This document shows, in pieces, positions 1 to 64,000 of a stretch of 64,000 nt of DNA. Below the pieces are notes generated by a model. That model was not told where the DNA came from, searched no databases, and saw only the letters and a program-made list of their open reading frames with translations. This stretch comes from Patellaria atrata CBS 101060 (lineage: Eukaryota), in the NCBI GenBank assembly GCA_010093705.1, contig MU006090.1, forward strand, positions 2,038,022 to 2,102,021, written 5' to 3'. The translations under genes and the position numbers were made by a program. Position 1 is the stretch's first letter, and each line of letters starts with the position of its first letter.

Positions 1-2784
1 CCATTCTCCAGTACCCTGTGCCCAGGGAGCGGGATACTTGGGTGGTGAAGTTGAGCCCCAAAGAGGACTCTATTCAACGTATTAGTGATTTGCCCCTTTC
101 TTGACGTATGAACCTGAGATGTGGTGGATATGGAAGCTCGTTAAGCTGGGAACCCCCTTAAGGGAGCAATAACTTACATGTTCATCCTGAGCGTAGGCTA
201 AGCCCGCTGCGAGGAGCAACGCTGCAGAAACTTCGAGCTTCATGGCGATAAGAGAAAGAGAAGGACCGGAACCGTGAGACCGAAGACGAAGGCGAAGACG
301 AAGATGAAGAATGAAAGACCCAGAACTCTATGAGATACTGAAACTCAGGACTAATTGAATGAGGGGACAATGATGAAAAAAGAATAGAACCTGTGAAGCA
401 TTTAAAGAAGTCAATATATACCTAGAAGGCTGAGATGCCATGGACGGAACGTGAGTTCGTACAACCCACGGGCGGCCCAACGCATCCTTCGGGACTGCAG
501 TTGTATCCGGAACAGTGGTGCTGAATCTCTTAGTGCTCGAATTGCGCGGTGTTGATTCTCGGTGTTGTACTGCTCAGAATAGACCCTCGCGGGGAAAGAA
601 AGAATACTCGAGACAATTGGTAACCGTGCCTAGTCGCTAGTCCATGGGACGAGAGCCCTGGGCGTGCTCAGTATCATCCGTAAGAAAGGGAGTTTGCCGT
701 CTATTCTTCTTTCGTTTAACATGCTCATATGCAGCCAAGATGATTATGAGGCACTGTTCCTGCCATTTGTTTAATCTCTTGAATGTAATTGATATCAAAA
801 CTCGTAAAGCATGGACATTCTCACATGGCATTACTAGTGAGTGACTGGTAAGTGAAACAAAGATTTGCTGCATTAGCCTCTGTTGAGCAAGTTGAACAGA
901 GGGATACTGGCTGGTACCTTACTGCTTGCTCAGCTAGGTGCCTTGGTAATGGTTGGTGGTTCTGCAATGAGAGCGTTTCTTCCATTCTTTTCCCCTGGCC
1001 AGCAGCCACGTGGAACCCGGTCGGTCTGTGGGGCCGTTATAGAATAAGTACGGACTAAAAAACCCGTTGATTTGGGAAGTGGTAGTAAAGTCGGCGCTTA
1101 TTAGTACCCTTTTCAGAGTAGTTTACGCTTAGTTTCTGCCTCCATTGTTAATTATACAGTACGATTGCCAACTTTAGGCACAGCGGGATATCATTACCAA
1201 AGTATATTACAATCTTCAAGTGTAAACTTAGCCATGTGTATGCATTGTTAAGGGATGGGCGACGGCATGAAGGAGGAAATATCAATAGGTACAGAGTCAC
1301 ATTTGTGTTTTAAACATACTTTAGAAGCTATTAATTGGTCGATTGTTGATGAAATGAATTGGCGCGGAGAGTTGGCTTTGAGAGAGGCGTTTAGAGGAGA
1401 GGGGGTTAACTGAGAGAGGCGGTTCTGCCTAGAAGCGGGATCGTATTTTGAGGCGGCGGAATGTCTCCCGGCGGGATGCTTGGTGCCAAGTTATCAAAAG
1501 GATTTGCCCTAAGGTCCCCCTTAGGTTAAAACTTTACCGCTTATGCAAGGCTGACTCGGCTGAAACGGATTTTTCGAACCGTCAAGAGCTGCACTGTCAT
1601 AAATTCTAGGCGCGGTGAACGCGCGAATATATATGGTAAAGCCCGCTTTCTATTACATTTGGTTGGCGTGGGAGGATGGAGTATTGTACCTTAGTCTTCA
1701 TGTACGAAAAGACGCTTGAACAATTATAGTAACCTGTAAGTTATACCGCCCATTAGCCATTATTGACTGTTCCTTCGAACGATCCTTACCGTAGTGACGA
1801 ATATTACACCTGTTGAAAATCCAGAGCAACGGGTCTCTCAAGTCTACAGGGCTGATTCTTTTCATCAGATACATTTCGCAATTGAAGCGCGAATTATTTC
1901 CTACAATTACCATATGCTCTACGTTTACACTTTACGACATGCTACAGCTACCTGCTACAGCTACTGAGCAATTGAGAGCACAACCTGCTCAACACCTCAC
2001 GATGTCCGCCCCGGCCGGAAAAACATCAGCCTCGTTAGGCCACAGGTGGTAACTTTCTCATTGAACGTTCTTAACAGGCTTCCTCGCAAATTTCCCTTTC
2101 CTCTCTTTGGTGCATCAATGGCGGGCGAGAATCTGGGAAATGTTGAATACGCCCGGGAAATTTTCACGCATGGCACGGATTTTCGGGGTTTGCAGAGCTG
2201 CACGGCCATGTCGTGCTTCGAAGCGAGGCCAAATAAACGTTCTCGACCCCTGGGAGCATTCTACCCTTTTGGGATGGTTGCACGTTGGTTGTCTGGCTAA
2301 CTGGCTTGAGTCTGGCTCTCCCTTTGAACCTGCAGAGTCTAAACAGAATTGCAGCTTACAGGATATGTCAAGCAATCCTATAAACTACTACCCCAGACGC
2401 CTTGACGACGGTGAACACCGTGAACTGGTCATTATCGACAATATTTTCTTCTCCAGGGTATGTCGTTGCGACTCCACCTGCCAATTATCAGGGTCTAGGG
2501 TTGTGTAAACCCCCAGGTTAGGTTGTCAGCCGTATCGTGGCTCCATCTCGAATTTGGTCAGACCGTCCCACATAAGCTGTAGAAACGGTGAACTATCAAC
2601 TTTATTGAGACCGCAATATCCCCATGAGACACATTGACGCCTTCTCACACCCATATGCGGAACGTACTTCCTCGACTGACTCTTCATCGTTGATTCTTGA
2701 TGCGCTATTTCTGACATGCTCACAGGTTAAACTGTACTGTACGTGGCCGTGGTAGCCCTTGATATCCCACCCTAGGGAATCCCA

Positions 2785-3178
2785 CGGACAAGAGAGTCAA
2801 AAATGCTTATCACGTACCCTGTGTACGCGCGTACAGCCTATCATAATCGCAAGCCTTCCAATTATGGAACCATGTATAACCTATCATAATCGCAGGCCTT
2901 CCAGTTATGGAGCCGTGTAACCTGGATTTCTCTGACGGACAAGCCGAGTCAAAATGCTTGTCTACACTTTATGTTTCCATGAAAGACCTATCATCACTGA
3001 CTTTCCAGGAAGTCCCAGGTAACCTTCTGCAATGTGAGAAGACTTTACGGACAACACGAGTCAAAATACACAGCAGAATGCTGGTTATGCTCCCCGCGAC
3101 GCCAATCGCAATCACGGCCTTTTTTCACATACAAGCAAATCCGATTTTGTCGGACAAGAAAAGTTTAAAATGCTTGTC
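2785..3178. repeat. Degenerate ~105-110-bp tandem repeat (4 units) with an internal 43-bp duplication
   Basis: Motif CGGACAA-N3-[G/A]AGT(C/T)AAAATGCTT, with variants, at 2785, 2936, 3048 and 3151. CCTATCATAATCGCARGCCTTCCARTTATGGARCCRTGTA is duplicated at 2837 and 2880. Confidence 0.7.
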
Positions 3179-4798
3179 AGGAACAGTAACACCTTGTACA
3201 AGGTCCTGAGCAGTCTCGGCTTTGGACGGTGAAATTCCAGGCTAACCATGCCGTCGCAGGTCGGAGTTATTTTATCACACGCAATGCCAGATTATCAGAC
3301 GATCTTGTGAAACCATGACGGTTGTTCCCGTTATACAGAAATCGAATAAGCCGCCCATTTCGACTTGGTTGGGTCGGTCCAGTCTCGGTGACTATTATAG
3401 GAAGTAGTGTACTGCTTATTCTACCTCCTATTTGCGGTCGCATCTCTACATCAAGCAGTTGAAAGCACCGCTTGTTCTGCTGCAAAGGACGGTCGAAACT
3501 CCACCAACATTTCTCAGCATCACCTCGGGAAGTTATGAATCAGTTATCCGTTTTGCGCGGAGATCATTTGTCGTTACACTGTTCACGAAGTTGTGCCGTG
3601 TGCTGAACCATAGGCGTAAGCACCTAAACTCATCCTGTTTCTACCGGCAAGACTTACCAAGCGTTGGCTACATCTCTCAATAAGGGGCGTTAATATAGAC
3701 AGAATTTGCCTCGCATATTTCTGTTCCCCTTCCCTTTTTCCTTTATTTATCAACACTGATCATTCTTTCGAAATAAAGTAACCAAGAAGCCGGAGAAAGG
3801 CCCGTTACTGCCAAGTAGGACTATGGAGACAACTCCACCGTTTCGATCAAAAAGTCTGAAAACGTACGAAAGCATCGTCCGTCCGACGTTCGACGAAATT
3901 CTACCTTGAGAATTTCTCGATTGGGAGATGGACATCTGGGAGAAACTGTTCTGCTGCGACGATCTTCGCTAAAGCGGATTGTTCGAGACGATTGAAGTCC
4001 ATCCTCTATTCGAGTGCGACCTGCTAAGGACCTCATTTTGAGGTCTCACGCATATCGCAGTCAATAAGAGAGGTTTTCCCTCCATAATCGGTCTGCAGAA
4101 GCACCGAACCAACCGACCGTTATCTCAGTGTGGCAGGTTCCATACTGGCCTCGATAGGCACCACCTCAGCTTCCGCCGGCCTCTCAACCCTCCCGAAGTA
4201 ATGCATTTAAAGCACACAAGGTCCCGAGTGACGGTATCGCTACGAAGAAGGTGATATATTACAACTATGCATACAGAGTCCACCCTGGTGCAAGTTGTCA
4301 CATGGTATTACTCTCTTGATGCGCGTAAGAATTGCGGGGTACAGATCATCTGTGTGCCTGTAGATCAGAGATCTTGGAGGATTGAGATGGTAAGATCGGA
4401 TCGCAGGATAATATGCAAGATGTGCATGATAAAATAGCCCTTTTATCCGGGCGCAATGACTGTCCTAGAACCTGGCGGTTGGAATTCTGTTGCAAAAAAT
4501 CGTCTTCGGGGGAGAGAGGGGGTTTTGAAAATGCACGGTTCGGAGTCGGAGGGTGACCGAAATAGATCGCGAGGATGTGAGGTTACACAACATCCAGCTT
4601 CAACACAGAACCTTGAAACTAATCTCTACCTATATGAACAGGAAACCTTGACATAAACACAGTGGAGATTCCAGCTTAGGTGCATCAAAGTGGATCTTGA
4701 GTGTAAAAGAACGACATCTAATAAACCTGCTAAGGGCTTGTCCCATCAGCAACAACAGGCCTCATTATGCCAAAATTTAGTTCTCGCTACGGAAATAA

Positions 4799-5902
4799 TC
4801 ATGGGAGACCGCGACCCGAATTGACGGCTTTGGCCAGCTGAGAAGTGTCTGGTCGATTCTCTGTTCACGCAACTCAATTCGTCAATAATATTCCTGAGAA
4901 ACACCTGAAATACAGCAGCTGTGGCAGCAACGGGAAATTCCATGCATGGGAAACACGACGTACCTGCATATCTTTCGTAACTATCTAGATATAAGTCATC
5001 AGTGCTGGTGGTGGCCTGCACATGTTCGTTCTTCTCGATAGCTTCGACCCACTTTGCCCATCTAGTGTCCGGTTCTGGATCTGGCCATCCTCGATATGGC
5101 TTCAATACTCTGTTAAGACGTATGATCCAAGGCGCGATCTGGACATCTACAAAGCTCACGTCTGATCCGAGAAAGAAGGGACCTCCACCAACTGCAGCAT
5201 CAAGTAACTTGGATATCTCAGTCTTAAGCTCTCCCGCGAGGTCCATCTGCTTGTTTACATCTTGCTCTTGCAAATATCGATAAAAACTGGGGATTACATG
5301 CCGATTGATCTATGAAAATCTGAGTCAGTTGTGTTCAGGGCCGTGGGCTGGGGTCTATCACATGGTCACTCCAAAGACGGCTATATGCCCTGCCTTTGGC
5401 ATCTGAAGGAAGTAGTGATTGTCCAACATTTAGGTCTTCCAGCTAGAATAGATGGTCAACATATCCTTGAACGGAAATCTGGTTAAGTCTTAACTCACAT
5501 ATTCCATCAATACCGTACTTTCGTAGCAGCCCCAATCTCCATGTCTCAAGGCTGGAACTAGGCCTCGTGGATTGACGTCCAGAAGAGATTGTGGCTTTTT
5601 GTACGGATCGACTTCAATATACTGATATGGAATCCCTTTTGCTTCTAAAGAGATCCATACTCGTTGGACAAACGGGCTATTGGAGAAGAATGTCAACTTT
5701 TGGCCCTATCTGCGAGCACTTACACGGTAACGAAAATACAGATCACATCCTAAACGGTAAGACCCATAACTTACCAAAAGCAACTGCCATAGAGCTTTAA
5801 ATCTTCTTCTGCCGAATGCCTTTTTACAGTATTCAGAGCAGTTCCGGTAGCTTTTTTGTGATAAGTCTTCTTTTCAGTCCGGCTTTTGTCAGCTTCTGTC
5901 AT
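4799..5902 (-). CDS. Glutathione S-transferase (omega-like, CPF active site), multi-exon
   Basis: Spliced translation MTEADK...LKLYGSCFCPFVQRVWISLEAKGIPYQYIEVDPYKKP...NPRGLVPAL...ESTVLMEY; C-terminal domain GPFFLG...DVQIAPW...RGLP*. GT-AG introns. Confidence 0.9.
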
Positions 5903-6054
5903 ATTTCAATTATAGTGCAGAATTTATTTGTGAAATTGAACGAGGATTTTCTTCTCGAAAGTGTTTAAAAGCTAGGCTACCTCCCCTTTTGGACCGAATA
6001 TAAGTTTTGGTGCCCCGCACTTTCGGATGGGTAGGAATGTTCTGTGCGATGACG

Positions 6055-7244
6055 TTATAAAGATGAAATATCACAAACCTCAGCTTGTTTCTTTTCCTTT
6101 TCGTCTTTCACAGCGAATCTAATTACGCTGTTCTTTTTAATTCTGTCGGAATCTTGCAATGTGTGTTTATGCCCTCCGGATACACCATCATTCTTTCCAT
6201 TACCGTTATTTCCGTTCACTCTCTGTATGGTATAATACTTCCCACTATATATAGGGTTTGCCCCCATAGTGTTAGGCGGTGAAGCGATAGTGTTTATGGG
6301 CCATAGAGACCCTCCTGAGGTGAATGTTTCGACAGAAGCTTGTGAGTAGAAGGTCTGTGTTTGCTGAGCAACACACTGATCAGGTCCACTAGCCTGAACA
6401 AAAAGCTCTGGTGGCAAAGCTCCTGGTTGATACTCTGTGATCTTAATCTTCACATCGCAGAGATTCAATTCCCGCGCTACTCTCTTTCGCTTTTTCTTAG
6501 TTGGATCATCGGACTTCTTCGTTCCTGGGGGTCGACCTTTCAAACGACAATCCCAGTAATAGGACTTGAAAGGCTTCCGCTTATATCTTTGAGTTGACCG
6601 ATGGGAATAAACATTATCGACGTGAGGAAAATAAGTCAAAAACCTAAGTCAATATCTAATTTAGTTCACCGGGCCAGATGGAAGTCCCATTTGACGTACT
6701 GTTCCTCTGTCATTACGATTGTTTCATTGATATTGAATAATCGTTCCCTCCAAACATCAAGATCTGGAGGGTCTTTAATGTGCAGAAATCCATGCAAGGT
6801 ATCTTCTGTTTGATCTGCTACTTCTGTTTGATCGGTTATGGAGAATATCGGAGATTCTTGTCGTGGTTCGGGGACAGCATTTTGCTGTGGAGCGAGACTA
6901 AATTGAGTTGTAGTAGTGTTAAGCTGCTGATTATTGAAGGCCTGTGCAACCGAATGAGGTTGTATTGGTAGACTTTGGGCTACGCCATGGCTAAAGCCGT
7001 ATGTGATATCTGGGTGAAGCGGATGGGCCTGAGTTCCGCCCTGTAGAGGCTGAACGGCTTGAGTATATCGCTGTGGATAAGAATTAATGTTTGCTAAACC
7101 GAAACTGGGAAGCTCCGGCGGAAGACTGTTCAGATCATGTTGCAGTAAAGCTGAACCTTGAGGATGGGCGAGACCATGTAAAATAGCCGGTTGAAGAATA
7201 CGTTGGACTGCTGGCTGTAATGGCCGATGATGAGCAGCAGACAT
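6055..7244 (-). CDS. Putative DNA-binding protein with a WRKY/GCM/FAR1/AFT-like zinc ribbon; may splice onto the downstream GST
   Basis: Two ORFs joined by a short GTACGT...TAG intron near 6645-6700. Motif YYWDCRLKG...KKKRKRVARELNLCDVKIKITEY...GGHKHTL (C...C...HxH plus a basic NLS). Q/P/H-rich N-terminus. Confidence 0.75.
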
Positions 7245-7989
7245 GACAAATTGATGATCTTCGACAGCACCTAGATAAAACTATAGTCCTATGTTGACGC
7301 TGCTTTAACGTTGGAGATCAAACGGCAAGATGTTAAAAGAGGATAAAAAGATTTACCGAGAGCTTATGGGAACGACAGATCTGCCATCATTGCAATTCAT
7401 TGGTCAGTAGAATGTGGTAGCACCTCGGCTACCATTGCGTTGTAATTGAGTTCCAGAATGGGTATAACGGCATATCAAGACGAGGTTCTTCTTGATTTCG
7501 TCTTCCAACCATTCTAGCCGCAAAAAGTTCAATGACGGACTCTGTCGATTTATGATCAGATGATTTGCAATCCTCATTTTGAAATATATATTTATAATGC
7601 GATGCGTAACTTCCCGTAAGGACTAATGTCCCTGATTCATCAGCTCATCTATACTTAGAAAAGTCTCATTGATAATTCTACATTATAGGATACACATCAT
7701 GAGATTCGCCAAAATGCAAAATGGTGCATGAACGTCCTAACATACAAACATCGCCCAGATCCCTAGATTATGAGAATAAAGCCAGAAGCAATAGAAGTTG
7801 GAGACCATAGCTTGACCCGCTTGAGCCAGGCAGGAAATTGTAAAGAGTACTTTAGGAATAAGGTATTCACCGTCTCACGGCGAATAGCTGCAGATATAAT
7901 CAGTTCTAAGATCGTTCACCCTCTCACAGTCAAGGCATTCTAGCTTCATAAGGTCTCCTATTAGGTCTCTGACTACACGGTCTCGACAA

Positions 7990-8345
7990 CCGGGCTATTG
8001 AAAACGACCTAGTTGCACGAAACAACTCAGCTGTGCAGAATGACTGGGTTGTACAGAACAACTGATCTGTGCGAATTGACCCAGCTGTACAAATCCACCG
8101 AGCTGTACATAATAACCGAGCTGTGCAAAAGGACCAAGCTGCATAAGATGGCTGAATAGTACGAAGGACTAGACGGTATGGGATGACTAAATCTGCGAAA
8201 AGACTCCATGTACCATAAAGACGCCACTGTAGGAGACAACTTAACTGTGCAAAATGAAGCGACTGCGTAGTATAAAATGAGCAGAATTCACAGAAGAGTG
8301 AGCGGAACGAACACAATGAGTAGACTGCATTGAATGAATAGACTA
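7990..8345 (-). repeat. Degenerate 18-bp tandem repeat, probably a disrupted hexapeptide-repeat gene
   Basis: Consecutive plus-strand 18-mers: gctgtgcagaatgactgg, gttgtacagaacaactga, tctgtgcgaattgaccca, gctgtacaaatccaccga, gctgtacataataaccga, gctgtgcaaaaggaccaa. A minus frame reads MQLGPFAQLGYYVQLGGFVQLGQFAQISCSVQPSHSAQLSCFVQLGRF, with flanking stops. Confidence 0.7.
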
Positions 8346-8971
8346 TACGGAAGGACAGACCGTAGAATATTACATTTCAATGTACAAAAGTCTAAAGCGT
8401 ATATAAAGAATGAACTGTACAAGAAACGAGGTCCTACACAATACAATAGCTGCCCGGATGCTAAAGTGTACTAAAGTAGGAGATCTACGGTTACCAACTT
8501 GACTGTGTATCGGGCTTTTGAACTTAAGTACTCTGATAACAAGGAACGAAATGAATTTTGACAAAAGTGCTTAACGAAACTAACCTGAAGGACACGAGAT
8601 GGATGGTGAGTTGAATTTATGACGGTGGTACTGTATCTTCTGTATCTCGACGGGAGGGACATGAAACACGTTGAGTTGAGAGCGAATACCATCTTGAAGA
8701 CTGTGGTGTCCTATAGAGAAATTGAATGAATAGGGGAGATATTCTGTCGAGTGATGAGTGCGGTGAGAGCGATGTGATGAAGGGAAGGGAAGTTCTTTGA
8801 CGCGTGCCGCGGCACGTTCGAATTGCTCCTCCATCCCCGATCACCACTGAGAGCCCGCATACACCTCAATTCGCTTTTGAATCCTCTTCAGAAGTTGAGC
8901 GAATTCTCCCAGCGTTTCCCAAAACCCCACGCCTTAACACACGGAAATAGCCTTCCTTGCACACTTTTAAG

Positions 8972-9910
8972 ATGCCCGCGAGAAAGAGTAATGTCTCTAC
9001 AGCATCTGCCGTGGATGACAGTCCGGCGCGGGAATCAATGAGCGTCGAGGTAAAGATACATAGACTAGTTGCTCAATTCTTCATGTTAATGTCCCATAGG
9101 ATCTAAGTTTGCCTAGAACGATGGTTCAACGGCTTGCAAAAGGCGTCCTCCCACCCAACACCCAGATCCAAAAAGATGCCCTCCTCGCCATGTCCAAAAG
9201 CGCAACAGTATTCGTGAATTACCTCAGTTCCCAGTACATATACTTCTTTTCATCCCATACCATGCCAAATTCCTACACCCGTACGATAAGGCTAACAAGA
9301 TGATTGCTATAGCGCTAACGAAAAAGCACAATCCGCCTCCAAAAAGACAATTCAACCCAAAGACATTTTCGACGCGATCCAAGAGCTCGAATTCCCAGAC
9401 TTCATCCCGCGACTGGAAGCAGAGCTTGCGAGATATAATGCTGTTCAATGTGACAAACGGAATACCTACCGGCGCAAAGTGCGCGAAGAGAAAGCTGCTG
9501 CAGCGGCTGCGATATTGTCACAACAGGGCATCACGCCTGGGGATGCAAACTCCGCCTCTAAACCTGCCCCTGGCGCAAACCTCGATTCCTCGATGCTTGC
9601 GCCGGATATGAGCATGATATCGAACGGAACATCACGGCACGGCAACGATGGGGACGAACCTGCGTCGAAGAAGATGCGGAGGAGCGATGAAGAGGGGATC
9701 GATGATACTTTTGACGATGATGGGGATGAAGATGGGGAAGCTGGTGAAGGTGAGGGTGAGGGAGAAGAGGCACAGGACGATGAAGAAGTCGAGGATGATG
9801 TCCAGAGTGAGGATGATGAAGAGGGCGAGGAGCAGTTAGCGGAGGATCCATTGGAGGAAAGGAGAGAAGGCTTGGAGGAGGATGAGGAGTCTGGAGAGGA
9901 GAGTGATTAG
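8972..9910 (+). CDS. DPB4: DNA polymerase epsilon subunit D / CHRAC histone-fold protein
   Basis: MPARKS...EDLSLPRTMVQRLAKGVLPPNTQIQKDALLAMSKSATVFVNYL...KTIQPKDIFDAIQELEF histone fold with a long acidic tail. Introns at about 9050-9099 and 9234-9312. Confidence 0.9.
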
Positions 9911-10233
9911 AGAGATTGAGCTTCTAGGGAATGACGTATGCATGGTATTCGGAGTTTGTGGTCAAAGCATTTTGGGTCACGATTGTAACATGACCAGTGA
10001 TGAGAACGGGGTGAACAAGGTTACCGTAAGTCCATTTCAGCATGTTTTAGATTATGTCCCATTGCAGGCACCGTAACGCCAATCGCCATGAATTAGGCAA
10101 TGACTAGAGACGGATTTGCACTCAATCAACCATGTCTCCCCTTCTCATTAGTTTACATAAGTCGTAATCCATCAATCTTCATCGTGTGCAAGAACGACAA
10201 GCGATCAAAAGTCAGGGGGGTTCACGAGGGGGC

Positions 10234-10859
10234 TCACGAGACCCTACGATTCACCGGAACACTGTCGTCGAAGGGATCGCCATATCTGTCTAAATCCTCG
10301 TTAGTACCCTACTCACATTCAAGAAAAACCCTCAACGTCATTGGAATCTCTATGAACAACACTTACTCAGAATCATGGCATGCTTCTCAATCACCTGCTC
10401 CCAAGCTCTCGCGGCATCTTCCCTTGTCTTCTTGAACCTCCAAGCCGCACCCGGTGCAGTCTCCGGTGTATCCCAGGTATATCCCGTCTCCGGATCGGTT
10501 GAAATAGTACCAATTCCGTTTGCCTGAACACCTCCATCACTCTTGCCCTTCACACTCGAAGCGGCCGGTTTGTGTGACGTAATGAACCCTTTGAAGAAGG
10601 CGTCTAGGCGACCGGTGGTAGTGGATGGTCCTTGTGAGTTTGGTGGGGATAGTTCTGGGGAGCGCATGGTTTGCGATTGCGTCGGTGTTGTTGGTGATTC
10701 TTCGGCGTTTGAGGATTCGGCGCCGGGATCCATACGCTCGGGGGAGGGCGATCCCGAGGGCGAGGAGTGCATTGTACTGTCGCCATCGGCGTCGCGGTCT
10801 AGCTTGAAAAAGTTAGAGAGGAATGTGCGTCTGAGAAGAGGCTTGCGGAGGCGGGACAT
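10234..10859 (-). CDS. Hypothetical fungal protein (S/P-rich, C-terminal PGAAW...YGDPFDD motif)
   Basis: ORF 10350-10979 (ATG at 10859), an intron with a GTAAGT donor, and a final exon reading RYGDPFDDSVPVNRRVS*. Confidence 0.7.
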
Positions 10860-11850
10860 GTTGAAGTTATGGAGATAGAAGGTGGAAGAGCGAGAGGAGG
10901 TATGGGGGTGTACAAACCGAACGGGTCTACGATGGTTGCCATGGCTGATCTTCAAGTTTCGTTGTTTTGTATAGAGCAAATTTGGGCTTTATTAAGGTGG
11001 AAAATGATGAAGTAGAATTATTGTGAATGTAGTTATAGGCAACTTTCACGTGGAGGTGCGGGTGAAGCTTGGACTTCTCGTCTTAGGTTGAGTCGCCTTA
11101 TACGGTGGCCCGTGCTCAAGCTGGTTAATCCATGACCCAGCATCTTTTTTCGCCATTGTTCTCTAAGCTAGCTATACGAAAAGGACGCCGAGTTGACTGT
11201 AGAAGTCTTTAAGTCCCAAGAACAAGAATCGGAATCGAATCCGTTATACACACGCCGTGTACAGTAGCTGGGATTAATAGATCAGACCGAGGAAGAGACA
11301 TTCCTCCAACACCTACTGTACGCTGATAATCTAGAATAGCTTTGGCCTGGAAATATGGACAAGTAAATTCTGTACGGAGTTAGGTTTAAGAGTAAGTCGT
11401 TACGTGCACAGATAGAGTACAGTTTGAAGGAATTGAAATCTAAACAGAGAAAAGTAAGGAAGCTGTTGTGCACGTAAACCATACATTTATATAGCTGTTC
11501 GGTCCATCCTATATATAAGACCTCTTGGGGACTTTTCCAGTGGAAAGAATAATCTTTCAGAAACGTAGGAAGTGCTCCTGAGGTATTTACAAAATCAAAG
11601 CATATAAACGCCAGTGCAATGCACACTCCCGACCAAGGTTCGTCTCGTTTCATCAACATTATCGCGCTCTTCGAGAAAGCCAAGTATAGGTCTTATCGCT
11701 AGATTCTCGTTTAGCAACTCATTCCACCCCTCTTCCTTGGTGGGATTCCCCATTCCTTGGCATCCAGATCCAAAATTGTCTCGAAATCAGCATCCAAGTA
11801 AGTAAATATCACTCTTGATCTCTCCTTCCCTCATACCCAGCTTCCCTCAA

Positions 11851-12372
11851 TTAAATCAAGAAACCCATCAACCCTATTAGGAGTGTCTCCAAAAGTCCCA
11901 ACTCGTTCCTAACCGCTCCTCCTGTAGGGTTTCCATACACCGTGACCGGTCCAGTCTCAAACGTAAACCCACCCCCGGTAGTCGTCGGCAATACAAACCC
12001 GCCTAAGGATCCTGATAGTGTAGACGTTTGCGGAGTTTGACCAAAACCACCCACTGTGCCAGTGCATGCCGCGCCTTCCGGGCAGCATGCGATTTGCCCC
12101 GCTTGATCAGGCGAGCAGAGGGTTGAGTCTCTGCAACAGAAACCAACGGCCCCGATTTGTGCGCAGGAATTGTAACCGGAGGGGCACTCGTTGGATTGGC
12201 GTCGGAGCAGGGCTAGAGGGTTACCATTGAGGTTTGGATTCGGCGACCGTGAATCCAGGTCGGGAAGGGAGACTTCATGGATTGCGGGTTGGAATGGAGC
12301 GAGATGTGGGGAGGGATTGGCAGTGGCTAGGACGAGAAAGAGGAGCAGTAGTAATGGTTGTAAAGAGTGCAT
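11851..12372 (-). CDS. Small secreted Cys-rich, probably GPI-anchored protein
   Basis: Signal peptide MHSLQPLLLLLFLVLATA, Kex2-like RR, Cys domain CPSGYNSC...CC...C...CCPEGAAC, S/T/G stalk, hydrophobic C-terminus. Confidence 0.8.
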   Translation of the reverse strand: MHSLQPLLLLLFLVLATANPSPHLAPFQPAIHEVSLPDLDSRSPNPNLNGNPLALLRRQSNECPSGYNSCAQIGAVGFCCRDSTLCSPDQAGQIACCPEGAACTGTVGGFGQTPQTSTLSGSLGGFVLPTTTGGGFTFETGPVTVYGNPTGGAVRNELGLLETLLIGLMGFLI

Positions 12373-12713
12373 TGTAGTTCCTTGATGTGTTTTGTGCCGA
12401 AGATCGACAGGTGGATAGATTGGATATATCGTTTGACCAAGGCTGAGATGATTGCGCCGGTAAGTTAGAGGAGTAGTGCGGAGCAATTGATGGGCTGAAT
12501 GAGTGTCAGTAGGTATAGATTAAGGTGAGATAGGGACCATTGGTCACCTTGAGTTTGCTAAACCGACAGAGTTTATGTTAGAGATGGATATGATGTGAAT
12601 ATTGTGGTTGGAGAAAAGTTGGTGGAGCAGCCAGCGCACACGGCTCAATCGGGTAACTTGTTATGCACGAATTCAACAGGGCAACCATGTCTTGGCACTG
12701 ACCTCATCTTCCG

Positions 12714-13246
12714 GAGGAACAGTCTTAAATGTATTACGTCGATCGTAAAATGGTCTTGAATGCTCTACGTCGATCATCGTAGGCTTAAATGGTAACTTGG
12801 CGCTGTTTTGTAAGATTCAGCCACTCAATCGGCACTTCAGTACCATAGAGCACCGCTAGTTGTGGCTCTATCTGCTCTCCTTTGATTTTTGATGATTTTG
12901 ATGTTATGGGTGGTGTTGTTCGTGGGTAGACGAGCACGTAGAGCTCTTAGAGTATTGACAACGCAGTACGGGCTTTCGTTACGTTGAGGCTGTCTTCAGT
13001 TACTTAATTTAACTTTATACTTGATTTTTTGGTGTTCTACAACACTCAAAACACCAAATGTTGTGCTCTAAAACACTCAAAAGTTGTGCTCTAAACTACT
13101 CAAACTCGCTAACAGCCTACTTGCGGTGCCGATTGAGTGGCTGAATCTTACAAAACAGCGCCAAGTTGCCATTTAAGACTGCGATGATCGACGTGGAGCA
13201 TTCAAGACTGTTTGCGATCGACGTGGTGCATATAAGACTGTTCCTC
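12714..13246. mobile_element. Non-autonomous Mutator-like (MULE/MITE) DNA transposon, 533 bp
   Basis: ~122-bp terminal inverted repeats (12714-12835 and 13126-13246) starting GAGGAAC. Perfect 9-bp TSD CATCTTCCG at 12705-12713 and 13247-13255. No coding capacity. Confidence 0.92.
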
Positions 13247-13634
13247 CATCTTCCGTCCTCACACCTCAACTTTTTTGCATCATGGATGATCCGTCGGGTA
13301 ACATAATTATCTTACTTGTTATAAATCTCGAAACCATACCTTACCTTAGATATGATGGGTCTGAAGGGACACTCATGCTTTCCCTTTGTGGAAGCCCATG
13401 TAAGTAAGGGAGCGACAACCTATGAAGTAGAAAGGACGCGAATATGGAAAGTACGATGTTACCAGCTACTTCATTTTTCATTCCTACCTTACCCCCTCTT
13501 GTAAAGGTTGATCCGTTAGGTTCTCATTTACGGATTGAACTCTCTATCCACCATTTTCTTCCGTCATCAACATGCACAGTAAGACTACAATTTCCTATTA
13601 CCCGCAACATACGTAGAATATCGAAACATTCAAT

Positions 13635-15197
13635 ATGCTCAAGAGAGCGATACTTTTTCTCTCAGTCCTAGCTGGCCTTATTGCAATTTTCGTTCTATTA
13701 GCTCTTGGAAAACTAGGCCCTAAAAAAAGCAAGAAAGCGGAGACGAACAAAGCTAGGCCAATCCGGTCTGGTTCTCATACACATACCAGTATGGCCGTTG
13801 CCCAGGAGAATCACTGTTCGTGCGGTAAGGATGTTTTTCACATCATCCTAAGGTAGTACCGCTAACCGATATAAGGACCGTGGGATGCTGATTCAGGGCG
13901 TCGAAAACGTGAGCGTCGAAATCAGATTCAGTACCCACTTGCAGTAGCGACATTGTCCGAAAAGACAGATATTAGCACGTCGAGAATATGCTTTTCCATT
14001 TGTCGAGATCTGGCAGCCACATCATCAGTTTCGAGGCCCATTCAATCGTTTAGAACTCAAGAGACAGGGGTTACTTATGACCGTTCTGATAAGGATGTGA
14101 TAACTGGATGCGATTGTTTTGCATATGACGAATGGTTTCCTGGCGCCAACGTAGTTTTGGGTGATGCGAGTACCTCTAAAGGGAGAGATTATCATATTCT
14201 TCCGGTCCACTCGCCTCCACTCAACGAACTCCTGCGCCCAACTTTTATACGACCTTCTAAAACCGACAGTCCTACTTCTACGTTCCGGAAGAATATAAAT
14301 CGCAAAACTAATATTATAACGATCATCACTCCCGCACCTGATATCGGACTTATGAAACGTTCGGAAAAGGAGATTGGTTCACAAAAAGGGACTTCACTGA
14401 TCAATTATCCCTTAGTACCAGCGAACACAGGTGGCGGCCCTTCCATCCCGTGGCATGACTGCAAGAGCATGAACTCCAAACAAAAGTCTCAGTGTCATAT
14501 CCAGCAGTGTGTTCGCAGCTACTTAACCCCTCTGACAGTCTACCACAACGGTACCACTACAGCAGCGAACGGTTCGGTTTACGAGACTGCATGGTTCTCC
14601 ACCGTGACTACTCCGCACTGGGGTATCATTAGAGCTAACTTCTCTACTACTAAACGGGAATGGTTCAAGCTTGCGACCATGGTGCCGGCTCATGATGATT
14701 GTGAAGACGAATTGGGCTGCTGGGAGCTCTGCAGAGATCGAGAAGAGGGAAAATCGCAGGCAACGATAGGGATTGCCGTATTCGCCTCCATTATCGTTGG
14801 TTTAGCCGCATTAGGGGCTCTTCTGACCTGTCTCAAACGGAAACGCCGTCGACGGAGGAGGGAGAATAGCCTTGATGGGCAGAATGATGGACAGGGTGAT
14901 GCCAGGCCCAGGGATTCGGCCGCTCTCCCTTCTGACGGGAGATGGTTCTGGTTTCTCAGAATGTCCGCACAAGGCGGGAAAAAGAAGAAACCTAAACACC
15001 GTGGCCGTACTGTAAGATTCTTGGTTGGGGATGGGCCGGTGAGGTCGCGCAGGTCGTCATCTTCGAAGCGCCCCGGCTCAAGCGAAAACCGTGATGCAAA
15101 CCGCCCCCCTGAGACGGGAGGAAGGGGAGGGATCGAGGTGATAGACGAGGAGGAAATGAGAGGGAGACCAAGGAGGAGGTCGGATGAAATAGAATGA
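13635..15197 (+). CDS. Hypothetical membrane protein with a Cys-containing ectodomain and basic cytoplasmic tail
   Basis: N-terminal hydrophobic segment. Intron 13825-13875 (GTAAGG...GCTAAC...AAG) joins in frame to ORF 13953-15197. TM helix IGIAVFASIIVGLAALGALLTCL followed by KRKRRRRRR. Confidence 0.7.
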
Positions 15198-15960
15198 GGC
15201 GTGTCAGAGAAGGTCAAAAGGTACTGATGCGAAAGTTTTACTGGTAAGGTTGTCCGGGTGATGTCGAGCTAGACGTGAATTTCTACCAAAAACGGATCTA
15301 TTGTTTCGTTGGCGGGACTTGTTATAGAAAGTTGAATAGACATTGCAGTGCGTACCTTCAAGCTTGAATCCTATACACCCATGAATTTATTCCTTACATA
15401 TATGGATCGGCCAGGAGTCGAACCCTCGACGGGTCAAAATGCCCCCATTATCTCGGCCCCCAGTTGGGGCAGCAGATGTACCACGTACCTCTTCAGCGGG
15501 CGTGGGGACTGGTTTGCCTTTTCTTTCTGACACGCTTTATGGTTGGTTTGGTCGGACTAAAGTTTAGTGGAGGACGTATAGACTCTTTTGTACTTGTAAA
15601 GTGAGAAAGAAAATCTCTAGGTAGAAGTCTGGAAGGATAAAGAGATCAAACGAAGACAGAGTCATTGCGGTACGCAAGGTGTACCAGTTCTTCAGATTAC
15701 GGCTATATTCCTAATCCCCTTTTATGTCTCATACCGATTTCGATACCTCCTCATATCACTCATACCGGAACATTGTATGATCCACTCCTTAGATCTAGTC
15801 ATAGAACGACACATCACCCGAAGAGCACGAGGGCAAAGACCCAGTATTGCCGCCAGGATGTTTCTAAGCTCTAGGCCATAACCGATTCACAACCAGAACG
15901 CCATCAGGATCATAATACACTCACTCCGTTTGAATCATTGCGAAGAACTGAAAAATACGG

Positions 15961-17356
15961 CTATGGCGTTGTCAAGAGATCCTTGACGCTCATACCTCTT
16001 CCCCCACCAGCATTTCCGCGCTCCGACCAACTTCTTCTATCCGTGTTCAGCATCAGTAATGCGGTGGTTGCCTCATGATCCTCTTTCTCGCTCGCACTAA
16101 CGGGCCGATCCGACTGAGGGAGGAGAGCGGGCGAAGTTAGTTTGAATGTAGAAAAGGCTCCGCCAGAAGGATTTTGAGCATGAATATTTGGGGAGGGCGT
16201 AGCAGTGTACCGTGAATTGTAGGGTGGTCGCTGAGTGGACGGCATGATGATAGGAGAGGTAACAGATGATGCGTAGGAGTACTGTCTGTGATCGTTGGGA
16301 AAGATAGCAGGCGATGTCGTAGCTGAATGGATCGCAGAGTGGGAAAAGTGCTGTGGCTCTGAGTTTTGCAACGCTGGAGAAGCAGTAGCAGTTGAGAGGT
16401 TCGCGTAGGAGGGTAGTTTGAACAATGGTCTCGTAGATGGATGGAAGGGAGATGTTTCTTCCGCGTCACCCATCTCTTCATCCTCCTCCTCCTCTTGGTC
16501 TTCAGCATCATCCTCTTCATCTTCCTCTGCCCGAGGGGTACCGTGCTCCTGGGTTGGAGACATATCCTCACACCCAGATGGAGTTGGTCTGAATGAACTC
16601 AGTGCGGATGACTGCCGGGTGGGTTTTGCAGCTTTCAGCTCTTCGACACACTTTTTTAGATAACTCACGTACTCGATACTGGCCTATATAAAGAAATGTT
16701 AGCGCTGCAACCAGACCACAGCGTGAGATTTGCAGATTTGCAATTGTCCATACCTGGAGGATTGCTAACTTATGCATATCCTGTCCTTCACAAGCCGGGA
16801 TCATGTTCTTCAGGACACTGAATTCCTCGTTCATTTTTGAACGTCTCCGCCGCTCGATGAGACTATGTGCCGTTTTCCGGGCAATCTTTCTACCGGCAGC
16901 TGTCGTCCCATTTGCTTTGCTTTTCCTCCCACCTCCTGCCGTTGACTGCGTGGACGCTTTTGCTGTACCTGTAGGACCCGTCGACAATTTTTTCGAATCC
17001 TCTTGTGTCTCTTGCGGTTTTGGCTTCATCTGGATGATCTTACGCGACCTCGTAGGAGGCGGGGGGAGCTCATATTCCACATCATCCACAGGCGCAGTTG
17101 CCGGATTCGGGCGTTTTCTGGACGTACTGGGTTGAGATTTGGTCACAGCTCGAGGTGATGTAGGCGAGTCCGGACGGTAAGATGAGTTTGAGTGGTTCGA
17201 GGTAGTTGTCGTAGAACTGACGCTATCTCCGGATCCGAGTATAGCAGCGGGAGGCAATTTGAAAGAGGCATCTAGACGTCCCACCTGCGGGTTATGTTTG
17301 CCTGAGATATCTGTCGAAGGAGCGGGGGTGGGTGGAAATGTAGTCGTGCGAGGCAT
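15961..17356 (-). CDS. bHLH transcription factor
   Basis: ARKTAHSLIERRRRSKMNEEFSVLKNMIPAC...MHKLAILQ|ASIEYVSYL, with an intron at about 16684-16753. Fungal C-terminal EATTALLMLNTDRR...MSVKDLL. Confidence 0.92.
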
Positions 17357-17954
17357 GATTGCGGAATGGAGAGGTGAGGTGGACTGTCTTGTTCGAATCA
17401 AGTGAATGAGCCGGAGAGCTCGAGTCTTTTCAACTTGACCATACGGGCACCTCTGAGATGCGGAGAGAAGAAAGAGGGGAGCATATCGTATGCGATTTTA
17501 GGGAATCCTGAAATATTAACATTGGTGTTACACTTGCACGTTGTCCAGGGATGTGCACACGGTTCGAGGCGGAACGTATCTGAGAAATTCAGCACGCGAC
17601 CAAATGCGCCAGTCCGATTGGATGAAAAAGCAGACTTCAACTTCACGAACAGTTCGCAAGCGGCACGTTGACGGGATATACTCGGAGAGCATTCATAAGG
17701 CCTAAGGGGGCCCTTGAGCCCATATCACTGTATCCAGCATGAAATTTTCACCGTGGCACATGTTTGAACTATCTTTTATTGGTGGTCAGCTTCAGTGTGT
17801 GGTCCCACGCATCCCACACTCGATGCAAAGGGAAAGGTATCATGCGGGTGCCCTAATATAAAACTCGAATTCGAACAATCGGGAGATATGGACAGTGGAA
17901 AGAATATTGCTGCTATTCCCCTATTGCTAATGTTTTCCAGGTTATGAACAATAA

Positions 17955-20339
17955 CTAACACCATAGCCTGCAAGTCCCATCTGCTCCAGCACTAACACAC
18001 CAGGGCTCACGTGGATGCCAATCCACATCGAACACGCCTAGACTCTTGTCAGTCACTTTGTGTCCCTTCAGTACCTTAAGTGGTACTATAGTTGCATTCT
18101 CCATCATATCTTCGACCACCTTTCCGTGGAAAATCTGTACAGTTCCGTCGTCACTTGCGTCAGCAAACAGAGGTAGGCCCCCATGATGATATTTCACAGC
18201 TCTGATAGCTTTCTTGTGATAGCGGAGAGTCTTGTAAGGCCGAGTAGAAAGATCCAGATCATGCCACAGCAGCCGTCGATCATATGAACCAACAATAAGA
18301 TTATCACCGCCAGGATGGACATCGAAAGACGATATCCACCGTGCGCCCGGCTGCAGTATCTTGATCAATTCTTGTCTCGAAAGATCATAACTTCTAATTG
18401 TGTGTTGTGTGGCGACAAAGAAGATAGGCTTGGAAGGGTGGAATTGAGCCGTTTGTGCGAGCCCTTTGAGGCGACGAAATGGAAGCTGTGTAAGATGTTT
18501 CGATAACGTATGGATCGCAACAGCGCTACTTTGTCCTTTTGGTGACACAGTTGAAAAGTAATCTCCTCTTCGATGCCAATCTATCGCCTTAACAGGTGCT
18601 CTTACGCTTATCTTGACGAGTACCCCTTGATCTAATAGTTTAGATTCGGGACGACTCCATTTCGCGGCAGGCTCCTTTTGAACAGAACTCGTTCCATTCG
18701 TGGAACTTGTAGCCGCATATCCCCAGCCCGCATCGAGTACCTCCCGGCTCAGGTTCTCTACTTCAGGGGACATAATGCTAAAAGGAGCGAGGAGGTAAAT
18801 GGCCTCACCAGCCGCTGCTGAGAGAACCATGGTGTCTTTGCTCGGTCGCCATTTTACAACATTAACAGGTTCATCTGCAATGTTGACTGTATACAACTGT
18901 CGGCCTGAACGAAGCTCCCAAATCATGACTGCACCGTCATCGCCGCCACTTGCTAAGAATAAACCACTTGGGTCTATAGCTACACTACGTACTCCTCCTT
19001 TATGACCCTTAAATAAGACAGAGCACACAGTAGGGAAGGGACGTAGCTCGTCCGGGCTGGGTAGCTTTGGGAGTAGAGCCTCGGGGTCAATGTTTAGCTT
19101 GCTCCGTCTCACTCTTGGCGCGAGATAGAGATCTAAACATCTCTCGAACCTCTCTTTAACGAATGTGTCATATCCAGGAACCTTCCTTAAGGCATCATGA
19201 TCGGTTGGGAGATATTCCCTCTCTCTATCTTCCTCGTCTTGTGCTTCCCACGCTGCTCTTTCCGCCTTGTCAGGCAGATACTCAGGAGGAGGATGGTAGC
19301 TTTCTTCATAACCCGGTGGAGATAATTTAGGGGCGGGAATATTCATCGGGTGATCTGGTCGAGGAGCTTCGTCAGCCCATAAATCGTATCCCTTGGTCTC
19401 TGGTTGTTCTTCGTCTGTAGGTGCTTTATATGGTTGGATTCGACCTTCCCTGATGGCCTTAACCATCTTCATTACACGCTTAGCCTCGTGTTTCGAAGGT
19501 ACAAATCTCCTCTTTGGCTCAGGAGCAGCGCTTAACGGCATTATTTCAGTCTTACCAGTAAAGTATTCGATCATCTCCGGGTAAGGATCGTAGCCATCTA
19601 CTGGGACCTCATTTCTCGTGAGCTTTTTTAATACCTCTAACTCCTCATTGTTTAGTTCTAGAGGCTTTCCAGTCGCAGGATCTGTAAGCCCAGTCCAACC
19701 CTTAGGTATGTCAATGCTGTCAAGGAGCGCATCCAGGGCCTCCCCTTTAGCAGGACGTTGGATTTTTTTACCGTTGATGTCATATCCAATATGAGGGTAG
19801 GAATCGTAGAAGGAAAGAGAGATGTTCCCGATGGTGTTCCCGTTATCTGGAGCGTCTGAATCATCTGAATCATACACTGGGTCTATACTCCTGTATATGT
19901 AGCGCTCGTTGCCGTTGGCGTCCTGCGTAATTATATAATTTGCTCCCTCGTCGAATCTTCTGCTCCCATCCGTTCGATCATCAAGACCTAACTCTTGGGT
20001 AGTCGCTGAGTCCGTTTCCAAGGTAGATTTATGCTTCTCCTTGGCCATCTTCCTCGCTCCTATACCGTTTGTTGGTTGGTGCGAATCACTTTCGCCTTCA
20101 TCTTCTGAGGGTATTTCGTCGCTATCCAGCTCATCCTCCTCTTCCTCATCAAGCTGGTCTTCACTGTTTTCGTCATCGAGGCTTTCGTCATTATCGTCGT
20201 CGTCGTTCTCGCTTTCGCTTTGCGACAAAATACCGTCTAACAGCCCACTCTGGAATTCATCCTCCTCCGTGGGATTTTGCTCAATTGTGGGGGCTTCGCG
20301 TAGGATTAGCTTACGCTTCCGACCTTGAGAACCTTGCAT
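17955..20339 (-). CDS. ERB1: Ribosome biogenesis protein Erb1/BOP1
   Basis: BOP1NT motifs ([43 protein letters not shown]) plus C-terminal WD40 repeats. ATG at 20339. Confidence 0.97.
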
Positions 20340-20650
20340 CGTGGTGGGAGTTACAGTTCGTTTGACCAAAATTAGTTGTCTTGAAAGTTTTCTCAAAGGG
20401 TCCGTGCTGCACAGAAAAGTTTCGGCACGGCTTCTCGAACATCAACACTTCCCTCCCCGCAACCTTCTTCCAAGCCGCAAGACTCACCTCAACATCTACC
20501 TTTCAACATCGAGGCCCTTTTGTCTATCGTTGATAATTACTATTTACATCCTACTCCCAGATATCAAGCTGTTGATGAGGTTGCTGTTCAACTCATCGAC
20601 CTCCTCTGGCCAAGTCTAGTAATACTCACTTAGCTCTTTGGCCTGCCAAC

Positions 20651-23600
20651 ATGGCCGGTCCAGGAGACAAACGCTCACCGTCGCCAACAGGCTCCATCGC
20701 CTCCAAGCGCGATCGCGATCGCGATCGCGGACGAAATACCGATCGATACGATAAAACTCGACGCGGTGATGATCGAGCTAAACACGGTCGGCGAAGTAGG
20801 TCGCCGGAGCGCAAGAGCAGGAGTCGGAGTGCAGCAGCAAATACCGAAGTTAGTAACCCTTCTATGAATAACAAACCAATTCACCCAAGAGCACATGTGC
20901 CTGATTACTTTACACGTCTCCTCTTTGCTAGAGATCATGCAGCAAAAGATCAGACTGACGTATTGCAAATTTTATAGAAAGACCGTGGCCACCCTAACTC
21001 GCGCGGGGTGAAGGATCGCATCTCTGACCGTCGTGACAGCGATCGCCGTGATGATCGACGTAACGACCGCCGTTCTGACCGCCGAGAGGGACGTCGAGAC
21101 GAGCGCCGTGATGACCGTAGATATGATCATCGCGACGAGCGTCGAGATGACCGCAGGGCCGACGACCATCATTACCGACCAGATCGACGTGAACGTTCCC
21201 CCAACTCCAGATATCGTGAGAGATCGTCTGTGAGAGACCGACGACATCGTAGCAGAAGTAAAGACCGTCGAGAGAGGCGAGAAAACTCTCGAGATCGGGC
21301 CCGTCTACGAGACGATGATTCTGCTGACTCTAGGCGTCGACATCGACGCGATAATAGTAGGGACCGACCAGCAAACGAGCGTTCAAATGATAAAAGCGAT
21401 GAGGTACGTAAATTGATCTACATATGGAATATGATTCGCTAACTCGGGACCTTGGTCAGCCAAATTTGAAGAGGAAAAATCAAGAAAACGATGATGCGGA
21501 GGCCAAGAGGAGGTTAGCCAAACTCGAAGCATGGAAAGCTAAACAACTCGCGCAGAAAGAACAGAAGCGTAAGGAGGAAGAAGCTATGAGCGGGAATCAA
21601 ATCCTTCAAGCGATGGAAAAGAGAGAGAACGCTGTAACAGATGCCTCAAATCAAAATCCGGAGAAGATTGTAGCAGAGGTCACAGACAACAAGTCGGATA
21701 AGACTCTAGCAGAGGTCATAAATCCATTCGCCGGTAAATATGACCCCAAAGAACTTGCTAAAAAGTCCGGAACATCATCGACTCCTGCTACTCTTGGTGC
21801 AGATCTTCCTGTTCCACTTAACGGGTCAATACCTAAGACGTCCTCCTCGAGTTCTATTCAGGAACCTGATCAAGCTCCACCATCACTATTCATGAAAAAG
21901 TCAGCAAAAATTAGCCGCTTTGGATTTTCTGGGAAGACAAATGCGGAATCGGAAAATACCGCGAACAAGGCAGGGCTGGGCTTTGAGGACGAAGAATCTT
22001 CTAAGAAGAAGTTGCAGAAGCTTTCACCAACTATGCCAGTAGAATCTTTATCTACGATTGGTGATCCTATGGTTATTGATGGTGCTACTGAAGCCGCAGA
22101 TGCTAGCAAAGAAGACGAGAATATCAATGGAAACGATCGGAGTACATCATCCAAAGCTTCTAAAGTGCAAGATTCACAGAAGAAGGCCGCTTCCGAGGAT
22201 ACACCGATGAAGGATGTAGCCGCATATGATCCAGTAACTGGAGAAGAACTGGACCCCGTCGATGCGTACCTGAGCACCCTTACGTTTCCGGATGAAAACA
22301 AGCCCCAAAAGTTCAGCAGGAAGCTCAAGAAGGAAGTCAACGAAACCATTCTCGATGATGAAAATAATGAGTTGGATGCAGTTGAACTAGGAGATCCGGA
22401 AGATATTTTAGCTCTTGCTAACAAGAAAAAGAGAAAAGAGATCCCCATTGTCGACCACTCCAAAGTCGAGTATATTCCCTTTAGGAAAAACTTCTATGTC
22501 GAACCACAAGAATACGCGGATATGACTGAGGAAGAGCTTGCTGATCTACGTTTAGAATTAGATGGCATCAAGATACGTGCACCTGCTAACGTCAAGGTTC
22601 CTAAACCTGTTCAGAGTTGGGGCCAGTGCGGTCTGAACGTTCCAACAATGGAAGTAATCAGAAAGCTAGGCTACGAGAAACCTTCTGCGATCCAGACCCA
22701 AGCCATTCCTGCAATCATGGCCGGTTTGGATGTCATTGGTGTGGCAAAGACTGGTTCGGGGAAGACCGTCGCTTTCTTACTTCCCATGTTCCGTCATATT
22801 CTTGATCAGCCCAAACTCACAGCCAGAGACGGTCCTATTGCCATCATTATGGCGCCAACTAGAGAGCTTGCTGTTCAAATACACAAAGACGCTGCTAATT
22901 TCGCAAGGAAGGTAGGCTTGCGTGCCGTTTGTTGCTACGGTGGTGCTCCCATCAAAGACCAAATCGCGGAACTAAAACGAGGTTGTGAAATCGTTATTGT
23001 CACTCCCGGACGTTTTGTGGATCTACTTACGTCAAACTCTGGCAGGTTAACAAACCTTCGTCGCGTTACTTATGTAGTTCTCGATGAAGCGGACAGAATG
23101 TTTGACATGGGTTTTGAACCTCAAGTAACTCGTATCCTTCAGAATGTTCGGCCCGACCGTCAGACGGTTCTATTCTCCGCTACTATGCCGCCAAAATTGG
23201 AGGGTCTGGTCCGGAAGACGATGAGGAAGCCTGTCGAGATCACTGTCGGCGGCAGAAGTGTTGTCGCGCCAGAAATTACTCAAATGATAGAAATTCGTCC
23301 GGAGAACAGCAAATTATTCCGTGTTCTTGAACTACTCGGAGAACTGTTCGAAAATGACGAGGATGCTCGAAGCTTGATATTTGTTGAACGTCAAGAAACC
23401 GCGGACATAGTCTTACGCGATCTCATGCGCAAAGGTTATCCGTGTCAATCTATCCATGGCGCTAAAGATCAGATCGACCGCGATTCTGCAATAGATGACT
23501 TCAAGAACGGAGTAATTCCCGTTTTGGTTGCCACATCCGTTGCTGCCCGTGGACTTGATGTTAAGCAACTGAAGTTGGTTATCAATTACGATTCACCTAG

Positions 23601-24501
23601 CCATCTCGAAGACTACGTACATCGTGCCGGTCGTACAGGTAGAGCTGGCAACCTTGGTACCGCAGTCACATTCCTCACTCCGGAGCAAGAACGCTATGCC
23701 CCTGATATTGCGAAAGCTTTAAAGCAAAGTGGACAACCTATCCCTGAAGAGCTACAAAAACTCGTAGATTCCCATCTACAGAAAGTCAAAGAAGGTAAAG
23801 CTAAAGCAACTGGATTAGGCTTTGGAGGCAAAGGTTTGGAACATATTGCAGCAGAACGAGAAGCCATGCGTGGCCGTGAACGCGGTCAGTACAAGACCGG
23901 CGACGACCCGGAGGACGACAAGGACGATAAGACGGCAGGGATCGAAATCGTCGTCAAGTCCTCTTCAGACCCCACCCCGAGCGCAGCGGCCGATACTTCA
24001 GGCATTGGAGAGCCTCTTATTGTTGTTCACAAACGCGCCCCACCTCCTGCATCGAAACCTGGCAAACCTCTCGACAAGTTGGAACAAGTGCGTCTTGCCG
24101 CTGCGAGTATCAATGGCCGTCTCACCCAACAAGGTCAACTCCGGGGCGGACAACCTGTCGACAACAAAGGCCCAGATGCTGGCGCATTCCATGCTACGCT
24201 TGAGATCAATGACTATCCCCAGAAAGCTCGCTGGGCAGTCACTAATCGTACCAATGTTGCTAAGATCTTGGACGCCACTGGCACTTCCATCACAACTAAA
24301 GGATCGTACTACCCTACAGGTAAAGAGCCAAATCTCGATAAGGGGGACAATCCCAAGTTGTATATTCTTGTGGAAGGCGATACAGAAATCGTGGTCAAGA
24401 CGGCGATGCACGAGTTGGTACGTCTACTGAAGGAAGGTACTATTGCTTCCAGCGAGTTCAGTCATAGGGCTGCTCCTACCGGTAAATATAAGGTGCTCTA
24501 G
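20651..24501 (+). CDS. PRP5: Pre-mRNA-processing DEAD-box helicase Prp5/DDX46
   Basis: RD/RS-rich N-terminus, DPVD (DPLD-like) motif, AKTGSGKT, PTRELA, DEAD, SAT, HRAGRTGR and C-terminal LEINDYPQKARWAVTN. Introns at about 20849-20977 and 21404-21459. Confidence 0.97.
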
Positions 24502-25567
24502 GCGACTGTCGTATAAGGTATCTGCATATGCTTTTGGTATGGCGCATCGGTGGGCTCAGCATGGTTACGGCGTTGGGAAAGGGTATCAGCGTTGGTAATG
24601 CTGTACCTAGAGAGCATCTGTCCTGGTATGTGGTGAACATCCTTTGTTATAGATGGAGGTTATGGACTGGGTAAAAGACCTCGCCCATTCGGATGGATGA
24701 CCATCCTGAGGTAATCTGTATATTTAGTACAACTTCTGCCTCGTTGCTAGTTAGCTGTAGGGGCAGTAGTAGAAATTCAAATTCTGAAAATATCTTGCGT
24801 ATTTCCTCCGGTGCTGTCCCCAACCCCCTCTAGTATTTCTTTTCGTACAATCCTCTCCGTTTTCGTGGTCGGCATTCCTGGTCGTGATATATTTGGTATA
24901 TATACACTCCAGACAGATTTTCGCCACAGAGTACCCTGTTGCATTTACGATGGTCAAATTGCTTTCTACAACAACCGTACAGTAGACGAGGGGTGTACAT
25001 CTAAGGATTCATACAGTGTAGAGCCATCTGTACGATCCATTGACCTCCGTGTGAACAGTACGAAGCAAAATCCCAGAGTGCCTCAGAAAGGAGAGAGCTA
25101 CCTTTTCTGGCATTGCGGTGAACCAGGATAGATATAACCAGGGCCAGATCACCGAGGATATATGTGACTCAAAACGTGGGTGATCCAAAGTCGGGTTGAT
25201 CTAGGGGGAGGTTATGGCTTAAGGGAGAGGCGAGTGTGCCTTGCCCGTCAATGCAGTTATTCCTGCAAAAGAGTATGATGAAGAGGAACCATAGTATCTT
25301 CGATTTACACAATCAAGCCACGACTTTTATTTGATCTCTCACTATGGAGTAATTCTAAGCCCAGTGCCTAGAACAAATGCATATCTACCCTTTTCAACCC
25401 TTCCAAGGGGTAATTTGGAAACTATATAGTATAGCTTCGATTCCGAAAGATGAGCACTATGGGTATCATCCCTATCCTGGCCGTATACTCGTTAATCATC
25501 CTCGCATAATCTGTCACCCGACACTTCATACTCTCTCCTACCGACGGCACATCCTAATAAGGTCGCT

Positions 25568-27633
25568 TCACTTCGATCCTTTGGCGAGAGCAACCTCCCT
25601 GTACTGTCTCTGAGCCTCTGAGCCGGTGACTAACAGTTCAGGACAGTGACCTGATTCCTTGAAATGACGTTTCATATTATCGAACCTATTCGTCGGTTTT
25701 GTGGTGCAACCGGGGTGCGGGCAGGAATATAAGCGCTCTTTGTGCGTTTTCATGTGCTTGGTAAGGTTGGAGGAGTCATTGCAGACAAAGTTGCAGCCGG
25801 GCTCTTTGCACTTGTGGATTTTTTGCCCGGTGTGGGTGCGCTCGTGGGTTGCTACACGTAAGTGATTAGTATTGTGTTTTGTCTGCCGAGTAAGACGAGG
25901 AAAGGACTAACTCCATGAAGTATGCGTTGCGCATCTGTGCTCGCAGTATCTACATTTGAAAGGCTTTTCACCTGTGTGTGTACGCATATGATTTTGCAAA
26001 CCCTGAGCGTTTGCAAATCTTTTCGTGCAACCCTCCCATGAGCATTCAAAGGTATAATCTAAGAATAATGTTAGTAAGCCACAAGGCTGATCCGTCAAAA
26101 AGTGTAGAGCAAGGGGGAATAAGTACCTTGCGTATGTCTTCTAAGATGCCTATTCAACTTTCCCCTCTGCTTATGATCACGCTCTAAGTAATCATCACAA
26201 CCATCCCAATGACAGCGGAACTCCTTGCTCAGCTTGCTTGTATGTACCTCCTGCATATGTGCCTGCATCTCTCCAGTGGTAGAGAATTGCTGTAAGCACA
26301 AGTGATGAGGCCCACCCGTCCGAGGGTTCATTACCCAGTGGCATATCAGGGGCGCTTGGGTCTTAGGTGTAGCAGAACTACCCACATAAGATGCAGCTAC
26401 ACTTGCTATTTCAGATGCTGGTACGGATGGTCTACCTGATTGTACGGGAACGGTAGAGCCTCGGCTATAACTAACGTCGAAACCTCCTTGGGATATGGTA
26501 GATATAGACGGGCTTCTCGTGTGTATTGAGGGTGGGACGCTGTTATCTACTTGAAGTTGACTCTGTGGACTTTGCATTGGATAGGAAATAGTATAAGGTG
26601 AGGGTTGCCCGACATGACTACCTGCTGAAGGTGTTGAGGAAACCTGTGCTTGAGCATTGAGGTTGGAATAGAACAATGTACTAGCGGGATCAGCATGCTC
26701 TCCTGGAAACATAGCATCTTGATAGCCTGAGATTGAGCCGATTCCGGCTTGAGAATGGCCACCACCATCCCAGGGCTGATTGTTGGCGGATAGGGGATTA
26801 TACCTCTGATTACTCGAAGAGCTGGCAGTCGTCTGTTCCGGCCAGAAAAGCCCAGTGTTCAAGTCTTGCCGTAAATTTGATTGGTTATGCTGACTATGAT
26901 AATGGGGTTGTCCATATGAATACGAACTATTCAAATAGGGTTGCTGCTGCTGATGTTGATTTGGGCAGGGTAGTTGTTGATAGCCATCACAGTGAACATG
27001 ATCTCCAGTCTGATCTTCCTGAGAATGGTCCTGGTAGCAAGCATGGTTCCACATTTGTTCCGATAAGCAGTTAGAGTCGTAACAAGGACTTCCCAATACA
27101 GTCGGGTCGAGACAGTCAATCCCGCACGTGAGCTCAGGACAGTTGAGATCTAAACACTCCGAATTCCAGCACGGCTGCTCATCGCAGTCGGGATCGTCGC
27201 ATGCACACGGGGCGTCGCAAGTCTCGAGTCCAAAGCAGGGCTGTAGGCATTCCGGGGAACAATCTTTGGTGATAGCACATTCTTCACAGGCCAGCTGGGA
27301 GGCCTTGGCCGGTAGAGTCTGGCCCCTGGAGAAGGAGTTGGTCTTCAGAAACGTATCGAGTGAGTCGTCCTCGCTGACTAGACAGTCGAGTTGGTTTGAA
27401 TGAGAGTTCCCACAGTCGAGACAGAGATCTTTCGGGTTGACGAGTCTCTGCAAGGGCCCGTCACTGAGTGAGGAATGACGGATGCCGGTTGTGGCTCGCC
27501 GCTTACGGACAGGGTCGACAGGTTTACCAGACGAGTCACGCTTTAATCCTGCTATGACTGGAGAGACTGGAGAACCTGGAGGAGATAGAGAGGCAAAGGT
27601 AAAAGCGTGCCAGTATGAAGAAGAGTCGTCCAT
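25568..27633 (-). CDS. C2H2 zinc-finger transcription factor with a Cys-rich N-terminal region (Zap1/ZafA-like)
   Basis: About 6 fingers over three exons (CHW...C...H...H, CHWDGC, CSWEGC...[15 protein letters not shown]...SSNLTKH, CPHPGC) and an acidic Cys-rich block. Confidence 0.85.
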
Positions 27634-28677
27634 AGTGGACCTTTTAGATGCTCCTGGGGGCTCTGGTGGTTAGAGATTTAATTGCTGGACGGATTGCGGT
27701 TGGAACAGAGCTGAGCCTGTCGAGGGTCATTGATGCCATCATGGTACTCACTAAAGCCACTCTTGACTCTTGCCTTACGCCGCCTCGACTCTGCACGCGA
27801 TGAAGTTGCTGCTAACCCCCTCGAGCCTGACACCACTGTCTTCTTATTCTCCGCCATTTCATTTTTTCTTTCGCTTTCTGTCACAATAATTCGCTGGCTA
27901 CTTCTCGTCCGGAAAGCCGACAAGGTGATTGGCATGAACGACGACTTAATTCTGACGATTTCTTATTCTGGACCTGCATCTATATTGACACAAGCATGAC
28001 TGAATGTGCCTATATGCGAATACGGCCTTTTAGATGTAAGAAGACTTTTTCGTCTCTAATAAACGAATTTGTACGCCCTTGGCGATTTACGGACGGAAGC
28101 TGAACCGTTGCAGCACTACGTAACACAGGTATGGATACAATGGTGTTACCAATACCGTAGGCCGGGGCAGGTCGCCTGTACTGTATTCTAATTTTGATTA
28201 GTCCATATTCCATTTGGTTATACATGGGGAGTTCACGCGACAATATTCTTTCTTCTTAGCCGGGGGAGGGGTTCATACTTACCGCTAGGTTCGATTCAGA
28301 ATTTCAGATGTGATATGACTTTACTGTAGCGTCATTCTCAGTCAGGTACTGTACTGTACCAGTCCTCTGATTGCACAGCCCAGTGAGGTGGAGTCGTTCT
28401 CCGTAAGCTTTTCAAAACGTGGAGTTGGATGACCTGACAACGTACGGTATGATGACAATACGAGGTCCGGCTATTGGGCGGTCGATCAACGATTATCGGC
28501 AATCACTCACGCCTCAATCCAGCAAGTTTTCCCGCCGAACTTCCAACCCCGCTGCCAAGCCAGCGGAGCCTCGGAGGTTCCACCCGTCCAACCTCACCCT
28601 CACCACCATGAACAACTTAACCTCTGCCGGGCGCTTCCCCAGTTCTGCAATACCTCCCACCATAACTCTCCCGCGCC

Positions 28678-29190
28678 ATGGGCAATCTCTGCGGGAAACA
28701 ATCCAAATCCGAAAATTTCTCCGGTGAAGGTCGTGTCCTCGGCGCTGCACCCATACCAGCCGCCGCCCCGCGCGCGCCCGTCCCATCAGAACAGCAGAGA
28801 CAGAAAGCGGTGCCGAAAGTAGGGGGACCAGCGCGGACACTCGGAGGGTCAAGTGTTGGAGAGACCCGTGGTGACGATCCGAAGGCTGCGGCCGCAAGAG
28901 CAGCAGAGGTGCGTGAACATTCGCTAAGAAATGCGCCGGGAAGGCGTGAGAGGCACGGGACGCCTATGATGACCATGGCGCGGATCTAGACAAGAGAAGA
29001 TGAAAAGCTGACGAGTTGTCTTTTTTTTTTCTAGGAAAGAGCGAATAGGGCAACTGCGACTGGGAAATTAGGGAAGCAATTAGAGGCGCAAAGGAAACAG
29101 ACGAGGACGGCGACTTTAGAGCAGGTCAGTCAGGAGAATAGGGCGCAGAGGGATGCGGATGCGGGGATGGAGGCCAGAAATTGGAATTAA
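28678..29190 (+). CDS. Small putatively myristoylated/palmitoylated protein
   Basis: MGNLCGKQS N-terminus, GRVLG and ARTLGG motifs, AAARAAE|ERA spliced across an intron at about 28909-29034, GKLGKQLEAQRKQTR...RNWN*. Confidence 0.85.
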
Positions 29191-29603
29191 GGGTGCTTGT
29201 ACATGTGTATAGGATTATGAGAAATGCGACGGAGCAGCGTGTTGGAAATGATTGAGGAGCATTAGCGGCATGACTGATCCCTACGTTTGGCATGTTTAAA
29301 GAATCGGTGTGATGTATGGGAGCAGAGATTTGTACAGTCAACTCTAGGTAAATAGACGCCGAAAGTGCGCAAAATTATAAGAGCTATGAGTGATGACGGT
29401 CTTTGTAATGAAGTACTGATGCACAGCAAACGTAGAGTACAGCGGCACACGAGCGCTAAAGTAACTATATAAAAGGGGAGAAAAGGATTTGTCAAGTTCT
29501 CGTAAAGTCCCCTCCTAGTTCCCGTTCATTCACTTGTTTCCTATACCCCGTGATAACTATTGAGTATGCACTATATTTAAAAGCTCTATCCCCAAGCTTC
29601 TAA

Positions 29604-29727
29604 TTCTGGTGGTATAGCCCAGTGGTTGTGGTGTGTTCTATATTCCCACTATCCGAGCCTCACAATCGACATGTTACCAGAAGAGACAATGCACGTTTCG
29701 GGCTCCTTAATAGGAGCCTCTTTTTTT
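29604..29727 (+). ncRNA. Candidate RNA polymerase III structured ncRNA
   Basis: TATA-like TATATTTAAA at 29572, consensus A-box TAGCCCAGTGG at 29615-29625, long stem 29604-29615/29671-29682, 7-bp hairpin 29701-29718, then T7. Confidence 0.35.
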
Positions 29728-30016
29728 GGTACTGTTTTCCTTTTTTTTTTTAACCTAATGTTAGATAAGGAGAAGGTCAGATAGGACTTGTCTTTTACTA
29801 ACGTGGGGAACCTGACCTTTGGTAGAGAAGGTGAGACTATAGTGAAGGAAGATACTGTTGAGAGTTTTGAAGACATAATTAACATTACCATGATAATAAT
29901 TATAGTGCTGACCTTAGACTCGTGCTAACATCTTCATCATCATTTTCACACTTCCGGTTCTATTTTATACAAGTAAAGTTACACTGCCTATATTACCCCT
30001 TCACCAACTATCCGAT

Positions 30017-31823
30017 TCACTTACTCTCCACAACTTCTTCCACCTTATGTTCCTGCAATTCCCTTTCTCCCTCTTCTTTAAGCCTTTTGTCCTTCCACTC
30101 TCCCCAGTTCTCCACTCCCCACTCTCCTTTCCCCTCCCCCCTAGCCCAATAAATCGCCGCCGCCCACGCCGCTCCCGTCGCCGCCCCCACCAAATGTGCC
30201 ACATGATCCACCTTTCTACCCAACAGCGCAATTCTCCACAACGCCAGTACATCGAGCGTTAAGTACGCGCTCAGGACCGCTAGAGGAGGTATTTCCCATT
30301 CCGACCAACTGAGTTTGAACGTACTACTTTCGTCAATCAAGCAGAGACAGGTGAGAATGCCGGCGATAGCACCGGAAGCGCCGTTACTGGTGCTTTGAAA
30401 GAAGCGAATGCGGGTGAAGTAGACCAGTGAGCCGAGAGAGCCGAGGGTGCCGGCGGTGAGAAAGAGGGAGAGGAGGAGGGGGCGGGAGGTTTGATTTTCG
30501 AGGGATGTGCCTACGAAAGCTAGGACGGCCATATTGACTGCGAGATGTGGCAACTTAGAATGGGAGAAGATGTTGCCGATTGCAGAGAGCGCGAAGGGAT
30601 AGCCGGGAATTTGGACAAAGTATTTTGTCAGAGTGGGCCATGCTGGAGGGAACTTCCAAAGCATGAATATAAAAGAGTTAAGGCCAATGAGGCCGATCAT
30701 GGTTGCGGTAGATGGTGGGATGTCAGGGGCCATGCGTACGGGGGAAGGGGTGTAATATTCCATGAGCAAAGTGCTGAAGCCGACGGTTAAGAGAGAGACG
30801 AAGAGGGTAGGGAAGATACGGCGGGCGTTGCTCATTTCTGGCGGAAATTCTTGGTCTGTAATTTGCACTTTTGCAGCCCACTTTTCTGCCCATTCGCGCT
30901 GTGCGGGGTTAACGGCTGCTTGTTCTTTGGCTATCCTCACTATATGATCGCATTAGTAGGCATTTTACCAGCGATATAAATCTAGAAACAGGAGTGTTAC
31001 CCATATCTCGTATATTCTTCGCTCTAGGCGTGTCCTCGCTCTCGTTGAGTTCCACGGAGGCCCCATTCCGACGGTGCGCCTCTTTCTCTTGCTCTTGAGC
31101 CCTTATCAAGTTCTCTTGCCTCGTTCGAGCCAATTCCTCTAAAACACTAGGGCGACTAATGCCTACCTGTTGTATCTCCACGCCAGTGAACTCCCCTGTG
31201 CTGAGTTCATGCGCAAGTTGCGGCTCCCTCCTCTTTAGAACTTCATACGCGGCTGTCTCGTCGATTGGGAAAGTACTTCTCAACCAGTCCAATGCCACCT
31301 CTTTGTTCTCGTTATCCCATTCTGTGATATACTCTTTGTACACCCAATAGTCCAGGCCATTTTTATGGGACAAGAGTCCTCGATGTCGCTGATATTGCAG
31401 TCTTTGAAGTAGAACGTTACCTTCATCCTCGGAAGGGACTGTTCCAAAGATGGTCTCTAGATCCATGGTGGATAGCGGTCCGTTTGGCAACGGCATTCCA
31501 TCGACAGCATTGTAGTGGGACCAGACGAGAGCTTCCTCCTCTCGCTTGTGCTGGACGGGAGCTTTCTTGGGGGCTTTCGGAGGTGCAGATCGCGGTTTCG
31601 AAGGCCAACGGCGAATCTTCGAAAGATATCGCGAGGAAGTATGGAATTGTCTCGGGATGACTTGATTGTTCAAGCTATTATCACTCGGATGGCGGGAGTT
31701 TGCATCAAGTCGCAACGCGCTTTTCCCGGTAGTGATCCGCAGGGAAGTAGTCCATAAAGATGTTGTTGGCAGACGCAAGGCCTGACAAGGCGAACGTATT
31801 GCTATCGTATACACATTGTTCAT
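30017..31823 (-). CDS. PCP1: Mitochondrial rhomboid protease (Pcp1/PARL family)
   Basis: Basic presequence, FSHSKLPHLAVNM, catalytic GASG and HVAHLVG, multiple TM helices. Intron 30940-31000. Confidence 0.88.
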
Positions 31824-32552
31824 TGCTGAGAGGTATCTAGCATTGGGGTGTCGTCTCCATATCCAACGCATTAAAGTACAGGTCGGGTACCTTACCTTAT
31901 GGTCATAGCACGATATTGGTCCGTGCCTGAACTGCGGAGTTCTTTCCATCACCTCCGACTTCCCATCAAATCCTCCCTGCGTATCTACACACAAACATCT
32001 CAAATTGCTGTATCCTGAGTATACAGCAAGAACCTTAGGCTGGATAACCCAATTGTATTGTAGGTAATGTTCAAAAGCATTCCTTTATGACTGACATATC
32101 TGCGATACCGCTTAATTGTCCAGCTTACAGTACGTATTTACTGTCATGGCTGTCCAGTCATCCATCAGGTATCGGTATCGGTACCTTATTGCGCAATCGC
32201 ACCTTATACCTTTCCTCCCACGCGCTCCAGTCCGAGACGAGGAATTCTTTGTTTCGGGGTAATGATCCAATGCAGGTCTGTTTATCAAATAGGCATGTGT
32301 TATGGAGCGATGATGATTCTAAAGGAATGAACGACTTTCCTACCGTGATGTCCGTAGATTGTGACCATCAAGGTAGCTATAAGTTTAAGTAGAGTACAAC
32401 AATCAGCAATCAGACAAATAAACTGTCAGCTTTATATTCACCACCACTCCGTTCTTTTGGTATTAAATATTATTGTGTCCCTTCTGTGCTATCAGTATAC
32501 TCTCTCACTCGTCTACCTTTCTTTGCACCAACATACAAGAAATACAGTGGCC

Positions 32553-33675
32553 ATGATGGACTCCCTCGCAGCTCCCCTTAAAGCAAGATTGGCCTGGAAA
32601 CATCTCCCAGTCGAGGTGATTCTCGAAGTTGTAAGCCATACTATCTGGTCTCGCCATACTACATTCTCTCGCAACAGCATCACATCCCTTTCAGGAGTCG
32701 ACAGGCGTACCCGCAGCATAATCATAAACTACGAGAATTCTATCGCTCGAGAAATATTAGCACACCAATTCCCTGAAGCACGGAAACATTTCCCCGTTTT
32801 ATACTCGCTCCACGATCAGAAGATGTCATACTGGTTCCTAGAGACTATTGCAGAAAGATACCAAATCGTGGAAAAGCTGTGCGCAAAGATGGTTGATATC
32901 TTAGGTCCGTGGGCAGCGTTGGGCAGAGGGGATACCCGCGTGAAGAGGTGGATCACGACGGGGTGGTTGCTGATGTGGCGCCTTTTGGATACTGGTAGGA
33001 CACTCATAACCTTCGATGGCTCTTTCAGCTAACTGGGCTGGCCCAGAAAAATATGAGGACAAGATCGAGCTGCTCTTCTCCCTCCCGGCCATATCCTCAG
33101 CTACGTTATTCTTAGCGCTGTACTTCAGTCTCAACGCAGCAATCGAGCTCGGCCATGGACCGATCCACAAGAATTTCTTCCGCAATCCAGAGGAGACAGC
33201 CGACGCTAGACTTGTATTCGAAGAACGGTTGCTCAACGCCGGGCCAGAGTATCTCTTAAAGACGTTACAACACGATCATGAGACAGCACAGTAAGTACTT
33301 TCACTTCGCAGCTGCAATTGCCTATACATTGTTTCATTCTTAGTCCGGGCTCCTAAACCGGACTAGTAGTAACTCTAACCTTCTGGCAGGTCACTAACAC
33401 AAAACAGAGACCTATGGCAGCACTATACTCTACTCGAGTCTGCACAAATGTACGACGAGGAGGGTAATCCACCGCAAAAAACCCTCATTAGCCAGCTGCG
33501 ACAGTCATTCGCTAAGAGTTATGGTTGTAACCTTCACAAGAGCATGACGCATATCTTGAACATGGCGTGTTCGACTGATTCGATGTTGTATCGTCTTGAC
33601 GAAGAGGGTATGGGAGATGTTATTAGCGGAAGGGTGATAGAACGGGCTGCTGGAAAGCCGGAGGAGGGGAGGTAA
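32553..33675 (+). CDS. Hypothetical protein with an N-terminal F-box-like motif
   Basis: WKHLPVEVILEVVSH...SLSGVDRRTRSII. Three ORF blocks joined by introns at about 32995-33046 and 33291-33389. Confidence 0.65.
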
Positions 33676-34300
33676 GATATGGAGATGTGTTGTATGAGGT
33701 ACGAGCGATGAGGTATGAAGCGACGAACAGTTGGATAGCGAAGAGCGATTGACCCATCGTTTGGATCCATTGATGGAGATATTCTCAAATTCATTGAGCT
33801 CATGTAAAGTGGTTTCAACACACAGGGCTCAATAGTATAGTTATTCAAAAAGACTCCACATGTGCATGCGCTTCGACATCTTTCATTCGCACACTCTTCT
33901 ATGCACCCCCATCTGCAACCAAATACCATGCCGTACATCAAGATGGCATAGCCCGCTTTTCTCCTCTCAGCCCCTAAATAGTATCGTACAAGAGTGGGGA
34001 AAATAACTCCAACTAGCACATCTGCCATATCCATCGTCCTTAAACCCCCTAAACCCCCTAAAAAGAATAAGCGGCCTAAAGGGGCCATCTAGCGAAAGGC
34101 GTCTCTGCCGAGATTAAAAGTACATATCCGCCCAGAAAACCAACATCAACCCTCCCGAATATTTTGTTAAGGGGTGATATAAGGACTAGAACGCCAAAAA
34201 GATGCAGTGGAGAAAACTGTACAGATGAAGAGGGCATTTGAACGTTTTTGGCACGAAAACAGAGGGTAAGCAGGTATACTATTACTCTTTCCTACCCTTT

Positions 34301-36007
34301 TTAAATATAATCCCTCCCACTCTTCTGCAACTCAATCATTCTCCACCCCCTCGTCTCCGGATTGCTCACCTCCTCCGGAATCCTCGTGACTCCGATGGCA
34401 TACGTAACCTGCTGGACCTTATCCTCCATACCGGCCGCCAGCTCCCCGGTTTTCGCATTGCGGTATGTATGCACCTCCTGCGTTCTACAGGTGATGATGA
34501 AAACGGGAATTTCGCCTGGCTCGACCATGCGCGCGGACAAAATATCCACATGCCTTATGTCGAGGATGCGTCCGTCGGATTTCAAGCCCGCGGTCGTATA
34601 CTGCTGCATCAGTGCTGCGTAGACCTGGTACTGTGCGGCGGAGAGCCAAAGCTTGAGGGTCTCAACATCGCCTTTCACGTACGCGTCTAATACCTCAGGT
34701 AAGATGTACTCGCGCATTTCCTGCAGGAAGGGTTCGAGCTGGAAAGTCGGGTCCATCTCTTTGAACTTCTTGATGACCATTGCAGTCTCGTTTTCGGCGA
34801 AGAAGCCTGCGACGCGGTCCGAAATCGAGCGCGCCGTGATGATTAGTGGGTTCTCGGATTCGGCGTAAGTGCTTTTGAAGTTGAAGAGGCGTTGCATGAC
34901 GGGGTTGGAGTCGCGGAAGTCGCGCCAGGATTCTTTCCATTTGGCGTCTTTGTGAAGGGTTATGTTTGTGCCGGCGCTAAAATCAGTGAATTAGCATAAC
35001 TCCATGACGCTGTATGTTACGTTGTTTGTGCAGTATTGTACTCACTTTGGATCCTCCTCGAAGATCTGGGGTCGTTTACCACCATACTTCTTCAATTCCT
35101 CAGCTTCTCTCGCTTCTCTCCTCTTCCTTCTTTCCTCTTTTTCTACCCAGCCCCCGTACTTTGACGAACTACCGTCATCAATGACATTTGCAACGCTCTT
35201 GTACGCCTCCGTCTTCCGCACCGGTTCTGTAACCTTCTCCACTCCTCTGGCTGCAGCAGTAACACCTTTACGCACACCTTTCACAACAGGCGTCTCCCAA
35301 GTCCAGGCCGCACCCTGGCCTATTACTTTTCCAGTTGTCTTTAGAGTCTTAGCTGCCGCGCCACCTGTGGTTTCAGAAACCTTAGAATATGCTTCACGAG
35401 CCTTTCTGATGTGTTCATTTTGCGTGAAGTCGTTTACCCCTGATGCAAGAGCTTTGGTCGACTCGTTCCATTCCTTTGAAGCTTTGAATTCGGTCTTTAG
35501 GGTTTCAGTGAAGACTTGCCAGGGTGTTTTGTCTCCATGGGGTGGAGGCGGAGGAGCATCCTTCTTCTCTTGCTTTTGTTTGCCGTCTGTCTCCCCTTCG
35601 GACTGCTGCTCACCTTCTTGCTTAGGGCCTTCTCCAGATTTGGGTCCCTCGCTGGCGGCATCCTCAGCCTTTGCATCAGATGCTGGCTTTGTTGAGGGCT
35701 CCTCTTTTTTCTTCTGAGCTGCTTCTTGGTAGAGGTATGATCGGTTGTGGAATGATCGGAATTGGAATATTAGGGATTGGGTGATTAAGTCTTCGGGTCG
35801 GAGGCGAGATCTTAGAAAGGAAAAATTGTATGAAGAGATTGAGGGGGTATTAGAGGAGATGTTCGTCTGTTCGGATGACAATTGAGATGATTCCGCACAT
35901 AACCGCCTGTACGCTGCTGTCCGACCATAGCCTGATGAAGCTGTAACTGCGGCAAAGGAGCGAGCCCGACCAGCACTGGGCGGGAGAGTCCTGGTGAGCA
36001 CTCTCAT
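34301..36007 (-). CDS. TIM44: Mitochondrial import translocase subunit Tim44
   Basis: Presequence, KTPWQVF, YGGWVEKEERRK, ESENPLI, YILPEVLDAYVKGD...W, GWRMIE. Intron at about 34977-35045. Confidence 0.96.
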
Positions 36008-36249
36008 GCTACAATTGTTATTTACACAAACTATTGCTCTGCTTGGATTATACGTCTAAATAAGGAGCAAAAAGTGAAGCTGGATATCGAGGGCAGAAAC
36101 CGATGAGGTGATGAAAAAGTCGGAGGTCTCTTAGGATGCCGACGGGATGGAAATGTTCCCCATTTGATGTACATGGCTTGGCAATTCATCGATTTCTTCT
36201 CTACACCATCAGGGACATCAACATAACGCCAAATTTACATCCAGCGACA

Positions 36250-36933
36250 ATGAGTGTTGCACGATCTCATCCATGGCTTGGGTCCTCGGTATGCGCATAT
36301 CGCCCACGAGCAGTTCCTCGACCCGGCTTCCTCACCCGAGCGTTCAGCGAGGCCACAACTCGCAAAGATGGGCCGCGAATATCATATTCACCTTCATCCG
36401 CATTTCCACAGCGGCCTTCCCCCTTTCCCAACTTATTTGGTCGCCACGGCCCGAAGCCTCCATTAGGTGGTCCACCAGATCCAGACACCCACCTGCTACA
36501 GCAACAGCACCAACAACAGCAACAGCAAGAGATGCAATTGCAGCAACAGCAACTAGATCAACAGCGACACTATTTACATGTCTACGCTACGAAACACAAC
36601 ACACATATCACATTGGCGAAGCCGGATCACGGTGCGCTGATCAGTGTTAGCTGTGGGAATATTGGGTTTAGGAAAGCGGCACGGGGGAATTACGATTCTG
36701 CATACCAATTGGCAGCGTATGTGATGAGCACTATTCAGGAGAAAGGATTGCTGGTGCAGATACAGAAGTTGGAATTGGTCCTAAGGGGTTTTGGGGCGGG
36801 AAGGGATGCGGTTACGAAAGCTTTGCTGGGAACTGAGGGGAGGAATCTTAGGGGAAAGGTTATCAAGGTTAGTGATGCGACGAGGTTGAAATTTGGTGGA
36901 TCAAGAAGTAGGGCGATTAGGAGATTGGGTTAG
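36250..36933 (+). CDS. MRPS18: Mitochondrial ribosomal protein uS11m
   Basis: HVYATKHNTHITL...SCGNIGFRKAARG...VLRGFGAGR...DATRLKFGGSRSRAIRRLG S11 domain. Presequence and a poly-Q insert. Confidence 0.92.
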   Translation: MSVARSHPWLGSSVCAYRPRAVPRPGFLTRAFSEATTRKDGPRISYSPSSAFPQRPSPFPNLFGRHGPKPPLGGPPDPDTHLLQQQHQQQQQQEMQLQQQQLDQQRHYLHVYATKHNTHITLAKPDHGALISVSCGNIGFRKAARGNYDSAYQLAAYVMSTIQEKGLLVQIQKLELVLRGFGAGRDAVTKALLGTEGRNLRGKVIKVSDATRLKFGGSRSRAIRRLG

Positions 36934-37217
36934 AGAGTATACCGAGGAAGAAGGCAGAATTTTGGCTTTTAATGTATGCATAAGATGGAGTTGGACTGTT
37001 GACCTTCTGTCTGGGCCCATTCTAATTTATATCATAGAACTACTAGATGAGCTCCAGCACGCCTACATTACCCATTTCCTCTACCTAGGTATGGAGATTT
37101 TCCCATTAACACCATCCCTACCTATTTCACGCTATGCTGTCCTAAATATCCATCGCCAAATACATGCCAATCATAGTATATCATTCATCAGACTCTCACA
37201 GAGATTCAACACAGTTG

Positions 37218-38043
37218 TTATCTCCTACCGGTAGGCATCGGAGCTCTTTCTGCCACTGGAATTTGCCGCCCACTTGTATCTGTCACTGATTCCAGTCTTG
37301 GCGTCGTCTCCTGCCTTTCACCACTTCTCCAGCTAGTACTACTACTTATTCGGTCCATCTCGCTATCCCACCTATCTTGTTCCTCGATAGAGACGCGGGA
37401 GCGACGACGTTGATCATCGCGGAGCATTGCAGTCCTCTCATCATCATCTTCTACAAGCTCACCGTCGACAGTATCATACTCTGGAGGGGCTATCCATTCT
37501 CTGGGTACCACGCAGGGTAACGCTAACCCAATACTGGCTGCTCGATTTAGCCAGTTGGGTGCCTTTTGCCCTGTGAGCTTTTCACAAAGGTAGGACGTAA
37601 AGTGGTTGCAATTAAAGGTGAGGAGATTATACGCAGTGCCTTGAAATTTTTGGGAGGCCTCTCTTATTATTTCATCCAGCTCTTCCTCAGGGCGGAATGT
37701 GAATCCGTGTAGTACTTTCACCCTAAAGGTACCTCCAGGAGGGGGTTCACTTGGTCTTGTCCAATAGACGCCGGATAATCCTGGTCTGTCGTGACCACCA
37801 TACGCGTATTCTTTATTTTTTATGACAACACCAGAGTGAAGGAGCGATGAACCGATTGCCCACAAGAATGATGAGACTTTCCCTGGCTGCTTCGAGGATT
37901 AGTTTTGAGGCCAACGAGGGGACACAGCTGCATACTGGTAAGAGATCATAAACATTGATAGAGACCTCAGTTCTCTGCGCCGACATAGTTGTCCGATGGC
38001 TGTTACTCCTCCTCGGACCTCTAGGCCTACTAGCAGAAGGCAT
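37218..38043 (-). CDS. PPPDE/DeSI family cysteine isopeptidase
   Basis: VSINVYDL|...LLHSGV...EYAYGGH...YNLLTFNCNHFTSYLCEKLTG...PNWLNR, with the catalytic His/Cys dyad. One intron at about 37888-37935. Confidence 0.93.
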
Positions 38044-38644
38044 TGTCGTTCAAGTTTATAGCTTGTGAACGCCGAGAAGGTAGTAAGATAAATATTGTTT
38101 TGTGTCGGTGATGGTCTCGTGCACGAGACTACACACCGCTAGAGTTAACCATGAGATGAATCGACTCGGGTAGAAGCGTACAGACAAATGGTCAAGACAT
38201 TGTCCGTAGAAGTAGATCAAGACTTCGAGCTTACTACGTAACAATTCATAGTTTATATTGTTAGCACAATCATCTATCAGAAGCTCAACGAGGTAGATGT
38301 GACTAAGGTAGTTTGGCGACGCAATCCTACGGCATCGGAACAACTTTTCGGCTCGATCTAATTGAGAAAAAAATGCAACTCAAGGCCACCATGTACATAG
38401 ACTGCAGATACCTAGGAGGAGGACTGACCCCAGTCATCTCCTCATAACCCTCATAATCCTCATCACCACGACTTCTACAGGCGTTGTTCGCCTTCTTTTC
38501 GTTTCTCCGATACCCCATTTCGTACGTCCAGCAGCAAGAACTGCTGGCGAATCAGCTTTTACCTTCCCCTCAATCTTCTTTAATAAACCCGCTTCTTATC
38601 CATCACTTATTTTCTTCCGCTCGTACGCAAGCAAAAACAAGAAG

Positions 38645-40209
38645 ATGCCTCCTAAGAAACAAGTCAAGGAAGAGAAGATCCTTCTAGGAAGGCCGGGTAA
38701 CAGTCTCAAGAGCGGCATCGTATGTAGGCAGCCAATCTTCGCGCAAGGCTACCTCAAGTTCTTACCCTGACAGCTTCCATTAGGTCGGTCTTGCAAACGT
38801 TGGGAAGTCGACCCTATTTCAGGCCATCACAAAATCTTCGCTTGGTAATCCAGCTGTATGTGCCTCAGCAAGACGAATCAGTGGTTTGGTCACCTGACAT
38901 TCCTTAACAGAACTTCCCGTATGCCACAATCGACCCCGAGGAGGCTCGGGTTATCGTCCCAGACGAGAGATTTGACTGGCTCTGTGAACAATACAAACCA
39001 AAGTCCATTGTTCCTGCAAACTTGACCGTCTATGACATCGCTGGTCTGACTCGAGGCGCATCAACAGGTGCAGGGTTAGGAAATGCGTTCTTGTCTCATA
39101 TCCGGGCCGTAGATGCCATCTTCCAAGTAGTGAGATGCTTCGACGATGCCGAGATCATCCACGTAGAAGGAGATGTGGATCCAGTTCGAGATCTAGACAT
39201 CATCAGCGAAGAACTCCGACTTAAGGATATTGAGTTCGTCGAAAAGTCTCTTGAGAATCTGGTCAAACAGACTAAGCGAGGAGGTCAGAGTCTGGAGATG
39301 AAGAAAATGAAGGAGGAGCAAGCGACTGTTGAGAAGATATTAGATATGCTCAAGAGTGGTAAAGATGTGAGAAAGGGCGACTGGGCTCCTAAAGAGGTAA
39401 GCGGCACAAACTCATAGATTAAGATTCCCCCACGGTCTACCATGATGAACAAGAGATCGAATCTCTATAATCCCAGCTCTTCGAAAGCCTCATTTATCTC
39501 ACGTAGAGGCACGCATGAGAAAAAGTCCAACACTGATCCCAACACCAATCACACTAATTTGAAAAAGGAGTTTTATTTTAACCATTGCTAATTACATTGT
39601 TCAGGTCGAAGTCATCAACCCACTTTTCCTCCTGACAGCAAAACCAGTCGTCTACCTCGTCAATCTAAGCGAGAAGGACTACATCCGCCAGAAGAACAAA
39701 CATCTACCCAAGATAGCAGCATGGGTAAAAGAACATGCCGAAGGTGATCCTATCATTCCGATATCTGTATCGTTTGAGGAGCGTCTCGCCACTATGACGG
39801 ATGCAGAAGCGCAGGAAGAAAGCAAGAAACTCGGCACCAAGTCCATTCTCCCTAAAGTTATCCTTACTATGCGGAAAGCCCTCAATCTCGGAAGCTTTTT
39901 CACGACTGGTACAGACGAAGTCAGACAGTGGACGATACGCAATGGTACCAAGGCACCACAGGCCGCTGGCGTTATTCATGGGGGTACGTCTGCACTAGTT
40001 GACCCTGTTTCGAACACCAATTCACTAATATGATATTAGATTTCGAGAAGACTTTCATTCAAGCTATCGTATATAACTACAATGCCTTGAGGGAAGAAGG
40101 CGATGAAGCTGCGGTGAAAGCGAAAGGAAAAGTTATGACTAAAGGCAAGGACTATGTCGTGGAAGATGGTGATATTTTACTGATTAAGGCTGGCGCTGCG
40201 AAATCATGA
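38645..40209 (+). CDS. OLA1: Obg-like ATPase Ola1/YchF
   Basis: MPPKK...GLANVGKST, NFPYATIDPE, DIAGL, GLGNAFLSHIRAVD, EVRQWTIRNGTKAPQAAGVIH, GKDYVVEDGD. Four introns. Confidence 0.97.
39437..39540 (+). ncRNA. Intronic box C/D snoRNA, snR69-like
   Basis: Lies in the 208-nt OLA1 intron 39397-39604. C box ATGATGA at 39442; guide ATAATCCCAGCTCT followed by D'-like TCGA at 39481; C'-like ATGAGA; D box CTGA at 39533. The guide is complementary to LSU rRNA GAGCUGGG. Confidence 0.75.
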
Positions 40210-43200
40210 GCAAACCCCCAGCGTTTCGATAATCCAATATTCAGTGCTATATTAGACACTTAGGGGTCCCCCTTAGATACCCCTTGAAAAATGCCGTATG
40301 GAAGAGTAAACTCCAGTGCCTATAGCCTAATAAGAATTCATTAAGATATCCAGATAATCATACAGATCTATGCACATCTTCCCTGAACACAGCCCACCGG
40401 GACATTAACACAGCTCCTACATTGTATTTCGTGGTAACGACAATACCTCTACTCCCGTTCTCCAGTTCACATAACCATCTCATAGGGCCTACCGTTACAG
40501 TACAAGCACTAGCAAAGATTACACCCCCAATCGATAGCTCGAATAATCGGTTCTAGCGGTTAAACCTACCCTGCCCTTCACGTAGCAACCGTATCCCAGT
40601 CGCGCCGCTCAAGAACGTAAAATACACCGTCTAACATAGAGTTCCCAGTTGCGCTCATAAGGTCGTCACCCCCCCTCCCGAAAATCTAACCACGGCAAGA
40701 AATCCAAAGCCCGAGAATTGAGGCGGACTTGGAGAATACCTGCGCAAGAGCTCTACTGGGAACTGTGCGAGTGAAGTTTGGACGGTATGATAGGTCAGGG
40801 ACTGTGGTTGAGATTGGGCAGGGTGAAGGGAATAAAGGGAGCCCCTGGAGATGGATGTGGAGGTTGAGATGTAGTGGGTGGGTTTTTATGAAGGAGGAGA
40901 GAAATAGAGGGGATATCCTGGAGATAGATGTGGAGGTCGAGTTGTAGTGCGTGGTTTTCATGAAGGGGGGATTGGAAAGAGAGGATTTCGAGTGCTTGTA
41001 TGGAGCGATAGTGCACCGGACCGTCTGTCTTAAGTCAATGAGATATTCGTGCCTATTACGTATCTCTTGTGAGCCACAATATCGCTTCTTCGATTCAGAT
41101 AATTAATATCGGGATATTACTACGGTCCAACTATTCGGTATTGCCTTGAATATTAATCTAGGATTCTCTTGAGTCTTGTTCGAGGGACTTCTTATTCTTT
41201 GGTATTTCTTCGCAAGACCTCAAAATGGTTATTCATTTATAGCATAATACTTGAAGATACCATGATCTATATTCAGGGATGATATAGTACAGCATCTGAA
41301 GCTACCGGAGTAGGATGGTTGCGTGGGGGTGATCGGTTAAGCGTCATGTTGCTGGATTGAGTAAGAGTTACGCAGGAAGATCATTATATCATTTCTTACG
41401 CCCTAGATGCCAAAACGTGTGTAGTCAAAGTCGATAATTTGGTATTCTGCTTCTTTGAAGAGTCAGGAGCTTTTACATCAAAGCGTGATGGGTGGATGAG
41501 GAGAATATGCTTTGCGGGGAAGAATCAAGATCAGGTTGATTTGTAAGACTCCTTCCCCTGTACGGGTGAGTTTAGATATGGGAGATGGTTAAAAAGGGGA
41601 TGTTGTCTTTTTAAGCTCCAGTTATCTCGACGGATTGGGTCGCTAGCCACAACATACCGCATTCAGAAGCGATGCGATACCGTATTGCGACTGTGGGGGT
41701 CCACGATGGCCGGTCCAGCCACAGCTTCGAGATCGAATCTAGTCGCCGAAAGCATTCCAGTATCGAGACCCGAAAGACTATCAGTTAAGGGAAATGTAGA
41801 GAAGTAATGAGTACCTACCCTAAAATCGCCGTTCGGCACACCGGGGTTGATAAGTCAAAAGCGCGAGAAGGATTTGAGACTAAAATATACCTGACTGGAT
41901 CCATAGCAACGAGAACTTCAGCTGATAAGATTGAAATCTCTGCGAGCTAGACGTGAACCTGGCATCTGCTTACCGCATGAAGGATGCGCTGACGTAGAAC
42001 TCTAGAAGCTTGTGAAAGAGGTAATTTGGTAGACCCATGGTGTGATAAGGGGTTTTCACATTGGAACGTCTCTTGGATGTGATGAGCAAAGGTGAGGTTG
42101 GTTACTGAACCGACGAACAAGCTTTCATAACATGTCTAGTAGTTGATCATTGCGCTTTTGAACCATATGCAGTAATATTAGAAACCAACAGTGTGGTTTT
42201 AGAAATGGACGGTTTTCTGAATTTTTGACAGAAAGTTTGGGCTTCACACCTACCTGCACTGCCTGAATCGAAAGGTAACGCGTTCACGCCTTCGTTTTAA
42301 CATCTTACCGAAATTCAACCTGTAATAAGCCTACCTAAGATTATGATGATAGAAGAGTGATCTGACAATGTTGTCTTCTCCAGCGACAAGATGCACATTA
42401 GATTTGGACGAGACTCCATAAGTTCTACTCTCACCGTCAGATACCATGAGCGTCGAATTCTACAGTTTTTGTTTGAGAAGAGGTGCTTATAATGCTTTCT
42501 GTTAAGAGCTATAGGTCCAGAGATAATAACTTAAGAGGCGTGTTATGATCCGACGCACCACCTTGAGACGACATGCGGCAGACCCTGCATTGCTTGATGT
42601 TGAATAAAACTATAAATCAACCTCTTCTACTGCAACAACTGATACCTAGGAACAAACGAAGAGGATTAATAGAACAGGCACTTGTCTGTATTTTTTGCGT
42701 CCCCATCTTTTTGTGTCGAACCAAGCAGAGAAGATTTGGTGCTGTGTTATTACGCAGCATTCTGAGGTACTGTTATTAAGATACCCTAGAACCAAATTAG
42801 ACTTCTCTGACATGTAACATGTTAGGCAGAACGGCGCGTGTATTTGACACTTGGATCAACGGATCAATCAAGACTTTGGTTTCAAGTGTTCCAAGTGCTG
42901 TACCGCACAAAAATTCTTTCAGTAGGAGCTCCTTGGGAAAAACGGAGGGTCCACTTCTGGTCCTCAAGAGGAAAAGTCTTCAGAGGGCCCTATGAAGATG
43001 TAAACGCTAGCTGCGGGGGAATCACATTTCCTATCGATACAGTATGTCAGACCATGGCGCAATGTTGGTTCGTGCGTAGTATCTTCATCTCGTCAATCTT
43101 GATCAGGGATACCTTTTGCTCATCGGCGAGATCCTGGGGAACACTGTAATGCTCTATTACGTCCTTGATTGTAGAGTCAGTCGAGAGATCAAGTATGGTG

Positions 43201-46152
43201 CCCACTCTTCCAAGTGACGAAGATGTGATGACTGCACCTCGGGCAAGAGCTTGGATGTAATTTCGAAATCCAGTGATCTAAGAAGACAATCGGATATCAA
43301 GCTCTCTCTCTCTCCTGAAGTGAATGTCCTTCAAGGTTGATCCATGTTTAACTGTGAGCTTCAGACATGCGGGTGGATTGAACCGGCCTGATAGCTTCCC
43401 CTCCAGGTACGCTCGTATCATTTCTCAGGATTGAAGCAGGGATCCATTTGCAGCTAAAGGTGCACTTTGGTGCAGCAACGGTGCAGCACAGGTTGAGCAC
43501 ACCGCCGTTGTCTGCTGAACGTGAATAGACGAACGCTTCCTGGATTAGGTCGACGAGAAAAGTCCAGCAAATGCCTGAATTGGGGTGGGAAATATAATGG
43601 TGAGAATTGTTCAGTAAGATAGCGAAAGTGAGAAGCGCACATCGCTTAGGTTCTCGCATCATGACCTTTGAATATGCACATGTGCGGCTGGTAAGAAGTT
43701 TGTTCAGTTGGTTTGTCTCTACTCCGTAGGATTGAAACAAACCAGATGTTTCGACGCCCTACTACTTTAGTTTGGAGACCTATATGTGGGTGTGTTATCG
43801 TGTGATTAGCTGTCGGTTGATTGCTTGACAATTCCTGACATTTCTTGATGCAGCACGCTGAATTCTGACCAAAACCCCGCGTTTTGATGCAGGTGTCTTT
43901 GTCTATACCCACATCAGAATGAAGTTCGTTCCTCACATTAGTAGTAGCTGTATCTGTAATGTACTAAAGGTATCGTCGAGGCATTCAACCCACAGATGGT
44001 AAAACCGCCATGAGCTGCAAGATGGGTGCTCATATGCTCCATTTAACCATTGGGCTGTCCCGACATTCTCCGTGTGATTGAGTTGAAGAAGCACTGCTCG
44101 TTGATATTCGATCAACGTATTTGTCGGCTCGCGAAATTTTCTGCGGGCCGTTGCGGCCTTGAAAATCTTCGTTAACTTCTCCAGAGTGCTGGTGGTCCAG
44201 CTCCGGGTCGTATCGATCCCTTTAGTTCCCGCGCGATGTGGCTGGTGGTCTCTGTGCAAATTCAACCGTTTGTGTGATGAGTTGAGACCTTGAATTTTGC
44301 GCAATCACGATGGGTTCGATGAGTGAGAGACTTTGTTTCTTTTTAACCGTGAAGCTAATCATCAAAGTGGTATGGGACGGCGGAGCGGCCATCGATTTGG
44401 GACCCTGTCATTCTTTTTTGTCCTGGCCGTAACTACAAGATTTTCAGATGGGAGGTACCTTACTGGTAAGCATGTGGAGAACCTTGTCAGTGCATCGCCG
44501 TTAATCCTGCTATTCCACCGGCGACCAGCTGATACTTTGATATTCACGATATCTGTATAGTACAGCGAGTATCTCTGGAGAAGAGACGTCTTGATAAAGA
44601 TCCCCACCAACGCCGGTAACGAGACACGCGAGGACTCTTGAGTCTTTCCCCTGCCGGCACGAGAGTCAGGTGAATAAACTTTCAGAGTGTCGGATGTTAC
44701 ATCCTGAAAGAGTTCAAGAGAGGAACAGTGCAAAGCTCGTTGTGGCCTAGAATGTTTCACGCACTTTCGCCTCGGACGTGATCCGCTGATTGAAACAAGG
44801 CGCTATACTCCCCTCAGTCTGGTATCGCTGAACAAGCAGCCCCACGCTGTCCACCAGGCTGTTTGAGCTTTGGTGGGAGCGATTCATGGAACCTGGGCAA
44901 AGAGAGTCTTCCGACTCCAGACTCCGGAGAATTGCTACAAACTTCTAGCCTGCTTAAGGCCTGATTACAAGTGTGTGAATGGTTATCATATTTAACTTTC
45001 CCACTCTGTGAATTTCCTTGTAAGTATCCTAGATATATGGAGACTGTCGCACCCGGCATGTAGGCTATTTCTTAGAGACTAGATTACTACAAGCCTATTT
45101 GCTGTACTAGTTTGATAAAGAGGTTATAAAAAGTATGCTTAAACGGGAGGACAGGGCTTGCGGACAGAGCAGAAGGAAAAGTAAGACGCCGCAGGATCGG
45201 ATTTGCTCGACGATCCAACCTGAAAACTAGCCCGCGATTCAGAGGCCTCAGAGCCCTACCACTGAACGGATTTGACGTCCCGTCTATCAACAGGCAAAAC
45301 TCAGAAAGGACGAGAAGGTATGAAAGAGTGTAGAAGCAAAGGGGGGACGACTGCCTAGAAGGCCACCTTCGTCCTTTACAGTTTTCCCAGATCGACGTTG
45401 CAGTAGTTCAGTAAAAGGTCAAACTCTTTAGATACAAGTAGATATGTAGATATTGCAGTAGTTTCTCAGTAGTTTGCCAGATTGATGCCCAAATTGACGG
45501 AACAGGACATGCAGAACTGTAGAAACAAGAACAGTAAGGTGAGGCGTCATGCATAGATGGGCAGGCGGAGTATACTGTAGAAAGAGTGATGCTGATGCAA
45601 AATGGATGTTAAGAGTTGGAAGATCGTTCAAGTGTGAGGCTGCCCAGGCGGGGTTCCCGAATGTAAGGGTGAAGGGCAAAAAGGCTCGTGGAGATTTGTG
45701 GGGCAGCTGTAAGGGAGATGTAAGGTACAAGTAAAAGTACAACTGTACGATGTATAGTACCTTATTCGCATGTACCTCGAGATAACAACAATATGTGGGT
45801 ATCAGACTTTCAGATATGTATTTGTTTGAGGCAATAGAGGAACAGTACAATCGATTAAGGAGGACGAAGGGGACCTTTAGTGGCTGCAACTTTTTATGTG
45901 TACTTGTACTCACCAGTAGCCCAGTACCTTACAGTACAGTACCTTCTCCCCGTGCCTAGCTTCTCCTGGCTCGTTTCGTCTCGTTTGGCTCTTGGTGGCG
46001 GTCCCTACTTTTTTTGCTTTCTCGTGGCATCCATGTGTGTACAGAGGAACGGTACCTTTTTGTACCTTTTGTGCCCTCCGCTGGGATGGTGTACGTGCGG
46101 GTGACTGCGGTGTCACTCGCGACTGGTAGACCGGCAATCATAGGCGATTTCC

Positions 46153-46175
46153 TTTTCGCGTTTCGCGAGCGCGAA
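46153..46175. promoter_or_regulatory. Cluster of MCB/SCB-like CGCG elements upstream of the kinesin gene
   Basis: TTTTCGCGTTTCGCGAGCGCGAA contains three CGCG cores, including ACGCGAAA on the minus strand, about 0.7 kb upstream of the kinesin ATG. Confidence 0.4.
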
Positions 46176-46885
46176 GCAAGTGAATAATAATAATGTGATG
46201 ATGGAGGGGGTTGGTGGTTAACGGTCGAGGTTTTTTTTATTATAGCCTTGTTCCTGGTTCAAGCCCTGTTCTCCGTGCTGTGGTGCTGTGGTGATTATTG
46301 ATGCTTGAGTGCGCTCTCCCCTATCCATCCCAAACCTTGACCTGCCGCTTAAGAAAACCCCTGACTAGCCCCCGTGCCTCCTTATCCGACACCCCCTTCC
46401 TCCACCCCCCAATCTTGTGAATTATTCTCATTGATCCTTGAGAATTCCATCACCCATTAGTGATAATTATAATTTTTCTCTTCTTCAATCCACATTATCT
46501 TATCCTCACCCTTTACACTTCTTTTCTCACATGCGGCCGCACCCTTCCCGGGTAAACACACAAGCAGCACAGTCTCCGCAGCTGTCGCAACTGAACCTTT
46601 CATCAGTATCCGTACTTGTATAATATTACCCTCAATCGCATCTCGCAAGGCCACCTATATTTGCCTCCAGGGTCGTCCCGCTATTACCACCTCACGGACG
46701 TTTTCCAGCAGACCAGTCGAGGAACCAACTCGTTTCTCGCCTGCTCGGCAATTTTGACAAACAGTCGCGCATGAATTTCGAGAATTCTTCTGTCGAGTTG
46801 CTGCACGCGCAGAGAGACTCCAACCTCCTTTAACGCGTCGTAGGTCTACCTACCTGCACGTCGTTGTCATCGTGCCGCAAGCAAC

Positions 46886-49800
46886 ATGGCTTCTCCACCA
46901 AGCTCTCCTCCGGGTGGTAGCGGTATACAACGACCTATGAGTGCCATGATCCAGCGTCCGAACCGTAGCTCGAGCCGTATGAGTATGAGCAGTAAGGTTG
47001 GTGGTGGAAGCAGAGCATCCGACGAAGATGGAAAGACTGCGGTGAAAGTCGGTATGTACTAATGCGGAACTTCTGCGTCTGCCCGTCGTCTGCATAGAGT
47101 TGGATCTAACATCTTACCACCACAAATAGCTGTGCGGGTACGCCCACCTCTCAAACCTTCGGATCCGGGATATGAGCTTGTCCCACAGCGATTTCGCGGT
47201 TCTACATGTCACGTCACAACACCTACTAGTCTAGCTATCGAGTCTGCGCAAGGGAAAAAGCTATTCGTGTTCGATCGTGTATTCGGTGAAGACATCGATC
47301 AAGAAGGGGTTTATGAATACCTAAATGAGAGTATTGATTCGTTCGTGCAAGGCTACAATGTCTCGATCTTGGCTTATGGCCAGTCCGGTGCTGGAAAGTC
47401 TTACACTATGGGAACCACTGGACCGCGGGAACAGAGCGATCCTAGAATAATGGGTACGTCTATTCGCAGTCTCGAACTATTGATTTTGGATTGAACCTGT
47501 GGAAACGCGCCCTCAACTCCAATATATCCATTTTGGACAAAATCAAGTTTCCTCCCGCTAACCTTTATCAAAGGCATAATCCCACGTGCTGCTGCTACCC
47601 TTTTCGAGAAGTTGACCGGTTCCCCTAGCAGTCGCAACTCAGGCTTAAGGACACCCTCTCGTTATTCAAGCCATGGCCTCCCCACCCTTCCAGCGGTTTC
47701 CAAATCGTCGGGTGATAAAAGCTGGCAACTCAAAGCAACATACGTAGAGGTACGATATGAAACTGTGCTCTAATCTCTTGTGGTGTTCTAACCTTATAAC
47801 AGATTTATAACGAACAACTCCGGGATCTCCTCTTGGATGAATCCGTCTCGATGAACGAACGCCAGCCGGTAACTATTCGGGAGGACACAAAGGGTAGGAT
47901 ACTTCTCACCGGCTTACGACAAATCAACATCAACTCCATAGAAGATCTTTTGAACGCCTTAAATTTTGGTTCATCCATTCGCCAAACCGACGCTACAGCA
48001 GTCAATGCGAAGTCATCTCGTTCTCACGCAGTTTTCAGCTTAAACCTAGTGCAAAAGAGGAGTAGGTCTACGCCACGTACCGCTCAAGAAAAACGTTTTT
48101 CTGTTCCGATTGAGGCTATGTCAGGTGGCGAGAGCTGGGTTACAGTTGATAGCAAGCTACATTTCGTCGACTTAGCAGGCAGTGAAAGGCTAAAGAATAC
48201 GGGAGCGCAAGGGGAACGTGCAAGGGAAGGAATTTCTATCAATGCCGGTCTTGCCAGTTTAGGGAAGGTCATCTCGCAACTTTCATCTCGAGCAGCTGGG
48301 GCGCACGTCTCCTATAGAGATTCCAAGCTTACCCGTCTACTTCAAGATTCCCTTGGAGGCAATGCCATTACTTACATGGTTGCATGCGTCAATCCAGCGG
48401 AGTTCCACTTGAGCGAGACATTGAACACTGTTCAGTACGCTCAACGAGCTCGTGCGATCCAAAGCAAACCTCAAATACAGCAAGTTTCCGACGATAGCGA
48501 CAAGCAGGCCATCATCGATCGTCTCCGTGCAGAGGTGTCCTTCCTGAGAGATCAAATTAGACTTTCGGAGAGGGCGGAACGAAAGAGTAATGCACCACAA
48601 GAGCGATCAGAACGTCTCCATGAGCGTGAGGTCGAATTGCAAAACCAACTCCTTGATATCCAGGAAAATTATAATGCTTTGAATCAACGTCATACGAAAC
48701 TGATTACAGAGATCAGTAAAGCAAGAGATACCGGCGCCGAAGACACGCCCATGCTTTCCGATGCGATCGGCGATAGTGCTGTTGAACGATTGAAACGCTC
48801 AAACTCCTTTGCTGAGACTGTCAACCAGGTCATTCTAGAGTATGAGAAGACTATCCAAAGTCTGGAGACCTCTCTATCGAATACTCGGTCCTCCCTATCC
48901 AATAGTGAGAGTATCCTGCTTGAGAAGGAGACTAAGATCGCGTATATGGAAACCGTCACACAACAACTTCAGGCCCGAATTTCAAAAGCAATGGATCGGG
49001 AAGCGAATAGTGAAAATTATCTTCGGGACCTAGAAGCCAAAGTTGATGGTATTGCCTCTGGGGAAGAGAAGAGTTCTTCCGTGATTCAAGATCTTCGCAA
49101 AGAACTCACCAGAGCTCGCGAAAATGAAGCAAGCTGTGAAGAGTATATCACAACACTCGAAGAGCGCCTCGCCGAAGCGGAACAAGATCATGAAATGATG
49201 CAGCGTGAAATAGATCGTCTCGAGCACGTTATCGAGAGGCAACGAAGTATCGGTAAATTAGATAATCTTCTTTACGAGTTGGATGCGATTCGCCAGACTG
49301 AGAGTCGCGCCGACACTGATCATTTGACCAACGGTCATTCTAAGAAAGGAAGTGGCTCGTTCCACTCGAGGAAGACGTCGATGGGTACTATGTCCCCTAC
49401 AAATGATACTCGGAGCCCTAATGGTACTGGCATCGATGGTAGACTCTCCATGGTGGAGTCCGAAGCAGCTTCGGAAACCATCGTGGCAGGATCAGAAGCA
49501 GAGAACAGACCAGGCAACATTGACAGTTCCAATACTCGGGTCGAAACTCCACTAGCTGATGAGCTGGATGAAGTACCCCAAAGCCCGGCGCAGTCCAAAT
49601 TCGTGGCCGACAAACTCGAAACAGTAACGTCGGAACTGCTTTATCTTCGAGAGGAACACGAGACTACACTCACTGAATATGAAGAGTTGCAAGAAAAGTA
49701 CCGCATTGCTCTAGGCACGTTGGCAGAGCTACAAGATGCGGTCGATGAAGCACGGCATGCAACTCCTATTTCTACAAGACCGACTTCTTTTTTAGCGAAC

Positions 49801-52443
49801 GCGGGGGTGAATGGGCTAAAAGAGGATGGACAACCTTCATCCTCGCGTACTTTATCATCGGAATTGTCCTTGGTCGGGGAATCTGGGGAGTCCCTGACCA
49901 CACCAGGAATTACTGATATAGAGGCAGCTCAGAAGAGGTCGGGCTCCCCAGATTCTGAGAATTTCTCTCAGGAGGTAGAGACCCTAAAGAAACTCAATGC
50001 CGAGAAGGAAGAAAACATGGCAGAACTCAGTGAGAACTACGCTAAGTTGCAAGAAAAGCATCGCGATACTTTAGACTTTGTGGAGGAGTTGAAGACTGAA
50101 GTTCAGAGGGCGCAAATGGCTCGACCACAGTCACCTACTGCTCAGGTCATTCGACGAAAGTCTAGCCAAAATGTGATGACCACCGATCGTGCTAATCGCG
50201 CATTCGCATCTCTACGTAACATTGCATTGGATCAGTTTGAGGAGCAGCCTGATCTCATTCAAAGCTTTGAGATCAATCTTAATGCTTTAATGACGGAACT
50301 ACATACTCGATCCGAGCGTGTACAAGCACTGGAAGCGGAGACTGCATCAATACGCAGTGAGATGGAAACGAAGATGAAGATCATATCTGGTCTCACACGC
50401 GAACGGTCCAGCTTGAAGTCAGCCTCGCCGATGGATATCTCTGTCGTTGCCTCTATGCGTGACCAGCTAGCAGAGAGCGAATACCAGAATAGGATGCTAC
50501 AAGAAGCTCATGCTGCCCGTGAGAAGGAATTAAACGAGGAGGTTGAGCAACTCAAGTCAACCCTGGATGCACACCTACAGTCCGCAGCTCCAGGGGAGGT
50601 TGGCGGTAGTGCTGGAACTGAGAATATGCCAGGCGTTTTCCCGGAAACTCCTGCACCGGAGGTCGAAGCAAGTAAGGAGTTGGGTCGGGATATGGAATTG
50701 GACGAGACCACTCAACCGCATATCACTCAGCTGCAATCTGAGATTTCTGAGTGGAAGACTAAGCACCTTTCAACTCTAGAATCCTCTAGGGCTTCCGAAC
50801 AGAAGCTGTTGGCCACGATCAGCGAACTTGAGGCCTCGATAGAACGTGCGGAACTTGCTCACGCTGAACAGCTCGCGAAGCATGAACTACATATTCAAGA
50901 TCTTCTCTCCGCAGCATCCGATGCTGATAATGAACGCGTTAAGCAGGAAGAGACTGTTCGTGCCTTACAGAATGAAATCAACGAACACAAGGCCGCTGCT
51001 GCCACACACTCATCTCAATTAAAGGAGTTGGAACAATCTCAAGTCAACATCCTGCGACAAATCGAAGATGATAGTACCGCTAAGGAGTTAACCGACAGAG
51101 AACTACAGACCCACCGCGAGCTTGTGTCCAACTTAGAGAGCCAAATTGAAGAGCACAAGACAGCCATTGCCATGCATCAAGAAGGTATCGTCTCCTTGCA
51201 GAAATCACATGCTAAGGAGATTGAAACGATCAACACCGCACTCTTAGAGGCAAAGGCAGAAGCTGACGAACGCCTTGCAGCACAGATCGCGGAACATGAC
51301 GCGGTTACTAAAGAGCTACAAGATCAACTCACTAAGGCGCATGCTGCTCACAAGAGTACAGCAACTTCGCTCCAGTCAGACCTGAACAAAGCCAGGAACG
51401 TGTTCACGGAATTAGTTCGGGGCATTGCGAGTGCGTTGAACCAAAAGCCCGATGCATCCCTGGTGCAATCTCATGTGGAGGCTCTTGTAGAGGAGAGGAA
51501 AAACCTACTAGCCCAACACGGGTTGGCTTCCGAGGAGTTGCAAAACGTCCAAAGGGAACTTGAAGCAACAAGGTCAGATGTGTTAGAGCTGGAAGGCAAG
51601 GTGACAGAGCTGAGCTTGATCAACGAAGAGACCCTTCGGGAACTCGAAACGATTAGCGAAAAGGAAAAGAAGAGTGCTCGTCTGGTAGAAGAGCTCGAGG
51701 ATCAGCTGAGCTCCAATTACGACCAGCATCAAGCGGCAACTAACAGACTCTCCGCATTGCAAACCGAACGTCAATCTGCATTGGACGAAGTACTTCAAAC
51801 TAGGATGGAGGTGGAGAAGGAGCTTGAAGAAGCTCGCGCTAGGATCGCGAACCTCGAGGCCACGCTTGGAGAAACCAAGAGAAATTCCGCCCGGGAATCT
51901 CTAGATCCCAGAGACATAGGACTTAGCCGCACTCACACTGACAATGCGAACCTTCGTAAGAGCACCTCTCATAATTCACTCCCGTCGCCGCCACCTGCAA
52001 TCCCCTTGCCGCCGTTACCAGGTAGCCCACCACCCGGGAATGGACCATCACCGCCAACATCCCGACATCAGAGCAAAGACATAGCTCAGGCTCAGCTCGT
52101 CGAGGATCAGGAAGCCCGCATCAGAACCATCGAGAAGCACCTCTTCGCCGAGAAGCAGCTTACGGCGACATTAGAAGAAGCTCTGACAGATCTTGAGGCT
52201 TCCAGCACCAAAGTCAAGGCCGAAACAGACGCTTGGAAAAAGAAATGCCAAAGTCTAGAAGAAGAGCTCAAGCTCCTGAAGAACGAGCGCAACCAACAGC
52301 GTTACTCGCTCCAAGCTGTGGAGGAGGAGCGCAATGCACGTATGCGAGTCGAGGCAGAACGCGCACATCTTGAAGCTCGCATGGCTGCTCTCAACAATGC
52401 TAACAAAAAGAACAAGAAAAAGAGCACTTTGAACTGCTTCTAG
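46886..52443 (+). CDS. Kinesin motor, kinesin-4 (KIF4/KIF21)-like, with a long coiled coil
   Basis: VKV|AVRVRP, FVFDRVF, AYGQSGAGKSYTM, SSRSHAVF, FVDLAGSER, HVSYRDSKLTRLLQDSLGG. Three introns in the 5' part. Ends KKKSTLNCF. Confidence 0.95.
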
Positions 52444-53470
52444 ATGCGGAATGCGCATCAATTACTGTATAATTCAATCCCCCCAATTTCGGTTCTAATG
52501 TGTATTTTCCTGGCGATTCCGGTGGACCTGGGACAACCCTTTTTCCAGTTCATACCCAACCCTGTGTTTTGCCTGCTCTTTTCTTAATGCTACATACCCC
52601 TTTCTGCGTTTTCACATGGGAACTACTGCAATGTCCGTTATGTCCATAAAGGGAAACCAAACACATATCATGGCGCTTTTGCAATGGGGAAATGCATTTG
52701 CTTCCTTTCGTTCGTTGTAGCTTGTTTTGACCCTTGGTCTTTCACATTATGGAGAGTCAAGCTGTCGAATCCCCCCTTTCTCACCATTCAACCTTTCCAC
52801 GACTTTTACGGCTTCTTTCTGTACGTTTTTCTAGATGATGGAGGAAGTACATAATACTGCGAAGGGAGATGCTCCGGTGATTGAGAAATAGGTTACTCAG
52901 TCTTTTCTACCATGATGTAGAGGGTTGATGGGGGTTTACTGTTTGTATCTTATGGGCTTTTCGCTTTTATTTCTTGGTGTCCGAGCTTGTCGGTCTTTTA
53001 GCTTGATGACCCTACAGCAAACCTTCCGCTGTACAAAATTCAAAGTAGGAATCTATGCTTCTAAGTTCCCTTCATGCCAGGTCTTCCTCCGTGTCTGCGT
53101 GATGACCACAATTATGTGTTACCGTGGGAATGTAGTCTGCGTAGGATCTAACCCTGGGATATTAGTTTCATGAGCATAATAAAATAGAGGCTTCAACCAT
53201 TGCTACTGCAGAACATGGGGGAGAGATTTGTGGAGGCATCTGGCATCCTTAGACCAGACGAAATGAGATCGGATTCGGAGCCGCAGAATACTTCGGAGCC
53301 ATCACCCAAATGAATGCAGGGTCACAAAATACGCATGTGAAAGTACCATAGTTCCCACATGCTATCTCAACATCATGGAATACAAACCTATACCCACATC
53401 TACTCCATACAAAATATGTTTGGAGAGTCTCTTAGCAAGTTTCTCTAATGGGTAGTGAAAGTCTTACACG

Positions 53471-55338
53471 ATGCCTGTGCAGTACAGCGCCTTCGGTGTC
53501 CTGAAATCCGTCTTCAACCTCTTCATCGAGATTGCTTTCTTCTGGCAGCTGGTACTTAGCGCTTCTATGTTCGAATCATCTAAGCTAGATACTGACTGTG
53601 ATTAGAGATTGTACGCATGGTGGACCAAACCCAAACCTCGAGATGCCTTACTCGAAACTCTAGCCGATGCTCGCATATTTGAAGAATGGGAAGGCGCCGC
53701 CTTTCAATTGGATGAAGTGATTGGATATGATCTATGGTAGGAGGATCCCAATACAACAGAGAACTGTGGAAACTCATAGTTACTAAGGCGTCAAAACCCA
53801 ACGAGTAAGCACTACGACTACCGCCTTATATACGAACGCCTACAAGCTATCATCGAGGCTCGAGAGGAAGACGATATCCTTAGTCTTGTAAACCTCTTAC
53901 GTTCAGGGCTCGTACGTAATTTAGGGAACATCACTGCACCATGTCTCTTTAATCGCGCGTACGCGGGCACCAAGCTCCTGATCGAGGATTATATAACGCA
54001 ACTGGCGCTCGCTGTCGAATTTGTCACATCGTATCCTACTTCTCCGGGTTTGGATACCGGCTTGACCAACCAAGCAAAACTAGACGTTCTACATGACACA
54101 CGACAAGCGTTTGGGAGGTCTGCGCTTGTGTTGCAAGGAGGGTCAATATTCGGGCTTTGTCATCTCGGTGTTGTGAAGGCTTTACATCTTAGGGGACTGC
54201 TACCGCGTATCATTTCTGGAACAGCAACTGGAGCGTTGATTGCAGCCCTCGTCGGCACACATACGGAAGACGAGCTTGTCGACATCTTGACCGGTGATGC
54301 TATTGATCTTACCGCGTTTTCAAAGCATACAAACAAAGAAGGTGAAGACGGCCTCTTTGCGACTCTTATCCGGCGCACGAGACGATTTCTACGGGAAGGT
54401 TACTTTCTAGATGCCCGTGTTCTAGAGAAATGTGTAAAAGCAAATATAGGGAACATCACATTTGAAGAGGCCTACTTGAAGACAAAGAAAGTTTTGAACA
54501 TAACTGTTTCTACTCCTCGGGGAGATAGTGTTCCGAGATTGTTGAATTATTTGACAGCGCCAAACGTTGTATGTGACATTTATCAAGTTATTCACTATGT
54601 TACTAACGTTATTCTTAGCTCATCTGGTCCGCGGCTCTTGCCTCTAACGCTTCGTCATCCCTTTACTCTCCTACCTTCCTATATGCAAAAGATCCAACAA
54701 CAGATGAAATAGTCCCATGGGCTCTCGCACAAGAAACAACTTTCCAGCACTGCGCTGAGACCAAGTATGATGACCGGGATTCCCCCCTGACACGTATAGC
54801 AGAGCTCTTTAACGTGAACCATTTCATTGTTAGTCAAGCACGACCGTATATCGCCCCTTTTTTGAGAAGTGATCTACATCATCCAAACCCCGGACACGCT
54901 GGAGTTGGAGGATGGTCCCTACCACTACTTCGACTCGTAATGCTGGAGTTACAACATCGACTACTGCAGCTCGATACACTTGGGTGGTTACCGTCTGGAG
55001 TACGTCGGTTTCTACTAGACGAATATATCCCTGGTGCTAGTTTGACTTTGGTACCGGAGATAACGCCCCGCGATTTCGTGCGTCTTCTAGAGAAACCGAC
55101 ACCGGCGAGTATAGAGTACTGGATCTTACGAGGGGAAAGAAGTGTGTGGCCGGCCGTTGGGGCGTTGAAGGTGAGATGTGCGGTTGAGGTGGAACTAGAT
55201 AGGGGATATCAGCTCGTGAGACGGAGGAAGCCTTTTGACCCTGTGTCTGCTAGTGGACCAAGCTTAAAGAAAAGTGGGAGTATAAGCTCTAAGAGGAGGA
55301 AGAGGGCGGCAAGCTTTGGAGGACAGAATTTAGGATGA
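53471..55338 (+). CDS. Patatin-like phospholipase domain protein (Tgl3-like)
   Basis: FEEWEGAAFQLD...YDYRLI...RSGLVRNLGNI N-terminal region, FGRSALVLQGG, LLPRIISGTATG, LLNYLTAPNV, NVNHFIVSQARPY. Three introns. Confidence 0.92.
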
Positions 55339-55782
55339 CCATTATCCAACTCTACCCCTTTAGCAGGATAGTGGAAAAGAGAACCATGACCTCAGGTCAT
55401 GATCAAAGTACTAGGTACAGTTCTATAGTGATTCTGCAATATGCGAACATCTTTCTATAAAATACATAAGCGTCGTTCATTGAAATTCCTTCCATACCAC
55501 ATCAGAAATTCTAGTAGTTACTTTGGTCCCGTATACTATGCTGCAAACTAGTTTGAAACTCGTACCAAAGCATATGCAAGGCATATACAATGACCCAGAC
55601 GTTGAACGAAAAATGTCAGGATTACCTAATCGGGAACTTTGGAATCTGGTGCTTAAAAGCAAACAGACCAAATAACCCACACTCGCCAAATTTCAAAGAA
55701 CTCTTGGCGTATCCCGACCCCGAAATGCTTTCATGATAAACCCTCGAGAAAAAACTATCATATTTTGAGAGCGCGTAACAGT

Positions 55783-56982
55783 ATGGCCGACTTTAAGGAA
55801 TCTCCGCTCAAAGCGGTTCAGATTGAGGCTCTGGTATTTCCACAGTTTGTCCCATCTTGATATCTACACTTTAGCTAACCTTATACAGGTGGTTATGAAA
55901 ATTATTAAACACAGCTCACAAACGTTTCCCACAGTAGCAACTGGCTCTTTGGTTGGTATGGATGTAAACGGGACTCTTCAAATTACGAATACCTTCCCGT
56001 TTCCTACAGTGGACGTCCCAGCAACAGATGGCCACCAGGACACTGCGGCGAATCTCGCCGCCGCTGCACCCCGCGCTAAAGCAAATATTGTATACCAAAA
56101 TGAGATGATCAGATGTTTAAGGGAGGTCAATGTGGACGCGAACAATGTCGGATGGTACACAAGTACGAGCATGGGTAACTTCGTCAATGCGAATACCATC
56201 GAGAATCAGTTCTTTTACCAGAAAGAAATGAATGAGCGAACAGTAGCGCTAGTACACGATGTCAGCAGAAGTGTACAGGGCAGCTTGAATGTCAGGGCAT
56301 ATAGACTATCTCCGAGTTTCATGATCTCGTACAAGGAGAACAAATTCACCACCGACAGGTAAGGGCGATTCCTGAATCTTCGGTTGGGGGAAGCTAACAT
56401 TACAATAGTCTTCAGAAGTCCGGCCTCAGGTATCAGGATATTTTCGTCGAGCTTCCGCTGACGGTGCACAATTCTCATATCTTGACATCGCTTCTGCATC
56501 AACTTCCAACAAGTCCACCAAAGGAGGAGCTACAGTTCCCTCCCAGTCTTGCAGCCCTAAAACAAGACCCGAACGCTCCCAGAAATCCTCTTGCACCAAA
56601 CTTCGAGTCGCTCGACCTTTCTATCGATCCGTTCTTAGAGAAATCATGCGACCTACTCCTTGAAAGCATCGAGAACCACCATACCGAACTCAACAATCAC
56701 CAGTACTACCAACGCTCCCTTGCACGCGAACAGACGAAGATATCTGCGTGGCAATCTAAACGGAAGTCTGAAAACGTCTCGCGCGCCGCTGCTAAGCAAC
56801 CGCTGTTACCTGAGGATGAATGGCAACGGTTATTCAAGCTTCCTCAGGAACCGAGCAGGCTGGAGCTACTCTTAAACTCGAGACAGGTGGAACAGTATGC
56901 GAGGCAAGTTGATGGGTTTACGGCAGGAGTTAGCGGGAAGATGTTCGCTGTGAAGAGCAATCTTCTCCCTAATGAGGGATAG
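55783..56982 (+). CDS. Translation initiation factor eIF3 subunit H
   Basis: [17 protein letters not shown] domain, [27 protein letters not shown]...[20 protein letters not shown]. Two introns. Confidence 0.95.
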
Positions 56983-57371
56983 TTTTTGTGCGGCGAGGTC
57001 GAGTAGAGTTTTCATGCATAGATTCGGCGTTTAGGCGCATTCAAGACTCGTTCATGAGGATCATGAGTAACTGTATGTGAATCCAGACGATTTAAAAGTA
57101 CAAATCTGTGTACATGTCTTATGTGAAGGCTTCCCCTTAGTTCTCTTCAGGGTAGTAGTGGTAAAGGATGTCATCTGGGCAACCGTACCCTACATGTGAA
57201 GTCAGAACCCCACCACCAGCTACTGTACTATGCCACGAGTAAACAATCCAAACCCAAGAAATTTCTAGAGACACTGCTCACCTCACCTCCAAACACTAAC
57301 ATCTTCCTCAATAACTCACGGATAATTAAACCTTGGTCTCTGAGCTTCGAAGCTCGACACAATCTTCCATC

Positions 57372-58658
57372 ATGGTAAATCCTCCCACTGCCCTCTGATC
57401 CTAATACAACTAACTAGACGCAGGCGGACCCAAATATTTCAAAGAAGCGTCTTGCACTTGCAATCCTCGACTTTTTGTCTTCATCTGTCAAGGATGGTAC
57501 AGTGAATGCTGAAGACGCCGAGTCCATGGAGATCGCCAGCAACTGCATCGCTGAAGCCTTCAAAGTCGATCCTAACGACAAAGCTGCTTTAACCGACGCC
57601 GTCGGAACCCAGAATCTACTCACAATTTATGGCGTATACGAGAAGCTAAAAGGGAAAGGTACAAGTCCGGTTCAAGCCTCAAAAGCTCCGACAGGTCCTA
57701 ATGCTGGCTCTTCGACCGCGGCCTCAGAGAAGGAGTTCAAAGAAAAGGCTGAGAATCTAAAGGGGCTTGGGAACGCAGCGATGCAGAAGAAAGATTATAA
57801 AACTGCTATCGATTTCTACACCCAAGCACTCGACTTGGTACCCTTAAACCCCATTTTCCTGTCGAACCGCGCGGCAGCCTACAGCGGTGCGCTCCAGCAT
57901 GAAGAGGCGAAACAAGATGCGGAGATGGCAGTCGCGGCAGATCCAAAATACACCAAAGCATGGAGCCGGCTGGGCCTCGCCAAATTTGCCCTTGGTGACG
58001 CGAAGGGGGCGATGGATGCGTATAAACAAGGCATCGACGCCGAAGGCAACGGTGGCAGCGAAGCGATGAAAAGGGGGTATGAGATGGCCAAACGCCGCGT
58101 CGAAGAAGAGGGCGGTAGCGCCGAAGATGTCGATGACATCGCACCCAGTACCAGAGGCGGGCCCGGTGCAGGCGGCATGCCGGACCTCGCTAATTTGGCT
58201 AGTATGTTAGGAGGCGGTGGGGCTGGGACTGGGGCTGGAGCAGGCGCACCCGGAGGCGGCGGCGCTGGTGCAGGTGGCATGCCGGATCTTGCGGGTTTGG
58301 CTAGTATGCTTGGAGGCGGTGGTGGTGGTGGAGGCATGCCGGATATTGCGCAGATGATGCAGAATCCGATGATGAGGCAGATGGCCCAGAATCTGATGAG
58401 CAATCCGGATGCGTTGAATAACATCTTGCAGAATCCGAGGATGAGGGAGATGGCGGAACGGTTTGGTGGAGGTGCTGGTGCTGGTGCTGGTGCTGGGAGA
58501 GGCGCCGGGGGTGGTGGAATGCCAGACTTGTCGAGTCTGATGAATGATCCCAGCATTGCAGATCTGTAAGTCCTCCTTTCTAATATCGAAGAGTTAGGGT
58601 CACTAACGAATTTGTCAGGGCGAGGAACTTCATGGGAGGTGCTGGAAGAGGCCAATGA
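57372..58658 (+). CDS. SGT2: TPR co-chaperone Sgt2 (GET pathway)
   Basis: KKRLALAILDFL...ESMEIASNCIAEAF dimerisation domain, three TPRs (AENLKGLGN, SNRAAAY, KAWSRLG), M/Q/G-rich C-terminus. The first coding exon is ATG only. Confidence 0.95.
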
Positions 58659-58945
58659 TGACACTGCTATGAGGACTTTCTACCAGAGATGATATTTGCT
58701 TAGTGCGTAAACATAGACGATACCAAAATATGACTCGTACTCTATAGTATCTTGTGAGAGCTATATTGTGAGCCCTTTGACCTTGGACCTCTCCTCTCAG
58801 CCATCCGATTTTTGTCTATGAAGTTCCCATATTCCGAGCGAGTGCTGAAGCTTCTCTTCTCGATTTTACGTTCAGCATACAAGTTGCTCTTCTAAGGGAT
58901 ATTTTGTTCAGATATCACCCGAATGCCCGCCGATCCTACACCCAC

Positions 58946-59724
58946 TCAATCCAAGCCCAGGTTCCACAGCCCGTCCCCCAGGTAGTGTCCCTGATCGATA
59001 GCCACCCCCTTCTTCTTCTCCTTCATCTCCCGCGTCCCCATCTTCAGCACACCAACCATACACGCATTCTCTTTCCCCTCCGCCTCAACTACCACCACAC
59101 TCCCAGGCTCCAAATCACTCTTCCCATAGTCATAATCGTCCCCCGCGCTCGGGTCTGGGAGCCGGCCACCAGGGGAAGTGAGACCCGGGGCCATGAGCGA
59201 GGCGCCGGAGAGCACGAAGCGGATGGCGCCCCGATCTATCCGGATGCGCGGGAAGCAGTGAGGGTACCGATGAATGAGGGTTAGGTGGGGTAGAAGGGGG
59301 TCGTCCATGTGTTGGTAGAAGAGGGGTTGCGGGGGGAGGGTGTAAAGAGATACGCGATCGGGCCTGGTAGGGGGTTAGTGTTACATTTCACTCTCCCTTC
59401 CAACGATAGTGAACATGATAGCTCCCAGTTTATGTTTACCCAGCTTCCGAGTTGAATGGTGACGGTGTTTGGGAGAGGAGGAAAAGGAGTATAGAAAAGA
59501 AAAAGGCTAAAGACTCACAGCTTCACGAGATCCAATTGCTCCTTCTTGGGCATGATCTCGTCGATGTAAGGTTCGAGGAGGGGATATGTCTCGAGGACTT
59601 TGGCGCGGATCCCGCGCTGGACGGAGGATTTGACTTTCGTCTTTGAGCCGGCTGATATGCTTCTTTCTGTTAGTGACTCGGAAATGTCGATTGTCGTTAG
59701 AGAAGCTCACTCTTTCTTAAACAT
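58946..59724 (-). CDS. TMA20: Translation machinery-associated protein Tma20/MCT-1 (PUA domain)
   Basis: MFKKD...KVKSSVQRGIRAK...PKKEQLDLVKL...LPHLTLIHRYP...DRGAIRFVLSGASLMAPGLTSPGG...HYLGDGLW. Two introns. Confidence 0.95.
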
Positions 59725-61237
59725 GGTGGGTGATGCTGAAGTTGTTATGCTTGAGCTATGATTCTTATGAGGTGGGTTTCTGTATGATTTTTTGAGGGCA
59801 GATTGCCCCACTTTAGGTTGCCCCGCGCTTTAGTAGGCTCAGAGCTTCGGGGAGCCAAATTTGACCTCACCTCTCTCCTTTACTATACTCCATATTTCGA
59901 TGAGAAACCAAGGGAGAAGCCAGTATCATAGATATAAGGCGGATAATATTCAATCTACAACTCATTGACCCGGAAAATAGGAAAAGAGGGAAATTGCGAA
60001 AGTATATCCTTCATCCCAATAAGGAACCTCGAGGGAGAGGAGCGAAGGACCTTTTGCTCCCGATAGGAGTCGAACGAGCAGTAACTATCGGCCCACTAGG
60101 TTATGAGAAGAAGACGCAGAATCGTTGTTCTTAACCTGTGTGCGCAAGGAACGTCTTAGGAAATGGTTTGAGCGGTTTGTCTCAGGTTCAACGGAAAGCT
60201 GAGGGCGAATAGTTCGTTGATAATCTCAATAACTGCTTTTCCATGGCTACCTTCATAGCCCGTAGCGTATATTACGTCGAACAGCAACACAATCTTTCCG
60301 TTTTGGTTTACTATCATATCATTGTATCCTTCAACAATCATGATCTTACAGCAAACATTCCACGTAATTTATATATACTTCTGGGTTGCGCTATGATCAT
60401 GATTCTACTATCACATATACTCATTTTCATAAACTGAAATATTGTGCCGATGTTTATTCTTTCGGGTTTCTAATGACCCATCGTCAGCCACGCTCAACCA
60501 TCTTCGCGAGCATATGTCCCGTTTGCTATTTTAGAGTTTTCCTTTGGCCTATTAATTCCTATGTCTATATAATTTTCGGCATCTTGATATTGGTCGCCCA
60601 ACGTAATAGGTGACAACTAAGACCGAATCGGAAAAGAAAGACACAATATATGCATAGAGTACTGCAAATAATTCAGATCTAGCCGTGGAAAATATCCACT
60701 TTATCTCAAGAATTTATCAACTTTTTTTCAGGATTTGTCCCGGTCCTTCGATTCCCAGCTCTAAAAATCATAGCGTCCAAAGCAGATTCCCGTATAAGCC
60801 TACTATTCAATCTGAGTTTAGTGTATGATCACGCGATACCTTCCAAGCGTTCATCGCAAATAGCTTCCTCTACATAGAATGGAAAACCAGTTTGGAAAGT
60901 GTCCGTCATGCTATTCCAGTGTCTTACGGGTTTATACTTTTCTCAAGGCAGAGCTGGCCTTCAGTACCGCTGACGTCGTCTAAATGGGCTCAAGTAATCT
61001 GCTATATGCAAACTGTTGTCAGTTATTACCTCCAAGAAGCGGCCAGTTCACGATTATGGCCACATATGGTTGACGATACACGACACATGGCAGCCACATC
61101 TCTCTATTTTTTACGTTGTCTTCTCCGGGACCAAACTCTTCTTGGGCCCTTATTTCTTAAAAATACTTGCTCAAGAGCAGTTTTCGAACACTATCCTTCA
61201 TTCTTCATTATCTTAATCCTATTTACACTTCTTCGAT

Positions 61238-62110
61238 ATGTCGGAAAAGTCCAAGTTCATGCCTGAGACATCAGGTCATGAGACTGATAACTGGGATTCG
61301 ATGTCTTTGGCATCAGATTCCACAACCGCAAGCCCAGTCCCTCCGCCGTCGGGCATATGCCCCTATGGCATCACACGCCAGAATGTTTACACTAATCCAC
61401 CACCCCCTAGTAACAAATGGTTCGTGGAATCTAATATCCCGAGTTCAATAGTTATCTAATCTCTGAGTAGGGACCCTAAAGACCTAGTCCAGGTAATTGT
61501 TGGCCAGAGACGAGCAGCAGCATTCAACTTCCACCGGCCTCTTCTCGCCTCTAGCGCTCAGTTCTTCGATATGACTATAAACAGGTGTACCTGCGGCGCC
61601 AGGTGCCACGAGGCGATAAAGATTCCTTGGATTGAACCTGTGATTTTTTCCGAATTTATTTCATGGGTCTATGGATATGCCATTTTGCACTATGTCCCAG
61701 TGGATCAACAAAGCCTTACACTTTGTAAGCTCTGGGTTCTTGGTGCGCAGCTCAGATGCCTCCGGCTCCAGGATGATGTGATTTACTTCTTTGCGGAGAA
61801 TATCTCTGACCTTGTTCTTTTAAACCATGGCGACTTGCCGTTGCTTCCCGTGGAAACGATCCAGTACGTATACACGAACACCAATTATGGAAATGGCCTC
61901 AGAAGGTTCCTGGTGGATTATACACTCTACACGATGGATAAAGAGGTGTTTGAGCAGACTAATTTCAGGCACTACCACAAGGATTTCGAGATGGAGTTGG
62001 AGGTAAGGAATGCGGAGGTTCACCCGAAGGCGAGGCGCTGGGAGAAACTAGGCAAGTTGCTGGATGGCGAACATCTGCAGACTTATTTCGTGTGCAAGGA
62101 TCGAAGATGA
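61238..62110 (+). CDS. BTB/POZ domain protein
   Basis: After an intron at about 61422-61470: VQVIVG...FNFHRPLLASSAQFF...IKIPWIEPVIFSEFISWVY...LCKLWVLGAQL...LQD...IQYVYTNT...LRRFLVD. Confidence 0.8.
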
Positions 62111-62599
62111 AGGAGCCGCTTCTACATAGGGAAGTAACCCTCGTATTACGGTCTCGAGAGTGAATATCGGTGCTTGACCTTGGTGAGAAGATAGAAGAAG
62201 TTCTTGGATAGTCGCCCATGTGATACAATAATATCCTGTTACTAGACCTGTCACAGTTACCTGCGCATTACCACCACTGTTTCCACTCACTCCGCAGCAT
62301 TGGTCCCGTGACATTACATGTTTCTTATAGCGCACTACAAACCGCTCCTGATCTCCAACTCTTTATAAACGCTCAAGGAATCCACGACCAACCCAAGGAC
62401 ACTACCTCGCTCTTTTCCACCACTACTTACCTTACCTGAGAACATTTAGTACAAACAAGCAAATGTATTCAAACCAGTTGCTACGACCCTTCAGGTTTGG
62501 GCAATCCGCGCCTGAGCAATCGGTCATTATAAAAAGTGAATATCCAAAGTATGGATCCAATGCTCTCTTCCGCCAATCTTGAACCAGTACTAACCAACC

Positions 62600-63238
62600 A
62601 TGAGTTATCCATACAAGAGCCAAGTAATACACCTTCGAATCGGCCCCAACGCCATCCCCTTTCAAGTCCAACTCGGCACCCTCCGAGCCCAAAGCGGCTA
62701 CTTCAACGAACTTATCAGAATCAAACCAGAAGACTTCAACAACATCCTACACCTTGACTTCCTCGACCCCGAAGAGTTCTCTCAATTCGCGACATGGTTG
62801 TCCACTCATACATGCCCCGGCATCTCATTCTACGCCTCTTTCATCGAGATCGGCCGTGTCTGGCTGATCGGCGAGCGTATGGAAGCCCCGTCACTCCAAA
62901 ACCAGGCCATGGAGAGCTGGGTGCGAAAGTATATGCGCGATTGGCCTCCAGCTTGTATCGCGCAGGAGACTACGCTGTATCTGTATAGCCTGACAGAGCC
63001 GGGTTCGCCTTTGAGGAGTTTGATCGCGGATTGTCAGGCGCATAGTCTGTTACGTCAGGCGCCGGAGAGGGGATATTTGGAGCGGTATACTCCCGAGGAA
63101 GTGTTGGATATCTGTTTGGCGATGAGTAGAATTGCGACCTTTGGGAATTTCATGCATGAGTATGGGAGTCGCCATTTGCAGTTGGAGTTTGAGAATAATA
63201 TGCACAGGTATAGGGTCGGGTTTGGAAACGGGTCCTAG
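62600..63238 (+). CDS. BTB/POZ domain protein
   Basis: IHLRIG...FQVQLGTLRAQSGYF...LHLDFLDPEEFSQFATWL...VWLIGERMEAPSLQNQAM...LYSLTEPGSPLRSLIAD. Confidence 0.85.
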   Translation: MSYPYKSQVIHLRIGPNAIPFQVQLGTLRAQSGYFNELIRIKPEDFNNILHLDFLDPEEFSQFATWLSTHTCPGISFYASFIEIGRVWLIGERMEAPSLQNQAMESWVRKYMRDWPPACIAQETTLYLYSLTEPGSPLRSLIADCQAHSLLRQAPERGYLERYTPEEVLDICLAMSRIATFGNFMHEYGSRHLQLEFENNMHRYRVGFGNGS

Positions 63239-63570
63239 GTAGATCGGTTGGAGACGGTGGCTGATGGTTACACGCTGGAGTGCGGGATTCCGGTACCGTT
63301 TATATTACTGTACGATACGTTACTCGGGATGGTTTTCAGTTCGGAACTCTAGCAATGTGCTAGATTCTTGCGGAATTGGCTTTACTTTACCATGGCTAAG
63401 GGATTCGCAATAGAAAATCGTACTCACCATAAGCATACTTCCCTGCGATGATACTTCAACATAATACAAACTGTACAATGAGGACAGCAAGTCGCGTAGA
63501 ATTCTGTGGAATTGCCCTCGCTGATTGGAATTCTCATATAATTTGACTTTGAATTATAGGAAGAATTATG

Positions 63571-64000
63571 CTACTTCTGCCGAGCTTTCTTTCGCTTTTT
63601 GAACACAATCCCTTCTGATGGAGCACCCTTCGCTTCTGTGGCATCAACCATATCATCAGTGGGCATTAATCTCGGGGCCTTAATACCTATATCCTCTTCT
63701 ACCGGTTCAGTTTTTAATATGGATGAGGATTCCGCTAGTTCAAGCTCGGGTACGGGCTTCGTGTTTTTCTCCGTACTCGAAGGTGTGCGTCCAATGTCCA
63801 GTAAAGCATCCAGATCGTCCTCTTCGCCCTTAGAATGTGGATATGACTTGAATGATCTACCCCACATCTTCCTCTTCTCGGTGATCGCAACATCCTCTTC
63901 CTCCTCATCGCCGCCTAACTTTCGTTTGTGTACTCCAATGTTTTGTAAGGCAGGCTTGACGTCTTCATCCTCCTGCTTCTTAACCCCCTGGGAACCTATT
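63571..64000 (-). CDS. 3' end of a gene, possibly a WBP4/FBP21-like U1 zinc-finger protein; truncated by the window edge
   Basis: Open frame to the window edge: ...RKMWGRSFKSYP...DDLDALL...GIVFKKRKKARQK*. The VFKKRK tail resembles that family. Confidence 0.55.
   Translation of the reverse strand, partial: IGSQGVKKQEDEDVKPALQNIGVHKRKLGGDEEEEDVAITEKRKMWGRSFKSYPHSKGEEDDLDALLDIGRTPSSTEKNTKPVPELELAESSSILKTEPVEEDIGIKAPRLMPTDDMVDATEAKGAPSEGIVFKKRKKARQK

Follow-up and report, generated by a model that had tools for sequence, protein, structure and literature searches.

We show that one gene of Patellaria atrata CBS 101060, on the minus strand of the 64,000-nt stretch of DNA analysed here (the window), joins an N-terminal zinc-finger domain to a C-terminal glutathione transferase (GST), and that this fusion is the conserved state: one gene of filamentous ascomycetes, not two neighbours. 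The locus is likely to yield a free GST alongside the fusion, because the fusion is conserved, an ATG and a CGTCAT element co-occur in the intron at the junction of the two halves, and GST-only contigs of relatives start at this ATG. Our preferred reading, to which we give a probability of about 0.7, is a single conserved gene with a 623-aa zinc-finger–GST protein as its main product and a junction intron that doubles as internal promoter and first coding exon for the free GST.

Gene structure and conservation of the fusion

The locus has a public gene model (P0001, M501DRAFT_1022452; 623 aa, seven exons and six introns, 7244–4799 on the minus strand), which a GT..AG splicing script run on the window reproduced letter for letter (100% identity). 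The junction and the outer coordinates 4799–7244 of the initial annotation are therefore exactly those of the annotated model, and the zinc-finger/GST join is not new but already present in the public record. On the minus strand, the junction donor reads GAG/GTTTGT (G at 6078), the AAG acceptor ends at 5870 and exon 3 opens at 5869 (AAG ACT TAT CAC, encoding KTYH). Without splicing, the upstream frame reads QAE-VCDISSL before a TAA stop at 6057–6055. Intron lengths in gene order are 56, 209, 98, 56, 52 and 103 nt, so that the junction intron, at 209 nt, is the longest, against 52–103 nt for the other five. A Pfam search of the neighbouring reading frames gave no match. The parts of the gene are as follows.

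4799..7244, minus strand: whole gene, 7 exons and 6 introns, 623 aa, identical to P0001
6700..7244, minus strand: exon 1, low-complexity Q/P/H-rich N-terminus, then the start of the conserved domain, with PPDLDVWRERLFNINETIVMTEEQ as the N-terminal helices
6644..6699, minus strand: intron 1, 56 nt, GTACGT..TAG, phase 2
6079..6643, minus strand: exon 2, WRKY-GCM1-like zinc-finger core (four strands, variable insert) and conserved 31-residue linker ending ..EKKQAE
6549–6547 (Cys), 6459–6457 (Cys) and 6171–6163 (His-x-His), minus strand: putative ligand codons of exon 2, from conservation in alignments
6481..6498, minus strand: KKKRKR, nearly invariant basic segment of the strand 2–strand 3 loop
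5870..6078, minus strand: junction intron, 209 nt, GTTTGT..AAG, phase 0, candidate internal promoter
6055..6057, minus strand: TAA stop closing a zinc-finger-only frame (..QAEVCDISSL) upon retention of the junction intron
6049..6054, minus strand: oriented CGTCAT within AACGTCATC, 152 nt upstream of the internal ATG, conserved in junction introns of relatives
5900..5902, minus strand: internal ATG in the GST frame, A at -3, start of a putative 268-aa free GST (MTEADKSRTEK followed by KTYHKK..)
5888..5893, minus strand: GCTGAC branch-site consensus, its A 19 nt upstream of the acceptor, also encoding Ala-Asp of the internal frame
5775..5869, minus strand: exon 3, GST N-terminal extension KTYHKKATG..LKLYGSCF; the next intron splits the active-site Cys codon
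5499..5676, minus strand: exon 4, thioredoxin-like N-terminal domain of the GST, active-site motif CPFVQRVW (GST_N_3, E 2.3e-19)
5362..5442, minus strand: exon 5, linking the two GST domains
4964..5309, minus strand: exon 6, GST C-terminal helical domain (GST_C_2, E 1.9e-9)
4799..4860, minus strand: exon 7, C-terminal tail ..NRPDTSQLAKAVNSGRGLP with a TGA stop at 4801–4799

We found GST Pfam domains in 92 of the 120 best long homologues listed, with none in 27 and another family in one. Among 80 metagenome loci, a GST match lay downstream of the zinc finger on the same strand in 73, the other seven having at most 396 nt of DNA left; a zinc finger without a downstream GST was not found among these loci wherever the DNA reached far enough. 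All counted loci are mutually related, so that neither these counts nor those below represent independent events. Fused, intron-free sequences also occur: a 2148-nt contig (L051) lacks all introns and carries one fused reading frame, P0003 (637 aa) lies on a 2405-nt contig without any intron found in its close genomic relatives L001 and L002, and P0046 is a similar case, while L062 encodes the zinc finger and the GST N-terminus in a single exon with two GST introns retained. Proteins from run assemblies and metagenome contigs were taken as plain reading frames without intron modelling, as checked on the DNA for L051 and L062 only, and the transcript-level evidence comes entirely from relatives, not from P. 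atrata itself: a look for RNA runs of this fungus turned up none, and the two runs that contain the stretch are DNA, their contigs showing no splice joints.

These results agree with most of what the initial annotation had proposed for the junction. The donor at 6078, the branch site at 5893–5888, the acceptor at 5870, the phase-0 join QAE/KTYHKKATG and the ATG at 5902 are all present in the sequence; the in-frame splice equals the public gene model and matches the intron-free fused contigs of relatives; and the suggested survey of orthologues for adjacency or fusion returned the GST domains and downstream GST matches counted above. Its picture of an upstream gene with optional splicing into a GST has to be reversed, as the fusion is the conserved state.

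In the window by itself, chance could produce a GT and an AG in frame, but the comparison with relatives excludes this. The donor was called in all 59 sequence-unique junction-intron loci as the first GT codon in frame at or beyond codon 19 past a D.VKKNS motif, and since this search itself imposes phase 0, the informative point is the donor's fixed place. In 38 of the 46 distinct tails, precisely 31 residues separated the HxH motif from the exon end; the tails of 25, 26 and 29 residues (L013, L027, L006, L079) reflect a script halted at an earlier in-frame valine codon, and those of 30 and 45 residues are separate cases. Reading through past the donor gave unconserved tails of 3 to 146 codons. 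At the other end, an AG immediately preceded K(T/S)YHKK in 53/59 loci (CAG 45, AAG 6, TAG 2), the remaining six having CAA, AAA or ACG at an anchor that may be off by one codon.

Species named among the 120 best long homologues listed include Aspergillus, Penicillium, Sclerotinia, Coccidioides, dermatophytes and lichen fungi, with no Sordariomycetes, yeasts or basidiomycetes among these names. The public records covered here call the proteins only 'glutathione transferase' or 'hypothetical protein', and literature searches for a described zinc-finger–GST fusion found nothing relevant; SS1G_06623 appeared in the literature solely as a row of an expression table, with no significant change.

The zinc-finger and glutathione transferase domains

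Pfam searches of the window's peptide pieces left the N-terminal domain without a match, WRKY, FAR1, AFT and GCM being absent at E up to 1. Across 70 family members there was no recurrent relevant family, and WRKY (PF03106), FAR1 (PF03101), AFT (PF08731) and GCM (PF03615) were absent at E up to 10. We therefore place the domain in the WRKY-GCM1 superfamily by its fold and not in the WRKY, FAR1, AFT or GCM families. A profile search of PDB sequences with the domain gave one chance match (E 0.66); its language-model neighbours were ALS2CR8, FAR1, GCM, ZSWIM3_N and AFT (scores 0.75–0.88; 0.75–0.81 for FAR1, GCM and AFT).

A structure prediction, which the initial annotation had advised, was weak for exon 2 of the window alone (pLDDT 63; strands at 13–19, 25–31, 65–71 and 136–143): Foldseek returned no match at E up to 0.001, and a wide structural search was headed by kinase N-lobes, AtWRKY1 coming only seventh (Z 4.3). 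This model was replaced by that of a relative with a short insert and the N-terminal helices included, which was WRKY-like (pLDDT 80.9, pTM 0.74; helices at 4–12 and 22–32, strands at 36–43, 49–56, 89–95 and 121–126). Foldseek again gave no match at E up to 0.001 (best AtWRKY1, E 0.3). In an all-against-all structural search of 48,161 chains, WRKY domains took ranks 1, 2, 11 and 18, GCM rank 14 and FLYWCH rank 21. In a second structural search of 858 chains the top eight were all WRKY domains, covering 73/73, 76/81 and 76/76 target residues, at Z-scores of 6.7–5.1 whose maximum lies below 8, the level at which the tool's scores stand alone. Aft2 was absent from every structural list, which is uninformative either way.

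The putative zinc ligands emerged from conservation in two alignments. In the first (A1), C62 did not vary and H158 and H160 reached at least 90% conservation; in the second (A2), C56, C86, H143 and H145 were at least 90% conserved or invariant. The ligand order predicted from the sequences is one Cys following strand 2, a second preceding strand 3 and a His-x-His pair following strand 4. In the relative's model, helix 22–32 directly precedes strand 1, and the Cys–Cys gap is 30 residues; both features fit the insert-containing (FAR1/MULE/Aft) family. A large variable insert separates strands 3 and 4, and the 31-residue linker after the zinc finger is helical in the predicted model. This modelled fold makes the domain a four-strand zinc finger of WRKY-GCM1 type, with C..C..HxH ligands and of the FAR1/MULE/Aft kind. 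The WRKY/GCM-like fold anticipated by the initial annotation thus finds support in the four-strand model and the top structural matches, and its label 'zinc ribbon' was wrong. DNA binding by the domain is likely, and the KKKRKR stretch looks like a nuclear-localisation signal, which would suggest nuclear targeting.

The C-terminal half matched GST_N_3 and GST_C_2, a thioredoxin-like N-domain followed by a helical C-domain. The closest solved chain was 6srb (E 1e-59, named 'uncharacterized protein'), followed by Leishmania TDR1 and human GSTO1 (E 7e-22), and SspA chains occurred among the sequence matches in the same search of solved chains. The motif ..SCFCPFVQRVW.. aligned to ..WFCPYVQRSW.. 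of 6srb, and the active-site Cys motif (C-P-F/Y at the start of helix 1) is kept in fused homologues. By these sequence criteria the domain is an omega-class, cysteine-type GST, as the initial annotation had it, with predicted catalytic activity.

The junction intron and a candidate free GST

The second start codon noted by the initial annotation is conserved in relatives and has the context of a start codon. An open in-frame ATG lay at most 16 codons from the acceptor in 45/59 unique loci, against 3/59 and 7/59 in the control frames, and ATGs in the last 60 nt of the introns numbered 53, 8 and 8 by frame. After removal of redundancy, 32 of 43 junction introns carried an in-frame ATG 5–16 codons upstream of the acceptor, and the base at -3 of these was A in 26, G in five and C in one (purine in 31/32). 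The codons that follow the ATG (for Ser/Thr/Ala, then Asp) share bases with the CTGAC branch-site consensus, and their conservation may partly serve splicing. Eleven of the 43 introns have no ATG, seven of them being at most 137 nt long, and the free form is thus not universal.

The ATG co-occurs with a hexamer resembling an ATF/CRE half-site. CGTCA[TC] was found upstream of the ATG in 26/32 ATG-bearing introns vs 1/11 ATG-less ones, and across the 43 introns it was in the forward orientation 33 times and reversed three times. The exact 6-mer CGTCAT was present in 25/34 long introns, where the 95th percentile of the shuffle maximum was 15, a statistic to be read with the caveat that longer introns offer more room for any 6-mer. 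Its distance to the in-frame ATG in relatives is about 105–190 nt.

Relatives also provided spliced GST-only frames starting at the intronic ATG, on contigs of 0.94–1.5 kb. One of these (P0271) comes from the same species as the fused P0003 or a close relative, and another (P0356) represents 66 members and lies on a 1081-nt contig. A further protein (P0002; 431 aa, 11 members) is the form with the junction intron retained. Short GST-only contigs could, as P0002 shows, be assembly fragments of intron-retaining transcripts. Transcription may start within the junction intron, as the GST-only contigs of relatives would fit, which would make the intron a candidate internal promoter.

Interpretation and comparison with known systems

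If our preferred reading of one gene with two products is correct, the main product would run from a Q/P/H-rich N-terminus through a WRKY-GCM1 zinc finger and a linker of fixed length to an omega-class GST with a catalytic cysteine (CPF motif), and transcripts starting in the junction intron would encode a free GST of ~268 aa. One locus would then supply the same thiol-transferase in two forms. In one the zinc finger would tether the GST to nuclear DNA or chromatin, where it would probably dimerise via the GST fold and could sense or act on glutathione-dependent thiol chemistry in the nucleus; the other would be a free soluble enzyme. A more ambitious version, which we regard as doubtful, is that the fusion works as a transcription factor that senses glutathione, redox state or electrophiles: the Cys-type GST, held at a fixed linker distance, would read thiol state or add or remove glutathione and so switch DNA binding, and free GST from a stress-type CGTCAT intron promoter would pair through the GST dimer interface and tune the fusion, forming a self-contained feedback circuit across filamentous ascomycetes.

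The fusion itself could be an annotation artefact, with predictors merging a zinc-finger protein that ends at TAA 6057–6055 and an independent neighbouring GST that starts at ATG 5902 because GT and AG happen to be in frame. Such merging would accommodate the 27/120 listed long homologues with zinc-finger-only models, the many GST-only models in public annotation, the GST-only orthologue AB07396 in the Alternaria brassicicola genome, and a junction intron that holds a start codon and a promoter-like element. We consider it very improbable in the face of the intron-free fused contigs (L051, P0003, P0046) and the single-exon fusion (L062), the conserved phase 0 of the splice sites and position of the exon end, and the lack of conservation in the 3–146 codons read through past the donor; ATG-free junction introns of 55–137 nt would moreover give the GST no start of its own, and the GST always follows the zinc finger where the DNA of metagenome loci sufficed. 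An obligate fusion without any free GST is unlikely, though less so. The ATG and CGTCAT would then serve splicing (as branch-site context or intronic enhancer) or regulation of the whole gene, as the position of the ATG directly before the branch-site consensus, its absence from 11/43 non-redundant introns and a possible origin of GST-only contigs from intron-retaining RNA like P0002 would allow. No branch-site consensus includes an ATG, however, and yet the triplet is found 53 times in frame and 8 + 8 times out of frame; the stretch from ATG to acceptor is open and varies by whole codons only (5–16); the -3 purine is kept in 31/32; numerous independent GST-only contigs, at ~1 kb, do not have the length to reach the upstream exon; and the junction intron, at 209 nt, is far above the 52–103 nt of the others.

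What the fused protein does is a separate matter, and that it is a targeted enzyme and not a regulator is possible, if not the reading we favour. A domesticated transposase-type WRKY-GCM1 module would only recruit the GST into the nucleus or onto chromatin, or bind an RNA or protein substrate. The conserved GST active site fits this proposal, no activation or repression domain was identified, transposases also carry WRKY-GCM1 modules (PMC1702500), and function cannot be told from a fold match. On the other side, all solved chains heading the structural lists are DNA-binding domains, and the basic strand 1 (HRSTQRYKRK) and Q/P-rich N-terminus would be typical of transcription factors.

As a WRKY-GCM1-type zinc finger, the N-terminal half points to a candidate group of fungal regulators, bound covalently to a thiol-redox enzyme and absent from transcription-factor catalogues based on Pfam. 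The junction intron would clearly exemplify an intron that acts both as promoter and as first coding exon of a putative second product, and an intron with its own start and a promoter-like element explains why predictors disagree between fused, zinc-finger-only and GST-only models. If the doubtful sensing circuit were true, it would span filamentous ascomycetes, important pathogens and industrial moulds among them.

Babu et al. 2006 (PMC1702500) describe fungal WRKY-GCM1 proteins of the insert-containing (FAR1/MULE/Aft) family, marked by a helical N-terminal extension and two cysteines set apart by a long linker, and including a fusion to an isochorismatase domain in filamentous fungi; the fused enzyme domain was proposed as a possible small-molecule sensor. 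The P. atrata protein shares with them the four-strand zinc finger, the helical extension, the long inter-Cys spacer and a stand-alone, non-transposase, single-copy-type gene of filamentous fungi fused to an enzyme domain. It differs in its partner, an omega-class GST instead of an isochorismatase, and 'glutathione' and 'GST' do not occur in that paper. None of the superfamily's Pfam models matches the P. atrata domain. Its large variable insert separates strands 3 and 4.

Plant WRKY domains (RRS1-R 5w3x_D, AtWRKY18 7z0r_A, AtWRKY1 2ayd) were the best structural matches (Z 6.7–6.1, rmsd 2.6–3.4 A, 73/73 to 76/81 target residues). The likeness extends to the terminal HxH and to a local motif, ..SYYWDC.. 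here and ..SYYRC.. in WRKY domains. Identity is only 11–16%, however, the WRKYGQK strand is missing, the Pfam WRKY model is unmatched, and the cysteines lie 30 residues apart, compared with 4–5 in WRKY domains.

The GST half resembles human GSTO1 and fungal AbGSTO1 (PMC4470081) in having GST_N and GST_C domains, a CPF active-site motif and an N-terminal extension. According to that study, AbGSTO1 of A. brassicicola takes glutathione off a mixed disulfide; this protein (AB04746) is a paralogue, the orthologue AB07396 lying outside the scope of that work (PMC4470081). Unlike the product of the fused gene, GSTO1 and AbGSTO1 are free proteins. Regulators with a GST or thioredoxin fold that act in trans include yeast Ure2 on Gln3, bacterial SspA on RNA polymerase and Grx3/4 on Aft1/2. 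The fused gene resembles these in linking a glutathione-transferase/thioredoxin-fold module to transcription control, here as a candidate, and differs in that Ure2, SspA and Grx3/4 are separate proteins, whereas its GST shares one polypeptide with the candidate DNA-binding domain.

Gene structure and conservation of the fusion

Scripted GT..AG splicing of the window yielded seven exons, from 7244 to 4799 on the minus strand, which exactly reproduce P0001, a public protein of 623 aa from the dothideomycete Patellaria atrata CBS 101060 that contains ..EKKQAEKTYHKKATG.. and was recovered in a search for longer homologues as 100% identical to the exon 2 peptide and as carrying GST domains. The initial annotation, in which a zinc-ribbon transcription factor could be spliced in frame to a GST, had therefore rediscovered an annotated gene model, and the donor, branch site, acceptor and internal ATG read exactly as it described. 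The introns measure 56, 209, 98, 56, 52 and 103 nt, the longest being the junction intron between the zinc-finger exon 2 and the first GST exon. In the exons downstream of the junction, Pfam recognises GST_N_3 (E 2.3e-19) and GST_C_2 (E 1.9e-9).

Features of the gene and its surroundings (minus-strand signals by sequence reading, the stop by reading frame)
6078, minus: donor G of the junction donor, GAG/GTTTGT
6057-6055, minus: TAA stop met without splicing, ending the upstream frame seven codons past the donor
6054-6049, minus: CGTCAT, 152 nt before the ATG at 5902
5902, minus: internal ATG, same frame as the KTYH exon
5893-5888, minus: branch site GCTGAC
5870, minus: end of the AAG acceptor
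5869, minus: start of the exon after the junction, AAG ACT TAT CAC (KTYH)
9296-9910, plus: neighbouring long open frame
10350-10988, minus: neighbouring long open frame
11851-12519, minus: neighbouring long open frame

Pfam searches of the three neighbouring frames gave nothing at E up to 0.01; one frame has a very acidic Asp/Glu-rich tail.

Several independent lines indicate that the fusion is not a prediction artefact. Among the best 120 long homologues, which judged by organism names span Dothideomycetes, Eurotiomycetes, Leotiomycetes, Lecanoromycetes and Xylonomycetes, a manual count found GST Pfam domains in 92, none in 27 and an unrelated family in one. A GST match lay downstream on the same strand in 73 of 80 metagenome loci collected with the zinc-finger profile; the remaining seven had at most 396 nt of DNA past the zinc finger, and one of these revealed a GST start at a looser threshold. 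Taking the first in-frame GT codon past the lysine-rich tail as donor in all 59 sequence-unique junction-intron loci, we found AG directly before K(T/S)YHKK in 53 (the other 6 have a non-AG triplet at the anchor, whose placement may be off by a codon). In 38 of 46 distinct tails the exon ended 31 residues past the HxH motif, with the script halting at an earlier in-frame valine codon in four tails of 25, 26 and 29 residues; given this fixed end, no linker of varying length separates the halves.

Two metagenome loci carry the fusion without a junction intron: L062 (296-907), which is genomic DNA, lacks both the first and the junction introns, so that zinc finger and GST N-terminus share one exon, with two later GST introns retained, and L051 (2148 nt) lacks all introns and forms one fused frame. 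P0003, a 637-aa protein on an assembled contig of 2405 nt, matches the closely related genomic loci L001 and L002 piecewise, interrupted by every one of their introns, and thus derives from spliced RNA. It joins ..KKKTQ to KTYHKK.. over genomic GAAAAG/AAGAC and so shares the window's unusual AAG acceptor. P0002, whose source is that of P0003 or a close relative, is identical to P0003 up to the junction; it has the first intron spliced out but runs on into the junction intron. Either a retained-intron form or an assembly made from overlapping transcripts thus exists as well. The fusion is ancestral, conserved and already the annotated model, with the proposed in-frame join identical in P0001 and kept in relatives.

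The two halves of the protein

A library of 1.84 billion cluster representatives yields 345 relatives of the N-terminal half, which has no match in Pfam or, by sequence, in the PDB. Alignments show conservation of FQTYFPHVDNVYSHRSTQ.YKRKPF.SHYWDCRLKGRP..KKKRKR.ARERDLCDVKIKITEY and, downstream of a variable insert, of YTIQRVNGNG..HKH followed by a stretch that is helical in the model. A first structure model, of window exon 2, was poor (pLDDT 63). The best came from the L062 version with N-terminal helices included, which has an insert of just about 22 residues between strands 3 and 4 (pLDDT 80.9, pTM 0.74); it has two helices, four long strands and a C-terminal helix. Searching 48,161 representative chains placed WRKY domains at ranks 1 and 2 (Z 5.1; 60/61 and 75/79 residues aligned), with further WRKY chains at 11 and 18, a GCM domain at 14 and a FLYWCH finger at 21. 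In a second comparison the eight best of Foldseek's 858 candidates were all WRKY domains, led by RRS1-R (Z 6.7, 73/73 residues, rmsd 2.6 A), AtWRKY18 (Z 6.2) and AtWRKY1 (Z 6.1), with Foldseek's own E-values not significant (best 0.3, AtWRKY1). Language-model neighbours (ALS2CR8/CARF, FAR1, GCM, ZSWIM3_N, AFT) all scored below 0.9 and are a lead only. The conserved C, C and HxH, the N-terminal helix and the 30-residue inter-cysteine spacer add to the fit with the WRKY-GCM1 superfamily.

On the modelled fold, we assign the N-terminal domain to the WRKY-GCM1-type zinc fingers. The suggested WRKY/GCM/FAR1/Aft affinity thus holds at the level of fold, without a Pfam match, and 'zinc ribbon' is the wrong term for a four-strand WRKY-type fold with C, C, HxH. 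Together these features match the insert-containing (FAR1/MULE/Aft) branch described by Babu et al. 2006 (PMC1702500), which also reports fungal stand-alone versions and an isochorismatase fusion as a possible sensor, and from which the words 'glutathione' and 'GST' are absent.

Near the protein N-terminus (7150-7244, minus; RPLQPAVQRILQPAILHGLAHPQ) lies a short motif, roughly ..R.LQPA..Q.L.H.Q.., that recurs in the homologues P0002, P0005, P0012, P0021 and L051 within otherwise low-complexity, unalignable N-termini. It could serve as a short linear motif in binding, degradation or transport.

Of the solved chains, 6srb (E 1e-59; its record reads only 'uncharacterized protein') is nearest to the GST half, followed by Leishmania TDR1 and then human GSTO1 (E 7e-22); the CPF/CPY cysteine motif aligns with solved chains, as does the N-terminal extension (YHKKATG..). 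A supplement of PMC4470081 lists a free basidiomycete GST with this extension too, so that the GST seems to predate the fusion. The same supplement gives the Alternaria brassicicola orthologue, AB07396, as a GST-only model; AbGSTO1, which that paper characterises, is encoded by another gene, AB04746.

Among homologues P0289-P0386, many of which bear Mycosphaerellales/Capnodiales-type names, the GST-only orthologues of these dothideomycetes have a longer conserved N-terminus (..ELDPNQGGD..KKTYHK..). A divergent subgroup (P0079 and metagenome loci L068 and L071) has a junction intron of only 55-62 nt, read through in frame in P0079, the extension QKSTTRKASG and an active site ..GACTNPYVQRVW.. 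with Asn-Pro in place of Cys-Pro, and may be a non-catalytic paralogue.

The internal ATG and a probable free GST

An in-frame ATG with an open frame at most 16 codons from the acceptor was present in 45 of the 59 unique loci (3 and 7 in the other two frames), and ATGs within the last 60 nt of the introns numbered 53, 8 and 8 by frame, although the loci are phylogenetically related and neither these nor the CGTCAT counts are independent. Removal of near-duplicates left 43 junction introns, 32 of them with the ATG, which had A (26), G (5) or C (1) at -3 and lay 5 to 16 whole codons from the exon; codons following it overlap the branch-site consensus CTGAC. ATG-bearing introns were long (62-557 nt; 30/32 at least 167 nt), and 7 of the 11 ATG-less introns were at most 137 nt.

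In an unbiased k-mer count, ATGACG/CGTCAT turned up in 25 of 34 long introns, where the shuffle maximum has a 95th percentile of 15. Its occurrences favour one orientation (33 forward versus 3 reverse) and sit mostly 105-190 nt before the internal ATG. The element occurred in 26/32 ATG-bearing versus 1/11 ATG-less introns, an association to be read with the greater room that longer introns offer a 6-mer. The element resembles the ATF/CREB-type (Atf1) site, ATGACGT. Separately, some 780-900 nt upstream of the start codon of the whole gene there is a degenerate 18-nt tandem repeat (8021-8141; consensus AGCTGTACAAAATGACCG, about 6.3 copies); read on the strand of the gene, its unit has CGGTCATT, one base off the intronic CGTCATT.

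Searching with the GST half for short homologues recovered many full spliced GST frames of about 265 aa whose first codon is the internal ATG; their contigs measure 0.94-1.5 kb. One of them, P0271, opens with MTDANQNNQSEK.., which matches the intronic frame of L001/L002 exactly, and P0356 represents 66 members (contig 1081 nt). These contigs are too short for the upstream exon, which fits an internal transcription start; they could also be fragments. Most lineages, P. atrata among them, are likely to make a free GST from a promoter within the intron. The original two-product claim holds in part: the fusion stands as the conserved, annotated model, with the free GST as its likely counterpart.

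Significance of the locus

The most likely reading is that the locus would supply a single cysteine-type GST both as a protein held on DNA or chromatin, via the candidate zinc finger with its KKKRKR loop, and as a free enzyme. That it encodes a true redox-sensing transcription factor, coupling DNA binding to redox state in cis as initially proposed, is a bolder reading that we consider improbable. The zinc-finger-GST family is widespread, unnamed and directly testable. The locus combines arrangements of known kinds, namely fungal fusions of WRKY-GCM1 domains to enzymes and genes whose alternative promoters lie in introns.
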